Origin: a virus
Reading direction: 5' to 3' (one strand)
Virus record (IMG/VR): IMGVR_UViG_3300009008_000009
Location: 32,001-96,000 of that record
DNA: 64,000 bases
The notes under the pieces are model-generated. The model was not told the DNA's origin. It was given only the letters and a program-made list of their open reading frames with translations, and ran no database searches. A program made the translations under genes and the position numbers. Shown here piece by piece: positions 1 to 64,000 of the stretch. Positions within the stretch are counted from its first letter, which is position 1. Each line of letters starts with the position of its first letter.

Positions 1-170
1 TCGATGCCCATTCGATCTGATGTCGCCGTGCGTCAGCACAGACGGTGTGATGGTTGGTTTCTCTGTATCCCCGTTCCACGACCAGCGCCCCGGCGACGTA
101 ATGATTCCGTGGGGCTCGTCGCACCCGGGGCACCAGAAAAAGAGTTGTCCTCCTTGTACTGGCTGAACCT

Positions 171-794
171 TCACCGGATAGTACCAAGAGTCCGATGAGT
201 TGTACCAGTCTTCCCAACCCCCGGAGGAAGTTCAGAAAATCCAATGTCAGTGGAAAGATCAACATGTATAGAATGTTGTTTCCGCATAGACACCGGATCA
301 ATCACCGTCCCCCTCTCTGGTATTGTACTCGTAGCTAGATAGCGTGTCTTATACTCAGGGTTTCGCAACCGCTGGTCACGCCGTGAATGTGGATACATCC
401 GTTTGAATATCCCCCGAATGGTCTCTGGCTTGACATCGCGGTGATACAGCATCATACAGTAGTTAGCAATGTCGACCACGTCGCCCTTGGGAATGTGCTC
501 AACAAACATCCGAACAAGATCTTCTTCTGAGCAGATCTTGGGGTCGTCCCATCCGTGCTTGCCGTTCTCCTCACTCTGCCACTCCATCTCTTCGTTCATG
601 GCAACTGAGAACTCCAGCACCGCCTGCTCGTCCTTACCGTCCATGGGAACTTGAGTATCGATCCAGTCACTGAGTCTAGAAACGGCGAAGAAAGTATCTT
701 CTGGAATGTCCTCGATCTTCTTATCGCGGTCGAAAAGTACCGCTTCCAACAAGGGACGCAACTTGAACAACATGGTCTTCAACATGGTAGTCAT
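171..794 (-). CDS. Hypothetical phage protein, possibly with an all-alpha MazG-like NTP-pyrophosphatase-type motif
   Basis: 207-aa ORF overlapping the upstream stop; motif HIPKGDVVDIANYCMML resembles conserved phage 'KGDxxDVANxxMML' proteins. Confidence 0.5.
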   Translation of the reverse strand: MTTMLKTMLFKLRPLLEAVLFDRDKKIEDIPEDTFFAVSRLSDWIDTQVPMDGKDEQAVLEFSVAMNEEMEWQSEENGKHGWDDPKICSEEDLVRMFVEHIPKGDVVDIANYCMMLYHRDVKPETIRGIFKRMYPHSRRDQRLRNPEYKTRYLATSTIPERGTVIDPVSMRKQHSIHVDLSTDIGFSELPPGVGKTGTTHRTLGTIR

Positions 795-1159
795 GTGCCT
801 TTTCTCCCAACTAGTTGATCAACCCCAGCTGCCTGTCCGACTTCAACCGTGCGCCATTCGCTTGAGTTAGCCATACGAAAGTAAACGGAAGCGCCGGACG
901 GTGCCTCGAGCGCGGCCACTACGGCACTACCCATTGCAAGAGTGTTTCCGGTTCCCGCAGGGACAGTCTCTTCATCAATCACCCGACCATCGAGTACGGT
1001 AACAATATGATGTGCATCAGTTGCGTAATGTGAAAGTTCCTGCTCAGGTGAGAAATCTTTCTGAAGCAAGGTGTCCTCCGAAGGGTTGTCGACGCCGAAA
1101 CCAGCGAGCTGGTCCTTAAGCTGACCTAACTGGCGGAACCAGACATGACCGTACGTCAC
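791..1159 (-). CDS. Hypothetical protein
   Basis: 122-aa ORF, GTG start after AAAGG; stop overlaps the next start. Confidence 0.55.
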   Translation of the reverse strand: MTYGHVWFRQLGQLKDQLAGFGVDNPSEDTLLQKDFSPEQELSHYATDAHHIVTVLDGRVIDEETVPAGTGNTLAMGSAVVAALEAPSGASVYFRMANSSEWRTVEVGQAAGVDQLVGRKGT

Positions 1160-1195
1160 AATACCACGCCTTTCCGCTCCGCTAGAGAAGTGGTG

Positions 1196-1750
1196 TTACT
1201 TACCGACCTTCTCAAACTTAACCACAATGAAGCGACCGAATGGTCCCTTGTTCTGCGGACGGTAGTCTCCAATGCCAATCCGACGTCCGCCGTACACGAG
1301 GGCTTCGTTTACCGTCTCCGGCTTGAAGTCCTCCTCATCGAACTCAATGTCGAACTCCAACGCCCACTCTGGAAGATGAGGACGATGGCGAACAATTCTC
1401 CCCTTGGTTGCCCGAACAACCACCGGACGTGAGTCGATCTGCCAACTCTGATTTTCATGGGGAATGGAGAAGGGAGTAATCACAATGGCACCAGAAGCGT
1501 ACAGGGATGAGAGCGTTGAACGCCCCTGCTTCTGCTTCTTACCTGCCTCGGTCAACATCGCAATAATGTGCTGCGAAGGCTGATAGATTGTACCATCTTC
1601 CATACGGTACAACGCATTTGCAGCCTGTGCCTTGTAGTCCGGGTTCTGCTTCTTCTGTTTCGGACCCGTGTCCATCTGCTCTTCGATGGGGAACCTGTTA
1701 TGTAACATCCCCGGTTCAATACCCTCGAGTCGTACATGGTAAGTCAGCAT
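1196..1750 (-). CDS. Stand-alone Cas7/RAMP-like (RRM-fold) protein; candidate effector for the adjacent pentamer-repeat RNA
   Basis: 184 aa; N-terminal strand YHVRLEGIEPGMLHN, 'GTIYQPSQHI' (RAMP-like xxYIPxxxI), thumb-like DSRPVVV..GRIVRHRP, C-terminal Gly-rich loop GIGDYRPQNKGPFGRF; RBS-like CGGAG upstream. Confidence 0.75.
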   Translation of the reverse strand: MLTYHVRLEGIEPGMLHNRFPIEEQMDTGPKQKKQNPDYKAQAANALYRMEDGTIYQPSQHIIAMLTEAGKKQKQGRSTLSSLYASGAIVITPFSIPHENQSWQIDSRPVVVRATKGRIVRHRPHLPEWALEFDIEFDEEDFKPETVNEALVYGGRRIGIGDYRPQNKGPFGRFIVVKFEKVGK

Positions 1751-1775
1751 CTTTCATCATCTCCGTTTGTTAAAA

Positions 1776-1855
1776 CTTCCGTACCTTACCTAACCTAGCC
1801 TGACCAATACTCTCCTCGCCCAGCGTTACCGAGCCAGACAGGACCATACCAGGCC
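1776..1855 (-). repeat. Pentamer array A: 16 x (GGY-NN)
   Basis: + strand cttcc gtacc ttacc taacc tagcc tgacc aatac tctcc tcgcc cagcg ttacc gagcc agaca ggacc atacc aggcc; 13/16 units end in CC with strict 5-nt period. Confidence 0.9.
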
Positions 1856-1890
1856 GACTTTTATGCTATGAGACTCTTGTTGACTTACAA

Positions 1891-1960
1891 ATCCCGTACC
1901 TTTCCTTACCAGACCGGACCCCTCCTTGCCATACCTTACCGGACCCCGCCCCGCAATGCC
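1891..1960 (-). repeat. Pentamer array B: 14 x (GGY-NN), degenerate extension to ~1975
   Basis: + strand atccc gtacc tttcc ttacc agacc ggacc cctcc ttgcc atacc ttacc ggacc ccgcc ccgca atgcc; 13/14 units end in CC. Confidence 0.9.
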
Positions 1961-2010
1961 AGATCAAATCCGCCCAGTTTGTATAACAACTTTCGCTTAG
2001 CAACGAAAGA

Positions 2011-2382
2011 TCATCCGTATCCATCCTTCCCGTATTCCATCTCTAACATAAGCTCCTGAATCCTGTGCCCAGCCACCCGCAAAGGATCAACCGTGTTCAT
2101 CCGTGCTGACGGATGAGGTGCATGGACAATTTCACACGGACAACATACAGATGATAATGTATCCTGTGCAACCTTTCCGAGAGCAAGAATGACCTTCGGT
2201 CGAGCCACATCTATAACCTTCTTGACGTGATTCCGGTCGACCGGCGTGTTGTCGCCACAGTAGTTTCCGACCCTTGGTGCCACCTCCTCGTACATCCAAG
2301 ACATGCAAACGTCGCCAAACGCACGGCGCAGTGTCTTGCCCACCCGGCCACCATTAAAGTTGATGACCCGGATCATCCGCAT
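2011..2382 (-). CDS. Small uracil-DNA glycosylase-like protein (possibly N-terminally truncated)
   Basis: PKVILALGKVA and HAPHPSAR motifs of the UDG superfamily C-terminal half. Confidence 0.6.
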   Translation of the reverse strand: MRMIRVINFNGGRVGKTLRRAFGDVCMSWMYEEVAPRVGNYCGDNTPVDRNHVKKVIDVARPKVILALGKVAQDTLSSVCCPCEIVHAPHPSARMNTVDPLRVAGHRIQELMLEMEYGKDGYG

Positions 2383-2564
2383 GCGGCCTTCGTAGCACCC
2401 TTGAGCTTTGGTGTGTAGACATCGAAGATGTCCTTCTCCGGGTCCACCAACTTGGATGCGTCGTGGCTGATAGCCCGACGTTTCAGTTCCTCGATAACCG
2501 CAGTAATTCGACGAGCTACCTGATCGATATGTTCAACGGTAGCTTCTGTTGAGTCGTAGCTCAT
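2373..2564 (-). pseudogene. Truncated DUF5662-like HD-domain gene
   Basis: EHIDQV...RAISHDASKL..PEKDIFDVYTPKLKG matches the N-half of this family; ends after 63 aa with no HHxxH half. Confidence 0.55.
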
Positions 2565-3106
2565 ACAGTCTTACCCCCTCGTTTCTTTCGGAAGGCCAGC
2601 AACCCGCTCACTGCAATCGGACGGTCTACAGTTATGTCGTCGGCGCAGAGAAGATCAGCATACTGATCCGAGTCGACCTTTCGGTACCACTCCATCTCAT
2701 CACTTGTGTATGTGTTTATAAATGACTTCGCTGCCCTGACTGCCTTGTCCTTGTCTACACCGCGACCAAGTGCCGATCCGGTGCGAGGATCGAAGGCAAG
2801 ATAAACAGATCCCCATAGACGTTTGGCAGCGGAGCGTGCGTACGGAAAGAGATCGCCGATCTGGCTGTTCAGGGCGTACCGGGTGAGATTCGCAAATGAC
2901 GATGCCCAGTCTTTCCAGTCACCAGTCGGCATTCCCCAAGTGAAGATACCAGTCGTCGGGCTCAGTGACCCCACCGCTGGCTTCTTGATCTTGACCACGT
3001 AGATCTGAACACCCCGGTGACGTCCACCATCGTGAGTGTTGGCCACGGCCTTCTTACTCAACCGCCGTTTCTTGACCCCAGTGCTATCGCGAAGAAACAG
3101 ATGCAT
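2561..3106 (-). CDS. Hypothetical protein (start uncertain; the 326-aa ORF call overlaps the next gene)
   Basis: In-frame ATG at 3106 near the end of the upstream gene; stop overlaps the next ATG. Confidence 0.45.
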   Translation of the reverse strand: MHLFLRDSTGVKKRRLSKKAVANTHDGGRHRGVQIYVVKIKKPAVGSLSPTTGIFTWGMPTGDWKDWASSFANLTRYALNSQIGDLFPYARSAAKRLWGSVYLAFDPRTGSALGRGVDKDKAVRAAKSFINTYTSDEMEWYRKVDSDQYADLLCADDITVDRPIAVSGLLAFRKKRGGKTV

Positions 3107-3584
3107 TGTCTCGGCGCTCCTTGCACTCATTACAAATGTCGCGTTCGTATTGACAGTGCGGACAGTAAATCTGGTCGCAGACTTCACACGAACGTACGTC
3201 CCCGGACAGTATCTCCCGTGGGCTGCCACCGCTTTTAACGCAGTTCGAACAGTACCACTTATCGTCAACTTCAATGGTAGACTCGTCCAACGCATAAAAG
3301 CCACAGGTGTCCTTCGACCCCCGTGGCTCGTCCCAGCGCTGACAGTGGCCGTCAGAAATGAGCTGGGTCGACCTTCCGGGGATGTGTCGATGTAGATCTT
3401 CCACGGTCGCAACCAGCAGCTCGGGTCGAGATCCCAAGTACAGGCCACCGTCGTTGTCCTGCCAGATCTCGTCACCTGCGGCGAGCTCGTACGTACCGCG
3501 AAGTCCCTTAAATCGGATGGCCAGCACCGTGTTCCGACCACCGTCGATGATCTTAGTGGTGATTGTGGCCAGCGCCTTCTTCAT
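3084..3584 (-). CDS. Cys-rich zinc-finger protein
   Basis: Multiple CxxC pairs (CSNC, CEVC, CPHC, CNEC); starts immediately after the Dam-like stop. Confidence 0.65.
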   Translation of the reverse strand: MKKALATITTKIIDGGRNTVLAIRFKGLRGTYELAAGDEIWQDNDGGLYLGSRPELLVATVEDLHRHIPGRSTQLISDGHCQRWDEPRGSKDTCGFYALDESTIEVDDKWYCSNCVKSGGSPREILSGDVRSCEVCDQIYCPHCQYERDICNECKERRDNASVSSR

Positions 3585-4652
3585 CTAATCCTCCTCTGCA
3601 ATCCTCCTTAACTTCAGTCCCTTACTCACTGGAACCTGTACCTTCTTCTGGTGCTCAACCACCTCAACGCCGTCCTGCTGCTCTGCACCGTTCCTGAACG
3701 TGAGCAGGTTGCGTGGTCGGTAGCAATGAGGAGAGAACCAAACGGTCTCCCTCGACGCGTTCTGGACAGCTTGTGAGTTGCGGTCCTTGCTACTGCCACT
3801 GAAGCCACCTACAGCTTTCCACCTTACCTCTTCCCAGCCCGGCAGTTCGACGTAGCCTTCGTAACCGCACAGTGCAATGCGATACGTCGGATCGTCACCG
3901 TGTTCCCGGCACCAGTCGGCTGCAGCGTCCCAGACTTCCGCGCTGTCCTCATCGTACATACCCATTACCCGGTCGCCCTTGTACGGCGGATCAAGGACCA
4001 CCCCGATAGACTTGTAGGTTCCGGTTCCGTCTTCCCTTGCATTACGAACATAACCCTCCCCTGTATAGGAATCTGACAGGACACGTTCCCATGAGCCGTT
4101 ACAGATGAGGACACCGCGCAAGCGACGGTGCAATGTTTGGATGTACTTCTGGAGCTCTTCGCCATGATAGCAGTTCACCCCACATCGACCGCTGACCGGC
4201 TTCTTGACACCGGCGATGACGCTGGAGAATCCTGAACCCAACCATGCGCTGATTCCCCATAACCACTTAGCAGCGATCTCGACGTCATTCCACATCTCGT
4301 CGGACTTCAACTTGGGAATGATCAGACCACGGTTCTCTGTCAGGGCGTTGTTGACCGCCACGAGGTCCGCTTCGACGATTGGACGCTGGAGTAGCTCGAT
4401 GAGCTTGCCCGGACTATACGCAATGGCCCGCCATGCGTTAACGAGATAGCCATCGAGATCGTTGATCACCTCGTTCGGTGGGTCTTCGAAATCGATACCG
4501 GGACGACCTAAAAGAGTCGCGGCGGAACCTACAAAGGGTTCAATGAACCGTTGTGGGTTTCCAAGGCGACTCCAGATGGTTGGTGCAATGCGGCTCTTTC
4601 CACCGAAGTATGGAAAGGGTGCCTTGATAGTCTCGTTGCGTCTTAGAAGCAT
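3585..4652 (-). CDS. DNA adenine methyltransferase, D12/Dam-like
   Basis: PFPYFGGKS, FIEPFVGSAA (motif I), EVINDLD, VLDPPY (motif IV), ETVWFS. Confidence 0.9.
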   Translation of the reverse strand: MLLRRNETIKAPFPYFGGKSRIAPTIWSRLGNPQRFIEPFVGSAATLLGRPGIDFEDPPNEVINDLDGYLVNAWRAIAYSPGKLIELLQRPIVEADLVAVNNALTENRGLIIPKLKSDEMWNDVEIAAKWLWGISAWLGSGFSSVIAGVKKPVSGRCGVNCYHGEELQKYIQTLHRRLRGVLICNGSWERVLSDSYTGEGYVRNAREDGTGTYKSIGVVLDPPYKGDRVMGMYDEDSAEVWDAAADWCREHGDDPTYRIALCGYEGYVELPGWEEVRWKAVGGFSGSSKDRNSQAVQNASRETVWFSPHCYRPRNLLTFRNGAEQQDGVEVVEHQKKVQVPVSKGLKLRRIAEED

Positions 4653-4673
4653 TCTGGTCTCTGTATAGGTCAG

Positions 4674-5099
4674 TTACTTACGTTTCTTTTTCGGGGACAA
4701 CCACTTCTGCTTGGTCCAGCTCCACTTACGGATACGACGGGACTTCCCACCCTTGAACTCATAGACATAAACCGCATCGTCCTCGGTGACATCGTTCAGA
4801 TGGATACTTGGAGTGTATTCCAGCATGTCGAGTAGGTCGGGTAACGGGCCACGGAACATTCCAACCCCACCGCCCTCGCGCTTCACACCAATACCGTACA
4901 TGACCTTGTCATCCTTGGGGTTCAAGATCTCGTCAATATAGCGAGACAGGTTAGGTATGTCATTATGGTGAATGCGCTTCTCTATGTGCCGAAGGGTGGC
5001 GTCGACGGCGTCCTTTTTGAGACACCACTCGTGGTGGGCTTCAAAGTCGTCTGTATGGGGCTCTTGCCCGATGATGAGCAAATACAGGTTATGCGCCAT
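4674..5099 (-). CDS. Hypothetical protein
   Basis: Likely start MAHNL at 5099 overlapping the upstream stop; 5' part of the 253-aa ORF call overlaps 5089..5511. Confidence 0.55.
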   Translation of the reverse strand: MAHNLYLLIIGQEPHTDDFEAHHEWCLKKDAVDATLRHIEKRIHHNDIPNLSRYIDEILNPKDDKVMYGIGVKREGGGVGMFRGPLPDLLDMLEYTPSIHLNDVTEDDAVYVYEFKGGKSRRIRKWSWTKQKWLSPKKKRK

Positions 5100-5511
5100 T
5101 TGTACATTCCTCACGCTCCACATCTCTTGCGACGGCGCGGTACTCCCGAATAATATTCTTCGCGATTGAACGTGGCACCTTGGGTTTGTCCCCCTCTCCA
5201 AAACGAACCCAGCGCTCCCATGTCGCTCGAATAAAGTAAGACGTACGTGCCACATCCTGAACTTGATCTTCAGTGAGTTCTTGACCTTCCCACGCTGTAG
5301 GAATCGTAACACAATGATTGCGTAGAAATGCATGTTCAACCCAGTGAAGAGAAAGGAGTCGGTTTTCCATCTCCGCGAACTCTGCAAACTCCTTCCGGGC
5401 CTTATTGGTCTCTGCTCTGGTGGTAAGAGACCCATGATAATCCATAACTGCTATATACTGGTCTGGCCACAGACTGGTTTCTTCGGCTACCGACTCAGGT
5501 TGTACTTCCAC
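5089..5511 (-). CDS. Hypothetical protein
   Basis: 140-aa ORF with GGAG upstream, operon packing. Confidence 0.6.
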   Translation of the reverse strand: MEVQPESVAEETSLWPDQYIAVMDYHGSLTTRAETNKARKEFAEFAEMENRLLSLHWVEHAFLRNHCVTIPTAWEGQELTEDQVQDVARTSYFIRATWERWVRFGEGDKPKVPRSIAKNIIREYRAVARDVEREECTNGA

Positions 5512-5523
5512 TTTTCAACTCCG

Positions 5524-5907
5524 TCACGTCTTCGGAAACAAAGTATAGTGCTTTCTGAGGTACTCTGCAACTGCGTCCAAGGTTTCCTGCGGGCAATCCT
5601 CCTCCGCCCGAACCAGATACATTGTATCGTCAGACATAAAGGCTGGGTCACCTGAGGTGAAGACCAGTAGCTTGGTACCAATGATATCTGATGTAACAAG
5701 TGGATGATCTTCAATGAGACCTACCTTGGTATCAAGACAATCGTACAGGGCATCGCACATGTCGGGAGCATTATCTTGGATAGTTCTGAAGGGGGTCACT
5801 GTATCCGCCCAGTCAAACTCAGGCTCCCCGTTGTACATGAATAGAAACATCGAAAGGTAGTGGCCCCAGTCAACCAAGTCGGAATTACTGAGTGTCTTCA
5901 ACGCCAT
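5524..5907 (-). CDS. Hypothetical protein
   Basis: 127 aa, GGAGG RBS. Confidence 0.65.
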   Translation of the reverse strand: MALKTLSNSDLVDWGHYLSMFLFMYNGEPEFDWADTVTPFRTIQDNAPDMCDALYDCLDTKVGLIEDHPLVTSDIIGTKLLVFTSGDPAFMSDDTMYLVRAEEDCPQETLDAVAEYLRKHYTLFPKT

Positions 5908-5919
5908 TATCAGCCTCCG

Positions 5920-6129
5920 TCATCTTCTCAGTTTGATGTATGACTCAATGCAAATTGCTATAAACTTCGCAGCCACTCCACCAATAAATATCCGTGAGCA
6001 CACTGCGGCTGCTAACTGATGTTGATCAGGTACAACATACTGAATTATGAAGAAAGATGCAAAGGACAACACCATGAGAACCGAGGCTGCCCACTCAAAG
6101 ATCTCCATCCATTTACTTCGTATGACCAT
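5920..6129 (-). CDS. Small membrane protein (two hydrophobic segments)
   Basis: WAASVLMVLSFASFFIIQYVV and IFIGGVAAKFIAICI. Confidence 0.55.
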   Translation of the reverse strand: MVIRSKWMEIFEWAASVLMVLSFASFFIIQYVVPDQHQLAAAVCSRIFIGGVAAKFIAICIESYIKLRR

Positions 6130-6871
6130 TCATCATCCGGATCAAGTTGCGCTGCACCCCGGCCATGCTCAGTCCACTGGTGTCCTCAACAAACACCTGT
6201 CGACGTGACTTCCGTCTTGGGAAGAAGTGGTCGTACATCTTTCCGCGTTCGACATCCCCGGGGTTCGGTATTTCAATCTGTACGTCAAGTCGACCGGGTC
6301 TCAGTAGTGCTTCAGATACCCCGGCCAGCGCTTCACGGTCGGTGAGCATCCCATCCGGCAAGATCACGCTACCCTTCGGTCGAATCGGCAGGCTGCGACT
6401 GTTGCCCCAACCAAATCCGTGGCTGACCATCACGTTAACCCGATGGTCCTTTCCAAGCTCGGTGTAAACCTCGTCAGCGAACGTGTGAATGGTAGCAAGC
6501 CGAACGCCCTCGGAAACCACAGTGTTCGCAGTCTCTCCGCGAATCTGGCCCAGAGCAGTTTCGAGCTGGTCGATCATTTCAAGAAGGTCGCGCTGGTGAG
6601 TCCAGCGAAGTTCCATGTACCAACCACCCCGGCACGATTCCCAGTTATACCACTTGCCGCCAATGCGGACGTACTTGGGAAACGTGTTCCCGGGGCTAGT
6701 ACGAGTCCGAGAGTTAAATGTAGAACCGATGCACTTCTCGTACACCGCGTTCAACTCATCTGGGTGTTCCCGCACCGCGTTGCGCTGGTAGCAGTGCTTG
6801 CCCTCAAACTCCTGTCGCTGTTCTTGGGTCATACCCGTCTCCTCGCTCACTTTCATCTTCATCAAAGTCAT
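6113..6871 (-). CDS. Chimeric protein with a C-terminal AAA+ (BCS1-like) fragment
   Basis: ALLRPGRLDVQIEI (AAA second region of homology) and lid-like LSMAGVQ, but no Walker A/B. Confidence 0.55.
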   Translation of the reverse strand: MTLMKMKVSEETGMTQEQRQEFEGKHCYQRNAVREHPDELNAVYEKCIGSTFNSRTRTSPGNTFPKYVRIGGKWYNWESCRGGWYMELRWTHQRDLLEMIDQLETALGQIRGETANTVVSEGVRLATIHTFADEVYTELGKDHRVNVMVSHGFGWGNSRSLPIRPKGSVILPDGMLTDREALAGVSEALLRPGRLDVQIEIPNPGDVERGKMYDHFFPRRKSRRQVFVEDTSGLSMAGVQRNLIRMMNGHTK

Positions 6872-7322
6872 CCGGAAGTGGAAGAGTGATGTCCATCTTG
6901 GTTAGTGCCAGTGCGTGGTAGCGCTGGGACACGTCAGTGTGCATGATCAGACGGGCACGAATGCACTCGCGAGCGCTCTGATCTTTACAGTGGTCTTCAT
7001 AGGTGTATCCACCAATCACCGCAATGTTGTGAAGATAGATCAGCCAGTCGGCCATCGTCTTGAGAACCGCTTCCTCAATCCGGATCAGTTCATCGACCCC
7101 GTAGCAAAGCTGGGTCTTCATGACTTCGACCGTGTCTCTGCACCACCCTTTTTGACAGGTGTAACCGATCTTGGAGTCACCGCACCAGCCACATAGCTCT
7201 GCTGCTGTGTTGGTGAGTTTCCAGTCCTGCATCCAGTGGTCGATGCGCGTGGGCATCTGACTTCCATGTACCATTTCCATCTCCAATTCCGTCTCAGTAG
7301 TTCTTCTCGTACACAGTAACAC
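6804..7322 (-). CDS. Hypothetical protein
   Basis: 172-aa ORF with CGWC; start uncertain. Confidence 0.45.
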   Translation of the reverse strand: MLLCTRRTTETELEMEMVHGSQMPTRIDHWMQDWKLTNTAAELCGWCGDSKIGYTCQKGWCRDTVEVMKTQLCYGVDELIRIEEAVLKTMADWLIYLHNIAVIGGYTYEDHCKDQSARECIRARLIMHTDVSQRYHALALTKMDITLPLPDDFDEDESERGDGYDPRTATGV

Positions 7323-7346
7323 ATCAGCACTCGTAAAGCAACAAGT

Positions 7347-7670
7347 CTATATCTTAAGAGGATCAGATAATGGCATCCAAAGGCAGTGCAATGGATAGTT
7401 AACCACAGTAAGTCCATACTGGTCGGTCAGCTTACCCGTACCTCGATCACGCCAGCGGCTTGCCTTGACCTCACCTATTGTAGGATCGCAAACAGCCCAC
7501 AGCCCGGGACGGTCGGGGACGTTGGTTAATCCCCAGTCCCAGTTCTCCTGCTCAGCGATCTCTCGCCAGTACTCCGTCTCGGTCTTCTGAACAGCCCACA
7601 GGAACATCTTAAAACATTGCCCTGCAAACCATAACCGCAATCGAATATACCACGGTAGCTTTCCCATCAC
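7347..7670 (-). CDS. Hypothetical protein
   Basis: 107-aa ORF ending in phage-typical 'WMPL'. Confidence 0.55.
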   Translation of the reverse strand: MMGKLPWYIRLRLWFAGQCFKMFLWAVQKTETEYWREIAEQENWDWGLTNVPDRPGLWAVCDPTIGEVKASRWRDRGTGKLTDQYGLTVVNYPLHCLWMPLSDPLKI

Positions 7671-7682
7671 TCATCCACCAGT

Positions 7683-7742
7683 TTCTTAATCTCCGTCGGT
7701 GTCCACCTCAACAAGAACCCAACGATCAACATTATCATCGTT
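7683..7742. repeat. 60-bp perfect inverted repeat, left arm
   Basis: ttcttaatctccgtcggtgtccacctcaacaagaacccaacgatcaacattatcatcgtt is the exact reverse complement of 7896-7955. Confidence 0.95.
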
Positions 7743-7868
7743 CTTGATCAAGCGAGCTGCGATCACTTCACAGCACGCACCACACTGAAACTCATCATCT
7801 TCTTCGCAGGAACCCGACTCGTACTCTTCCCCACAGACAGGGCACTGTACCAAGTGACTATTCGTCAT
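7686..7868 (-). CDS. 60-aa acidic zinc-ribbon mini-protein (LysW-like architecture)
   Basis: RBS AAAGGAG then ATG at 7868; CPVC...CGAC, acidic C-terminus EVDTDGD. Confidence 0.65.
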   Translation of the reverse strand: MTNSHLVQCPVCGEEYESGSCEEDDEFQCGACCEVIAARLIKNDDNVDRWVLVEVDTDGD

Positions 7869-8709
7869 CGGTGTTCTCCTTTGTATGCCGAAACCAACGA
7901 TGATAATGTTGATCGTTGGGTTCTTGTTGAGGTGGACACCGACGGAGATTAAGAATTTGTTCATCTTGTTTATTTATTCGCTTCTCTGCTATCTTGAAGT
8001 ACGTTTCATCAAGTTCGATTCCGATGAAGTCCCGGTTGAGGTTCTTACATGCTACTCCTGTTGTTCCGCTTCCCATTGTGAAATCTAATACCGTTTCACC
8101 CTCATTAGTGTATGTCTTGATTAGGTATTCCATCAGGGCAACTGGTTTTTGGGTTGGGTGTAATTTATTCCCTTTTGGTGTGTTTGATACACTATTAAAA
8201 AATAATACACTTTTAGGGTTTACTCTGTTTGGGTCATATTGCTTAGCTTCTTGCTTACCCAAAGAAATATGGTTACTTGAACTTTTAGACTGTATTGGTT
8301 TTTTTGCCCTAACCTTACCTGTGTCCGACCTCTCTCTCATAATTTTATTGTATGTTGGCTTTCCTTTTTTTATAAAAACTGAAATCATTTCGTGATACTT
8401 CATCGGCATAAATGAGCTTGTAGCCATACCTGTAGGCATTGATTTTTCCCAAATCCAATCATACTTATAGTTCTTAATATTACTCATCCTCAAAGCACTA
8501 CTAAAAGGCTCGCTCCCAAACAAAACAATAGCCCCGTTCGGTTTAATAATCCGCTTCAACTGCTCCCACATAAGTTCCAAGGGAATGATGCTGTCCCACT
8601 TACAAGCTGTAGTTCCGTATGGCGGGTCGCATATCACGGCATCTATGCTGCCCGTTTCAATGTCCTTCATCTTCTCAAGACAATCGCCATGTATTAAGTC
8701 TATTTTCAT
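7858..8709 (-). CDS. DNA methyltransferase, N6/N4 beta class (copy 2)
   Basis: GDCLE, CDPPYG, HPTQKPVAL, VLDFTMGSGTTG; AT-rich. Confidence 0.93.
   Translation of the reverse strand: MKIDLIHGDCLEKMKDIETGSIDAVICDPPYGTTACKWDSIIPLELMWEQLKRIIKPNGAIVLFGSEPFSSALRMSNIKNYKYDWIWEKSMPTGMATSSFMPMKYHEMISVFIKKGKPTYNKIMRERSDTGKVRAKKPIQSKSSSNHISLGKQEAKQYDPNRVNPKSVLFFNSVSNTPKGNKLHPTQKPVALMEYLIKTYTNEGETVLDFTMGSGTTGVACKNLNRDFIGIELDETYFKIAEKRINKQDEQILNLRRCPPQQEPNDQHYHRWFRHTKENTDDE
7896..7955. repeat. 60-bp perfect inverted repeat, right arm
   Basis: aacgatgataatgttgatcgttgggttcttgttgaggtggacaccgacggagattaagaa. Confidence 0.95.
7965..8016. repeat. 52-bp direct repeat, copy 1 (3' end of MTase)
   Basis: Identical to 8776-8827. 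Confidence 0.9.
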
Positions 8710-8710
8710 T

Positions 8711-9496
8711 TTATATATCCATTCTTATTTGTTCATATGGAATTCTCCGGTGACCCAGCCGGTTGAACTCAACTCCTTGTTTATTTATTCGCTTCTCTGC
8801 TATCTTGAAGTACGTTTCATCAAGTTCTATGCCGATGAAGTTTCTGTTTGTGTTTTTACATGCTACTCCAGTTGTGCCGCTTCCCATTGTGAAATCTAAA
8901 ACTGTCTCGCCTTCGTTAGTGTATGTTTTAATTAGGTATTCCATAAGCGCAACAGGCTTTTGTGTGGGGTGTAGTCCTCTTTCTTGCTTAAAGTCGATCA
9001 CCCGCTTCGGTAACCTATCCCCGTTGTTTATTGTCGTTGTCTCCCGAAATACGGCCCCATTCAGCTCGTTCAGCCTGTGTTTTTTATCCCGTTTAACGGT
9101 ATACGGCTTGCCCGGCTCTTTTTGGGGGTTATACATAGTTTTTCCAGATGAGAAAACCACGACGTCCTCGACATCATTTAAAGGCCGAATTTTAGCCATA
9201 AACGGGTCGACCCCTTGAGGTTTACGGTAAACCCAACAATATCTAAACATCTTCATATTGGAAGCAATCAGCGTTGTAGTAAATGGCTGGCTTGCCGTCA
9301 TAACAATAGCACCGTTCGGTTTAATGACCCGCTTCAACTGCTCCCACATCGGCTCTAAAGGGATAACTGAGTCCCACTTACAAGCGGTTGTCCCATAAGG
9401 GGGGTCAGTAATAATAGCATCTACTACTACACCCCCGGCTATAAGCCTATCCATAACCTCTAAGCAATCACCCCGCATCAAGTCAATCTTTAACAT
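8711..9496 (-). CDS. DNA methyltransferase, N6/N4 beta class (copy 1)
   Basis: GDCLE, TDPPYG, HPTQKPVAL, VLDFTMGSGTTG. Confidence 0.93.
   Translation of the reverse strand: MLKIDLMRGDCLEVMDRLIAGGVVVDAIITDPPYGTTACKWDSVIPLEPMWEQLKRVIKPNGAIVMTASQPFTTTLIASNMKMFRYCWVYRKPQGVDPFMAKIRPLNDVEDVVVFSSGKTMYNPQKEPGKPYTVKRDKKHRLNELNGAVFRETTTINNGDRLPKRVIDFKQERGLHPTQKPVALMEYLIKTYTNEGETVLDFTMGSGTTGVACKNTNRNFIGIELDETYFKIAEKRINKQGVEFNRLGHRRIPYEQIRMDI
8776..8827. repeat. 52-bp direct repeat, copy 2 (3' end of MTase)
   Basis: cttgtttatttattcgcttctctgctatcttgaagtacgtttcatcaagttc, identical to 7965-8016. Confidence 0.9.
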
Positions 9497-9529
9497 CTTT
9501 TTATCTTTGTAAAAAATCCTGCTGCCATA

Positions 9530-9558
9530 AGTATAGCAATGTTTATCTTAGAATGCAA
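9530..9558 (-). promoter_or_regulatory. Sigma70-type promoter upstream of the tandem MTases
   Basis: TTGCAT-17 bp-TATACT with an extended -10 TG. Confidence 0.65.
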
Positions 9559-10336
9559 TGTCATACTTCTGGCTCAGCAGATCCTTCATCCACTTCACCA
9601 TCACGACGGTGGCGTTGATACCAGCACCAGCCCGTTCCCACTGCCAGCGGTGGGTCTCGTCAATGTCCGGAGCCCAGTCAACCGTAACGAACCGGGTGTC
9701 GTTGGTGTCGCTGACCCACGCCTCCTCAAAGGCTGCGGGGTCATCGTTGAGCGTGGTAATGACCGGTTGGCCACGGTGGCCCATAACCTTCGCTACAGTT
9801 TGAATGAACCGGCGTCCTTCCGCGTGACGGGACTTACCGTCACCGTCAAAGTCGCGTAGGGAATTGATCTTCAGGACATGAGTCTTATGTGTTGGACGAT
9901 CCTCAGTCGGGTCCAAGGCTCCGCAGTTCACCGGACAAATGGCAAAGAACAGATCGCTGTAGTGCAGAGCAATACGAGTGATCATACCCGCTCCCTGACT
10001 GTGGCCGCATGCCATCACCAAATTGGTGGTCAGGTTCTTAAACTTCTTCAGCCGCTTCTTGAAGTCCTCAGTCGCATTCACGATGTACTGTTGGTCGTGG
10101 CCCGTTCCCCACGATGGCCCTTTCGAATATGGCAGGAAGATGGGGACGTGATATTCATCGGCGACGCGTTTCAACTGTGTGGAATTGAAGAATGCCTCGC
10201 TCGTACCGTTCGCACCGTGGAACCCACCCAGCGCAACACCAACCAACGAACCTTCTGGAATGTACGCATCGTAGGGTCGCATACGACCGATGCCCATACC
10301 GTCATCACACTCAAACTGCAGTAGGCCGTTGCCCAT
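9548..10336 (-). CDS. Alpha/beta hydrolase (PHB depolymerase/esterase-like)
   Basis: GFHG oxyanion segment, nucleophile elbow GHSQGAG, C-terminal His (THRW). Confidence 0.75.
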   Translation of the reverse strand: MGNGLLQFECDDGMGIGRMRPYDAYIPEGSLVGVALGGFHGANGTSEAFFNSTQLKRVADEYHVPIFLPYSKGPSWGTGHDQQYIVNATEDFKKRLKKFKNLTTNLVMACGHSQGAGMITRIALHYSDLFFAICPVNCGALDPTEDRPTHKTHVLKINSLRDFDGDGKSRHAEGRRFIQTVAKVMGHRGQPVITTLNDDPAAFEEAWVSDTNDTRFVTVDWAPDIDETHRWQWERAGAGINATVVMVKWMKDLLSQKYDIAF

Positions 10337-10393
10337 GTCCAGATCTCCTAGTTGTCTGGTAGCTGGTACCAGAGGTAATTTCCGCGCTGGAAG

Positions 10394-10669
10394 TTAGTAA
10401 GAAAATACCCCAAACGCCACTGCGTCGTCTGAACTCACCGCCTTGAAGTGCGCAACGCTCTCCACGCCGTTCGGCTGTGAGCTGTCGCGCATGCGCATCT
10501 CTCCATCATCATCTAGTTTCTGTACGGAGAGGGTACCTTCGCCAACAAACAGCCACAGGGACTTAGGCCAGCGCTTTGCCAACCGCTCCAACGTATTGAT
10601 TGCGTTGCGTTCTTCCTTGGTGAGTTCTACATCCATCGGTATTGTCTCCGTTAACACACCTCCGGCCAC
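10394..10669 (-). CDS. Hypothetical protein
   Basis: LERLAKRWPKSLWLF segment typical of small phage proteins; GGAGG before a probable internal start. Confidence 0.55.
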   Translation of the reverse strand: MAGGVLTETIPMDVELTKEERNAINTLERLAKRWPKSLWLFVGEGTLSVQKLDDDGEMRMRDSSQPNGVESVAHFKAVSSDDAVAFGVFSY

Positions 10670-11044
10670 AGGTCATGTTCAATAACGACGTCCTCCAGCC
10701 ACGGTCGGGTGTAACTCCACATTGGACAGCCGTCGCAGTCGTGCCAAACACGGATACGCATTACCATCCCGGGCTCAATAGACCCACGGTCATTCTTCAA
10801 GACATCAATATCTTCAGGAGTGAACTTGTTGTATTCATCATATGGCTCGCCGTCCTCGTCCCAGTCCAGACCCCACTCCAACGCCAGCGACGCTGAACAG
10901 TCGTGCCGCTCGGACGCAATCACCAGTGTAGTTGGTGGGTACTTCGTCCGCTGGGATGTTGGGGTTGTCTCCAGCCTCATATTCATCTAGAAGCCGCTGG
11001 TAAGCAGGGCCATACTTCTTCTTGTACTCCGCCTCGGTAATCAT
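10651..11044 (-). pseudogene. Probably one acidic protein split by a frameshift (ORFs 10838..11044 and 10651..10986)
   Basis: 5' ORF has RBS GGAG and a protein-like N-half; 3' ORF has a protein-like C-half; they overlap in different frames. Confidence 0.4.
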
Positions 11045-11239
11045 CTCCGCCGTCCTCGGTCAGTAAGCTCTTCTACTGTAGTCTGGGATTCAGTGAGTTC
11101 CGACATTATGCGTACCTACCCAGCTTCACACGGCCCGAACATCTTCATCACCCAACAGTCATGACCACAGTCTTGGCTCGGATGCGGGTAACTTGCACTT
11201 ACGTGCCACACAGTAAAAGAGCTGAACATCGTAATGTCA

Positions 11240-11269
11240 ATGATAACACTTATAGATGGTTCGAGTCAA
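11240..11269 (-). promoter_or_regulatory. Sigma70-type promoter
   Basis: TTGACT-18 bp-TATCAT with TG extension, in an intergenic gap. Confidence 0.5.
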
Positions 11270-11274
11270 CCTCT

Positions 11275-11793
11275 CTATCTCCGGTTGTCCTTGATCCATA
11301 GCTCCGAGTCACTCCATACCTCATCGAACTTATCGGACACGTACCGCACGCGCTCGTTGATAAGGTCGGTTAACTTGGTAATGTAGAACTGCTCAGCACT
11401 CGCTGCATCCTTGCCGTACGTGAACCGCACCAGCTTCAGGAACCGATCCCAGAACAACATTGAGCTGTCCGGCTGCGCTGGTAGGAAGTGAGTTATAGAA
11501 CCAATGACGTCGGGCGCTGGAACCTGCGGTGCTGGTGTGTCGCCCACTGGCTGGCTCGGCGAACCGTTGAGCAGATAGTCATCTATCATGTCGTAGGCTT
11601 TCTGACGCACCTGCTTCATGATCTCACGTACCTCATCCTTGAACTGGGCAGACCGCTGGGACTCCCTACCTAACGACATGGATGCCCAGTCATAGATACG
11701 GATCTGAATCCCTCGGACGGTGTATGCGATGATGTTACGCTCAACCTCACCCGGGTTGAATGTAGTTTCTGTACGCTTCTTCAACATTGGCAT
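11275..11793 (-). CDS. Hypothetical protein
   Basis: 172-aa ORF. Confidence 0.65.
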   Translation of the reverse strand: MPMLKKRTETTFNPGEVERNIIAYTVRGIQIRIYDWASMSLGRESQRSAQFKDEVREIMKQVRQKAYDMIDDYLLNGSPSQPVGDTPAPQVPAPDVIGSITHFLPAQPDSSMLFWDRFLKLVRFTYGKDAASAEQFYITKLTDLINERVRYVSDKFDEVWSDSELWIKDNRR

Positions 11794-11898
11794 GTTCTTA
11801 TGGTTAGTGGTCAGCGCCTGTAATGCTTCATGAGTGCTGCCAGTCTTACTGAATCGCTTGTTCTACTGTCACCTGTCAATCCTCCTAGTAGTACTTTG

Positions 11899-12234
11899 TC
11901 AGCCTTGCTTACAGGGCTGACGTGGAGATCCTGCTGTGTCCCAAGATACACCAACACTGGGGTTCTGCAGTGCCCCAAAGTAGATGCGTACGTCCTCGTA
12001 CCCACGGGTTTCCTCCACGACGCCGCCCTTCCCTATTGATGCGAAGGTTAGATTCACATCCGTCACAATGTACCCATCGGTGTCGGGGTGTAGGACAAAT
12101 CCCATGATCTCCATCTTGGAGCAGCGTGGGACGATGTTATTGTTTCCATCAACAACATGAATGTTGGTAATGTCTATCGCACCTGATGGTAGCCCGGTGA
12201 GATGAATATGCTTTATCGACTCTGGGAATTCCAT
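11899..12234 (-). CDS. Hypothetical protein
   Basis: 111-aa ORF. Confidence 0.55.
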   Translation of the reverse strand: MEFPESIKHIHLTGLPSGAIDITNIHVVDGNNNIVPRCSKMEIMGFVLHPDTDGYIVTDVNLTFASIGKGGVVEETRGYEDVRIYFGALQNPSVGVSWDTAGSPRQPCKQG

Positions 12235-12247
12235 CTCCGACCCCGTC

Positions 12248-12985
12248 TCAGTACCCCGGATCTACCCTGAACTGCTGATTCGCTTCATCACCTGCGTTCG
12301 CGATACCATCGATGAGGTTGTACGTCACCGTGAACATGATCAGGGCCTCGGGGATGCCGCTGTCGAGCACTGGCCCTGCGAGGTTCTTCAGTCCCTCAAG
12401 CGCTACGCCTGCGTCGTTGACCTGTGCCCTGCGCTCACGGAGGATGTATACGTTTACGTCGGTCGGATGAGCTATCAGCTCCAGCATGTTCTCATACCGA
12501 GCAAGCCTGAGTGCGCCGTTAGTCTCACCATCCTCATTGGCCTTCGTGGCAATGAGGAGATTACCATCTACATCAATCTCGTATACCTCACCAACCACAC
12601 CGGGAAGTCGACTGCGGACAGTGTTCTTACCTGACCCGTCGAACAACCCACGGATACGATCAGCAATCGCGGTCAGAGAATGCTGACTCTCGTCTGCTGT
12701 GTCACGCAGCTCTGCGGTCAGTCTCTCAGTCGCACGCTTATGGACATGCGCATGAGTCATCGAGGATTCAATAACATTGTACGCCCGCTGAGCTGCTACC
12801 TTACGCGGATCGTCGTTGGGGAAGATCGCGCTCTCGTCAACCAGCACGTCCTTCAACCGGGCGATACACGCGTCGTACAGTCCCCACGCCGGGTTAAGCC
12901 TTGCAATTAGCTCTTGGAGCGTGGTTGCCCCGGCTACTGCGGCCTTGAGCTCGTTACTCACTGCTGTCTGCGTCATCCTTCGCAT
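12248..12985 (-). CDS. Hypothetical helical protein
   Basis: 245-aa ORF; start may be slightly downstream. Confidence 0.65.
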   Translation of the reverse strand: MRRMTQTAVSNELKAAVAGATTLQELIARLNPAWGLYDACIARLKDVLVDESAIFPNDDPRKVAAQRAYNVIESSMTHAHVHKRATERLTAELRDTADESQHSLTAIADRIRGLFDGSGKNTVRSRLPGVVGEVYEIDVDGNLLIATKANEDGETNGALRLARYENMLELIAHPTDVNVYILRERRAQVNDAGVALEGLKNLAGPVLDSGIPEALIMFTVTYNLIDGIANAGDEANQQFRVDPGY

Positions 12986-13085
12986 CTCCCTGCGTCTCGT
13001 CCTTCTCCGGCGCTTCCGCCTCTGTATCGGCTTTCTTCTGGGGGTCTACAACCAGTGTACCCACCCCGTGTTTACGCATCACCAT
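12954..13085 (-). CDS. Small acidic peptide (43 aa), below the ORF-track cutoff
   Basis: AGGAG RBS; MVMRKHGVGTLVVDPQKKADTEAEAPEKDETQGDAKDDADSSE. Confidence 0.4.
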   Translation of the reverse strand: MVMRKHGVGTLVVDPQKKADTEAEAPEKDETQGDAKDDADSSE

Positions 13086-13193
13086 CTTTCACTCCTGAAA
13101 ATATTCATGTATCCGCTGTGTGCCGCACGTGTACTAAGTTGAAGGTCTACATCTACCCTGTGCTGGTTTTCCGTTTCGTTGTAAATTAACAGG

Positions 13194-13703
13194 TTAATCT
13201 TTCTTTTCCCGTATGGTCTTCACATTCACAACGCTACGGTCTGCGCGAATACGCTCTTCCTTGACTACTGAATTATAGGAGTTAAGTGCATCGGGCCGTG
13301 CCTCGAGTACACGATCAAGATGATCCTTGTCAATAATAAGCCAATTCACGGCCCATCGCAAGAACTGTCCCATGTGATCGGTCGGCAGTAAGCATGCGCT
13401 TGTTGCGACTGTGTTGGGGCTGTGGAACAGTTCAAGAACCTTCTCCTGCCTTATACCGCGTGGGTCTTTGAACTTGACATTGTGCGCTGCTGCTACATGC
13501 ACGATACGGCGTAGGTTCTGCGGCATGGTCACTATGATTGGCTCATCGATTATCTTGTCGACCACGGTGCCGCACGGGATCACAGGTAAGGGTGACATGT
13601 CCTTCTGGAAACCGCATGCGACAAAGTCACGGAACGCACTGATCTCGAACGGGCCGGTGGTGCTTTGTAAAACGATGAGTTGGAGTCTGAATTTGTCGGC
13701 CAT
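13194..13703 (-). CDS. Hypothetical protein
   Basis: 169-aa ORF abutting the MTase stop. Confidence 0.6.
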   Translation of the reverse strand: MADKFRLQLIVLQSTTGPFEISAFRDFVACGFQKDMSPLPVIPCGTVVDKIIDEPIIVTMPQNLRRIVHVAAAHNVKFKDPRGIRQEKVLELFHSPNTVATSACLLPTDHMGQFLRWAVNWLIIDKDHLDRVLEARPDALNSYNSVVKEERIRADRSVVNVKTIREKKD

Positions 13704-13704
13704 A

Positions 13705-14634
13705 TCACACGCTGTCCTGTATAATAGTCACAGGTGGGCTTAGTAAGGTCTTCGGCAACTTATCTCGTGCAAGACCTACACAGCTACTGTCCAGTTCGAA
13801 CAAGAGATAGTGACGTCGTCTGTTTCTTGCAACCACCCCGGTAGTACCGGTTCCAGCAAACGGATCGAAAACAATACCACCCTCCGGGCTCCCGGCCAGT
13901 ACCATAGGTTCAATAAGTGATTCTGGATACACAGCTACGTGGCCAGCCTGTTTAGAGTTTGGTGGAACGGTCCACACCGACCTCTTCCTCCGCTTACCAT
14001 TTGCCGCCCACGTGCGCTTGTTGTCAGCGTACTGGTGGTTAAATCCTTCCTTACCCCGAGCCATTGGACCAACTGCGCGACGTTTAACGGTGTCTGGATG
14101 AGCTTGCATTCGCTGTGGTCCCTTTACCGCTGGTTCTTGTATGGCCTCATAGTCAAAGTAGTACTTGGAGCTTTTGCTGAACATGAATATGTACTCATGA
14201 GATCTTACACATCTGTCTTTCACCATTTCAGGCATTGGGTTTGGCTTATGCCATATGTCGTCTTGGCGGAGGTACCAACCTGACGCTCGGAGTGCAAGTG
14301 CAAGTGTCCATGGTATCCCAATAAGATCTTTAACCTTTATGTCACCACCGACACCTCTCTTTGACGACGCATACGTATCCCCAATTACAACCCATAGTGT
14401 TCCGTCTGACATGAGCACCCGTTTTACTTCTGTAAATAGATCTACAAGATAGTTAATAAATTCTTCTGGAGTGGGCTCAAGTCCAATCTGCCCGGAAACT
14501 TGGTAGTCACGTAACCCGTAGTACGGAGGGCTGGTAACGCACATGTTAATAGACTCATCCGGTAGCTTCTTAGTGAGTTGTAGTGCATCACCTATGACCA
14601 TAGAGTCACGTATAAATGGATTTAACGTTAGCAT
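13705..14634 (-). CDS. DNA methyltransferase, N4-C/N6-A beta class
   Basis: CVTSPPYYGLRDY, WHKPNPMPE, HVAVYPE, VFDPFAGTGTTG. Confidence 0.92.
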   Translation of the reverse strand: MLTLNPFIRDSMVIGDALQLTKKLPDESINMCVTSPPYYGLRDYQVSGQIGLEPTPEEFINYLVDLFTEVKRVLMSDGTLWVVIGDTYASSKRGVGGDIKVKDLIGIPWTLALALRASGWYLRQDDIWHKPNPMPEMVKDRCVRSHEYIFMFSKSSKYYFDYEAIQEPAVKGPQRMQAHPDTVKRRAVGPMARGKEGFNHQYADNKRTWAANGKRRKRSVWTVPPNSKQAGHVAVYPESLIEPMVLAGSPEGGIVFDPFAGTGTTGVVARNRRRHYLLFELDSSCVGLARDKLPKTLLSPPVTIIQDSV

Positions 14635-14818
14635 TTCCCCACCATAAACGGGTGAGTAACCTTGACCGTAACCTTACCATCTGCGTCCGGATGTGAGCAC
14701 TCTGTGCTCGGCTCAGTCTTCTGGAAGTCCTTATGCCCGGGTGCGAACTTGAAACCAGTCAGCCGCACACTATCTGATAGCAGTCCAAAGCCCGACGTTC
14801 CCGGGGCAATGCGTAGCT

Positions 14819-16066
14819 TTACGCCCACGCTGCCGTCCTCGGGGCGTTGAGCTGTGGCTCCGGCTCCCACTCCCTGAAGTCGTCCCATCGCGGTATCTCC
14901 TGTACAGGGTCCGGGTGGTCTGGGTCACCTTCCATGATTGCCTCATAGAACTTCCTACGGGCTGGGTTCCACGCTGTTGCATCGTACCGTGCCCGGATGA
15001 ACTTATGGAGGAGATGCCCCTTGTGGTCTCGCAACATTGGATCTTCGATAAGCGGTGCGAGGGCCTTGGTCCATTCAATCGTACTCGGGTTTGCTGACAC
15101 CCACTCAACGATGTCCTCGTTGCCCTCCATGGCGAACGTGTACGGCTGTGCGCTTGAAACTACCGACGCTACACCGTAGGCACCGAACTCCAGTAACTTG
15201 AGCTCGGACTTGGACCTGTTAAACTCGTCGTCCTCCAACGGCACCACCCCTACGTCGAAGTGAGAATACAACCATCCGTACTCGCTGATCGGCAGGGCAC
15301 GCAAGATGCGCTGGCCGTCTGCGGGGATATCGGAAAGAAGTACATCACGCATTGCGTTCCAGACTGTCTCGTGCTCTTCCATCTTACGCTGGGTGAGATT
15401 GCCCAGCTCGTCTTGGTATGCGTACGTTCCCCGGATGTCAAACCCGCCGATGCAGTAAACGACGTCTGGACCATACTGCTTGTACATGGTCGAGAACACG
15501 TTACGCAGCAGGCTGATGTCCTTGAGGTGAGAGCTACCACCTGCCCAGCCTACGTAGGTCACCGGCGACGTGATCCTCGGGTAACGCCACATGGGCTCAA
15601 CCCAGTCGAGGCAGTTCGGGAAGACGTACACCTTGCCACCTCCACCGTGCTCAAATAACCGGTCGCGTAGGTACGGGGTTGTAGTCGTAGCGTAATCGGC
15701 CAGTGCAAGGTTAGCCTTGATCTTCTCCGGGATGCCGTGCTCTTTGTAGCTATGGAATAGGCCGTGGTGTGTCGGCAGCGCGATATCATTATCATCGTTG
15801 TCGTAGACGAGCTTGATACCCTTGTCCTTCGCGGCCAGCATCAACGGGTGGTTGAGATCGACCATCCCCTGCTTATCGTCCTGATGCATACGTGTCCGCT
15901 GGGTCACCAGAATGTCAACACCATCTAAGTCCTCAATCGTCGGCTGGTGGTGGATGATCACATTGATATCAGTGTACTCACCCAACTTCCGCCCGGGCTG
16001 AATCATGCGGTAGTAACCGCAGCCAGCGTTATCGGACGGTACGAACATGATGGTGAACTTAGTCAT
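14819..16066 (-). CDS. Glycosyltransferase (GT-B, phage type)
   Basis: GCGYYRM..P, YDNDD, GWAGGSSH, PLEDDEFNRSKSELKLLEF. Confidence 0.88.
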   Translation of the reverse strand: MTKFTIMFVPSDNAGCGYYRMIQPGRKLGEYTDINVIIHHQPTIEDLDGVDILVTQRTRMHQDDKQGMVDLNHPLMLAAKDKGIKLVYDNDDNDIALPTHHGLFHSYKEHGIPEKIKANLALADYATTTTPYLRDRLFEHGGGGKVYVFPNCLDWVEPMWRYPRITSPVTYVGWAGGSSHLKDISLLRNVFSTMYKQYGPDVVYCIGGFDIRGTYAYQDELGNLTQRKMEEHETVWNAMRDVLLSDIPADGQRILRALPISEYGWLYSHFDVGVVPLEDDEFNRSKSELKLLEFGAYGVASVVSSAQPYTFAMEGNEDIVEWVSANPSTIEWTKALAPLIEDPMLRDHKGHLLHKFIRARYDATAWNPARRKFYEAIMEGDPDHPDPVQEIPRWDDFREWEPEPQLNAPRTAAWA

Positions 16067-16530
16067 TTACTACCCATGTCTATCGCGTGAAGAATCTTGA
16101 GATCTCGCATAGGACCGTGAAGCACTGCACCCCTATGTATCGCCCAGTCGTACCCGGCTTCCCCGTCCGAGCGGGATTCAAATATGATCCGGTCCGCGCC
16201 TCGGATACCTGAGAACAGCGCACTTGCAACAATCGCTGCTGCGTGGGCCTGCGGGTTAGTGTGAACGTCTGGCCCGGCAAGACCCAGTGTACATCTCAGT
16301 GTCTCTGGCTCGTGGGCCTCAGCTCGTGAACTAAACTTCGCCTCTATAACATCCACGTGTGTAACCTGAGGTATACTACTTATCAACTCGGCTACACGAT
16401 CAATGTCAGCCCACGAGTACCGGGTCGTTACAACTAACCTATCTAATCGAACCTCTTCATAGGACATCAGCGAGTCCTGAGAATCACAGGTGTGTCTCCG
16501 ATCTGGTTCACTTTGTCTGCGGTCGGCCAC
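16063..16530 (-). CDS. Hypothetical protein (true start probably MSYEE near 16467)
   Basis: ORF whose stop overlaps the GT start. Confidence 0.5.
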   Translation of the reverse strand: MADRRQSEPDRRHTCDSQDSLMSYEEVRLDRLVVTTRYSWADIDRVAELISSIPQVTHVDVIEAKFSSRAEAHEPETLRCTLGLAGPDVHTNPQAHAAAIVASALFSGIRGADRIIFESRSDGEAGYDWAIHRGAVLHGPMRDLKILHAIDMGSK

Positions 16531-17216
16531 CCGTAAACGGACAGCGGGTCTCCTTTGAGCAACATGTCATATATCTGAGCAGTCACAAGAACATCGAAGC
16601 GGCAGTACAGAATCACTTCCAGTGCCTTGCGCTTACGCCACGCCTTCGGAGCCTCAGCGCCCCCGGCAAATCCAGATGCCTGCTTACCGATACCGAGCAT
16701 ACCCTGCGCCACGTTGTCGAGCTTTGTCTTGCGACCACGGTACGGATAGTGAAGGTCGTCCAAGTGCTGCTTGATGTCTCGTAGGATATCCACCTGCTTA
16801 GCACGCAGCAGGGTACGGACACACTCCCAGTCTGGCTCGGCCTCGGAAAAGTCGATCTCGTCCTCAAAGATCGCACGAACCTGCTTTGCACCCGGACCGC
16901 CCAAGTTGAACTCTCGGATTACCGACCCGGCTGCAAGCGACGAGTCAAAGCTATGAGAATTGAAACCGACGATACGATTGAACTTGGTAAGGTACTTCAG
17001 CATGGCCACAGTGCCACGGTCTCCAATCCAGTCCCGGAACCCATGCTTGACGTTGAATGTACAAAAAACAGACGAATGCAGCTGCTCCGCCTTTCCAAAC
17101 ATACTGAAGTCTGTGATGGTGTCGACAATCTCCCCGTCAAATACAACTACGTCTTCAGGTAGGTCGGGGGTTTCAATGTCGATCTTCCCATGCTCACCGA
17201 GAACTAACGACCACAT
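16467..17216 (-). CDS. RNase H-like DEDD 3'-5' exonuclease
   Basis: DIET (ExoI), VGFNSHSFD (ExoII), YCRFDV (ExoIII). Confidence 0.8.
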   Translation of the reverse strand: MWSLVLGEHGKIDIETPDLPEDVVVFDGEIVDTITDFSMFGKAEQLHSSVFCTFNVKHGFRDWIGDRGTVAMLKYLTKFNRIVGFNSHSFDSSLAAGSVIREFNLGGPGAKQVRAIFEDEIDFSEAEPDWECVRTLLRAKQVDILRDIKQHLDDLHYPYRGRKTKLDNVAQGMLGIGKQASGFAGGAEAPKAWRKRKALEVILYCRFDVLVTAQIYDMLLKGDPLSVYGWPTADKVNQIGDTPVILRTR

Positions 17217-17280
17217 ACTTGGTGCTCCGAGTCACTGTTAAACTTCATCAGGTCTTCCGCCGTGTTTCCGTCCAAGTACA

Positions 17281-17309
17281 AGTATAGCAACCGGGGACGC
17301 TGAATTCAA
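17281..17309 (-). promoter_or_regulatory. Sigma70-type promoter overlapped by a palindrome (17291-17318)
   Basis: TTGAAT-17 bp-TATACT with TG; inverted repeat ccggggacg-N10-cgtccccgg spans the -35. Confidence 0.6.
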
Positions 17310-17321
17310 CGTCCCCGGCCA

Positions 17322-17359
17322 CCTGCGAGCGTCGGGGGCACCCCTGCCCCTTACGCAGG
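17322..17359 (-). terminator. Nested GC-rich hairpin after the UvrD stop
   Basis: cctgcg...cgcagg outer stem, ggggca-cccc-tgcccc inner stem; no clear U-tract. Confidence 0.35.
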
Positions 17360-17365
17360 AAATCC

Positions 17366-20300
17366 TTATGCTGCTGTGTCTAATACCGCCAGTTCCTGTA
17401 GGAATCTTGACGGTTGGAACTCTCTGCTCATCCCCGTGCGCCTGCCGCAGCTACTCAGGAATGCCCGCTCCTCGGCCCGGGTTACGGCTACGTACGTCAC
17501 CCTGCGCTCTTCCTCGATACCCTTGTCGCCTTCCATCAGGGAGCGCCAGTGGGGCAGGGTTCCGTCGCTGAGTCCGATTACGAATACGGTCTTGAACTCG
17601 AGCCCCTTACTACGATGGACCGTCAGCAGTGTGATGGCCCTGCGTTCGGTGCTGTCTGACTCCGGCTTGGCTGCGCTGGATGCGTAAATCAGGAATCCGG
17701 TGAGGTCGTCGAAGTCGATCATCTTACCCTGAAGGGTGTCGAGGTTCTCAATCTTCGGGTTCTCTACGCTGCTGGAGAAGTTCTTGGAGATGAACTTGTC
17801 GTATCCGAACATCGACCGGATGTTGGAAATCAGCCTGCTCAGGTCTGGTTTCATCCGGTAGGCATCGAGCAGCTGCTTGAGCTTGCTGGCAAACTGCTGG
17901 GCGTTCCGGCTCATGTAGCTCTTGCTGTATCCTCCGCGCCTGAGCGCCTCGTAAGGGTCTTCACCGTTCTTCACCCGGCGTGCCCACTCCTGTGTAAAGG
18001 CTCGGCCCAGATACCGGTTCGGGCGGTTGATTATCCGTTCGAATGCGCCGTAGTCGGTTTCGAATCCCCACTTGGTCTTGAGCAGTCTGGTTACCGCTTC
18101 CTGTGTGGTGTCGTTCTCGGTGTCAATCCAGTCGATGACCGCCATGTAGGCAACCATGTCCTTTATCTCTTCGCGCCCGTAGAAGCCGGTGGAACCGAGG
18201 ATTACGTAGGGCAGGCCCTTACGTATCAATGCGTCCTCAATGGCTGCGCTCTGGGCGTTCGTGCGGTAAAGTACCGCAAAGTCCCCGGGGCTCGCTCCGC
18301 CTTCAATCTCGTCGCGCATGATGCCGGTTACCTCGTCCGCTTCCATGACATCGTCAGGGTAGTGGGCAAGGAACTCTACTCCGCCTGTGGCTGCGTTGTT
18401 GGCGACACAATCCGGTGCGTCGAATGCTGCGTGCTGAATGATACTGTTGCCTGCTTCTACTACTTGCGAGCTCGACCGGTAGTTGCGGCTCATGTAGAGC
18501 ACCTTCCCATTGGGAAAGTGGTCGGGGAAGTTAATCGTCAGGTCGACCTGTGCTCCCCGGAATCCGTAGATGCTGTTGTGAACGACAACGTCGTTTGCAA
18601 AGTAAAGATGTGTTTGGTCCACCTCAAGATCATAAACATCAACTTCACCAGTAATAACCTCAATATCAACAATCTCGTCCGGAACAATCGTGTAGTTCAC
18701 CCTGTTGTATGGAGGTCTTTTAGCCTTAAGTGGTTCATCCAGTTTAATAGCTCGGAACAAACGAAACCCACGGTGAAGACCTCGGGCAGGAACTACAATT
18801 ACTTGACGGTGACTTTTCATGTGAGGAATATGAACGTTCTCCTGAACGCAACCACCACATTCTTCTGCGAGTTTTCGAGCGTACTGTTGAGCTGAAGAGT
18901 AAGATGCAAAACTCCTCCGAGTCTGACTCCCATCAACATCAAGAACAACCCCGTGTAAAATAGAGGAACGATCTATGTACTTACGAGCACGTTTACTTTT
19001 TAGGTCAGTATGAAGTTTAACGGAGTCATTGAGATTTAGATAAACCACAGGAAGTCGTCCGGGATCGAACTCACTTACTTGTCTTTTTGCACCGTTGTTA
19101 GACACTGGAACGTTGTCAACGTCGTTAAGTTCAGGAAAGTCGGAGAGCATCCGGGAAACACCACTCAAATGATGATCACCGAGCTTTCCATAAAGTTCGT
19201 ACAAAGTCTCTTCAGATATTACTTCACCACCATGTCGATGATAAGTCTGAGTGGGAATACAGTACACTAATGAAATCCAAGACTCAAACAGAAGGGCATC
19301 TCTTTTGGTCTTGAATGACCTAAGAATCTTCATATGGTCAGGGCGCTCTCCTGTTCTCCGAGACCAAATGTTCTTTGTAACCCCAACTCTCCACCCGAAA
19401 TTTCCCTTTTTCATGACGTAGACATAGTACCATTCAGCAGGATTATTGTATCCAACAATCACAGAATGAACAGGTATTCGATGTTCCGGGGTTGTCAAAA
19501 ACTCAGTCCCCGAAGCTAGTTTTATTTTCAGAAGAGTTTCTTTCTTAGTTTTGTAAACTTCATTCACAAAAGACTTTGTGACGCCAAGTTTGCGAACTGG
19601 TGTAGCAACACTGTCCCCCTTCACAATAGTCTCAATCGCCTTCGCAGTCCCGTCCCCCATCCGAACCATTGTACCAGCAGGAAAACATTGTCGATGATCT
19701 CCGACCGCAAAAAGGTTACCGTGAGTCTCGGCGAGGTTCGCGACAATCTTGGCCTGTAGGGTGTCGGTGTCTTGGAACTCGTCTACCATTACCCACTGAA
19801 AGCGCTTCGACCACTTCCGGGCAATGGCTGGCTTGTCCCTGAACATCTTATAGGTCAGCACAATCATGTCGTTGAAGTCGATGAACTTTCCGCGTGAGTC
19901 GCCGCGCTTCTTGGCCTTGATGTACTCTCCCCAGATCTGGTAAGTCAGGGCGTCTCGGGGTGTTGAGTCCTCACCGTAGAAAAGCTCCACCGCTGTTTCG
20001 TAAGTGTAGCCTGCACTGACAGCGCTGGAAATCTGGCCGAGGTAAAGCAGAGGCTCCCATGCATCCGACTCTTCGTCGTATCCGAGCTTCTTCAAGATCT
20101 CCTCGATCATGCGCCGGGCCTTGAAGTCGTCCAAGGTCTGAATGCGTGGTGCGTAATCGGGATCGTAGCTAATCAGGTCTTCGCGCAGCACCCGATAGCA
20201 GAAGGAGTGCATGGTGCTGATCCAAGGTTTGTTCGGTTCGAACTTACCAATCTCGATACCGAGCTGCTGACCGAGGCGGTTCTTCATCTCGTCAGCTGCC

Positions 20301-20506
20301 TTATTGGTAAAGGTAAAGGCAAGAATCTCGCCCTGTGGAATACCTGTGTCTTGGATGAGATGAACAATCTTAGAGGTGAGCACGCGGGTCTTACCCGACC
20401 CGGCTGCTGCTACCAGTAAGGTTGTCCCGGTGGACTTTACTGCTGCCATCTGATCCGCGTCAAGGTCGACCGCAGCGGCTGGGTCGGTTTGGCGGGTAAG
20501 TTTCAT
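17366..20506 (-). CDS. uvrD: UvrD/PcrA SF1 helicase containing an intein
   Basis: AAAGSGKT, FTFTNKAA, VDEFQD, GDHRQ|intein|SIYGFRGA, NYRS, TVHRSKGLEF, EERRVTYVAVTRA. Confidence 0.95.
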   Translation of the reverse strand: MKLTRQTDPAAAVDLDADQMAAVKSTGTTLLVAAAGSGKTRVLTSKIVHLIQDTGIPQGEILAFTFTNKAADEMKNRLGQQLGIEIGKFEPNKPWISTMHSFCYRVLREDLISYDPDYAPRIQTLDDFKARRMIEEILKKLGYDEESDAWEPLLYLGQISSAVSAGYTYETAVELFYGEDSTPRDALTYQIWGEYIKAKKRGDSRGKFIDFNDMIVLTYKMFRDKPAIARKWSKRFQWVMVDEFQDTDTLQAKIVANLAETHGNLFAVGDHRQCFPAGTMVRMGDGTAKAIETIVKGDSVATPVRKLGVTKSFVNEVYKTKKETLLKIKLASGTEFLTTPEHRIPVHSVIVGYNNPAEWYYVYVMKKGNFGWRVGVTKNIWSRRTGERPDHMKILRSFKTKRDALLFESWISLVYCIPTQTYHRHGGEVISEETLYELYGKLGDHHLSGVSRMLSDFPELNDVDNVPVSNNGAKRQVSEFDPGRLPVVYLNLNDSVKLHTDLKSKRARKYIDRSSILHGVVLDVDGSQTRRSFASYSSAQQYARKLAEECGGCVQENVHIPHMKSHRQVIVVPARGLHRGFRLFRAIKLDEPLKAKRPPYNRVNYTIVPDEIVDIEVITGEVDVYDLEVDQTHLYFANDVVVHNSIYGFRGAQVDLTINFPDHFPNGKVLYMSRNYRSSSQVVEAGNSIIQHAAFDAPDCVANNAATGGVEFLAHYPDDVMEADEVTGIMRDEIEGGASPGDFAVLYRTNAQSAAIEDALIRKGLPYVILGSTGFYGREEIKDMVAYMAVIDWIDTENDTTQEAVTRLLKTKWGFETDYGAFERIINRPNRYLGRAFTQEWARRVKNGEDPYEALRRGGYSKSYMSRNAQQFASKLKQLLDAYRMKPDLSRLISNIRSMFGYDKFISKNFSSSVENPKIENLDTLQGKMIDFDDLTGFLIYASSAAKPESDSTERRAITLLTVHRSKGLEFKTVFVIGLSDGTLPHWRSLMEGDKGIEEERRVTYVAVTRAEERAFLSSCGRRTGMSREFQPSRFLQELAVLDTAA
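18575..19687 (-). mobile_element. Intein (371 aa) with a GIY-YIG-like central domain
   Basis: Starts CFPAGT, block B TPEHRI, ends VYDLEV..HLYFANDVVVHN followed by Ser; visibly more AT-rich than the exteins. Confidence 0.92.
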
Positions 20507-20558
20507 CGGTTCCTCCGCGTGGATGTAGGGGTGCGTTCTCTCTAACGCTCACATGTAC

Positions 20559-20587
20559 ATTATAAGAAATATACGAGACAATTGCAA
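20559..20587 (-). promoter_or_regulatory. Near-consensus sigma70 promoter for uvrD
   Basis: TTGCAA-17 bp-TATAAT; GGAGG RBS before the ATG at 20506. Confidence 0.8.
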
Positions 20588-20613
20588 GTCTTATACAAGT
20601 TAGCTCTTGCTCT

Positions 20614-21690
20614 CTACCACGTGTCTCCATCAATAAGTCGCTCGTAAACCTTCATGACTTCTTCAACGTAAGCCTTAGCTGTGTAGCGGTCTCGGGCGTG
20701 AGCTCGCATCGCACGTCGGTTGCTATCACTACCGTGCAAGTCAATGTCAGCTAAGGTATCCACAAACCCCTCAACGATGGCACCCTTTGTGTAACCATCA
20801 ACATCAATAAGAGACCCAAGTGGTGTGTCTGGCTGCCCAGTTTCGTACGGGTCAATGAGCTCAGGAACTCCGCCGACACGCGTAGCTATAGGATAACAGC
20901 CGAGGGTCTGCGCTTCCTTGACCACCCCCGGTGACGCATCCATCCCAATCGAAGTGAATAAAAATGCTGCACAAGTTTGATATGCTCGCCACTTTGATTC
21001 GGAGTAGGCACCAAGTGGACCCATATACTTGACCATCTCCGTATCTCTAGCGTAGGTCTTGTGCCAGTAAGTATGATCGGAAATGTGACCATAAATGTGA
21101 ATCTTGAGTCCAATATCCTCGGCCACAGTCATTGCAATGTCTGGCCGCTTAAGCTCCCAGATACCAGCAAGCCACATCAACGTGTCCGGAGATCGTTCAA
21201 TTTCCGGGTAGACATCCTGCAAGTCTGCTGGGTCCGTCCCAAAGGGTGGAGTTAGAACTGGTGCCCGTTCATCCCACTCAGAATGGGCACGTGCGCCCTT
21301 GGAACAAAAGGCTACGTTTGTCATCCCCGGTTGTAGGTACTTACGCTCAGCGTCGCCGTGTGATTGCGCTAGGTATGGAATGTCAAAGTCAAGGATGATG
21401 TCCCGTAGTCCAAGGAAGGCAGAGTGGTCATGGACAAAGTCAACGTCCTGATCCTTGAGTAGGTCTCGAAGAGTCGAAGCCATAGCAAGCTCCGCACCAA
21501 TCCCCCACCCAGAAGGAAACTCGTACGAACGGATAATCGGTGGAAGTTGTGACCCAGACCGACAGAACACGATGACCTCGTGGCCTGCCTTGGTGAGCTC
21601 TACCGCCTCCTGAGCAACGACCTGCTCAACCCCACCCCATGTGTCTGGTGGAGTTTTGAGTAGTAATCGTGATATCAGCAGTACTTTCAT
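20614..21690 (-). CDS. Glycosyltransferase family 4
   Basis: PPDTWGGVE, GHEV, VHDHS, EAQTLGCYPIATRVGGVPE. Confidence 0.88.
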   Translation of the reverse strand: MKVLLISRLLLKTPPDTWGGVEQVVAQEAVELTKAGHEVIVFCRSGSQLPPIIRSYEFPSGWGIGAELAMASTLRDLLKDQDVDFVHDHSAFLGLRDIILDFDIPYLAQSHGDAERKYLQPGMTNVAFCSKGARAHSEWDERAPVLTPPFGTDPADLQDVYPEIERSPDTLMWLAGIWELKRPDIAMTVAEDIGLKIHIYGHISDHTYWHKTYARDTEMVKYMGPLGAYSESKWRAYQTCAAFLFTSIGMDASPGVVKEAQTLGCYPIATRVGGVPELIDPYETGQPDTPLGSLIDVDGYTKGAIVEGFVDTLADIDLHGSDSNRRAMRAHARDRYTAKAYVEEVMKVYERLIDGDTW

Positions 21691-21693
21691 AGG

Positions 21694-22422
21694 TTAGTCC
21701 GCGAATACTGGTTTACGTTCCACAGTCTCATCTGGGTCTTCCCACGGGACGTCCTGACCAACCCAGCGCTGCACAATTCGACGGTGGTTCTCTCGCTGTA
21801 GCTCGTGCATGAACGGTCCGGGGGGCTTGGCAGAGTTATGAGTTGCCACGGACCCATCACAGCACTTCATACGAATCCCCAGCATCTTCATGTTGAGCTG
21901 AAGGTCAGTTTCCTCATGCCAGTGCAGCCCGAAGTCGGTGTCGTAAGACAACCCACGATTCGGGAACGCCCAGCAATACCCCATCAGCAGATCACAGTAC
22001 TCGCCGGGATTTGCACGGAGCCGTGCGATGGGTTCGTGAAGGTCGTGGAAGGCAAAGTGCCCCATCGGACCGACTGCGGTATTTGCATCCAAGTGCTCGT
22101 TGAGCACAGGTAGGAGATTGTCACTAACAACTACGTCGTCGTCCACCTGAACAACGTAGGCACCGTTCGCAATCTCAAATCCGTAGTTCCGAGCAACCAC
22201 GCCTTCATTCTTTTCCAGCTTGATATAAGCCATGGCCGCGTCTGCGCCGTGAACGTATCCCTTCACAAACTCCAGCGTCCGAGGGTCAACCCCACCGTTG
22301 TCAACTACAATAACCTCGGATACTCCGTCCCCCTTGCGGATTGCATTGGCAACGGACATGACACACTTGGAAAAGTGTTCTGGTCGGTTGTAGGTAAGAA
22401 TCACAAAAGAGTACTTCACCAT
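21694..22422 (-). CDS. Glycosyltransferase family 2
   Basis: SFVILTYNR, VVDNG, ARNYG, VDDD, EETDL. Confidence 0.88.
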   Translation of the reverse strand: MVKYSFVILTYNRPEHFSKCVMSVANAIRKGDGVSEVIVVDNGGVDPRTLEFVKGYVHGADAAMAYIKLEKNEGVVARNYGFEIANGAYVVQVDDDVVVSDNLLPVLNEHLDANTAVGPMGHFAFHDLHEPIARLRANPGEYCDLLMGYCWAFPNRGLSYDTDFGLHWHEETDLQLNMKMLGIRMKCCDGSVATHNSAKPPGPFMHELQRENHRRIVQRWVGQDVPWEDPDETVERKPVFAD

Positions 22423-22423
22423 G

Positions 22424-23206
22424 TTAATTCCCTCCGAAGTACTGAGCGTGAATGTTCTGCGCTGAGCTCAAAAGACGGTCGGTGTCGGTATTGGCAAGTT
22501 GACCGTCGTGATATCTGTACAGGTATAGTGTTTCCCATGTGTTGGCGAACTTCCATCCGGTCTTCGTTACAATCTCACACCAGAGTGCGTAGTCCTCAGC
22601 GGCGTGCTGAACCGGATACAGGCTACCAAGGTCAAGGAACACCTGCATACGCATCATCACTGTCGGATGAGCAAAGCATGGTCGACCTACTTGAAGACGC
22701 TCTTGCACCAATCGGTCGTGCTCGTATGGCTCACGGACCAGTTCACGTGGCTCCCTGTCCGGCCCGATAGCTTTCCACGAAGTACCAACCACACCGACCT
22801 TTGGATTGTCCAGTAAAAACTGGAGTTGCTTTTGAAACCGGTCGGGCATGGATAAGTCGTCGGCGTCCATCCGAGCAACAAACTCAAACTGGAGTGTGTC
22901 TGCTAAGGTGAGTCCGTCGTTCAAGAGATAGGCAACCCGGGAGTGAGAGTCGGGAACATCCTCAGGAACACGTCCAAGCGCTAGACTTGTATTAACGAAT
23001 GGCGTCTTGGCCTCGGCATCTTCCGACAGATTCCACTTGAAGATTGAGTCCTTGTGATCGTTCGACATCGCAGGATCAAGTACCATGATAAGCAGCACCT
23101 GAACATCTCCGCGCTCGTCAAGCTCGCTGTCGAGAACTGACTTCGCTGCCTGCCTGAAGTAGTCGTCGTCCTGCTTTACCGGCATAATTACGGCAATGCG
23201 ATACAT
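22424..23206 (-). CDS. Glycosyltransferase family 2
   Basis: AVIMPV, ARMDADD, HPTVMMR, AEDYALW. Confidence 0.88.
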   Translation of the reverse strand: MYRIAVIMPVKQDDDYFRQAAKSVLDSELDERGDVQVLLIMVLDPAMSNDHKDSIFKWNLSEDAEAKTPFVNTSLALGRVPEDVPDSHSRVAYLLNDGLTLADTLQFEFVARMDADDLSMPDRFQKQLQFLLDNPKVGVVGTSWKAIGPDREPRELVREPYEHDRLVQERLQVGRPCFAHPTVMMRMQVFLDLGSLYPVQHAAEDYALWCEIVTKTGWKFANTWETLYLYRYHDGQLANTDTDRLLSSAQNIHAQYFGGN

Positions 23207-24069
23207 CGTTTAACTCCGGTCATAACCATATCAACAGAAACAGAATCAAGACACTTCGGGGGGTCAAGATTCAACGGGCAGTTCGCCGCCTGATCATCAA
23301 ACTTGCGAATTTCACATTCATTGCATACCCCAGATGAAACAGGGTGGCTAAGTAAGTTGTGATGGGCGTACACCCGGGCGGGTACAACTGAAAAAATAAC
23401 TACAGCGGGTACGAGGTGGCTGGCAGCCACGTGAGCCCCAGCAGAGTCATTACCAATAAACAGACTAGATACAGAAATCAGAGTGGCTGCCTGCCTCCAC
23501 GTTGTCTCACCTCGGTAGTCTACAAAGCGAGGATCGTCAATACGTATTTGAGGTGAGTCAGAAGTACCAATCTGTACCACCCACAGCGGAGTGGAGCTCA
23601 AAAGCTCAAGAGCAACCTGCCGGAAACGGTCGACATCCCACTCACGAGTGCGCCATCCAGCTCCAGTGTCTATGGTAACATAACCGCCCTTGATCATGGA
23701 GTGTCCGGCATAATTGTAGGCTGGAGAACAAATCTTGGATGGAAATTCGTCTGCAAGTCCCAGACAAAGAACAGGAACCCTGTCCGCAAGAACGTCTGGT
23801 TCCAAGGTTACACCAGCCTGACCTGCAAAGTGATCTACAATGTGCTGGTCATAGCGCACGGCACCGAAGGGTGGATGTAGTATCTTTTCACCACCCCCAA
23901 CGTCACCATCACGAACATATGGGTTGTACTTCCATACGTCAGGAAATCGAGTGGACTCATTCTGCCACTCGATCTTGATCTCTTCATTAGGGTTCTGAAT
24001 TGCGTACCGTCGAACGGCAGGGGTCATACAAAGCTGGTCTCCACGCCCGCCCCGCACCTTGAAAATCAT
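23188..24069 (-). CDS. Glycosyltransferase family 9 (heptosyltransferase-like)
   Basis: GGRGDQLCMTP, FIGNDSAGAHVAA, C-terminal Cys cluster. Confidence 0.85.
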   Translation of the reverse strand: MIFKVRGGRGDQLCMTPAVRRYAIQNPNEEIKIEWQNESTRFPDVWKYNPYVRDGDVGGGEKILHPPFGAVRYDQHIVDHFAGQAGVTLEPDVLADRVPVLCLGLADEFPSKICSPAYNYAGHSMIKGGYVTIDTGAGWRTREWDVDRFRQVALELLSSTPLWVVQIGTSDSPQIRIDDPRFVDYRGETTWRQAATLISVSSLFIGNDSAGAHVAASHLVPAVVIFSVVPARVYAHHNLLSHPVSSGVCNECEIRKFDDQAANCPLNLDPPKCLDSVSVDMVMTGVKRCIALP

Positions 24070-24857
24070 GACTCAGTCTCCCGCTTTTTCAGCTTCAGCG
24101 GCTTCTTCTTTTTCAGCTTCATCGGTTCCTTGACTGGCTGCTCCTTGAACATGTCTGGCCACAACTTCGGTCCCCACTTGAAGTAAGCCCGGTCCTTACT
24201 GGCCTTCTGAGTTTCAGCGTGCTCCGTGGATACCTGACTCGGGTGCATCCTATACAGGTTCAAGGGTGCCGGGATGTTGGCGAATCGCATGTCAGTGGTT
24301 GCCAAAATGCGAAGCCACATCTCGATGTCCTCGGCGTGTCTGAAGTCGGTGTCATACCCCCCGGCCTCCTTGACCTTGTCGGTCCTGAACATCACTGTCG
24401 GATGACCAAGAGCTGTGTAAGTCTTGAACCCTTCGACAATTGCATCGTGGTCTGTCGGGAATTGGACGCCTCCAGACGATCTGCTGTTCTCGTCGATGTA
24501 GTCAAAGTTCGTGCCTACAACGTCGATGTCCGGATTCTTCTGTAGGAACTCGAGCTGGGCCTCAAGTCTGCTCGGGTGCATAACATCGTCAGCATCGAAG
24601 CGGGCGGCAAACTCAGTGCTACAGTGCTCAAGCATTGTATTGAGCGCCGCGATGAGACCTTGGTTCTGTTTTCGACGAAGAATAGTGGTGCGGTCGTCCA
24701 TCATATCACGGAGAATGGTCTCGGAGTTGTCCGTGCAGCCGTCCAGCAGTGCAATAAGATGAAAGTCGGACATGCTCTGCATCTGAATACCCTGCAACGC
24801 CTCAGTCAGATACTTCTCGGCGTTGTAAATGGGCAGGAGGATTGATACCTGTGCCAT
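24066..24857 (-). CDS. Glycosyltransferase family 2
   Basis: SILLPIYN, DGCTD, ARFDADD, HPTVMFR, AEDIEMW. Confidence 0.92.
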   Translation of the reverse strand: MAQVSILLPIYNAEKYLTEALQGIQMQSMSDFHLIALLDGCTDNSETILRDMMDDRTTILRRKQNQGLIAALNTMLEHCSTEFAARFDADDVMHPSRLEAQLEFLQKNPDIDVVGTNFDYIDENSRSSGGVQFPTDHDAIVEGFKTYTALGHPTVMFRTDKVKEAGGYDTDFRHAEDIEMWLRILATTDMRFANIPAPLNLYRMHPSQVSTEHAETQKASKDRAYFKWGPKLWPDMFKEQPVKEPMKLKKKKPLKLKKRETES

Positions 24858-25789
24858 TACACCATCTCCTTGAGTTTCGGCACCACTTCTTGGAACCTGT
24901 GAATGTACTGGTGTTCCCGAATCACCCGGGCACGGGCAGCTATTGCGATCTGGCTCCGCAGTTCTTCGTTGTCCACCAGCATCTCTATCTTCTCACGAAG
25001 GTCGTTCTGGTCTGTAAATGTCTCGCACTCCACCCCCGGCTCAAACATATCACTGATTCTCGGGTTGTCTGAGATGGGGACGGCCCCCGATGCGGCGGCT
25101 TCGAAGTCCCGGAACTTAAACTGGTGTCCGTCGCCGTGAGACGCCTTGCTGGGAGAAATGACAGTCTTCGCTGCTGACATGTGAGCGGTGTACTCCACCC
25201 ACTTGAGGTACAGCCCGTTTATACCCGCGACAAAGGCTTGGTCTAACCCACCAGTTGCATTGTTGATCAGCGATGGGCGATTACCGTGGCCGGTCCCGGA
25301 GAACATTGTTGAATACAGTTTATTACCAGCCACAGAAAACCAGCTCGGACAAATCGCTCGGGGACAGTAAACTACGTCCTCAAACGCAATCTCCTCATAC
25401 CGGGCTGGTCCTTCGGGTGAGTCGGTCACAACCGCGTCAAAGAGCCAGCACATCGAGGAATAGTCAGTTTCAAACCGCCAGTCATCGTTGAACACCCACA
25501 TCACCGTAGGAATACGTGGACGAGACTTCCACGTCTCTTCCGTTATCTCGTGACCGGCAAGGGGGAAATAGATGATCATTGAGTACTTATGTGCCCGAAA
25601 GGCAGTGCGAAGCAGCTCGTTCGCAATCTGGTCCCCGTACTTCCTCCCCATTCTAGTGTAGTCGAACACATCCAAGTCCACCCCATTAGTCTGAAGTGAA
25701 TGGATAAAGTGAACGTACTCCACAGAGAGATGAACAATGTCACCTTCGTAAAGATGAACTGGAGCAACCACGAGATACTTAGCGTCCAT
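24857..25789 (-). CDS. CgeB-like GT-B glycosyltransferase
   Basis: W..DD.WRF, RDFEAAASG, FEPGVEC, EHQYIHRF. Confidence 0.8.
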   Translation of the reverse strand: MDAKYLVVAPVHLYEGDIVHLSVEYVHFIHSLQTNGVDLDVFDYTRMGRKYGDQIANELLRTAFRAHKYSMIIYFPLAGHEITEETWKSRPRIPTVMWVFNDDWRFETDYSSMCWLFDAVVTDSPEGPARYEEIAFEDVVYCPRAICPSWFSVAGNKLYSTMFSGTGHGNRPSLINNATGGLDQAFVAGINGLYLKWVEYTAHMSAAKTVISPSKASHGDGHQFKFRDFEAAASGAVPISDNPRISDMFEPGVECETFTDQNDLREKIEMLVDNEELRSQIAIAARARVIREHQYIHRFQEVVPKLKEMV

Positions 25790-25794
25790 GGGCC

Positions 25795-26661
25795 TTAGTC
25801 AATGTCAATGATTTCAGGTGATAAGTACTTGTCAAACGACGGTCGATGCTTAGCTTTGATCTGCTTCAATATTTGGGGGAAGCGAGCGTTAGCCCCGTGA
25901 GACCGAGCTTCATCATGGTGGCGGTAGAACAACGTCGCCTTCTCCGCCCAGCAGAATTCAGCTCCATGCCCCGCCGCACGAATCCAAAGCTCCCAGTCCT
26001 CAAATCCATCTTTCATGTCAAGGTCAAATCCACCCAGATCTTCAAATAAAGACCTCCGGATAAGCGAGGTCGCTGGTATGTAGTTTGATCGAAGTAGTGC
26101 GCGGAAATCGTAGTCGTGCTGCTGAATAGTCCCGTGCTGGGATATGCCGTCGTCCGAGAAGATAGCAACCTTCGGGTAGGCAATGTCAGCCTTCGCGGTG
26201 TGAACCGCCCGCCACATCTCAAATAGAAAGTCTGGGTGCAGGTAGTCGTCACCGTCTACAAAGACAATCCACTCAGACTTACCTTTGGCTGCCACGGTGT
26301 TCCGGGCTTGGCATACGCCGACGTTCTCCCGTGATATCGTAACGTCAATGCCATAGTTGTCCCGGATGCGCCATAGCACCTGCCGGGGTGAGTCACTCTT
26401 GATCCCAGCCTGCGACACAGGTAGTCCAGTCCGCTGGTCGATCCGCTGCTGCAACGTTCTGTTTCCACCTTCGTCAACGGACGCCGACCCAACCGTGGAC
26501 TTTGTCGCAGGGTAGATAATCCCACGCTTTGTACTATGATCGTCAAAAACAAGTACAGAAAAGGGGATGCGTGAGTTCTGCGTAATCGCAGAATCCACGC
26601 ATCTCTCAATGTAGGCAGCATGATTATGAGTTACTACACAAACATCTATCTTACTTTCCAT
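25795..26661 (-). CDS. Glycosyltransferase family 2
   Basis: VVTHN, DDHST, ARN, FVDGDD, GGFD..M..GFEDWELW. Confidence 0.9.
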   Translation of the reverse strand: MESKIDVCVVTHNHAAYIERCVDSAITQNSRIPFSVLVFDDHSTKRGIIYPATKSTVGSASVDEGGNRTLQQRIDQRTGLPVSQAGIKSDSPRQVLWRIRDNYGIDVTISRENVGVCQARNTVAAKGKSEWIVFVDGDDYLHPDFLFEMWRAVHTAKADIAYPKVAIFSDDGISQHGTIQQHDYDFRALLRSNYIPATSLIRRSLFEDLGGFDLDMKDGFEDWELWIRAAGHGAEFCWAEKATLFYRHHDEARSHGANARFPQILKQIKAKHRPSFDKYLSPEIIDID

Positions 26662-26686
26662 CTGCTACTCCGTCTCGAACTACCTG

Positions 26687-27523
26687 TCAGATAAGAACTG
26701 GTGACCTCAGTGCCTCGTCAACCATTGCATTTGCACCTCGGCGGTCTACCCCCACCGTTACTAAGTCTTCAACCAGCTCCTCTGGTTCAATACCGTCAGC
26801 GATGTAAGCCTGAAGGGTTCGAATTTCACGGGTGAGAACGTTGTCGTTGGATACTATCCACGTTGCCCCACCGGTAGCATCAAAGGGCCATGCATTAAAT
26901 TCAGCTGTTTTCCCTTTGGTTCGATTGATCTTCCCACCAGCCTTCCGATAGGCCAGAACAACCTTGCCCCAATATAAGTCATCCTGAGGATCAACATCAA
27001 GAAGAGATCGCTTCCAGAGCGAGATGTCGGAAACCCAAGGTGGGGCCTGCATCCGAGACGCCATGGAGGCAAGAATATCACGACGGGTACCATCCTTGCC
27101 GTCGATCTCTCCACCCATTTCTTTGTAGATCTTGGTCACTGTTGCCCAGTACTCATCTGACCCGTCGTCGTCGCCCGCTGCGTCCTTGGCCTCTTCCCAC
27201 TTGGCCTCGTCCTTGACCCATCCGGGGGCCTGCTTCATGAGGGACAGCTTCTTCTTCCGAGCATTAACAAGTTTAACAAACCCATCCTTATCAATGGTGA
27301 CACGGTTGTCTCGATACGCAATGGAAAACGCGTCCTCGACCTCCTCACGGGCTGCACCGGAAAACTCAGCAACATCGTCAACGATGTCCCACAGTATAAC
27401 TGGGACGGCCTTCCTGCGTGAGGAAGATCTACGCACTGCGGCAATGACCTCATCAACCAAGCTCGCGCCTGATCCGTCAACTAACCGGTCGATATCACGA
27501 ACATCAACTCCCGCGCATCTCAT
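26687..27523 (-). CDS. Hypothetical head-region protein with two 'P.WV.D...W......YW..V...Y...GG' repeats
   Basis: QAPGWVKDEAKW..EYWATVTKIYKEMGG and QAPPWVSDISLW..LYWGKVVLAYRKAGG. Confidence 0.65.
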   Translation of the reverse strand: MRCAGVDVRDIDRLVDGSGASLVDEVIAAVRRSSSRRKAVPVILWDIVDDVAEFSGAAREEVEDAFSIAYRDNRVTIDKDGFVKLVNARKKKLSLMKQAPGWVKDEAKWEEAKDAAGDDDGSDEYWATVTKIYKEMGGEIDGKDGTRRDILASMASRMQAPPWVSDISLWKRSLLDVDPQDDLYWGKVVLAYRKAGGKINRTKGKTAEFNAWPFDATGGATWIVSNDNVLTREIRTLQAYIADGIEPEELVEDLVTVGVDRRGANAMVDEALRSPVLI

Positions 27524-27876
27524 TCCTCAGCCTCACTTTCCACGTACTTTTCAAGCAAGTACGCCACCACCTCTTCGGCGTTTGTAATGTCTGTTTCCCA
27601 GTTTCCACGAACTTCGACGTAGACTGGAAGATTGACCTTCACACTTGCATACTCAAGGTAGTCCGGGTCAGAGTAAGTCTTCTTGACCCGATTATACTCA
27701 CCGTCACCAGCGGGAATGTTAGCCCACACAGTCGGACGCTCGAACAGGAGCTTGCAAATCTTCTCGCCCTGCTTGCTGGTGGACGCCCACACTGGTGCGT
27801 CACCGACCTTGTGAACTACAACCCCCAGCGGCTTGGTACGCGGAGTTTCATTGAGTACAACAAAGTGCCAGATCAT
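27520..27876 (-). CDS. Hypothetical protein
   Basis: 118 aa, ATGA overlaps on both sides. Confidence 0.65.
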   Translation of the reverse strand: MIWHFVVLNETPRTKPLGVVVHKVGDAPVWASTSKQGEKICKLLFERPTVWANIPAGDGEYNRVKKTYSDPDYLEYASVKVNLPVYVEVRGNWETDITNAEEVVAYLLEKYVESEAEE

Positions 27877-30800
27877 TCCTCCTCCTCGCCGCCCTGCCGA
27901 TATTCCTTGCCGTCAAAGACATGGTCACGGAGAAGCTCGTACATGTTATTGTCCAAGAACTCCAGCTTGTAGGAGTCGGTCTGGTATAGACTGTAAGACT
28001 CAATGAAGTACTCCTCGGCGCTGGTGGCAGCATTTGGATTGATAAACCCAACACCCTCACCAGATCGCGGAGCACCTATGAGCTCAATTCCATCGTCCTC
28101 TATGCGCATGCTCTGCAGCGCAATCTTGGAATCGTAAAGATCGTTTACGGTATCCTGTGCCTCGCTGGCCAAGTCAACAAACTCGCGGCGGGCGCGTTCC
28201 TTTACCACAAACCACGACGGGTCGTCCTCATAGAATGAGAACCCACTGATCAGCAAGCCGTCGTCGGTCTCGTATGATGAAATGTTGCCCCGCTGCGTCT
28301 CGCGAAGCTCATCAAGCTCAACATCGATGCGTAGGTCGGATGGTGGCTTGCCATCACGCTCTTCAATCTCGTCCAGAATGCGCTGTCGTTCCTTCTCAGC
28401 CCACGCACGTGTATCTACGATGTCAGGCACAACGTTAATCGAGGTGTCCTCGATTGGATTCTCCTTAAGGGCCAGCGCGATATCGTCAAGGAGCTCGGTC
28501 GGCACAGACTCAACCGTGGTGCTGCCCTCAGAAACGGTGCCGGTGTTTTCGAACTCAGCCCCCGGAGGTGGAATGAAGTCGTCCCATTCAGCGAATCCAA
28601 CAACTGGCTCGTAACTACCACGACAGTTTGGATGGCCTTCAAACTCCTTCGTCTCTGGGTTCTGGATCAGTGGATACTCAAGCTCAAGAACCTTGGAGAG
28701 ATCAAACTCGAGACCGTCCACCGACCGGCAGTAATCACAAGTCCTGAAGTCCTTTATCTCACGGCGAATGACCTTCTTCACCCCAGCGTCGTACCACTCT
28801 TGAAGCGCAGCCTTGCTGTAGATGTTCATCGTCTCGGTCCGGACGATGCGCTGGTAGATGTTACGCTGGTCGTTCCATACCTCGCCAAGACGGTCTGAAA
28901 GCTCCTCCTCGCTCAGCTTCTCGAAGTCCGGATCGTCGAACTCCTTAAACAGCGCCCGGGTGATATCCTCGATGGGCTCGTCAGCCTTGCTGTGCAACAT
29001 CTCTCGAATGCGGGAAATCACCTCTTCGGATACAGTGGAAACGTTCTGAAGCGCACGGTCGACTGCAGCATCCAAGTTTCGCTGGCGCTGGTCATCGAAC
29101 GCCGCCCGCTTGGCGGAAAGGTAACGGCGACCTCGTCTGGACCTACGCAGGGCCTTAACAACCGTGTCCTGTGCCTTCTCGTAGATGCTCCGGATACGGG
29201 TGGCAAAGTCTGCACCCCCCTCTTCGGAAACGTCGTCCAAGTTGTCACGGAACGCGTGCTCCAAGTCCTCAATGCGGATGTGACCACGTTCTTTCCATCG
29301 ATCAAGCAATCTGGATACGAAGTCTTCTTGCTTCTTATCGAAGGTGTCGATGAGGTTATTCTCGGCGGCAAGGACATCAGACTGGGATGACTTATCCATC
29401 CGGGATGTCATCAGCTTGGTCTGCCAGTCGTTCATCGAGTCCATGTGATCGTCGAGACGAAGTATCTGTGCTCGGAATGATCTACGGTGAACGGTGGGGA
29501 GCTTGGCACGCTTATGGTTAAGCTCAGCTCGCCGTGACTTTCCCGGCGTCTTCTTAGCCCCCGACTCTGTGACGTTCTCGCCAGACTCACCACCCACCGG
29601 AGCCTGCGTTCCCGGCTCCTTTGGCGGTGATGGTGACGTGGGTGGTGGAACTCCGCCACCACTCTCTGATTCTGGTACGTCGGGTGGGGCTGGTGCGGAT
29701 GACTCATCGCTGTCCATCGTCACACCAGCAGGGTCTTCCTTACCCTCATCAACCTTCTCAACATCCTGCTCTTCCTTCGGAAGGAATGTGGACTTCAAGG
29801 TCTTCAATATATCCCTAAAGCCTTCGAGTGCGGTACGTCCCGCAGTGGAGAAGTACTGCTTTCTGGCCTCACCAAGATTGCGGTCGGCCAGAGTACCCTG
29901 CTCCTTATCAAGCCATGTCAGGGCCTCATCGTAGTCAACGTCAAGTGCGTCACAAACAATCTTGAGTGGTAAGTCGCCCCGGTCACGGAGCTGGATCAGT
30001 GAAGATCGAATTGACGCATCGTCAGTCAGGTTCTGTTTATGACGCCAGTTGAAGTCCGGAACGACCGGCTCTTGCACCTCCGTCCTCACCTTGTGGTCAA
30101 GGTCGGCGGACTTTCGTACGTAAAAGTCGTTAGCCAGCGCTGTGGGTAGGAAGACTTTACGCTTGTACACATCTTCCATCATGTTGCGGATCACCAAGTA
30201 CCGTGACATCAGCGTCCGAAGTGCAACACTGGCTGTAGCGAAGTTCGGACCTTCCCCGGAAGTCAACGACTTATTCGTAAACAGTCGCGTCATGATCCGT
30301 TTGTCAATGGCGTCCAGCTCGGGGTTGATTGGCAGTACCTTACCCGTCGACCCAATCACATCGGTGGAAACAGCGTGGTGGGTTATGATGGTAAACATCG
30401 GGTCGTTGTTCGCGGCCAGTAAAAGATCTCGGAAGTTCTGAAGGTCGTTATTAGTCGGCATGTACCCGTCAGGGCCGGGTGTTCCGAGCTTCCACACCCA
30501 CTTCGGGGTGATGTGCCCCTGTGCGATTGCGTTCTGGGCCAGCCGGAGGGTATCACCGTAGAGTAAGTCCTTGATGATCCCCAAGATAATCGACGTGCCT
30601 CGCAAGTCCCACGGCATTGCGCGGTTAGCGACCAGTTCGGTGGAGAAGGAATCGAGCTCTACGTTGACCCCGCTGTTAACAGCGAACCGCACCTCAGGGT
30701 GAATGAGCTCAGCAACCCGACGATCATAGGGGTCGTCCGACTTAACCAAGTTCCGCAGAGGTGCGTCTGGGGCCAGCTCGTAGTGCTCAGCTGGTTCACC

Positions 30801-31391
30801 ATCGTCAGAGTGAGCAAGATAATGACCAACAACCCGAACGTAGGCTGTATTAATGAAAGTCTGATCTACAAATCGATTATAGTCTTCAGACCACCACGAG
30901 TACGGCATCACCTCGCCGAACAACCACCAGCACTTGAGAAAGTTATAGAGGTTGTCAAGCAAGTTCATGTCGTCTGCCATGGTCTCATAGGTGTTCAATA
31001 TCTCCGGGTCTTCAACACCAGTAAGAGAGAATCGTGACAGTGGAAGCTGAGAGTGAATCTCGATAGCGTTACCAACCAGTGGATGAAACTTGAAGTAGTA
31101 TTCAATCCACTCCATTAACACCGGATTCGGATCTCCAACAGTTCCGGGCTGCTGGGGAATGTAAAAGTTGTCAACGTTTAAACGAGGGTCTTTGATTGGT
31201 GGTAGGAGATTCTGAATGTCAGCTGACGCAGTGCTACTCATACCGGCCACAAGACCACCAGCCCCGGGGCGAGACGGTACATGGACTCCGGCTTTATCAA
31301 ACACACCACGAGATGAATCGGCGCCTACCCGGGCATTGCGCTCTATCACATCCTTCTGTGGAAACGGGCGTTTTTCATCACCCATAGTCAA
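27873..31391 (-). CDS. Portal protein fused to a MuF (Mu gpF/SPP1 gp7-like) head morphogenesis domain
   Basis: Downstream of terminase; N-half portal-like (HPLVGNAIE, GTSII, KWVWKLG); RIVRTET, RTCDYC, HPNCRG MuF signature. Confidence 0.8.
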   Translation of the reverse strand: MTMGDEKRPFPQKDVIERNARVGADSSRGVFDKAGVHVPSRPGAGGLVAGMSSTASADIQNLLPPIKDPRLNVDNFYIPQQPGTVGDPNPVLMEWIEYYFKFHPLVGNAIEIHSQLPLSRFSLTGVEDPEILNTYETMADDMNLLDNLYNFLKCWWLFGEVMPYSWWSEDYNRFVDQTFINTAYVRVVGHYLAHSDDGEPAEHYELAPDAPLRNLVKSDDPYDRRVAELIHPEVRFAVNSGVNVELDSFSTELVANRAMPWDLRGTSIILGIIKDLLYGDTLRLAQNAIAQGHITPKWVWKLGTPGPDGYMPTNNDLQNFRDLLLAANNDPMFTIITHHAVSTDVIGSTGKVLPINPELDAIDKRIMTRLFTNKSLTSGEGPNFATASVALRTLMSRYLVIRNMMEDVYKRKVFLPTALANDFYVRKSADLDHKVRTEVQEPVVPDFNWRHKQNLTDDASIRSSLIQLRDRGDLPLKIVCDALDVDYDEALTWLDKEQGTLADRNLGEARKQYFSTAGRTALEGFRDILKTLKSTFLPKEEQDVEKVDEGKEDPAGVTMDSDESSAPAPPDVPESESGGGVPPPTSPSPPKEPGTQAPVGGESGENVTESGAKKTPGKSRRAELNHKRAKLPTVHRRSFRAQILRLDDHMDSMNDWQTKLMTSRMDKSSQSDVLAAENNLIDTFDKKQEDFVSRLLDRWKERGHIRIEDLEHAFRDNLDDVSEEGGADFATRIRSIYEKAQDTVVKALRRSRRGRRYLSAKRAAFDDQRQRNLDAAVDRALQNVSTVSEEVISRIREMLHSKADEPIEDITRALFKEFDDPDFEKLSEEELSDRLGEVWNDQRNIYQRIVRTETMNIYSKAALQEWYDAGVKKVIRREIKDFRTCDYCRSVDGLEFDLSKVLELEYPLIQNPETKEFEGHPNCRGSYEPVVGFAEWDDFIPPPGAEFENTGTVSEGSTTVESVPTELLDDIALALKENPIEDTSINVVPDIVDTRAWAEKERQRILDEIEERDGKPPSDLRIDVELDELRETQRGNISSYETDDGLLISGFSFYEDDPSWFVVKERARREFVDLASEAQDTVNDLYDSKIALQSMRIEDDGIELIGAPRSGEGVGFINPNAATSAEEYFIESYSLYQTDSYKLEFLDNNMYELLRDHVFDGKEYRQGGEEEE

Positions 31392-31396
31392 GCACC

Positions 31397-31861
31397 TCAG
31401 TTGACCTTATAGGGGTCCATGTGGTCACGAAGATTGGCCTTGCCGAACATCCACTTCCTCACCCCGACTTCAGTGAATCCACGAACTTGACCAATGTTAT
31501 CCTCAAAGAGAGGAGGGGTATACACATGGTCAGCGTCGAAGCGAAGGATAAGAAATGCGTCCTTGGTAAAGTCCATACGAATCGGGCTCACACGAAGTGA
31601 CACATGTATCTCACCAGCAATAGCCACACCGTCCGATGAAAGCTCGCTGATCTTGATTTTCTTAATGTTGAGCTTACCTGTGTGTACAAACTTCCGATGA
31701 GGCTTAAATGCCGCACGGGCAGCCTTCGATGTAAGAAGTAAGGTTTGCTCGTCAATAGCACTGGCTTCAGAAACTCCGGGCATCGCGCTATCCCTCTCGA
31801 ATAACTCGCTCGACGTCGGCTGCGTCAAACCCAAACTCCATCGCGACAATCTTAGCAACAT
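31397..31861 (-). CDS. Hypothetical protein (start probably MPGV)
   Basis: ORF between terminase and portal. Confidence 0.55.
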   Translation of the reverse strand: MLLRLSRWSLGLTQPTSSELFERDSAMPGVSEASAIDEQTLLLTSKAARAAFKPHRKFVHTGKLNIKKIKISELSSDGVAIAGEIHVSLRVSPIRMDFTKDAFLILRFDADHVYTPPLFEDNIGQVRGFTEVGVRKWMFGKANLRDHMDPYKVN

Positions 31862-32282
31862 GTGAAATGAATTCGTCGTCCTGCCGCCAATCGTCGATCA
31901 AAAGATCTTCTCCACGCAAGTCTGCCTCGGCCTGCGTGACCGCTCGACGGATATGAGAGTCAGATGCGTCCTTGACGATGTCTCGCTTACTGGAAGCTCG
32001 ACCTATCTGGGAGTGACTCACCACTACTGTGTCACCGCGTCGCTGCGCTTCCTTGCCGAATCCAGATAGATCACCGGAAAGGTCGGCCTCTGTGACCCCA
32101 GCGATCAGCTCGTCTGCTTCATCGTCAGACGCTACCCGGACGGTGGTGTTTGCTGCAATGCGCTTGAGCTGCCCACCAACCCGAACAGTCTGGGTTGGAA
32201 CCTCGGCACGTGGGTCGTTACGGTCAAGAAAACCGTCGTCCCCCCTGTCTCCGATGGACTTATTTACAAATGAGGGCATCAC
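31788..32282 (-). CDS. Hypothetical protein
   Basis: 164-aa ORF. Confidence 0.6.
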   Translation of the reverse strand: MMPSFVNKSIGDRGDDGFLDRNDPRAEVPTQTVRVGGQLKRIAANTTVRVASDDEADELIAGVTEADLSGDLSGFGKEAQRRGDTVVVSHSQIGRASSKRDIVKDASDSHIRRAVTQAEADLRGEDLLIDDWRQDDEFISHVAKIVAMEFGFDAADVERVIREG

Positions 32283-32815
32283 TAGCTCCCTTCGTATCGA
32301 ACAACATCCTTAAGAGTGTAGGCACCACTACGGTATAGCTTAATGGCTTCCTGCGACTTACGGATGATGTAAACGTATATCTCAGCGTCAGTCATATCGA
32401 GCTCGTGTCCGACTAAGGGCTGAACATCCTTCATCTCACCGGACTCAAGCAACGAAATGATGTTTGAGTTTGCCGGAGTTCCCTTCGTGAGCTTGACCTT
32501 GAGCTCTTCCAGCCTGAAGTCAAGTTCCCGAAGTGAGGCGGAGACCCAAGAATCGAATGTATCGCTCTGGCTCCACTTCGGGCTACCAGCAAGAATAAAG
32601 TCCCGTTCGGTCTTGTACAGGAGCTCTTTACCCTGCCCCTTTTGAATCGCAGCCAGAAAGTTTTCATGCAATTCAAAGAGATAGGCAAGGTCGTCCCACT
32701 TCTGTGCGGCAGCACGTAAAAGTGGATCTACTGCTTCCGCAGAAATCGACTGCACTTCGGTGGTATCCCCGTTGACACTACTAACTATTCGTTTACCGTC
32801 TGGCCCGTAAAGCAT
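32282..32815 (-). CDS. Hypothetical protein
   Basis: 177 aa, GGAGGT RBS. Confidence 0.65.
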   Translation of the reverse strand: MLYGPDGKRIVSSVNGDTTEVQSISAEAVDPLLRAAAQKWDDLAYLFELHENFLAAIQKGQGKELLYKTERDFILAGSPKWSQSDTFDSWVSASLRELDFRLEELKVKLTKGTPANSNIISLLESGEMKDVQPLVGHELDMTDAEIYVYIIRKSQEAIKLYRSGAYTLKDVVRYEGS

Positions 32816-32872
32816 GAACTACCTCCATTACAGAATGATAGACCTGCTCATTGGTTTCTGTGCCTGAGCAGA

Positions 32873-34912
32873 CTATAGTCTCACCCCACTCGGTAACGCC
32901 GTACCTCCCCCGCCACCTTCCTGTACAGAAGTCCCCTTAGTTATCTGTCGAATGAGGTCAGGTGACGCCATCCGAGGAACAGGACTAGACGCATTACCCG
33001 GGGCCGGTGGTGTTGGACTTGGTCCGGATGGAGTCGCTGCTACGTTCGAGAACGGGGCTGATGGAACTACCATCCCACCTGTAACACCCACCACCCGATT
33101 ATTGTCCTGCATTAGTCCACGGGACGCACGACGATTGGGCTCCTGCCCCACCAGCATCTTGACTACACCAACATGACTATCAGCCGAGTCCTGAAGGTGT
33201 AGTGGCTTCTTGATCGGTTTCTGCTTCGCACTACCCGTCCTGACTAAATTGACTAACTGAGCTGGCCCAATAGTCTCTGCAAGAAAGTCCATCCCACCAA
33301 TGTAGGTCTGTCTCTTTAATAAGTCGTAGTCGTCAAGGTTGATGTTGTGCTTCTCTGCGATGATCCCCTTACGTCGGAAGCGCTCAAGCAGTTCAGCGGA
33401 GTTCCACTGGTCAGCGCCAGCAGCAACCACCTTCACATACCCGGGAATGGTATCAACCATGATAGATTCAATGTTGCTAACAGAAACCTGCACGCCAAAC
33501 TTAGGATCGGGACGCCAAACCAGCTCGTCATCAATCACAACTACGTTAACCGATACAACCTCACCTGAGAATAACTTGATTGTTCGCTGCTCATAATGGG
33601 CGATCACCACCACCGCGTCACAGTACATCTCAGCGTTATCCAGCCACATCACCCGACGCACACTGAATCTTTCGTACTGGGTCTTTGCGGCACACCCGAT
33701 TATGCGCTTGCAAAGGTACTTTGTAACCTTGCCGTCAGGTGTTTGAACGTGGTCAATGTAGTCTTCGGTCCTGAACAACCGAGGTCGGAAGCTCGGGGAA
33801 TTGGGATCAGTAGACGAAATGTGCGAGTAAACGTGGTCCGGGTACTCAATCCAAGCGCCGGATGTCTTCGGTGGAATGCAGAGGTACTTGGTCATCGAGT
33901 CTTCAGGACGTTGTACAAAGTCCTCTCGGTACTCTACCGGAACCTCAATCCCTACGTTGTCAATCCCAAAGAAGGTGTCCAACCGTGGGTGCCGGAAAAC
34001 GAAGGTCTCTCCGGAGTATATGTGCATACCCTTCGACTGCCACGGGTAGGCCAGCGAAGCGACAACTCCAGCCCCTTCAGGAGTTTGAGACAACTTATAC
34101 AGGTCAAGAATTATGTCGCCCTCTTCCTGACGTGGGTAAGAGAACACCAGCCCCATACCTTTAAAGGTCTTAGTCTGTCGGGAAGTTACCGATGTACGGG
34201 CGGTGTTGAAGATGGCCCAGCCCTGCTCCAGCTCCTTGGCGCTGGTAAACCCAGATATCTCATCGAGGTTGAACAGAACCGGGTTGTACCCCTCCCAGCT
34301 TTCGTTCTCCGTCGTTTCCGCTAAGCAGTGAATGTTCTTCGGAAACTTGGCCTCGTCCTGCGTAACGACAACCTTTCCCCGGACCTTATTGCGACGCTTA
34401 ACCTTGCTGTGCCACTGCCCTTTATACGCAATATCAAACCGGTCTCGAAACCAGCGACTTCGCAGCAGCCAGTTACGGAAGTACGTGAAGAAGATCTCCT
34501 GCGCCTGTCGCCCCTTCTTGGCTACATTGATAATGTGAAGGGTAGATGCTGACTTGACGCCGAACAGATACTCCTGAGGAGATCGCATACATAGGAGAAC
34601 GTACACGACATAGAGTGAAATTCGGGAGGCGACCTCGTCCTTACCACCCCCCTTGCCGTACACCATAACCAAGATCGAATTCTCACGGGAAGGATCGAAC
34701 ATCTTCTTTGGATCGTTCCCGATGAGCAGTTCCGCGTCTTGGTACTGTCTGTCCGAAAGAGAGAAGGCGTCCAAGAACGCACCGGACTCACAAAACTCCC
34801 GGAACGTAACTGGGTCTTCCTCCCAGATCATAGAGTCCGCGCCGGTCTCAGCGGCGTGAACATCTGGGAATTGGAGTTGAGTTCGCCGTTCTATTTCTTC
34901 GAGTGCGGCCAT
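32873..34912 (-). CDS. terL: Terminase large subunit
   Basis: Walker A-like YGKGGGKD, Walker B FNLDEISGF, SYPR coupling motif, RNase H-like DQWNS and QDSAD. Confidence 0.85.
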   Translation of the reverse strand: MAALEEIERRTQLQFPDVHAAETGADSMIWEEDPVTFREFCESGAFLDAFSLSDRQYQDAELLIGNDPKKMFDPSRENSILVMVYGKGGGKDEVASRISLYVVYVLLCMRSPQEYLFGVKSASTLHIINVAKKGRQAQEIFFTYFRNWLLRSRWFRDRFDIAYKGQWHSKVKRRNKVRGKVVVTQDEAKFPKNIHCLAETTENESWEGYNPVLFNLDEISGFTSAKELEQGWAIFNTARTSVTSRQTKTFKGMGLVFSYPRQEEGDIILDLYKLSQTPEGAGVVASLAYPWQSKGMHIYSGETFVFRHPRLDTFFGIDNVGIEVPVEYREDFVQRPEDSMTKYLCIPPKTSGAWIEYPDHVYSHISSTDPNSPSFRPRLFRTEDYIDHVQTPDGKVTKYLCKRIIGCAAKTQYERFSVRRVMWLDNAEMYCDAVVVIAHYEQRTIKLFSGEVVSVNVVVIDDELVWRPDPKFGVQVSVSNIESIMVDTIPGYVKVVAAGADQWNSAELLERFRRKGIIAEKHNINLDDYDLLKRQTYIGGMDFLAETIGPAQLVNLVRTGSAKQKPIKKPLHLQDSADSHVGVVKMLVGQEPNRRASRGLMQDNNRVVGVTGGMVVPSAPFSNVAATPSGPSPTPPAPGNASSPVPRMASPDLIRQITKGTSVQEGGGGGTALPSGVRL

Positions 34913-35598
34913 TAGGTTATCTTAGTAGTTGGAACACCAAAGTCGTGACCGATCTTCTTCCAGCCGTCTTTAAACCCCTGCAAAACACGCTGCTTATCCT
35001 CGTCGCGCAGGGCCGGGGTGAACTCTGAATATACTAACTCTACCACGGCCTGTAGCAAGTCACCCATACGTTCGCCGAAGTCGTGGGCCTTCTGGTACTC
35101 CTCAACATGCTCCCGGTACGCCCGAATCTCCTTAGTGAACTGGGTGATCTTCGGAGATAGACTGACCATTTGACGTGAAAGAACGATCCTGAGTTCTGGT
35201 TCGATATCCTCTGATGCCGCATCCTTCTTAAGACCTACCATCATCTCATCGAGTCCCTTCAAGTGGGACTCAAGGAGACGAATCATCTGGTTATTGTACT
35301 CAAGAGAATCGGCAACCTTACCAAATAACTCGGTGTCGTAAATGCCGGAAAGAACACCACCTTCCCCCTCCTGAGTTGTTTTCTCAATTGCCTGCCGTAC
35401 AATCTCAGGGTAGTAGTTCTGCATCCACGAACGAATTGTAGGGATCGAAAATGTAGCTTCTTTGCCAAAGCGAGAGATCAGCCGTTTCTGAATTTTACCG
35501 GGGGACATGCGTGGGTCACCAGAAAGCCAAATGGTAATGACCCCTGCGTGCCCAGAGTTTTGTATAGCTGCTCCATGCAGTTGCTTTGGACGTGGCAT
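34912..35598 (-). CDS. Putative terminase small subunit
   Basis: N-terminal HTH-like segment plus helical C-terminus; directly upstream of terL. Confidence 0.45.
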   Translation of the reverse strand: MPRPKQLHGAAIQNSGHAGVITIWLSGDPRMSPGKIQKRLISRFGKEATFSIPTIRSWMQNYYPEIVRQAIEKTTQEGEGGVLSGIYDTELFGKVADSLEYNNQMIRLLESHLKGLDEMMVGLKKDAASEDIEPELRIVLSRQMVSLSPKITQFTKEIRAYREHVEEYQKAHDFGERMGDLLQAVVELVYSEFTPALRDEDKQRVLQGFKDGWKKIGHDFGVPTTKIT

Positions 35599-35600
35599 TA

Positions 35601-36227
35601 TTAGTCTCGGTTTACAACGATGCCTCGTGACTTGAACTCCAGTACGTTATCCGCACTGTCGGCCAGTGGAGGTTCGTGAGATACGATGATCAGCTGGTCC
35701 AGCATGTCATTCGACAAACGCCGGGCCAGCTCGGCAGCACGGGGAAGATCCTCCGTGGCCACCTGACTGAATGGTTCGTCGAGTACAATTGGGCCTTGAA
35801 TGTCAAGCATCCGGAACAGGCAAACTCGTAATAGAAATGCGGCAATATCTACCATACCGCCGCCGATGGATTCAAACACTGGTCCGGGGGCGGGGTTACT
35901 ACCGTACATGAAGGCAAAGTGGACCTCGATACGGTCGCCCCGACGTTCGAACTCGGTCTGGAATCCAAGATTACCATCATCAAACACAGTCTGAAGTCCG
36001 GTCGTCACAATCTTATCTATCTGCTCTCGGACCATTTCACGAGCCTGTGTGGAAAGAGACTCGAGAATGACCAGTGCCATCTCGTCGACCTTGATCGACT
36101 TCTCGTACCCATCGCGACGGCTTTCAAGGTCATGGAGTTTTCTCACCCGTTCCTTGTGAGCACCAAGGTCAGTTAAATACCGGTCCCGGCTGTTCCTGTA
36201 GCTCCTGAGAATTGAGTCATGACTCAT
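35601..36227 (-). CDS. SbcC/Rad50-like C-terminal half (ABC signature plus Walker B)
   Basis: SIGGGMVDI, IVLDEPF, IIVSH. Confidence 0.85.
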   Translation of the reverse strand: MSHDSILRSYRNSRDRYLTDLGAHKERVRKLHDLESRRDGYEKSIKVDEMALVILESLSTQAREMVREQIDKIVTTGLQTVFDDGNLGFQTEFERRGDRIEVHFAFMYGSNPAPGPVFESIGGGMVDIAAFLLRVCLFRMLDIQGPIVLDEPFSQVATEDLPRAAELARRLSNDMLDQLIIVSHEPPLADSADNVLEFKSRGIVVNRD

Positions 36228-36474
36228 CGGAGCGGTACTCCTCTGGGATCTCAGCCTCGATTTCGTTCAGTAGTCGCTCGGCTTCACTCTCAGCGTTCTC
36301 AATAGCGGCTGGGAGATCTTTCACATTCGTAACTCCGAGCTTCTTAGCATCTTCGACCTTAACCTTCCTCTGCTCACGCAAAGTCCGAACGCGCTCTTCG
36401 GCGGCTGCGGTGTCTTTAGTAAGCTGGTCCCGTGTCTCCTTGAGATCTGCCAGCTTTTTGTCTGCTCCGTTCAT
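36217..36474 (-). CDS. Small coiled-coil protein
   Basis: Heptad-rich 85 aa within the sbc cluster. Confidence 0.6.
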   Translation of the reverse strand: MNGADKKLADLKETRDQLTKDTAAAEERVRTLREQRKVKVEDAKKLGVTNVKDLPAAIENAESEAERLLNEIEAEIPEEYRSDES

Positions 36475-37490
36475 TGCGTCCCCTGTACACTTTGGATAAC
36501 CTTGGCAGCCCGAGAACGACCAGCCTCAAATAGATCTGGATCGTTGTCTCCATGTGGGAGCTGGGCGAGCATGTCCACCGGATCAAACTTCACACCTTGT
36601 TCAGTCTCGTTCTTGATGAAGTCCACCAACCTTCCTATCTGGTTCTCGTCGGGGGGCACGGGGGCTGCGTCATCGAAGAGATCCGATCCCGGAACAGCAA
36701 CGGGGCACTTCACAATGTCAATCCGAGGTGCTATGTCTCTACCATAGATCTCGATGTACGCTACTGATGGAATCCGACTCCGACTGTCCTTCGTACCCTT
36801 CAGCCGGGCCAGCGACCCGGGGTTACAAAATACAACTCCATCCCCCCGCGTGTAAACCCCGTACCCGGGGTGGTAATCACCTGAAAGAACGAGGTCTGCG
36901 TTGACATCAGCTTCTTCAAGTAACGTGTGGTCGAACCCATCTGGAAGCGAGTGTTCAACCAATGTCCCATGGGCAAGTACGATGTCATACGCTGCGTCGT
37001 CCTCGTGATCGATGAAGTACCGGCCACGGCCACCATCAAGCCCCGGTGAATGAGGAATGGAAGTTATACGAATATCGTCACCCACCCGGATGGACTCACC
37101 CCGACGAAGAATGATAGCTGTTTCCGACGCCATTAAAGAACCAAGCGCAGATCTCTGTAGGGTGGCTTCCTGATACCCATGTATATCGTGAGACCCAAAG
37201 GTACCAATAAGTGGAGTGTGCGCTGCAGTAAGCGGACGATATATCTGAAGCACGGCATTCACCATACCGTGTCCAACATCGTATGAGTCGAAGTGGTCCC
37301 CACCATGAAGTACAGCGTCAACCGCAAGCTCCGCCGCAAGTTCAACAACCCACCTCTGCTTAGCGAGAATTGTCTGGGGGAAGTTGTCCTTACGCCCAGA
37401 TGGTGATGACCCCCGGTTGTGGGTATCAGTAACAAATAGGGCACGGAGAATTGGATCGCTCATTTTACCTCCGATCCGCAGTAGGGACAA
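36471..37490 (-). CDS. sbcD: SbcD/Mre11-like metallophosphoesterase nuclease
   Basis: TDTH, GGDHFD, GSHD, AHG, GDYH, NPGSL. Confidence 0.9.
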   Translation of the reverse strand: MSLLRIGGKMSDPILRALFVTDTHNRGSSPSGRKDNFPQTILAKQRWVVELAAELAVDAVLHGGDHFDSYDVGHGMVNAVLQIYRPLTAAHTPLIGTFGSHDIHGYQEATLQRSALGSLMASETAIILRRGESIRVGDDIRITSIPHSPGLDGGRGRYFIDHEDDAAYDIVLAHGTLVEHSLPDGFDHTLLEEADVNADLVLSGDYHPGYGVYTRGDGVVFCNPGSLARLKGTKDSRSRIPSVAYIEIYGRDIAPRIDIVKCPVAVPGSDLFDDAAPVPPDENQIGRLVDFIKNETEQGVKFDPVDMLAQLPHGDNDPDLFEAGRSRAAKVIQSVQGTQ

Positions 37491-38593
37491 GCTCCAAGTT
37501 CATGGAGAAGATCATCGTACTCTTCTTCGGCCTCGGAAAGCTCACTCCGAAGTCGGTCTACCTGTTTGTCAGCCTGCTTGATATCACTATCAACATCCGC
37601 AATCGCGGAAAGAGCAGTTAATTGATCTAACACGGTGATGGCCTGATCAACGAGATCAGCCTGAACTTCCATGTTAGACAACTTCAACTTCGTCTCTCGA
37701 ATGGAGTCGTTGATGTCTGAAAGGGAGTCGGACACCGCCGTGAGATCGATTACCTGTTGGATTGCCTCCTCAGCCTCGCCCCATGGAAGGTCAGAAACGG
37801 AGTGCAGCTCCTCCATCCGGGTCTTGGCTATCCGGCCATCGCGGTTAATGCGAGTCAGGTCTTCCCTGACCGACGTCAGTGACTTCACCCGGGATCGGAG
37901 ATCTCGAACCGCCGACACCTTAGAGTCTAGGACAGCAAACGTCTGCTTGAGCTCCAAGACCGGAAAGCGGTCAACCTGCTCACTGAGCTCCAGTGCCCCG
38001 GCGTTCAGGGTCTTCAAGTCCCGGTTCGTGTTAACCCGGTCCTTCGAAATCTGACGCATAGATTCAAGTACAGAGTCCAGTGAGATAGCAATGGAAAATA
38101 CCCGAGCAGCAACTGACCCCGGGCGGCTCATCAGGAACCCCTTATGGTTCTGCTGGTGCCCGAAGTTCATGTCAATGACGTCGTCCCGACCGGCCCCGAA
38201 AGACAGCACTGGACTGATGCCAATAACATCCATAACCTCAGCCGGAATGGTATTCCCAAACTTGGAAAACACCTGCTTATTGTCCGGGTCTTTTGAGGTT
38301 CGAACTATGTACTTATTCGACTTCAGCCGAGGCTTATCACCACTCGTACGCTCAACGACGCGAGTAACCTTGCCCCGTTTGGTAATAAGCATCACTCGGG
38401 TCTTTGTCTGCCCGTTTGCAATGTAGAACGTACCGGTGAATTCGTCACGGCACACAAGACGCAGAGCTCGAGTCAGTGCTGACTTACCATACCCATTACG
38501 CCCAATAACAACGTTCAACCCCGGAGTAAACCTCAGGGTGGCCTTTCGTATGGACTGGTAGTTCTCAATGACCGCCTTGCGAATGATTGTCAT
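37460..38593 (-). CDS. sbcC: SbcC/Rad50-like N-terminal half (Walker A, coiled coil, Zn hook)
   Basis: IENYQS, GRNGYGKS, C-terminal CPYC. Confidence 0.85.
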   Translation of the reverse strand: MTIIRKAVIENYQSIRKATLRFTPGLNVVIGRNGYGKSALTRALRLVCRDEFTGTFYIANGQTKTRVMLITKRGKVTRVVERTSGDKPRLKSNKYIVRTSKDPDNKQVFSKFGNTIPAEVMDVIGISPVLSFGAGRDDVIDMNFGHQQNHKGFLMSRPGSVAARVFSIAISLDSVLESMRQISKDRVNTNRDLKTLNAGALELSEQVDRFPVLELKQTFAVLDSKVSAVRDLRSRVKSLTSVREDLTRINRDGRIAKTRMEELHSVSDLPWGEAEEAIQQVIDLTAVSDSLSDINDSIRETKLKLSNMEVQADLVDQAITVLDQLTALSAIADVDSDIKQADKQVDRLRSELSEAEEEYDDLLHELGACPYCGSEVK

Positions 38594-39078
38594 AAGGTAT
38601 CCCCACGGAGAAGGGCCTCTCTGACACAGTGAAAGTGGTAAAGCCCGATAAAGAATGCGTCCTGCACGTGCTCGGTGACGTCCTTGCGCTTTCTTGCCTG
38701 CTTCGCAAACGCAATGGAAATAGAGTCGCGGGACGGGTCACCATGTCCAACTGCCCACTTACGTACAACCTGAATGCCGTAAGGGAAAAGACGAATGTTC
38801 AAGTTATTCATCTCTTGCTTTATGGCACCAGTATTCTCGTGCAGATTGGTTCCACCCTTACCACCCGCTGCATATGCATAGTCTTCGAACGCTACCTCCT
38901 TCACGTCGAAGACAGCGGCAATCGTGCCAATGACCCCGGCGTTGTAGGCAATGCGCTTCACAGGGTGAGTAAGGCCAGCGGGCGGAGACACCGTGGTCCA
39001 GTAGACCAACTCGTCCTCCGCCCGAAACACGCACACTCCGGTGTTGCGAAGTGCTATGTCAAGGCTCATGACGATCAA
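38590..39078 (-). CDS. ruvC: RuvC-like Holliday junction resolvase
   Basis: SLDIALRNTG, AFEDY, HVQDAF. Confidence 0.8.
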   Translation of the reverse strand: MIVMSLDIALRNTGVCVFRAEDELVYWTTVSPPAGLTHPVKRIAYNAGVIGTIAAVFDVKEVAFEDYAYAAGGKGGTNLHENTGAIKQEMNNLNIRLFPYGIQVVRKWAVGHGDPSRDSISIAFAKQARKRKDVTEHVQDAFFIGLYHFHCVREALLRGDTL

Positions 39079-39081
39079 GGA

Positions 39082-39843
39082 TCAATCTTCATCATCGAAG
39101 TCGTCATCATCCTCGAACATGTCATCGTCATCGTCCTCATCGTCGTCCTCAACGGGCTTCGATTTGGACTTCTTCTTGGACGTTGACTTCTTCTTGGACG
39201 ACTTCTTCTTCGGAGCTGGCTCGTCATCATCATCGTCATCGTCGAAGTCATCATCATCGTCATCGAAGTCGTCATCATCCTCTTCCTCGTCCCGCTTACT
39301 GCGCTTCGACTTGGAGGCTGTCGACTTCTTCTTGGACGTGGACTTCTTCGACTTCTTTTTCTTCTTCGGAGCCGGTTCGTCGTCCTCGTCGTCCTCGTCG
39401 TACTCTTCGATACGTTCGATGTTGGCGTACTCCTTTTCCCCGTCCTTCTTACCGAGGGTGTGGATATAAACCACGGTGCCAATCATCTCATCGATATCGT
39501 AGTCGTCACCGATGTCGACTTCTTCGCCGTTGAGGATATTCAAGTTCTCGGTGTTCTTACCGGAGACGCCACCGTCCTCGGTGATCCAGACCACCATATT
39601 GATCTTCTGCCCGGCAAGAGCATCCTCGTACTTGCCGTTCGGCGATTCGAGAACTTCAAAGGTCAGCTCAAGGCATGGAAACTTCTTCGCGCCCTTGGTC
39701 GTCTCTTTGTAGTCCACCAACTCTGCCAGAAACTTTCCCGTGTCTTTGAGAAAGTTACCAGCCCTACGCTGGAGTTTCATGGGTACTGCCTCCTCAGTCT
39801 TGGTTTTCAGGTGTGAATTCACCAATTCGAGCTTGTATGTCAA
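39082..39843 (-). CDS. Putative ssDNA-binding (OB-like) protein with alternating acidic/basic low-complexity tail; start probably MKLQRR at 39780
   Basis: Beta-rich N-domain, DDDDEPAPKKK repeats, acidic end; GAGG before ATG 39780; sits in the recombination cluster. Confidence 0.55.
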   Translation of the reverse strand: MTYKLELVNSHLKTKTEEAVPMKLQRRAGNFLKDTGKFLAELVDYKETTKGAKKFPCLELTFEVLESPNGKYEDALAGQKINMVVWITEDGGVSGKNTENLNILNGEEVDIGDDYDIDEMIGTVVYIHTLGKKDGEKEYANIERIEEYDEDDEDDEPAPKKKKKSKKSTSKKKSTASKSKRSKRDEEEDDDDFDDDDDDFDDDDDDDEPAPKKKSSKKKSTSKKKSKSKPVEDDDEDDDDDMFEDDDDFDDED

Positions 39844-40432
39844 TAATCGATGTCTGGACCTTGATGGACGTCAGTGCAACGTCGAGTGTGCCGCTCTTGA
39901 TCCTGCACACTTCAAGAAAGTCCTGACACCGGAGAATAGCCTGATCGATCTTGTCGCCGACACGTGAGATATCAGCCGTCGCATCTGCGATGTACGTGTC
40001 TCGCTCATCCTTATTCTTCTTCTCTTTGTAGTCCTTCTTCCGCATGGCAGCGGCCTTTGCATCTGAAAGGACTCGGTTGAAGTCGACACGGAGCGACTGC
40101 CACTCAGATCGAATGGCAATGGCCTCAGACCGACGAGCAGTGAGTACTTGCTTATGTCCAAGGATTGAGGCTGCGACTGCCTTCGTGTAGTTCAACCCGG
40201 CCACGGCTGGGTCTTCTGGAATATCAACGTCAAGCCGGATGACATCGTTTTGAATGGCAGAGAAGTCTGGAATTCCTGCGGCGTCCACTGCGTCCTTAAT
40301 TGCGGGAAAGTCCTCGAAAGGAGTGAAGGACATTGGAGTCAAACTCTGGGTATTCGAATCACCACCACCACGTGCAATAGGTCCGTGGTTCAATGAAACG
40401 GGCGATGAGTCTCGCCGACGATTCAGCTTCAC
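39794..40432 (-). CDS. Helical protein, possible UvsY-like recombination mediator
   Basis: Coiled-coil, KNKDERDTYI segment, near recA; function inferred. Confidence 0.4.
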   Translation of the reverse strand: MKLNRRRDSSPVSLNHGPIARGGGDSNTQSLTPMSFTPFEDFPAIKDAVDAAGIPDFSAIQNDVIRLDVDIPEDPAVAGLNYTKAVAASILGHKQVLTARRSEAIAIRSEWQSLRVDFNRVLSDAKAAAMRKKDYKEKKNKDERDTYIADATADISRVGDKIDQAILRCQDFLEVCRIKSGTLDVALTSIKVQTSIIDIQARIGEFTPENQD

Positions 40433-40764
40433 TTCTTGCTCCTTTTCTCTCTATCGAGAAGACGTTCATACCGCTTTTTGATCTCAGGTTTACTGTGCCG
40501 GAAAGCCAAGTCGATCAGCCTGTCACTCTTCCGGCAAACACGAACCTGATGGCGCATAGACGGGCGTACTGTTTCTTCGAAGATCCGCTGCGCTGCTTCC
40601 AGCGCCTCCTCCTCGGTTCCGGGCGGGTCAAGTTCAGCCTCTGCTGCCGCGCCGACTCCCAGCCGCTGTTCCCCAATGAAGTTGTAGTCCATCGAAGCCC
40701 ATACCTTAACAGATTTTACTCTGACTTCACTTGCCACGTCGCGCCGCCACACTTGTTCGTTCAA
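40429..40764 (-). CDS. Hypothetical protein
   Basis: 111-aa ORF. Confidence 0.55.
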   Translation of the reverse strand: MNEQVWRRDVASEVRVKSVKVWASMDYNFIGEQRLGVGAAAEAELDPPGTEEEALEAAQRIFEETVRPSMRHQVRVCRKSDRLIDLAFRHSKPEIKKRYERLLDREKRSKK

Positions 40765-42043
40765 TCATCATCTGGTATATCGACATGTAGAATTGTCTGT
40801 CTTCCTGTAAGGATGCCTTGGCCTCCTTGACATTCTTGAACTCACGGCCATCTGGGAAGATGAGTTTTCTACCGTCCATCTCAATAAGTTGGGACTTGAC
40901 CCCCTCTTCAATGATCGGGGATACAGAGTCCGCACCCTCATAATAGGAAAGTTGGAATTTGAACTTACGACCACGGGGGGCCAGCCGGTTCTTGTCCACA
41001 ATGCCGGAAACAGAGTGAGCGATCATTTCCTTCATGCCGCCAGTTTCACTCCACACAACCCCACTTGGTGCATCGAACTGAATGGACTGCTGGGTGTAAA
41101 ACTCAACCGCGTCGGCTGCCCCCTGCTTGGCCTCACCACCCCGAGAGTATGTCCCGGCGATTGGGTCGTGAGTTCCGTAAGTTTGTGAGGTCTTGCGGCG
41201 GGGCTGCACAATCATAATAACAGCAGTTGATGTTCGACGGAGATTGGGCATTAATGCCTCAAGGAACCGAGTCTGCATCCGTGCCTTATCGCCCAACCGT
41301 GGATCTTTCTGAAGTGACCTCTCCAGCTCACCCTTGGAAACCGACGCGGTGATGGAATCATAACCTACAATACCAAACTCACCGCTACCAGCCCGGGCCA
41401 AGGTCTCATCGAATGCCTCGTCACCCGCACCGGGTTCGAAGATCTCCAACGCACCGGCTTCATACATCTGCTCGGCACCGGGCAGGTTGAAGAACCTTTG
41501 CTCTTCGAACGCGTCCTCTGCGTCCACAATAAGTGACTTCTTCCCAAACGCATAATACGTATAGATCATCAAGATGTAGAGCAGATAGGACTTGGAAGAT
41601 TGTGACGGACCCCAGAAACGATGGGCTTTCCCACCCGCAAGTCCACCAACACCAAGCGCCATGTCAACTGGAAGAATCCCGGTCGGGTAAATGATGAGTG
41701 GCTTGCGCTTGAGTCTATAGGTACCCTTGGGAACCGACAACTTCGGAGTGTTGATATCAATGAGGTCAGCGTCGCGAAGAGTTGGAATATCAAATACATC
41801 TCGCTCAAGAATCGCTGCTGCGTTCTTGGCGACGATGATAACCTCAGCGTTCTGGTGAATGGATCTCTTGGTTGCCGCAACGCAAACACGCGTGGGGCCA
41901 ATTTCCATCATGCCTTTCTTATCATCCCAAGGCTCAACAACACGACCGTTGAACTTCTTCCTGATAAGATTGAATGCTTCCTCGGCAGAAACCTTTGTCA
42001 CCTTCTTCGCATTCCGCTTCTTCAGCACCTTTACCTCCGTCAA
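40727..42043 (-). CDS. recA: RecA/UvsX-like recombinase
   Basis: PTGILPVDMALGVGGL, GPSQSSKS, VDAE, YDSI, KNRLAP. Confidence 0.9.
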   Translation of the reverse strand: MTEVKVLKKRNAKKVTKVSAEEAFNLIRKKFNGRVVEPWDDKKGMMEIGPTRVCVAATKRSIHQNAEVIIVAKNAAAILERDVFDIPTLRDADLIDINTPKLSVPKGTYRLKRKPLIIYPTGILPVDMALGVGGLAGGKAHRFWGPSQSSKSYLLYILMIYTYYAFGKKSLIVDAEDAFEEQRFFNLPGAEQMYEAGALEIFEPGAGDEAFDETLARAGSGEFGIVGYDSITASVSKGELERSLQKDPRLGDKARMQTRFLEALMPNLRRTSTAVIMIVQPRRKTSQTYGTHDPIAGTYSRGGEAKQGAADAVEFYTQQSIQFDAPSGVVWSETGGMKEMIAHSVSGIVDKNRLAPRGRKFKFQLSYYEGADSVSPIIEEGVKSQLIEMDGRKLIFPDGREFKNVKEAKASLQEDRQFYMSIYQMMIERTSVAARRGK

Positions 42044-42084
42044 CGATCAGAAGTTTAAGTTAATAACCTGCACAACGCAAGGGC

Positions 42085-44643
42085 TCACGCAGCAATTTTG
42101 TACTTCTCAAACTCACCCCATCGATACCCAACTTCCATGTCGATCTTTAACTTGACATTGAAATCGGCAAATGGTGGAGCCAGTGCGATGTCGTTAACCA
42201 GTATGGCAACTTCATGGAGATGTTCTTCTGCGACCTCAACGATAACACTATCATGCACGGTAAGCACTGGCATTGATCCGAGCATTGATCTAGTGGCTCG
42301 GTCGTAGGGCTTAAGATACCCCTCACGTTCAAGTGCTGCCATGATCTGGTAGATCTTCATGTTGGTGATGTGTGCAGCCGCACCCTGAATCGGTGAGTTG
42401 ACTGCCTGCCTGTGCGCACGCCCGACCAGCCCCTTCTCACCCGCGTAAGGAATACGGCGTGGGCGACCAAACATAGAGAATACGATCTTGTTCTCGTCGG
42501 CTGTCTCTTGGGTAAGCTCAATCCACTGTGCTGCCTTCTTGAACTTCTCGAAGTACTTAGTCTGAAAGTCCTTCATGAGCTCAATCGGCAAGTGGTACAT
42601 CTTAGCTGCGGCCTCAGCACTTCCACCGTAAATCACAAGGAAGGTCACCGACTTAGCTGCTGTACGGAGATCAACTACCTCCTCAACCTCGTCCAGATAC
42701 TTCCGAAGAGTGTCATCGTAGTCAAGCTCAAACACCTGAACGGCGGTACTGAGATGGACATCCTCTGAGTCGCAGGCATAGGCCAGTGCGTCGTCCTGCG
42801 AGTCGTAGGCAAGGGTACGGACTTCCATCTGACTGAAGTCAAAGTACAGGAGTACGTAGCCCTTCTTCGCAATGAATACTCCCTTGACCTTCTTACCCCA
42901 GTACTTCTGAGCTTCGCTTTTCTTACCACCACCCCCGGGGATGTTCTGGAGGTTCGGGTTTGCGCTGGCCAGACGCCAAGTAACCGTCCGGGCCTGCATG
43001 TACGACCCGTGAATACGACCGTCCACCTGCCCACGATAGATGGGGGTGGCGTAGGTCGACAGCAGCTTGGACACCGTGCGCAGGGAAAGTACGAGAGACG
43101 CAACCCGTGAAGTGTCTGTGATAACCTCTAGATGATTCTTGTCCGTCTTGTACTTGGGACGGCCACGGGCGTCGGTCACAACGTTCCCGTTGAAGTCCTC
43201 CTCGTGCAGCAACTCCATGTCAACACCCTCCTCACGGAGGGCGTCAATGATCTCCTGCTTGCTGTCCGGATTTACTGTCCGACCGAACTCGCGTCGCATC
43301 TGCAACGTCAGCTTCTCTTCCTCAGCCTCTAGATCTTTGATCAACTGTGGGAGGAGACTGACATCAACCTCGGCACCCCGGATTTCCATCTTGGTGAGTG
43401 CGTCGTTGAGCAGCATGTCATGGCGTCGTAGCTTCTTGTACTCAGGAACAGTTCGAGATAGGTATCGGTCGTGCAACCGGGCGATCCGGTGCGTTGTGTC
43501 GGTGTCTGTACTCGCGTACTCAGAGATAACCGGAAGTGGGTGGGCTGCCATGTCACGGTACCCCTCACCCTCCCCTTTAATCATCTTCTTGAATCCACGG
43601 AACTGTGGAAGGTACAGGTCAACCTGAGCATCAAGTGCGTGGGACTTCTGATTCTCGTCTCTGAGGTGTGCTGCGATCAACGTATCCATCTTAATGTTCT
43701 TGATCTGGATACCGTAATCGAACCACAAGATCTCAGCGTCATATTTGATGTTCTGGTTGATCTTGGGAATGGAACTCTCGCAAAGCTCGCGGAGCAGCTC
43801 AAGTATGTAATCCTGATCCTTCTTCCAGAAGTCACGCAGCTTACGAGACATGACCGGACGGATGCGAAGTGGTAGATAGGCTGCCCGACCCTCCTTCCAG
43901 CTGAACGAGATGCCGAGAATCTTGTCCTTGAGGACGTTCGGTCGATCTGCGTTTGGATCGTGGTTCTGAGCTTCGACATCGAGAACCAGTCGCTTGGCCT
44001 TCTTGATACCCCTGAAAAACTTCACTGCCTTTTTCTTAGTGTCAAGGGTATAGTACTTTCGATCTATGAGTCGTTCGCCGGTAGCCAAGCGCTTACCCAT
44101 ACGAAAGTCCTCAACCATTCGTTGGCGGTTCGCTGGGTTTCTACCGGGGAGACAGCCTGCTGGGTGGTAAGTTGGAATAACAATGAACTCGTGCCCATCA
44201 ATTTCACACTTGATCGGAGTACCGCGCATCTCCTTGACCGCCCGGGACTTCCCGGTCAGCATCTTGATGGCGGTAAACCCCATCGCTACCACAACCTTCG
44301 GTTTGAGTCGAGCTATCTCCGGAAAAAGGAACTCGTCCGGGCAGATGCTCAGTGCTTCAACCGCGTCAGGGTGCTTGATCTTGTTGTTCGGTGGGCGACA
44401 TCGGAGTACATTGAGAACTGTTGCCTTGCGACGTGGGATACCAATCTCATCCAGCGCTGGGTCGAATACAGTGGTGCCCGCAGCCCCAACAAATGGGATG
44501 CCTTTTTTATCCTCATCCTTTCCGGGGGCTTCCCCAACAAAGATGAGATCAACGAGATGTGGTTTGCGCGGACCTGATCCTACAACGACCTGCGTAACCT
44601 GATCAGCAAGGGGGCAGTTGTCACATGGATTTGTTCTGCTCAT
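42085..44643 (-). CDS. polA: Family A DNA polymerase with N-terminal family-4 uracil-DNA glycosylase domain
   Basis: GEAPG..ED..G.PFVG, CRPP, TYHPA (UDG); DVE, QNIKYD (exo); RLASANPNLQNIP, DFSQMEVR, AKSVTF..IYG, TVHDS (pol). Confidence 0.95.
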   Translation of the reverse strand: MSRTNPCDNCPLADQVTQVVVGSGPRKPHLVDLIFVGEAPGKDEDKKGIPFVGAAGTTVFDPALDEIGIPRRKATVLNVLRCRPPNNKIKHPDAVEALSICPDEFLFPEIARLKPKVVVAMGFTAIKMLTGKSRAVKEMRGTPIKCEIDGHEFIVIPTYHPAGCLPGRNPANRQRMVEDFRMGKRLATGERLIDRKYYTLDTKKKAVKFFRGIKKAKRLVLDVEAQNHDPNADRPNVLKDKILGISFSWKEGRAAYLPLRIRPVMSRKLRDFWKKDQDYILELLRELCESSIPKINQNIKYDAEILWFDYGIQIKNIKMDTLIAAHLRDENQKSHALDAQVDLYLPQFRGFKKMIKGEGEGYRDMAAHPLPVISEYASTDTDTTHRIARLHDRYLSRTVPEYKKLRRHDMLLNDALTKMEIRGAEVDVSLLPQLIKDLEAEEEKLTLQMRREFGRTVNPDSKQEIIDALREEGVDMELLHEEDFNGNVVTDARGRPKYKTDKNHLEVITDTSRVASLVLSLRTVSKLLSTYATPIYRGQVDGRIHGSYMQARTVTWRLASANPNLQNIPGGGGKKSEAQKYWGKKVKGVFIAKKGYVLLYFDFSQMEVRTLAYDSQDDALAYACDSEDVHLSTAVQVFELDYDDTLRKYLDEVEEVVDLRTAAKSVTFLVIYGGSAEAAAKMYHLPIELMKDFQTKYFEKFKKAAQWIELTQETADENKIVFSMFGRPRRIPYAGEKGLVGRAHRQAVNSPIQGAAAHITNMKIYQIMAALEREGYLKPYDRATRSMLGSMPVLTVHDSVIVEVAEEHLHEVAILVNDIALAPPFADFNVKLKIDMEVGYRWGEFEKYKIAA

Positions 44644-45041
44644 GACTCACGGCGTTTGAGACGTAGCTTTCTCTTTGGTTTATCCAACGAGACAGCCTTC
44701 GGTTCTTCTGAATCGGGAACACGGCGCAGCTTGAAAGACTCGCGCTTAATCAGGGTGCGCGTTCCCCGGTGGTCGTCGATTGGGTGGTCTTCTACGTCTT
44801 CACCAATATCATCGTCATCGGCGTCAGGAACAACCTCCTCTTGAAGGTCAACTACGTCAGGGGGAGTCGGCGCACCACGCAACGACATGTAGTGATCAAG
44901 AACCACACGACGTAAGTCCTTGTCGCTGATCTCTGGATCGTGAACAATCGCGAACTCCTCGCAGATCTGCCGGAGACTTTTCCGGGAGATAAACTGGAGC
45001 ATCGCGGCCACGATCACCTGTGTTTTTCCTGCGGCGCTCAC
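44640..45041 (-). CDS. Hypothetical protein
   Basis: 133 aa with overlaps on both sides. Confidence 0.55.
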   Translation of the reverse strand: MSAAGKTQVIVAAMLQFISRKSLRQICEEFAIVHDPEISDKDLRRVVLDHYMSLRGAPTPPDVVDLQEEVVPDADDDDIGEDVEDHPIDDHRGTRTLIKRESFKLRRVPDSEEPKAVSLDKPKRKLRLKRRES

Positions 45042-46183
45042 TCCTTGATATCCTCCCGTGGTAGCAACATTACCTGAGTACCCAACTCTTCAGATTCAGA
45101 GCAGGCTGGGGACTCGCCATCGGTCAGCCGGAGCTCGAAGCTCTCGTCGTACAGGTCCGTGAGAACGGCGAGTGATGAGTAGTCGAATCGAATTGACATA
45201 CCATCGACGTCACCTTCGGTCAGTTCATATGAAATGACCTCTTGAATACGGTTACTGGTACTGTCTGACTCACCTGTGATTACCAGCCGCTTACCCTTAA
45301 AGTTCAGCCGACATACGACCGACTCACCAAAGAACCCGTGGATGGCCTTGAGGGCTGTGTTGAACTCAGCGGCGTCGATGGTAATCGAACACTCTGCTTC
45401 TTCAAACACCGCCTCCCGGGCGTCCTGAATCTCAGAGTGTGGAAAGTTACTATCTTCCACAGTGTACACACAAGCGTACATGCTGGAGTCCACATCCTTG
45501 ATCCAAAGCGCACCGTCGCTCCAGTAGAAGTAAAGTACGTCACCGGGGATGAGCTTGAGCACCGCAAAGAGGTCGGCGGGAAGAACAGTCCTGAATCCAA
45601 ACTTATGCTCCGTGTTCTGGAACATGGCCCGGAAGGTATCGGTGGCGATGAACTTGCCGTCACCATTGGTCCAGATACCGTTCAGGTGCCGCTGCTTTGG
45701 GTCAGCGCAGGACAAAACGATCTGAGACATAACCCGGAAGGTATCCATCCCCTTCACCTTGGTAAACATGTCGTCGTCAGGAACGTCAGTCGGGTTGTCA
45801 ACGTACTGCTCGTACGCGTCGCCGTCCATGTAATCAATCTCAGCTCGCTTGCGCTTGCCGGACGCAACCATGAGCATGCTTCCCTTTGGATTCATGGAAA
45901 GTCGTACGGTGTCGTCCTTCGACCCACGGGCAAACTTAGTGATCTTCGTGAGATCGGCGGCGCAGGTTTGGAATGTACCTGTCGCACACTTGATATCCCG
46001 GAAGATGATCGTGGTCGTTTCGTTGGTTGCGCACAGGGAAACTGCGTCGTTACCACATCGCTCGACGAAGAGCATCCTTCGGAACTCAGCGTCCTTCGCT
46101 TTCGGACGGCATGCAGATGAAATCCGCTCAACAGCGTCTGCAAAAACCTCCCGGTTCACAGACAGTGGGGTTGGCTTCGCCAT
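45038..46183 (-). CDS. dnaN: DNA polymerase III beta-like sliding clamp
   Basis: 381 aa, LCATN, LNGI, IATDTFR, NFP, C-terminal VMLLP; next to dnaX. Confidence 0.8.
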   Translation of the reverse strand: MAKPTPLSVNREVFADAVERISSACRPKAKDAEFRRMLFVERCGNDAVSLCATNETTTIIFRDIKCATGTFQTCAADLTKITKFARGSKDDTVRLSMNPKGSMLMVASGKRKRAEIDYMDGDAYEQYVDNPTDVPDDDMFTKVKGMDTFRVMSQIVLSCADPKQRHLNGIWTNGDGKFIATDTFRAMFQNTEHKFGFRTVLPADLFAVLKLIPGDVLYFYWSDGALWIKDVDSSMYACVYTVEDSNFPHSEIQDAREAVFEEAECSITIDAAEFNTALKAIHGFFGESVVCRLNFKGKRLVITGESDSTSNRIQEVISYELTEGDVDGMSIRFDYSSLAVLTDLYDESFELRLTDGESPACSESEELGTQVMLLPREDIKE

Positions 46184-46205
46184 TTCACACTCCTAGATCT
46201 GTATC

Positions 46206-47609
46206 TTATGTTTTCTTCTTCACTATGATACCATCGTCAACCAGCGCCTTTGCAGAAAAAGCGTCGTCCGAGTCAACAACACCCTGCAGCTTCTTGAGTG
46301 GTAGTAGGTAAGATGCATCGACGTCCTTGACCTTGGTAACGGCCAGCCTCGCCTGCTTTCTACCGATCAAGATAATACAGTACTTACCATTCCACTCGTC
46401 CTGCACCTCAAAGGGCGCACGGTCCTTCTCCAGCTTCTCGATAAACGCTGCGACAAGGTCGGCGTCAGGGTCGGAATCCGACTTCTTTTTCTTCGTGGTC
46501 TTCTTCGCACTGGTAGTTTTCTTGCCAGTCTTCTTCGCTGGTGCTTCCGAAACCTCAGCCGTGTTGTGTATGGCGTCGAACATGGCAAACAGTAGAAGAT
46601 CACGGTTAACCGATTCATGGAACGTGGGCTTGTACTCTGTAATCGCCCGGATGAGAAGTACTGCGTTCCTACGGTCAATGGACTTCATACCACCAGACCG
46701 GGGGAGAATCACCGAGAATAGATACTTGAGAACGGTGCTGGCGGTCTGGGAGTTGTAAACATCCCGCATCAGCTTACCGGCGTGGTCAAGGTTACCTGAA
46801 ATGATAGCCTTGATCATAACCTCAACGTCGGATGAGGTTGCGCGGCCTGACACGTCACGGATCGTTTCCTCGGTAATACCATCGCCGTGGTCCAGAACAG
46901 CCTCAAGGATGCTCAACGACTCGCGGACGCTGCCGTCAGCCAGCTCAACAATCGTTCGAAGGCCGACGTCAGTGTAGGAAACTGCGTCCTCGTCGTACCG
47001 TTCCTCCTCCATCAAGTCCTCAATGATCGTCTTCATGTAGCTTGAGAGAACCTTGATGGCGACGTGCCTGAACTCATACGAGGCACACCGGGACCGGATA
47101 GTCGATGGAACCTTCTGGGGCTCAGATGTACAGATGACCCACACAACATTTCGGTTCGGTTCCTCGAGCGACTTGAGGATGGATGTCTTGGCTTGGTTGG
47201 ACGCGAGGTGAAATTCGTCGAGAATGAAGATGCGGAACTTCTTACCAGACCCAAGCTGCGCCTTATCGGTAAGGGATCGCATGTCGTCGACGCTGCCGTG
47301 AGTCCCGCAGTCAACCTCGGTCACAAACATGCTGTGGCCACTGAACACAGAATTGCAGGTTTCACATTCCCCGCACGGATTCGGGTCACCGTCTTCCCGG
47401 TTGGGGCAGTTCAGTACAGCTGAGATCAGCCGGGCCGTGGTTGTTTTCCCCAGCCCCTTGTCCCCGGTAAACATGTACCCGTTCTTCACACGCTCATCAG
47501 CAAGCGACCGGGAAAGCCCACGAACAACATGATTCTGTCCAATAACTTCATCCCAGCTCCGTGGTCGGAGACTGCGGATAAGAGGAAGATACCGATCATC
47601 CATGAGCAA
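46206..47609 (-). CDS. dnaX: Clamp loader, DnaX (gamma/tau)-like
   Basis: RPRSWDEVIGQ, GDKGLGKTT, C..PCGECETC, ILDEFH, LEEP, TIRSRC. Confidence 0.93.
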   Translation of the reverse strand: MLMDDRYLPLIRSLRPRSWDEVIGQNHVVRGLSRSLADERVKNGYMFTGDKGLGKTTTARLISAVLNCPNREDGDPNPCGECETCNSVFSGHSMFVTEVDCGTHGSVDDMRSLTDKAQLGSGKKFRIFILDEFHLASNQAKTSILKSLEEPNRNVVWVICTSEPQKVPSTIRSRCASYEFRHVAIKVLSSYMKTIIEDLMEEERYDEDAVSYTDVGLRTIVELADGSVRESLSILEAVLDHGDGITEETIRDVSGRATSSDVEVMIKAIISGNLDHAGKLMRDVYNSQTASTVLKYLFSVILPRSGGMKSIDRRNAVLLIRAITEYKPTFHESVNRDLLLFAMFDAIHNTAEVSEAPAKKTGKKTTSAKKTTKKKKSDSDPDADLVAAFIEKLEKDRAPFEVQDEWNGKYCIILIGRKQARLAVTKVKDVDASYLLPLKKLQGVVDSDDAFSAKALVDDGIIVKKKT

Positions 47610-47973
47610 CTCCTGCGCTTACGTCGCGGAGACCGAGTGCGTCCTGAGTCTCCATTGCAATTACAGTCTTGATATCACTTTTTGAGAACGGGGTGACGTC
47701 AACAAGAGACTCGACTGTAACTTCTGACTCCTGTAGAAGTCTATTGAACAGTCGAGTCTTGCGAGTTTCAATCATCTGTGAATCGTCTCCGATTACAATG
47801 TCTGAGGACTCGGCCTTGATCGTAACTGGCGTGTCCCCGGAGAGTAGAATCTCATGACCACTCGATTCTGATCGAACTACAACATCACCATCTTCTCGAT
47901 CTCGAATGAAGGTCAGGAGAAATCCCTGCTCCGTGACATACTGACTTCCGGGTAATCCATCTGACAATTTCAT
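47596..47973 (-). CDS. Hypothetical protein
   Basis: 125 aa, GAGGT RBS. Confidence 0.6.
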   Translation of the reverse strand: MKLSDGLPGSQYVTEQGFLLTFIRDREDGDVVVRSESSGHEILLSGDTPVTIKAESSDIVIGDDSQMIETRKTRLFNRLLQESEVTVESLVDVTPFSKSDIKTVIAMETQDALGLRDVSAGVAHG

Positions 47974-47996
47974 CTTGACCTCAACCTAACTCATCA

Positions 47997-48803
47997 TCAT
48001 GATAAAGTCAACCTTTTAGCAGCCTCCTCACTGACAACTGCGCTGGTAGCAAATGGAAGAAGCTGTGCTTCCGTACCCCACGCGGGGAGCCTAAGTTGGA
48101 CAACTTCCGATGGGATTTCAACTCCAAGACCAATGTGCCTCGGGGATAGAACCACTCGGCACGGAAGTATCCCCACCCGAGAAATGAAGGCAAGTAGATC
48201 GTCTACCTGCTCAGCAATAGAATCTACATCGATATCGTCTTGTACCATCTCGAGCTCACCGTGCAGATAGTCCACCCACTCCCACGCAGTGTAGAGATCG
48301 GTACTCGGAGTGTAGCGCGTCGCAGCCTCAAGGTCACCACCGTCACCCAGTTCAACTAATAAAGATCTATGTGAGTCTGGATACACGAATGTGAGTGCAA
48401 CACTGATCTGAGTCAGCATTCCTCGCACAGACTCTTGCCCATGCATCTGCTGCACACGGTTACGAGCTGCGGCCAGCTTAGCGCGTAAGTCGTCTGGTTT
48501 GATCGACCGTGGTCGTTCTCCTCGCAAGTAGTCAAGGGCGTGGTCACGGTCAACGTGAAGCGACCGCATGGTAAGATCTACAGCACCCCCCGACGCCCCA
48601 CAAGAAAAGCACTTATACCCAGCTCCGTTCAAACTAATTCGCATGTTTGGGTTGGTGCCATCGTCGTGGAACACGCACCACGCGGTGATCCAACCACCCT
48701 CCACCCCCTTCGTTTGAATACCAAGATCTCGGACGAGCTGGCGAACGTCCAGTCGGTCAAAGCGAATGGGCTTCTTTTTGTCCTCTTTGCGAACTAGTAG
48801 CAT
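47997..48803 (-). CDS. CHC2 zinc-finger (DnaG N-terminal-like) protein with no evident TOPRIM domain
   Basis: CVFHDD.NP....YKCFSCGASG. Confidence 0.75.
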   Translation of the reverse strand: MLLVRKEDKKKPIRFDRLDVRQLVRDLGIQTKGVEGGWITAWCVFHDDGTNPNMRISLNGAGYKCFSCGASGGAVDLTMRSLHVDRDHALDYLRGERPRSIKPDDLRAKLAAARNRVQQMHGQESVRGMLTQISVALTFVYPDSHRSLLVELGDGGDLEAATRYTPSTDLYTAWEWVDYLHGELEMVQDDIDVDSIAEQVDDLLAFISRVGILPCRVVLSPRHIGLGVEIPSEVVQLRLPAWGTEAQLLPFATSAVVSEEAAKRLTLS

Positions 48804-50191
48804 TACTCAAGCTCGTAGTCACCGGCAGCGTCGAAGTCCCGTTCGCCGATGAAGTTAAATTCAGGAGCTACAAAAAGCATCTCCTCAAAGGTCGGACCGT
48901 AGCGATTCTTTTTAGCACGAATCCACATACGGTTCTGGGCCTTGTCCTCGGGGGTTGCATCCACGTGCCAGAGCTGGTGAACGTGATAAACAATCGCCTG
49001 TGATAGGCCAACATGCTCCTGATCAATAGTTTCACGTTCCTTGTTCAACGACCCGATACGGGACTCGCGAACAGCGGTCACCATTGGAATGCGGAAGCTC
49101 TTACAAATACCAAGTAGCTCCAAAAAGATACGGTCGTACTTTTCCGACTCGTAACTGTACTGCCCGACCGGTTCGATCAGGTTTGCGTAGTCAAGATAGA
49201 TCACGTCCGGGTACTCAAGGTTCTCGGACTTGAACATCTCGATTTCGTACATGATATCAGCAGTGGTAATAATATCCGGGCACTCAACGATCCACATCGG
49301 GTACTTGCGCTTCTTGTAAACCGTCAGCAAGAGATCTTTGTACCTCTTCTGCTTGCGCTTTGACAGGTAGGCTTGCTCAAGTAGTCCGTACTCCAACCGG
49401 GCGGTGCCCCCCTTCATGTCAGGGATCAATGATTCACGTGAGTCGAGAAGCATACCGATGCGGTCCCGCGCCATCTCACGGGAAATCACCATCACTTTCT
49501 TACCGGCTACAGCCTGATTCCACCCGAGATTCAACATCAAGCGAGACTTGAACGCACCAGACTTACCAAAAATGGCAACGATGTCGGCTTCGGTCTTGAA
49601 CTTGTGAAGACCCCCATTTGTGTGTTTATCGAGGCATGGTATCCCAAATGGAATACCTGCCAGAACCTCGGGGTTGCTTGATATCTCCTCAAATCGGTTC
49701 CAGCGATCTGGCGCTTCTTTCCAGTAGTATTCTCGAGATCGAGTTGCCCGCTCTGAAACACTTATCTGTAACTCGGTCAGCGCCCGGGTAACCGTCTGCA
49801 ACAGCTCTGTGTGCCGTTCCTTGCCAATAACGTCGGGGATCTCGGACGCGACCTCCAGCATAGCGCGACCTACGCGCATCTCGCGTAGCATCTTGGCGTG
49901 AACCCGGAACGCACTGGGCTTCGGGACCGACTTGCGCATGATAGCGTTGAATTGCTGCAGCAACTCCTGATCCCGGCACCACACTGGAAACGTGTCTGCG
50001 TCCGGAATGGCGTGCTCCTCGGTGTAGAACGCAGAAAGCTCAGCGACAAGGCCCCGGTACTTTTCAAAGGCCCCCTCACCAAGCCCCAAGATGTCTGGGA
50101 AGCGTGCAGGGTCTTCAAGCCCCATACGAAGAACGCCAACCTCGGCCCGGGTGGATGACAGCTGATAATCACCCATCGGTATTATCCACAA
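48803..50191 (-). CDS. dnaB: DnaB-like replicative helicase
   Basis: GIPFGIPCLD, GKSGAFKS, ISREM, YLDYANLI, KNRYGP. Confidence 0.88.
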   Translation of the reverse strand: MWIIPMGDYQLSSTRAEVGVLRMGLEDPARFPDILGLGEGAFEKYRGLVAELSAFYTEEHAIPDADTFPVWCRDQELLQQFNAIMRKSVPKPSAFRVHAKMLREMRVGRAMLEVASEIPDVIGKERHTELLQTVTRALTELQISVSERATRSREYYWKEAPDRWNRFEEISSNPEVLAGIPFGIPCLDKHTNGGLHKFKTEADIVAIFGKSGAFKSRLMLNLGWNQAVAGKKVMVISREMARDRIGMLLDSRESLIPDMKGGTARLEYGLLEQAYLSKRKQKRYKDLLLTVYKKRKYPMWIVECPDIITTADIMYEIEMFKSENLEYPDVIYLDYANLIEPVGQYSYESEKYDRIFLELLGICKSFRIPMVTAVRESRIGSLNKERETIDQEHVGLSQAIVYHVHQLWHVDATPEDKAQNRMWIRAKKNRYGPTFEEMLFVAPEFNFIGERDFDAAGDYELE

Positions 50192-50936
50192 GTCTCTGCA
50201 TCATAGATCTCTTTCTTCGGTATTTGATCCCGGAGAATTCAACTTGGTCCCACTCCCCAATCCGGTCAATCACTGCGGAAGGAAGTACATCGCTTTCTTC
50301 CATCCCTTCAATCGATCTGTTTCCAGTGGCAATGACCGCAGTCGTTTCCCGATAAATCCTATCGAAGAATTCACAGGCAAAGCTACGAGTCATCCTTGGG
50401 TCAGAGTCCTCTTCCTTCGGAAGGTAGATTTTATCAATCTCATCGATGATCACAAGATCTGCATGTTCCACCCGCTCCAAGACAGGCGACGGTTCACGTC
50501 GGGCACGGGAAAGGAACACGTCGAACAGGTCGGTTCCCCACACCCACGCGACCTGACTTTCCAACCGCATGGCTTCCTTAGCCAGCACGGCAGCGAGGGC
50601 TGTCTTTGCGGCACCGTGGTCCTTGGACCAGAGCAGTAACCCAGCGCCCTCTGAAATCACATCCGGGAGAGACTTAAGCCAAAGACGGATCTGGCCGACC
50701 GCCACCGAGTTCTTCTTCTTGTACTCGGAAGTTAACATGGAGAAGTCGAAGTCCCAGAAACGGGGAGGAACGCCGACCTCGAGAAGCGCCATAAAAGACT
50801 TGAGCTTCTTCATGCACTCGCAGTCAGAGAATCGTCCCTTCTCCCCACTGAAGGAGACTTGGTAACCTCTCCCCTCGCACAGGTCGCAGGACTCAACTAT
50901 CTCCTTGCGAAGTTCATCTACGGTCGGTAGTGGCAT
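50169..50936 (-). CDS. DnaC/IstB-like helicase loader
   Basis: CDLC.GRG..CECM, GLLLW...GAAKT, LVIIDEI, IATGN, SAVIDRI. Confidence 0.82.
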   Translation of the reverse strand: MPLPTVDELRKEIVESCDLCEGRGYQVSFSGEKGRFSDCECMKKLKSFMALLEVGVPPRFWDFDFSMLTSEYKKKNSVAVGQIRLWLKSLPDVISEGAGLLLWSKDHGAAKTALAAVLAKEAMRLESQVAWVWGTDLFDVFLSRARREPSPVLERVEHADLVIIDEIDKIYLPKEEDSDPRMTRSFACEFFDRIYRETTAVIATGNRSIEGMEESDVLPSAVIDRIGEWDQVEFSGIKYRRKRSMMQRLVDNTDG

Positions 50937-51084
50937 CTAGTCCTTTCTGCGCTTCAGTAATGGCCCGCATTAATGGCTCCCTATAACATAACTAATTCAG
51001 TACACCATATAGCCATTGAATTTTTCATTGCATGTACATTTTGAATTGTGAATAGTTGCGTAGCAGTCACCAGCTAGGACATGT

Positions 51085-51624
51085 TCAGTTACCCATCCCC
51101 ATTCTGCTGAGTTTATCTTGTGTATCTTGATCTATTGATATACCCTTAACTTCAGTTTTCTTCTGACGACGTTTACCCTTACCTGACCTCATGTCTCTAC
51201 GGCATAAGTTGAACATGCTAATGTTCCAAAGATACTTAATCTCCGGAACCCGTCCAGACTTAAAAAGAGGATCATCTGTGAAAAGATAGAATACGTAATC
51301 TCGCATCGCCTCAGGTGCCAGCTCGTTGTTGTTCATGAACATTGTAATCTTACCAGCAACGTACGTCCTGTTCCTGAACTGAGATTCGTACGTTTCATGC
51401 AGATGCTCCTTGTACAGACTTTCGAAGTAGGTTATAAACTCACTACCCTTCCACCCGGACACGTCAGCTGCTGTTGACACGGCTTCCTTCTTAGCCGTCT
51501 CCTTCGCTGCCTTACTCTGTAGATCTTCAACTTGCTGTTCAAGCTCGATCACGTATCCAACAAGATCAATAACAAATGGATCAATACCACGATATCGCTC
51601 TCGAATAAGATCTTCGTTAGCCAC
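51085..51624 (-). CDS. Hypothetical protein, possible replication initiator
   Basis: Position upstream of the loader/helicase pair; function inferred from context only. Confidence 0.45.
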   Translation of the reverse strand: MANEDLIRERYRGIDPFVIDLVGYVIELEQQVEDLQSKAAKETAKKEAVSTAADVSGWKGSEFITYFESLYKEHLHETYESQFRNRTYVAGKITMFMNNNELAPEAMRDYVFYLFTDDPLFKSGRVPEIKYLWNISMFNLCRRDMRSGKGKRRQKKTEVKGISIDQDTQDKLSRMGMGN

Positions 51625-53161
51625 TTAGTGCCACCAAGTTTCTGAACCGAACAATCAAACGGGTTCGGAAGTCCCTGATCTGGACGTTGAACATCGGCTC
51701 CGCATTATAAAATTCTAGTCTCCGCTTCGAATGCTTACTAAGATGTTTCTCTTCATGTATAAAGTCAACGAAGGTGCCTCTCGTCTTTCCCGGGGCAGGA
51801 GTCATCATCCGCATCCTCTGAAAGATACGTCTGGAGTCCTGTCCGCCGTCAGCGTTGATACCAACATCAAGGGTTGGAATGTCAATCCCCTCGTTGATCA
51901 CGTTGCTGACTATGCACATAAGACGCTTCTCTGCCAGCCTTTTATAGGCGTTCTGGCGGATTGCTCCGCGCTCGCTCCCGGTTATCGCCACAGCCCCGTG
52001 AATCCGCTTTGCCAGCTCACGTGTGTGCTGGACCTGCGTCGTCATAATTGCGACGCTACGGCCCCGCTTAATACTGGCTCGAGCAAAGCCAACGATCATG
52101 TACGTCTTAATAGGGTTGTTAGCAACGGCGGCGGAATAGATACTAGTGTAGTGCCCGGCGTAACAGAATATACGAGGTAACTTATACATTATGATATCAA
52201 CTGGAAGCAGGTGCCCTCGTTTGATCATCCACGAGTACCGCTTCCGGTAAATGATAGGCCCGACAACCTCTTCAAGTAGTAGATCTGAGTTATCATCGGT
52301 CCATGGAGTACCTGAAAGACCCATGACACAGAACGCTTTTCGCATCTGGCGAGCGGCCTTACGATAACTCGCTGCCGTCCCATGATGAATTTCATCCCAG
52401 ATCACAACCTGAGCGCTGGATAGTAGTTTAACAACTGACGCCTTCCGCGCCAGTGACTTCTCAATCTTATCCCAGCGATCACGTTTCTCGTATTTGATCC
52501 GGTAAGCAGCACTGACCGACTGAATAGTCAGGACAGTGATACCCTGTATATTAGTTTCGCCGTCACCGACAATACCAATCTCCTCGTCCAGCACCTCTTC
52601 AAGTGCATCCCGTGTCTGCCGAGCCAGATCAATACGTTCTACAATAAACACGGCGGGACGGAACTCGTAAAGCTGGTCGAGTAGCCCTGCGGCGATTCGA
52701 GTCTTGCCGGTCCTTGGGGGGAGGTGAATGATGCCACGTGGGAATGGAATGCCTAACTCTTGATGAGTAAGTAGTGCCCGGATGGCTTCCTGCTGGTAGT
52801 CACGTAGATCACCCCAAGTTGGTCGTCCGTCGTCAAGCTGGTAGTACGGCAAGTCGCGGACGTCGGTGACTTCAAAGTCGGTGGAGTTTCGAATTGCAGA
52901 CGAAGTTCTGGAGAGAAGACCAAGGCGGAAAGAGTGGTTCTTCGACATGAGATTGGTAAACCCATCCCATTTCTTAGATTGATAAGCGCTGGAGAACCAG
53001 AACGAGCTCCGGCGAAAAGCGAGAGACTTCTTTACAAGGCGGAGGATAGCTTTCTCATCCTTGGTGAAGTTCTCGTTACTTCCGTCGTCAGCGGTTACCT
53101 TTACTACGTCTCGTCCGACTATGACCTTGGCCATGTCAAACCCAATCCTCCACAGGTCCAA
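51617..53161 (-). CDS. SF2 DExH helicase (UvsW/XPB-like)
   Basis: LRDYQQEA, PRTGKT, DEIHH, GLSGTP, EGIDIP. Confidence 0.9.
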   Translation of the reverse strand: MDLWRIGFDMAKVIVGRDVVKVTADDGSNENFTKDEKAILRLVKKSLAFRRSSFWFSSAYQSKKWDGFTNLMSKNHSFRLGLLSRTSSAIRNSTDFEVTDVRDLPYYQLDDGRPTWGDLRDYQQEAIRALLTHQELGIPFPRGIIHLPPRTGKTRIAAGLLDQLYEFRPAVFIVERIDLARQTRDALEEVLDEEIGIVGDGETNIQGITVLTIQSVSAAYRIKYEKRDRWDKIEKSLARKASVVKLLSSAQVVIWDEIHHGTAASYRKAARQMRKAFCVMGLSGTPWTDDNSDLLLEEVVGPIIYRKRYSWMIKRGHLLPVDIIMYKLPRIFCYAGHYTSIYSAAVANNPIKTYMIVGFARASIKRGRSVAIMTTQVQHTRELAKRIHGAVAITGSERGAIRQNAYKRLAEKRLMCIVSNVINEGIDIPTLDVGINADGGQDSRRIFQRMRMMTPAPGKTRGTFVDFIHEEKHLSKHSKRRLEFYNAEPMFNVQIRDFRTRLIVRFRNLVALSG

Positions 53162-53798
53162 CCGTCTCTTTTAACGACACAAGTGCCTTTCTCTTCAGGC
53201 GAGCCACCCAGTTAGATGTACATCCTAAATCGTCTGCGATCTCCTGCGTGGAACGTTCATCCGCATTATACATCTGGCGGAGAACCTCCTTCTGCTTTGG
53301 ACTGATGTCGCCATTGGTCATGGACAGCATAACCTCGAGGACATCCTTCTCTTGGAGTGCTTTCGCAATGAGAGTGTCGTGCTGGGAAAAGTAGGGAGAA
53401 TCATCTGGTAAGTCAAGGTCGCTCATAGATCTCCGCGACCACGTCTCCTCTCGCTTCCACAAGCTCGCCATGGCGTCTCGAATCCACCAGTACCCGTATG
53501 ACATGTAACGAACACCGTGGCCGAGATCGAATCGGTCGATTCCAACTATGTCACCAAAGACCCCCTCTTGCACGAGGTCGGAAAGGAGTGGGTGGTTGTA
53601 ACTAGTTTGCTTAATCGCTATTTGTACGATGAGGGGGTAGTGCAGGGTAATCAGTTTATTTCGTGATTCAATGTTCCCCCGCTTGGCCCCCCAAATCAAA
53701 AGGTGCTCGTGAATCGGACGAGGGGGAGTTATGTTAATCCCGCTCAACAGCGTGGAAGACTGATTCCATAGATGCCCGTTTTTCCGACCAGAAAGCAC
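53136..53798 (-). CDS. Sigma70-family RNA polymerase sigma factor
   Basis: DLVQEG, DRFD...GVRYMSYGYWWIR (region 2), STQEIADDLG (region 4 HTH). Confidence 0.9.
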   Translation of the reverse strand: MLSGRKNGHLWNQSSTLLSGINITPPRPIHEHLLIWGAKRGNIESRNKLITLHYPLIVQIAIKQTSYNHPLLSDLVQEGVFGDIVGIDRFDLGHGVRYMSYGYWWIRDAMASLWKREETWSRRSMSDLDLPDDSPYFSQHDTLIAKALQEKDVLEVMLSMTNGDISPKQKEVLRQMYNADERSTQEIADDLGCTSNWVARLKRKALVSLKETVGPVEDWV

Positions 53799-53809
53799 AG
53801 ACTTCTCCG

Positions 53810-54118
53810 CTAACTTGGTATGTAAAGTGCTTGAACAACATCACCTGCCTTCGTGTACCCGGTCATGATGATCGAAGTAGAATCGAGAGTGTACTCTAGA
53901 CTACAGTGAAAGATACCATTCCGGAAAACAGTCATGGAGTCTGGGTTGGGGGCGTACGTAAGTACGAAGGTCTCACCAGTTGTTGCTCCAGTTGCTGTAA
54001 AGAACTGGCGCTGGGGGAGCTTCAGTGGGCCTTCTGCGGTTGCAGTGGCGGCGCGGGCTTGTTCATCAAGTCTGAGTTTTGTCTCCGCCACTGTAGTCCT
54101 CGTTGCTTGGTAACCCAA
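53810..54118 (-). CDS. Small virion structural beta-domain protein
   Basis: VFRNG..EY domain shared with the C-terminus of 54173..54862. Confidence 0.55.
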   Translation of the reverse strand: MGYQATRTTVAETKLRLDEQARAATATAEGPLKLPQRQFFTATGATTGETFVLTYAPNPDSMTVFRNGIFHCSLEYTLDSTSIIMTGYTKAGDVVQALYIPS

Positions 54119-54172
54119 ATCCGTAACTACTCACGGCAAATATACCAAGCAATTATAACTAAATGCACATTA

Positions 54173-54862
54173 TCAAGAAGCGTAGTAATCGATAACCACC
54201 GCCTCATTTTCATCGATGGTTCTAACGAATGTTATTGTTTTGTCACCATCAAAGGTAAAGTCACCCGGGGGTCTTACCCTTAATCCATTCACATGAACAC
54301 GGAGAGTTGATTCTCTAGCAGTTTGAGAAAGAACAAAGTCTTTCTGACCGCCAGAAGCGATATTACCGGTAAAATCTTGGCTGTATTCCGTGTTCGCAGT
54401 CGATGATTGGAGTGTGTAAGAAGCTGCATAGGGAGATATTGCACTAAACTCCCAGTACATTACACCTAACGATCTAGCTGTACCATCAGTCCCGATTGGA
54501 TTGATTAGGTACCAGTACCGTTGTGTGTATCCAGTTGCGCCTGCGTCATAGCAGGTTCCTGTGGATGTGGCTGCGCCAAAGTAGGGAGAGAATGGCTGTG
54601 CTGGTACGGTCTTTATGTACGTCCAAAGACCTGATCCGGAAGCTGGAATTGTGGCTGGGTCGCCTGTACTCTGCGCTGCTCGGTAAACGTCAAAGGCAAC
54701 GGGTGCGGACTCAACACCACCAGACGTAGTCCACGACCAGTCAACCCGAACAGCCTCAAGCTCCCCGAATGCGGCCAGTGTGTCAAATGACCCGAGAGGC
54801 TCGGAGTACCCGATCTTCTTGGCGTAGTACTGCTTACCACCTGTTCGTCTGGTAGTTAACAT
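54173..54862 (-). CDS. Virion structural protein (FN3-like plus VxxNG domain)
   Basis: VDWSW..FDVYR..YWY; C-terminal VHVNG..DF. Confidence 0.55.
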   Translation of the reverse strand: MLTTRRTGGKQYYAKKIGYSEPLGSFDTLAAFGELEAVRVDWSWTTSGGVESAPVAFDVYRAAQSTGDPATIPASGSGLWTYIKTVPAQPFSPYFGAATSTGTCYDAGATGYTQRYWYLINPIGTDGTARSLGVMYWEFSAISPYAASYTLQSSTANTEYSQDFTGNIASGGQKDFVLSQTARESTLRVHVNGLRVRPPGDFTFDGDKTITFVRTIDENEAVVIDYYAS

Positions 54863-55705
54863 CTATTCTACCTTCAAGTACAATCCGTACCCTGAACACC
54901 AGCTTTCGTTATCAGCCCACAACCTAGAGTATATGATATTGTCCTCAAGGTTGAGCACAGAGAATACTTTGCTGGTATCTTCAAACGTGTCGAAGAAACC
55001 GATACGCGCCCATTTGAGCGATTCAAGCTGGATGGTATAAAGTGCCCGCTCCTCCTGATTCACAACGGCGCTGAACTTCTTATCGAGAATCGTGCTTGGA
55101 ACCCCTGCAATGTAGTTCTGTATGATCTCCTTACCAGACTTAACCACATAGCTTCCGGGCGGTAAGTAGGTCTCCCAAACCCCACGACTGTCGCTGTAAG
55201 CCGACGAGACAAGCCGGTCAGTGACGATATTATGGAAGTCAATTCTACGACCAGAGAGACCTCGCCCTACAGTTGGGACTCGACCCGGAAACACATACAG
55301 CCTATCCCTGTAGCTAACAATCCGCCCGGCAAAGTACTCCACGTCCTCGTTTCCAAGTGCAAGAACACGCTCACCAGCAAAGGTCATCCTGACGACCATG
55401 ATATTGGTTGAGCCAGTTACCTGTACAATTGTGTTCAGAAGATCAACCGCCGTATCCTGATCGTAAACGGTCGTCCACGTTGTTCCACTGTCGGCTGAAA
55501 CCTCAATGGTGAAGTTCTTCGATGCGTCGTTAAAGAAGTAAGACGACATCAGGAACGCGGTCACGGTATTCCACTCGTCATCGTTCCCTGACGCGTGGTC
55601 TTCATCGACATTGAAATTATACGGCGCAGAGATGTATACCAGCCCACTTGAATTGATGACTGGTATTGTGTACCGATCAGATCTTGCTCGGAGTGGTGCG
55701 GCCAT
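54863..55705 (-). CDS. Putative structural protein
   Basis: EVSADSGTTW Asp-box-like motif; tail module context. Confidence 0.55.
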   Translation of the reverse strand: MAAPLRARSDRYTIPVINSSGLVYISAPYNFNVDEDHASGNDDEWNTVTAFLMSSYFFNDASKNFTIEVSADSGTTWTTVYDQDTAVDLLNTIVQVTGSTNIMVVRMTFAGERVLALGNEDVEYFAGRIVSYRDRLYVFPGRVPTVGRGLSGRRIDFHNIVTDRLVSSAYSDSRGVWETYLPPGSYVVKSGKEIIQNYIAGVPSTILDKKFSAVVNQEERALYTIQLESLKWARIGFFDTFEDTSKVFSVLNLEDNIIYSRLWADNESWCSGYGLYLKVE

Positions 55706-56499
55706 TAGATAGTACCAACCATGTGAACCGAGGCTCGAACGTCAATCTGGGTATTTTCATTCTTGAACTCAGCCAAGAGACCAGCTGGGCGGACCTGACT
55801 TGGGGGCCGACCTACAAACACGCTGTCGCTGTTAACTAAGTTCTCAGTGATTCCAGTGTCATCGTCTCCGAATAGGAAGTACCGCCCGTCGACGCTAGCA
55901 CCTGTCGGCGCACGTACAGACATCTCAACGTTTTCAAGGGTCGGTGCCGAAAACTGAATGCCACCGTTCTCTGCCTCCGACACAACAACAGGACTGGTGG
56001 GATCGATTACAAGAATCGCGCTCTGGATATCCGCGATAAGGTTGACAACGGATCGACTCGTCCCAGACGGGACGGTGAGGTCTGTCAGTAGAGAATAGCC
56101 TGTACCAGTTATACCAAACCAAAAGATCAGTGGTGCTGTAATATCAAGCACTCGATTATCATAGACATAGTAATTGAAGTACTCGTCGTTGACGACCGTG
56201 GTCCCAGACGCGGAGAGTGTGAGTTTTGGCGCGGTTGCCATCGAGCTAGATCGGTTCTCCTTGGTGATTACCCACATCATGGTAATCGTCTTCTCACCAT
56301 CTTTCCCTGCCCGAACGGACTCGGTGTTTGATGTAGATGCCCCCGTTGGGGATGGAACAAATACATCCACTGACTTATAAAACGTGGTGCCACTGAGACG
56401 ACTCTCAGTAGATGCAATGAACTCACCAACCTTGTCGCCACCGTCAAACGAGGTACTGGACAGCACATTTGTAGCCATGTTCGTTTTAATCGTCAGCAT
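55705..56499 (-). CDS. Putative structural protein
   Basis: Ser/Thr-rich, tail module context. Confidence 0.55.
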   Translation of the reverse strand: MLTIKTNMATNVLSSTSFDGGDKVGEFIASTESRLSGTTFYKSVDVFVPSPTGASTSNTESVRAGKDGEKTITMMWVITKENRSSSMATAPKLTLSASGTTVVNDEYFNYYVYDNRVLDITAPLIFWFGITGTGYSLLTDLTVPSGTSRSVVNLIADIQSAILVIDPTSPVVVSEAENGGIQFSAPTLENVEMSVRAPTGASVDGRYFLFGDDDTGITENLVNSDSVFVGRPPSQVRPAGLLAEFKNENTQIDVRASVHMVGTI

Positions 56500-56508
56500 A
56501 CGATCCTC

Positions 56509-56946
56509 TTACGCCGGAACGTTCTTACCAATAATCAAGATCTCAACATCAATGGTCTGATCTTCATCGTTTGATATCTTGAGATACCAGTTTGCGTTCG
56601 TTGTACTGTTGAACAGAAAGTCGGAGTTGCTTTGAGGACTCCAATCCCCAACAATGGAAAACGAAGTCCCGAATGCACTCCAGAACTGCCCATCGTCTTT
56701 ATCATCAAATACACGAAACTTAGCTCGAGACGAACAGTAGACGATCACTGCCCACGTATAGTCAAAGATCTCCGCGAACTCGATGTTGACCGAGTCCCCC
56801 GAAGGAAGTGCCAAGCGCGGAGTCTGATGACTGTACTGAAGCCCGTATCGATTACTGGCCGTGACCTTAAAGTCGTCAATGGTGTCGCCAGTTGCGTTCA
56901 GCGCGTAGGTCTTCAGGGAATGTGTTATGAATAATCTCTTATCCAT
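56509..56946 (-). CDS. Putative structural protein
   Basis: 145 aa, beta-rich. Confidence 0.55.
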   Translation of the reverse strand: MDKRLFITHSLKTYALNATGDTIDDFKVTASNRYGLQYSHQTPRLALPSGDSVNIEFAEIFDYTWAVIVYCSSRAKFRVFDDKDDGQFWSAFGTSFSIVGDWSPQSNSDFLFNSTTNANWYLKISNDEDQTIDVEILIIGKNVPA

Positions 56947-56949
56947 CTA

Positions 56950-59673
56950 TTACTGGCTCCCCTCTCCAGATGTGTATTCTTGCGATTGGTTTACAACCGC
57001 AATGATCTGTGGGTTAACCCCGGCGATCTGGTTCTCGGCTATGTTCGGCGGCGTCACGTCGTTCTGCTCGTACCATGCAACCGCAAATAGTTTCAGTGTC
57101 TTGCTGGCTGTCGCCGCTGTACCGTCTATGCGAAGAGTCGCACCACCGTCGGCCTGAATGCTAAGGGTACCGGCCTGCCTGACCATCGCCCCGAGCATTG
57201 ATTGATCCCATGCAATAGCGATGTGGTCCTCAGCGTCCGGAGCACCAATCGGATGAATCTTGAAGTCAATGGTGTCCCCGGTCGGAAGGTCAGATGAATA
57301 TACAAGAATTGTCATGTACCGAACGGTGAATGAGAATGGGAAGTCGATGAGATATTCTGTCAGACCGTCGTCGGCAGGGGTCGTCCCAGTCTCGTAGGTG
57401 ATTGGGCCTAAGTTGTAAGCTGACAATCCATAGTACCCAGTGGGAACCCCAACCTCGACCAACTTGGACTGCTCGTTGCTGGAAATCTGTCCGGCCCTGT
57501 CCACCGCCCTGATCTTGGCGGAAAGAACGTCACCAGCTTGTACCGGAATTGTAAGCCGTGGTGGGACAGTGTACATCTGATATGACTCATCGTCGTCAAA
57601 TCCCGGTGTGCTGCCGTCCAGTGTATAAGCTATCTCGTAGCCAACCGCCCGAGAGAGGTTCCTCCACTTGAGGAACACGCGACCTGCGGCGATGCGATGC
57701 TGGACTTCCGGCATCACAAGTTGGTCGTTGATTCCAGCCACAATAATACGCTGAGTGCAGTAATCACTGGTCTGCCCTCTGGTGCCTACAGCTCGTACCT
57801 TAACTCCGTAGGTCACTCCCATGAGCACCGGGTTCAGCATATAGTACATTCGAGTCGGCGATTGCTGTTGGCGGACCACAGCTTCAAACGACATCTCTTT
57901 CCCAGTCCATGGGTCGGTCACAATGGGTAGCTTGTTTCCGGGGTCGGAGATGATCAGCCCACCCTGCCCGGGAAGGGTTACCAAGTTCGGAGTGCTGAGT
58001 ACATCAATAATCACCTCGTAGGATTTTGCCCCGGGGGTGACGTAGAACGTTCCTGAGTGATCTTCTCCGTCGTAGTCATAGTCAGATTGTGGTGCGCAGT
58101 AAACTGTAGACGCGGTGTTACCCGTGATCTCGTGCCAGTACACCTCAGCTGATAGACTCTCGAAGACCAAGTACCACCCAGCCAGATCCTCCGTTGTGCC
58201 GCTGTCGTTTGTCAGCGACATACTAACCGGAACTTCAAATGTCCGAGTGTCCCCGGTGGTGCTCGTCCACTGGCCACCAGCACCTTCCCAACCCCACGTG
58301 GCGGCAAGGAATGGTCCGCTGGGCTGCTGGAACGCTGGATTAGCAGACATGCGTTCCCGGGCCGTGCGAGACGTAATCAAGTTATCGTCGATGCTTTTCG
58401 GAGTGTGTTGCATGTAACCGGAGTACAACTTGAGGTTCCGTGGAATTGCAGGAGCAACTGGACCTGTATACGTTACTGCGAACACACGCTCATTGCTTGT
58501 GACCTGCCCAGCCCCGTCAACCCCGCGAACTCTGATGTACCACTTCTCGCCAACCTCGGCAAAGATCTGACTGCGGCCAGAGTAACCTGACCATTGGAGG
58601 TATGAGTAGTTTGGTGTTCCCCCAGTGATGGTAGAAGACTTATCTGCGAATACCTCGTAACGTGTGATTCCGGTTGCACTGGAATCAGTGATATCCCATG
58701 TGAGTTCAATACCCCAGTGCAGCTGGTTTGAATCCACTGACGGCATCGTTGACGTACTCACCGCCCCAGCTGTTATTGTAGACGACGTGCGTCCGCTGCC
58801 CACAATGGGGACAGGACCAGCACTGACCGCATGAACCTCAGCCTCCCACTTCGTACCCGGCTGTAGCCCGTAGAAAGTGGTGCCGTTGAGCGCACTGGAC
58901 CCTCGGATGAACTGGGTCTGGGTGGTGCCTGAGGGTGATGACGCGCCGTTAGTGTCATATTCATTCAACTTGACAAAGTACCCAAAAACACCGTCCTCGT
59001 GCCACGAGTTAGGCCAAGTCACAGTGACGTACGCCGTCGACACCCCGTTACCAGTCGCCTTGTCAAATGAGTACAGAATGTTCTCGGAGTCGAGACCCGT
59101 AACAAGAGTGGCATAGGCTGGCCTTGTTGGTATCTCGGTATTCGACATGCTGAGAATGCGACGACCCGTGGACTGGTCGGTTAGGCTATCAATGGTAATA
59201 TTATCACCAGCATCAATTTCTTTGATCGCACCAAGAACAACCTCGGTCAAAACCCCTGTCGAGTTGGAAAGAGCAAAGGCAGTACTTCCGGACGCAGTCC
59301 CCCGACGCGTTGCATGATCTTCACCGGTGATTTGATGGGTTCGTGTACTCGAGTCAACGACAACCTTCTGCATCACAATGTATGTCGTACCGGTTGCGAA
59401 CATGGACGCCGTAGTCAAACCAGTAATTGACCCACCTGTGCTGTATAGGTAGTCTCCACCCGGGGTGTAAGCACCCCCAGCAGATATGTCAATGGTTCCG
59501 GCAACAGTCGACGTCGGCTTCAAAACATCGTCTGAAACGGTGTCGGCAACAATTCCCGGTTCGCGGTAAGTTTGATTCCAACGACGGAGAATATCATCGT
59601 TCAGATATTCCTGAAGGGTAGTAAGATCGTCAGAATAAAACTCCACTCCGTCTGGAAAAAGTACCTTATTCAT
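56950..59673 (-). CDS. Tail fibre/baseplate protein with FN3-like repeats
   Basis: Repeated W..Y.V..(Y/W).(V/I)R.VD FN3 patterns; follows baseplate genes. Confidence 0.7.
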   Translation of the reverse strand: MNKVLFPDGVEFYSDDLTTLQEYLNDDILRRWNQTYREPGIVADTVSDDVLKPTSTVAGTIDISAGGAYTPGGDYLYSTGGSITGLTTASMFATGTTYIVMQKVVVDSSTRTHQITGEDHATRRGTASGSTAFALSNSTGVLTEVVLGAIKEIDAGDNITIDSLTDQSTGRRILSMSNTEIPTRPAYATLVTGLDSENILYSFDKATGNGVSTAYVTVTWPNSWHEDGVFGYFVKLNEYDTNGASSPSGTTQTQFIRGSSALNGTTFYGLQPGTKWEAEVHAVSAGPVPIVGSGRTSSTITAGAVSTSTMPSVDSNQLHWGIELTWDITDSSATGITRYEVFADKSSTITGGTPNYSYLQWSGYSGRSQIFAEVGEKWYIRVRGVDGAGQVTSNERVFAVTYTGPVAPAIPRNLKLYSGYMQHTPKSIDDNLITSRTARERMSANPAFQQPSGPFLAATWGWEGAGGQWTSTTGDTRTFEVPVSMSLTNDSGTTEDLAGWYLVFESLSAEVYWHEITGNTASTVYCAPQSDYDYDGEDHSGTFYVTPGAKSYEVIIDVLSTPNLVTLPGQGGLIISDPGNKLPIVTDPWTGKEMSFEAVVRQQQSPTRMYYMLNPVLMGVTYGVKVRAVGTRGQTSDYCTQRIIVAGINDQLVMPEVQHRIAAGRVFLKWRNLSRAVGYEIAYTLDGSTPGFDDDESYQMYTVPPRLTIPVQAGDVLSAKIRAVDRAGQISSNEQSKLVEVGVPTGYYGLSAYNLGPITYETGTTPADDGLTEYLIDFPFSFTVRYMTILVYSSDLPTGDTIDFKIHPIGAPDAEDHIAIAWDQSMLGAMVRQAGTLSIQADGGATLRIDGTAATASKTLKLFAVAWYEQNDVTPPNIAENQIAGVNPQIIAVVNQSQEYTSGEGSQ

Positions 59674-61244
59674 TCTATGACTCCGTTGTACCCGTACCCA
59701 TACAAATGATAGACATCAGGACTTGGGTCCGTGCCCTGATTTGATAGAAGGAGGTAACCTTTTCCTTGCATGGGTATTACGTTTGGAATGAAGGTCAACA
59801 TCCACGCAATTTCCTCAGCCGTAAATGGAGTGATTCTCTTCACGAACAAGTCAAAGTCGTGTGCTGCGTTGTATCGGCTGACGTTCCACGCCCCGTGCCC
59901 CGGGGATATTGTACTTGTTATCTCAGAGATATCTTTCATGATACCCCCGGGCGCGTACAGCTCAATGTCAATACGAGCGAGTGGGAAGACCCCCCGGTTC
60001 GCTGCGGTGTAGCTAACCGTGACCCCCGAGCCTGCCGGGTCAAAGACGGTCGCGTCCAACCGGGTACCGAGATCAACGATAGCTGTAGATCTGAGATCGG
60101 AGTCCTGTACAATCCGACTCGACCCAAGCAGATCGTAGAACAGATTGTTGTATCCATCGTAAGAAATGATCTCGTCAATACTGGTCGGGATCTGCTCAAG
60201 GATCACGTACTTCCCGCCCACAATTCCAGTTATAGATCCGTCGGTGTCGGTCTGAATCGTGCGGATAGTTTGTGAGTACTGCATAGTCGGAGTTGTAATT
60301 TCAGCGGAGTTGAATATCGTATCCCCGGTTCGAAACGTTCCGTCCAGCTGAATGTCCGGACTACTAACTGGTGCACCACCGGGGTTCAAGTACGCCCATG
60401 TCACCCCGGTTGAGACCACCAAGTAGAATAGAGTCGCTGCTGTTCTGACATTGACTTCTGCGTACTGTACATTGTACAACCTATTCTGAATTCGAACCTT
60501 ACCGGCGTTGACGATAACTGTAGTCGTGTCGGCTGTTGGTGCTGTCCGTGAGCACTGCATAAACGGAACGGCGACAGATCCCGGGTAGTGCCAAGCATAC
60601 CCACGTGGAATGGCCTGTGAATCGTCAGCGGCGAGCGCGTAACCAGAGTCATCAATGCTCTTTGTTACCGCACCCTGCTGGTAAATACCAAGGGCCGTGC
60701 GTAGGAGAGTAATGTATTGATCTACTGTGTACCCTGAGATTCGAGAGACGTTGAGCCAGTCGCCCCACGTCTCCGATATAGCGTTTGGGGACGGTGATTG
60801 GTATCCACCATAGTTATCTGGGACTGTTCCACCGTTCTTGAGATATCCATTTGCCCACGCCTCGTAAGTCTTATCAGCGTACGTGCGCAGCACCTCCGTC
60901 ATTGGAGCCACTACAGCATAGACAAGGTCGGCAACAAAGGCAACCTCAGCATTCTCAACTCCATTTACCACTTGAATGTTATTGAACCCAGCTACAGGCA
61001 CCAGTGTAAAGCTGAATGTCGTCTGGCCGGAGCGGGTCATGTAAACTTCAGAGTTATGGTAGACCGTGGTCGTGTTACCACTGGTGGCCCCACTCACTGT
61101 AAGCGTAACACCTGACGTGGACAACGGAAGAGTACTTACACCAGTGTCGTAGATAAACTTATCCATCTGCTCCTTGTACTTACGGAGCGTGCGGTCATCG
61201 TCTGAACGCAACGGGACGGATGTCATGCTGACGGTTAGAGCCAT
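59670..61244 (-). CDS. Baseplate wedge/tail protein
   Basis: Immediately downstream of baseplate J; Thr/Ser-rich. Confidence 0.55.
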   Translation of the reverse strand: MALTVSMTSVPLRSDDDRTLRKYKEQMDKFIYDTGVSTLPLSTSGVTLTVSGATSGNTTTVYHNSEVYMTRSGQTTFSFTLVPVAGFNNIQVVNGVENAEVAFVADLVYAVVAPMTEVLRTYADKTYEAWANGYLKNGGTVPDNYGGYQSPSPNAISETWGDWLNVSRISGYTVDQYITLLRTALGIYQQGAVTKSIDDSGYALAADDSQAIPRGYAWHYPGSVAVPFMQCSRTAPTADTTTVIVNAGKVRIQNRLYNVQYAEVNVRTAATLFYLVVSTGVTWAYLNPGGAPVSSPDIQLDGTFRTGDTIFNSAEITTPTMQYSQTIRTIQTDTDGSITGIVGGKYVILEQIPTSIDEIISYDGYNNLFYDLLGSSRIVQDSDLRSTAIVDLGTRLDATVFDPAGSGVTVSYTAANRGVFPLARIDIELYAPGGIMKDISEITSTISPGHGAWNVSRYNAAHDFDLFVKRITPFTAEEIAWMLTFIPNVIPMQGKGYLLLSNQGTDPSPDVYHLYGYGYNGVIE

Positions 61245-62779
61245 GTTACCGTACCAATTCGAATGGTCTCAGAGTTCTTCGGTTGGAAACTCGAAGTTAT
61301 CTCTGTTGAGTCAATTTCCAGAGTCCACGTGTCCATCCGGTCGACCCCGGCGACCTCAAGAGCAATGAGCAGAGTGTCGGTCCGATCCAGTCGCTCACCA
61401 AGTTTATGGTCATCGTACTTTCGACCCACTGATGTCTTTCCACCGGAGAGCATCTTCGTTATATCAGACTCAATCACGGTCTGAACCGCTGCCTTGGTAT
61501 ACTCAGAGAACACCGCAACGTCCCCGGTGATGTTCAAGTACAGAACATCGGCCTTTCTGATGTTGACATCGGCGGTGAGCAACTCATAGTCGGGTGAGTC
61601 CATTGTATTCTGCAGCGAAAGAATCCGGGAGTCGAAGGTGTACTCTACAATCAGATCTTCATCTTCAGTGGTTCCTACCTTCACCGTAACATCTACTGAT
61701 GATCGAGACTCAGTCGAACCAGAAACGGAAGAGGTAGAATCTAAGTTCGCGGTGTACGACAGTACACCGATAGACGAGCCAGAAACCCCGTTCACACTGA
61801 TTACAGGCTGTCTGGTCATGATGTAGTTGAACGGAGACCCGGTGGTGCCCGGATAGGGTCGAGCGCTTGACAAGGACGTCTGGAGGTTCGCGATGGCTTG
61901 CGCGTCCTTCATCTTCACCCGGTCAGTAACGGTTTCTGGCTGACTTGACACTGACACAAAGACATCAACAGGGGGTGGATCAGATCCCCGTGTGTTCAAC
62001 ACGTCTGTTTGCTTGGCAACGTATGCGTCCAGCACCCCCGGTTGTTTCATCAGGAAGCTGCGCAGGCCGGGCTTTGTGTCAAGTGACCATGCGGTCCACG
62101 CCAGCCGGGCGCGTGCGATAAGAGACTCGTCACTCTCTTCCGCCGTCCCATTTGAAATTGGGATAGGGTTAGAACATCCAACTGCCCCGACGATGTTATC
62201 TACAATGACAACAACCCGGTCGGTGGCCACGTTTCCAGAAGACCCAGCAACTACGGCCTCGCACATGATCTCGTAGTAGTACAGCCCCCTTACTGAGTCA
62301 AACTGAGGGTTAGTCCCAATTACGTCAGAAAGCGTCGAGTACACTATGGGGCTGGTGCCTCGGGTGGAAACACGAGTACCAGCGTCAATGTCCGTACCAC
62401 CACTACTCGGGAAGTAAACACGAACAGGGCCACGCGACTGCGTTGCTGCGTTACGGGTGATGTCCCAGTTACCAACAAGGTCGTCCAGCAGGGACGAGAT
62501 CAGATCTTCAACTTGCGCCACACTCGTGTACTGGAACAGAACCCTGATCTTTTCCTTGTATGACTCGTCGCTCAGGATATTTTCAATACCGGTCAGCGAC
62601 CGGGTCCGGTTTACAAAGTCGGCTAAGAGGAAAAGGTCCGCCCCGATCACACTCGCCGGGAATAGAGACAGATCATAAGTGACAGAGTGGTCCGCGAGGT
62701 TCAGATTCGAATTCAGATCTTGAACACTGGACCGGAGGTCACTTAGAATTGTGTCTCTGTCTTTTACTGGAATGGACAT
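61235..62779 (-). CDS. Baseplate J-like protein
   Basis: LDDL...ITR, CEAVVAGSSGNV, NP....GTAEESDESLIARAR, VDVFV. Confidence 0.88.
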   Translation of the reverse strand: MSIPVKDRDTILSDLRSSVQDLNSNLNLADHSVTYDLSLFPASVIGADLFLLADFVNRTRSLTGIENILSDESYKEKIRVLFQYTSVAQVEDLISSLLDDLVGNWDITRNAATQSRGPVRVYFPSSGGTDIDAGTRVSTRGTSPIVYSTLSDVIGTNPQFDSVRGLYYYEIMCEAVVAGSSGNVATDRVVVIVDNIVGAVGCSNPIPISNGTAEESDESLIARARLAWTAWSLDTKPGLRSFLMKQPGVLDAYVAKQTDVLNTRGSDPPPVDVFVSVSSQPETVTDRVKMKDAQAIANLQTSLSSARPYPGTTGSPFNYIMTRQPVISVNGVSGSSIGVLSYTANLDSTSSVSGSTESRSSVDVTVKVGTTEDEDLIVEYTFDSRILSLQNTMDSPDYELLTADVNIRKADVLYLNITGDVAVFSEYTKAAVQTVIESDITKMLSGGKTSVGRKYDDHKLGERLDRTDTLLIALEVAGVDRMDTWTLEIDSTEITSSFQPKNSETIRIGTVTWL

Positions 62780-62781
62780 CT

Positions 62782-63240
62782 CTACCTCACATTCTTCAGC
62801 GCGGCTACCGACTGTGTTACCTCAGAGTTCTGGGTTACAAACCCCAGTTCAACTGAAGTTCTGGTCTGGCTGACACGACGTACATGCGCAATATGTAAAT
62901 CGGTGATAACCCGTGATCCCTTAAAGATCTTCGGGAAGTTTCGGTGCTGGGCGGCGTGAATCTGCACCAGTCTCCGAATCGACTGCATCACCGTGTACGG
63001 AATCATGGATCGAACAACCGCAGTACTCTTACTCCCTACAATTCGACGTATGAGAGTTCCATAACCATCAGACGTACGAGACGCAAACATTGCCTTGAGC
63101 ACGTCCTGCTCAGCGGCTTCATTCTCTGAGATGGTGACCGGGTCTCCCCCGGGATTAAGCTCCAGCGTCATCGCCCCATTTGTAAATGGGTCTCCGCTGA
63201 CCTCGCGGGGGACCAGCTTTGGATCAATCATCTGTGCCAT
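62782..63240 (-). CDS. gp25/GpW-like baseplate protein
   Basis: QDVLKAM......YGT.I; directly upstream of baseplate J. Confidence 0.6.
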   Translation of the reverse strand: MAQMIDPKLVPREVSGDPFTNGAMTLELNPGGDPVTISENEAAEQDVLKAMFASRTSDGYGTLIRRIVGSKSTAVVRSMIPYTVMQSIRRLVQIHAAQHRNFPKIFKGSRVITDLHIAHVRRVSQTRTSVELGFVTQNSEVTQSVAALKNVR

Positions 63241-63560
63241 TAAAGTACCTCACCTGTAACAACGACGGGGTTTGGTGGCCCCAACTGTGAGATCTGCCCC
63301 GGCACAATCGTTACCTGTACAAGTCCAGACTTGATGTATGTTTCAGTTACCGCAGCAATTGCCTGAGCTATACCAAGTGTAAACTGGTCTGCGCGTGCGT
63401 TAGCTGCGTCAATTGCGTCTTGGTGTGCCCCGGGGTTGGGATCTCCCTCAGCACTTCCTACAAATGACTGTGCGTTAATCCCTTCGCCGCTGTAGGTACG
63501 AACTGGCTGGCGCAGAGCCTCAACAAGTGCGTCTTGATAAGCAGTAGTTTCTAATGGCAT
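63240..63560 (-). CDS. Baseplate-region protein
   Basis: IAQAIA....YIKSG.V; between spike-like and gp25-like genes. Confidence 0.55.
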   Translation of the reverse strand: MPLETTAYQDALVEALRQPVRTYSGEGINAQSFVGSAEGDPNPGAHQDAIDAANARADQFTLGIAQAIAAVTETYIKSGLVQVTIVPGQISQLGPPNPVVVTGEVL

Positions 63561-63563
63561 AAC

Positions 63564-64000
63564 TCACTCCACCTTCGATGTTCCGGACAACACTTCATCC
63601 AAACTACGCTGCAGCTGGCGAAGGCTGGCTGTGTTCATTGGTGGTCCACTCGTCGGCCCGGCACCTGCAACCGGCTGTCGCATTCCAATGATCAGATCAA
63701 TGAGACTCTCCAGCTTAGCGACCAGCGTATCGCCCATAACCGCCCACTCTTCTGCGGCCCGACCAAGGTATATCTCCGCCGCGTCGATGATGATCTTACC
63801 AGCTTCAACATCGACTTCCACCGTCGTTACAGGCTCAGCCCCTTCCCCGGGAGCTCTACCGAACCACCCCTTCTTAAACTGTAGGGCTATCTTTCCCGAC
63901 TGTGTGATGTTGATCAGGGTAACTGGGTCCGATTCCTCGTCTGGGGCCACGTGAACCTGAACAACTACGTAGTCACCCGCACCGGCCCCTGCGTCAATAT
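63564..64000 (-). CDS. Baseplate spike/gpV-like protein, C-terminal part (runs off the window)
   Basis: Frame open to the window edge; IYLG.AAEEWAVMGDTL...GPTSGPP.N typical of spike C-termini. Confidence 0.6.
   Translation of the reverse strand, partial: IDAGAGAGDYVVVQVHVAPDEESDPVTLINITQSGKIALQFKKGWFGRAPGEGAEPVTTVEVDVEAGKIIIDAAEIYLGRAAEEWAVMGDTLVAKLESLIDLIIGMRQPVAGAGPTSGPPMNTASLRQLQRSLDEVLSGTSKVE

Follow-up and report, generated by a model that had tools for sequence, protein, structure and literature searches.

The window, that is, the whole 64-kb stretch of DNA analysed here (positions 32001-96000 of one contig of 127,741 bp), carries on its minus strand a gene for a 184-aa protein which is directly preceded by two arrays of 5-nt repeat units. 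The elements of the locus are as follows, in the direction of transcription of the gene and with names according to the assignment argued for below.

1961..2010, minus strand: leader on the 5' side of array A, in which a terminator-like hairpin (2009..1990) immediately follows the gene before it
1960..1891, minus strand: array A, the vrRNA-A repeat tract, with 14 units (GG in 13/14, pyrimidine (Y) at position 3 in 11/14)
1856..1890, minus strand: spacer of 35 nt, with the vrRNA-A 3' tail and then, immediately 5' of array B, an AT-rich, -10-like element
1855..1776, minus strand: array B, the vrRNA-B repeat tract, with 16 units (GG in 13/16, Y at position 3 in 13/16)
1751..1775, minus strand: link of 25 nt that joins array B to the start codon of vipr, with the shared 3' tail motif of vrRNA-B and a ribosome-binding site, GGAG (1764..1761)
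1196..1750, minus strand: vipr, encoding a minimal RAMP (Cas7-like) protein of 184 aa, as judged from the ORF, its homology to Vipr of Escherichia phage SUSP1 and its predicted fold
791..1159, minus strand: orphan ORF of 122 aa, separated from the 3' end of vipr by 36 nt; by position, the sole candidate accessory (vap) gene, unsupported

Both arrays are contained in the 260-nt gap that separates the vipr start codon from the preceding same-strand gene (stop at 2011), with 25 nt between array B and the start codon and 140 nt between array A and the start codon. On the minus strand of this gap, 27 of the 50 pentamers in the phase of the arrays begin with GG, compared to 0-5 in each of the other four phases, and the 35-nt spacer preserves the 5-nt phase from one array to the other. 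When the two arrays are pooled, GG is present in 26 of the 30 units and the third position is a pyrimidine in 24 of the 30; the units lacking GG are 3 of the 16 in array B and 1 of the 14 in array A. The maximum count of in-phase GG per 12 pentamers reaches 12 and 10 in the two arrays, whereas the same score peaks at 5-8 in 200 Markov-1 simulated 64-kb windows searched on both strands, and no further site in the 64-kb window scores at least 7. Genome-wide (127,741 bp), a threshold of at least 6 of 8 in-phase pentamers recovered only the two arrays and, far from the window, a weak 6-of-8 run at genome positions 3462-3501. Furthermore, Tandem Repeats Finder (TRF) detected a 25-nt (5 x 5) period at positions 1899-1947, inside array A, and the two ORFs of 52 and 63 aa that overlap the arrays are spurious. 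The GGY-NN pentamers that had been noticed in a sequence-only reading of this DNA are thus confirmed as two same-strand arrays of 14 and 16 units in a single 5-nt phase, with a signal far above that in the simulations.

The RAMP-like motifs from which the same reading had predicted the function of the 184-aa ORF, namely, LHN (including H17), IYQPSQHI and GIGDYRP...KGPFGRF, are all present in the translation. The predicted fold was borne out by structural modelling: the AlphaFold2 model (pLDDT 91.4, pTM 0.87) displays an RRM core, a thumb hairpin (residues 104-126) and a glycine-rich loop, and a Foldseek search with this model in a structure library that ends on 2026-04-08 and lacks the Vipr entry yielded 81 matches from the PDB (E <= 1e-3), headed by Csm3, type VII Cas7, Cmr4 and Cas7-11. 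At the sequence level, a single-sequence search matched one PDB chain only, 'SUSP1 Vipr protein' (36pp_D; E 2.8e-7), in which GVGDWRP and SYRP are the counterparts of GIGDYRP and RHRP, respectively. With a profile of 84 relatives, 36pp_D was recovered at E 1.1e-22, with positions 1-184 aligned to positions 1-189 and H17 placed on H17. In the alignment of the 84 sequences, R123, G155, D162, R164 and G172 are invariant. According to the cryo-EM analysis of SUSP1 Vipr, the GGY contacts are made by H17, R138, D177, W178 and R179, and the substitutions D177A and R138A each abolish silencing in SUSP1 (bioRxiv 10.64898/2026.04.26.720927). The counterparts of these residues in the protein described here are H17, R123 and D162-Y163-R164, with W178 of SUSP1 replaced by Y163, so that the aromatic ring is kept. 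Moreover, the ORF is intact and retains all the invariant or nearly invariant residues of the family.

The protein matched no family in Pfam or PADLOC, and its PHROGs assignment was phrog_4652, of 'unknown function' (E 4e-21). The public gene call, P0001, is 170 aa long; because it covers 92% of the ORF and aligns only from profile position 14, it seems to start about 14 codons late, and would thereby lose most of the first beta strand, given that the homologues align from residue 1 of the 184-aa ORF.

VIPR (Viral Interference Programmable Repeat) is a recently described form of RNA-guided DNA recognition with a gapped code, proposed to be both an ancestor of the CRISPR RAMP proteins and a very small programmable silencer. 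A family of Vipr proteins using a 1-nt-skip code for double-stranded DNA, and transcriptional silencing by them, have been reported (bioRxiv 10.64898/2026.04.26.720920, 10.64898/2026.04.26.720927). The guides of these systems, the vrRNAs, are described as tandem GGY/NN (YNNGG/GGYNN) repeats of 9-16 units, in which internal degeneracy is frequent (bioRxiv 10.64898/2026.04.26.720920); the 14 and 16 units of the arrays in the window fall within this range. Escherichia phage SUSP1 carries a Type II VIPR that consists of Vipr, Vap1 and four vrRNAs (PDB 36pp; bioRxiv 10.64898/2026.04.26.720920, 10.64898/2026.04.26.720927). We consider it highly probable that the locus in the window is a VIPR of an uncultured 127.7-kb tailed phage, made up of one vipr gene and of two vrRNA genes located directly 5' of vipr on its strand; an accessory gene could not be recognised. 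The locus is not a member of CRISPR-Cas but a CRISPR-like DNA silencer of an already published kind. Accordingly, the comparison to a 'VIPR' architecture in the sequence-only reading was correct, and the claim of novelty fails because VIPR is already in print, in the two bioRxiv preprints cited above.

We then turned to the relatives of the protein. A search for related loci with the single protein found no relative; an alignment of 12 sequences retrieved 290 relatives from IMG/VR, and 80 loci were kept for the survey of arrays, which were called at 7 or more GG in 8 in-phase pentamers. Same-strand GG arrays were found beside the gene at 71 of the 80 loci, an association that the sequence-only reading had proposed to look for; in total, there were 219 arrays on the strand of the gene, none on the opposite strand and none in the simulated sequences (5 simulations per locus). 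The arrays are located downstream of the gene in 43 of the 80 loci, many loci contain 3-13 arrays, and in several close relatives (e.g. L003, L004 and L005) the end of an array is separated from the gene by 6-97 nt. The runs of 25-43 in-phase units in L003, L008 and L009 probably contain several abutting guides. The remaining 9 loci carry period-5 arrays that are anchored on GC (L013, L014, L015, L033, L050, L058, L061 and L073) or TG (L038). Seven of these 9 arrays lie within about 100 nt of the gene, and those of L050 and L058 are 0.9-1.4 kb upstream. These are probably guides of the 'YNNNG' variant, which is named in the methods of one of the preprints (bioRxiv 10.64898/2026.04.26.720920).

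Among 191 unique arrays of at least 9 units from 65 loci, the consensus unit is G (0.94), G (0.97), Y (0.91), N, N, and the entropy of the NN dinucleotide in the array bodies is 3.8-4.0 of the possible 4 bits. The exception is the units at positions -2 and -3 from the 3' end, where the entropy drops to 2.8-2.95 bits, with AA in 80 and 84 of the 191 arrays. The two arrays in the window end in the same AA-biased manner as those of the clade: the dinucleotides of the terminal units are AA, AA, AC in one guide and TA, AA, AC in the other, the last 3-4 units are common to both, and about 18 nt, comprising the last units and the first bases of the tail, are shared by the two guide ends. The shared last 3-4 units are probably a constant 3' handle rather than specificity positions.

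The 3' tails following these units do not appear to be structured. Tail A can form a weak hairpin (z -2.35, with 4 of 200 shuffled sequences as good) and tail B scores z -0.24, such that neither tail contains a significantly stable structure or an Rfam match; more generally, Rfam yielded 0 matches in positions 1-4000 of the window, and a hammerhead ribozyme was found neither in the window nor in 11 related loci with multiple arrays. In the locus of one IMG/VR relative (L002), Rfam sRNA-Xcc1 (RF02221; 55.2 bits, above the gathering score) was detected at 888-975, about 290 nt upstream of the vipr homologue. On the 5' side, the hairpin at 2009..1990 consists of an 8-pair stem and a 4-nt loop, and counts as a consensus match only because the T run that follows is weak. 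A strict sigma-70 scan returned no promoter on the minus strand and, in particular, no separate vipr promoter between array B and vipr. Given that an AT-rich, -10-like stretch precedes each array in close relatives, the arrays, as judged from sequence, may have separate promoters, with array B having its own.

To gauge the size of the family, the 84-sequence profile was compared with 1.84 billion proteins; at E cut-offs of 1e-3, 1e-10 and 1e-30, it retrieved 8,924, 5,341 and 626 cluster representatives, respectively. The published set is reported to comprise 2,664 unique Vipr proteins from NR, divided into seven types (bioRxiv 10.64898/2026.04.26.720920). Thus, from the 8,924 representatives, the VIPR family looks considerably larger in metagenomes than in the published set, with the libraries and cut-offs behind the two counts being different. 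No accession among the cluster members matched the five seed proteins of the preprint.

The vipr-vap pair is described as typical of VIPR, and stand-alone vipr genes are mentioned in the methods (bioRxiv 10.64898/2026.04.26.720920). We therefore considered the genes surrounding vipr as potential accessory genes. The ORF at 791..1159 has no family in Pfam, PHROG or PADLOC, is absent from 81 homologue loci, and retrieved only its own cluster among 5.8 billion entries and no lead from the ESM Atlas. Likewise, none of the six neighbouring ORFs recurs in the 81 loci. The largest real neighbour clusters among the relatives are present in 8 of the 81 loci (the 3 scanned members being AAA_24) and in 6 of the 81 (the 4 scanned members being GemA), and the scanned members are ordinary backbone genes. 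Thus, no vap gene was identified beside vipr in the window, and no neighbour is common to the 81 loci. The locus nevertheless stays within the published description, because the preprint does not require a vap gene.

The targets of the two guides were sought under the published rule, in which each GGY is replaced by one wildcard position (1-nt skip) and at least 80% of the NN positions must match (after bioRxiv 10.64898/2026.04.26.720920). In the phage's own genome, the best matches were 19/28 and 20/32 NN positions, equal to those of shuffled guides (means 18.6 and 20.1), and the published VIPR systems are likewise reported to be without self-targets (bioRxiv 10.64898/2026.04.26.720920). The larger collections were scanned with exact seeds of 8-10 units, followed by extension with a script, a procedure by which imperfect targets are missed. 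There were 35 seed matches in total: 0, 0, 2, 30 and 0 in scans of viral contigs, 0 and 0 in scans of genome contigs, and 3 in metagenome contigs. None of these extended to 80% NN in the exact-seed scans, the best reaching 72% in viral contigs and 78% at one cellular intergenic site, and the extensions are at chance level. This best site, in L116 (25/32, with 11 consecutive units), is flanked by genes for an MtnA-like protein and a TPR lipoprotein on a 233-kb contig, and was judged to be a chance match. The blank outcome of this search is weak, because exact seeds were required and the collections were limited to viral, genome and metagenome contigs.

By analogy with the experiments on the SUSP1 and P. 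fulva VIPR, the locus may be envisaged to function as follows. Each array would be transcribed as a guide of about 100 nt. One Vipr protomer would then bind each pentamer and sequester its GGY via H17, R123 and the G-loop residues D162-Y163-R164, so that the two guides would assemble filaments of about 14 and 16 protomers. The exposed NN dinucleotides would pair with double-stranded DNA, every third target base being skipped, with predicted footprints of about 42 and 48 bp, and the resulting R-loop triplex would keep a competing mobile element from being transcribed while leaving it uncut. All the elements of this scheme, i.e. the filament, the gapped pairing of NN with double-stranded DNA and the silencing without cleavage, are carried over from the homologues. 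The sequence-only reading had arrived at much the same scheme, with one subunit per GGY, non-contiguous presentation of NN and nuclease-free silencing, and it agrees, by homology, with what has been reported experimentally for the SUSP1 VIPR in the preprints.

Comparison with SUSP1 reveals both common and distinct features. As in the SUSP1 VIPR, the protein is homologous over its full length and keeps the GGY-contact residues, the system is phage-encoded and shows no self-targeting, and the guides are GGY/NN repeats of 9-16 units on the strand of the gene, within flanking intergenic DNA and with a guide upstream. Unlike in SUSP1, no vap1-like neighbour was found, and both guides are upstream of the gene and none downstream; the protein identity is about 20-25% (estimated by eye over the aligned stretch), and W178 corresponds to Y163. 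Furthermore, where the SUSP1 clade has a pseudoknot tail, the guides described here share a short 3' motif with no detectable pseudoknot or stable fold. These particulars, that is, the lack of an identifiable vap gene, the placement of both guides upstream, the semi-constant terminal units that apparently replace a structured tail and the large virulent-type carrier, are modest variations.

The prophage VIPRs of Pseudomonas (the P. fulva clade of the preprint) are also among the closest known systems. The only match to the protein among 50,697 phage records is P21_9 of Pseudomonas phage vB_Pae_LESphi2 (OQ594955; 27.6% identity, E 6e-8), annotated as a 'hypothetical protein'. As in the window, the gene is directly preceded by GG arrays on the same strand, in this case three (L081 2084-2398). 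The arrays comprise 15, 12 and 14 units and the locus (L081, OQ594955.1, 2084-3085) is downstream of the cI/cro region; it seems to represent a VIPR of Liverpool epidemic strain prophage 2 that is not annotated as such in the record. Unlike the phage in the window, LESphi2 is temperate and has a genome of 42 kb, with the vipr-like locus beside cI/cro; a 163-aa gene of no known family follows the vipr homologue, and the array tails are, by eye, rich in hairpins.

The relationship to the CRISPR effectors is more distant. Cas7 proteins polymerise along the guide RNA with a fixed nucleotide period. The protein in the window shares with Csm3, Cmr4, type VII Cas7 and Cas7-11 the RAMP fold, the RRM core, the thumb hairpin and the glycine-rich loop, but differs from Cas7 in sequence (8-14% identity among the matches listed), in the period (5 nt versus 6) and in the non-contiguous guide. 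Polymerisation of Vipr on its guide with a fixed period has been reported for SUSP1 (bioRxiv 10.64898/2026.04.26.720927), and, unlike for Cas7, the target of VIPR is double-stranded DNA read with a 1-nt skip (bioRxiv 10.64898/2026.04.26.720920, 10.64898/2026.04.26.720927). Unlike class 1 CRISPR systems, the locus has neither a repeat-spacer array nor other cas genes. The absence of both, pointed out in the sequence-only reading, was upheld by the PHROGs (70 ORFs) and PADLOC (71 ORFs) searches, neither of which returned a Cas family, and by TRF, a tool that is not a dedicated CRISPR finder, which across the whole window reported, besides the period in array A, only short coding repeats at 39167-39409. 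The latter are overlapping short tandem repeats with periods of 6-27, located in the ORF 39082-39843, where they encode an acidic low-complexity stretch.

The proximity of the arrays to the gene raises the question whether they could act mainly in cis, as a leader of the vipr mRNA rather than as guides in trans, with Vipr coating its own 5' UTR and thereby autoregulating translation. The end of array B 25 nt before the start codon and 11 nt before the GGAG, the similar placement of arrays 6-97 nt before the gene in several close relatives, and the lack of a detectable separate vipr promoter between array B and the gene are all consistent with such a role. However, it cannot account for the arrays located downstream of the gene in 43 of the 80 loci or for the many loci with 3-13 arrays; besides, the NN dinucleotides are hypervariable, as in guides and unlike in a fixed operator, and an upstream vrRNA is reported to be a discrete functional guide in SUSP1 (bioRxiv 10.64898/2026.04.26.720920). 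A predominantly cis-acting role is, accordingly, quite improbable, whereas a dual role is conceivable. We regard as slightly less probable still that the locus is a decaying or inert VIPR remnant, inherited but inactive, with degenerate, targetless guides. The missing GG in 3 of the 16 units of array B and 1 of the 14 of array A would fit with decay, as would the absence of targets in the exact-seed scans and of a vap gene, but the ORF is intact with all the invariant or nearly invariant family residues in place, internal degeneracy of vrRNAs is reported as frequent in the published systems (bioRxiv 10.64898/2026.04.26.720920), and the target blank, coming from exact-seed scans only, is weak.

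Finally, the periodicity could be a by-product of a coding repeat, of G-quadruplex-forming or otherwise structural DNA, or of chance, in which case the ORF would be an orphan CRISPR Cas7 without an array. Spurious ORFs of 52 and 63 aa do overlap the arrays, and GG every 5 nt would, on paper, fit a two-tetrad G4 motif. Nevertheless, a 5-nt period is not divisible by 3, the array signal is far above that in the simulations and strictly same-strand at 71 of the 80 loci, the nearest solved sequence relative of the protein is Vipr rather than any Cas7, and cas genes and a repeat-spacer array are absent from the PHROGs, PADLOC and TRF results; this explanation is hardly credible. The assignment of the locus to VIPR, with the arrays as guides, is thus the one that we favour.

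Within the VIPR assignment, a more specific and rather speculative scenario can be proposed for the vap-less clade, one that we would not expect to hold in full. Rather than a folded tail, the final 3-4 repeat units, with their AA-biased NN and the T/A-rich stretch behind them, would make up the constant part of the guide, at which the filament would be nucleated or capped, and the gene-proximal guide would double as the leader of the vipr mRNA, with free Vipr titrating its own synthesis. Such a locus would be a self-contained, one-protein VIPR module, mobile between unrelated phage backbones and carried here by a large, virulent-type marine phage. More generally, the locus adds no new principle to what has been described, but represents a clean natural minimal form of VIPR, with one protein, two guides and no identifiable accessory gene, in a large phage remote from any cultured one. 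The survey of homologues is useful for cataloguing, with regard to the size of the family in metagenomes and to the semi-constant terminal guide units in the clade.

The phage itself was characterised by PHROGs searches with 70 ORFs of the window, which identified a portal, terminase, DNA polymerase, clamp and clamp loader, primase, baseplate wedge, DnaB-like and other helicases, a UvsX-like recombinase, a sigma factor, several glycosyltransferases and four DNA methyltransferases. Of the 77 ORFs in a crude call, 71 were on the minus strand, and no tRNA was detected in the window. The nearest cultured phages show 24-28% identity in the polymerase and 22-30% in the portal protein; with these relatives at no more than 30% identity and scattered over many host genera, no host was inferred. 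The portal domain (residues 92-524) is part of a 1172-aa ORF (27873-31391), in which it is fused to a head-morphogenesis or minor-head-protein-like domain (approximately residues 715-958), and among cultured phages, the portal part is closest to that of Bacillus phage G (30% identity).

Upstream of the arrays (2011-2564), there are two small genes, one for a 123-aa protein with a sub-threshold match to the uracil-DNA-glycosylase superfamily (E 0.001; 19.6 bits versus a cut-off of 24.3) and the other for a 63-aa DUF5662 protein. The four DNA methyltransferase genes are located at 3585-4652, 7858-8709, 8711-9496 and 13705-14634, two of them being adjacent paralogues, and at least three glycosyltransferase-like genes are found in the first 27 kb (14819-16066, 24066-24857 and 25795-26661). 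Together, these genes suggest heavy modification of DNA or surface, possibly as an anti-restriction measure. At the level of the complete contig, the 50-mer at the start is found again at position 127652 and the 50-mer at the end at position 69 (0-based). The contig ends therefore overlap, as they would in a complete assembly that is circular or terminally redundant.
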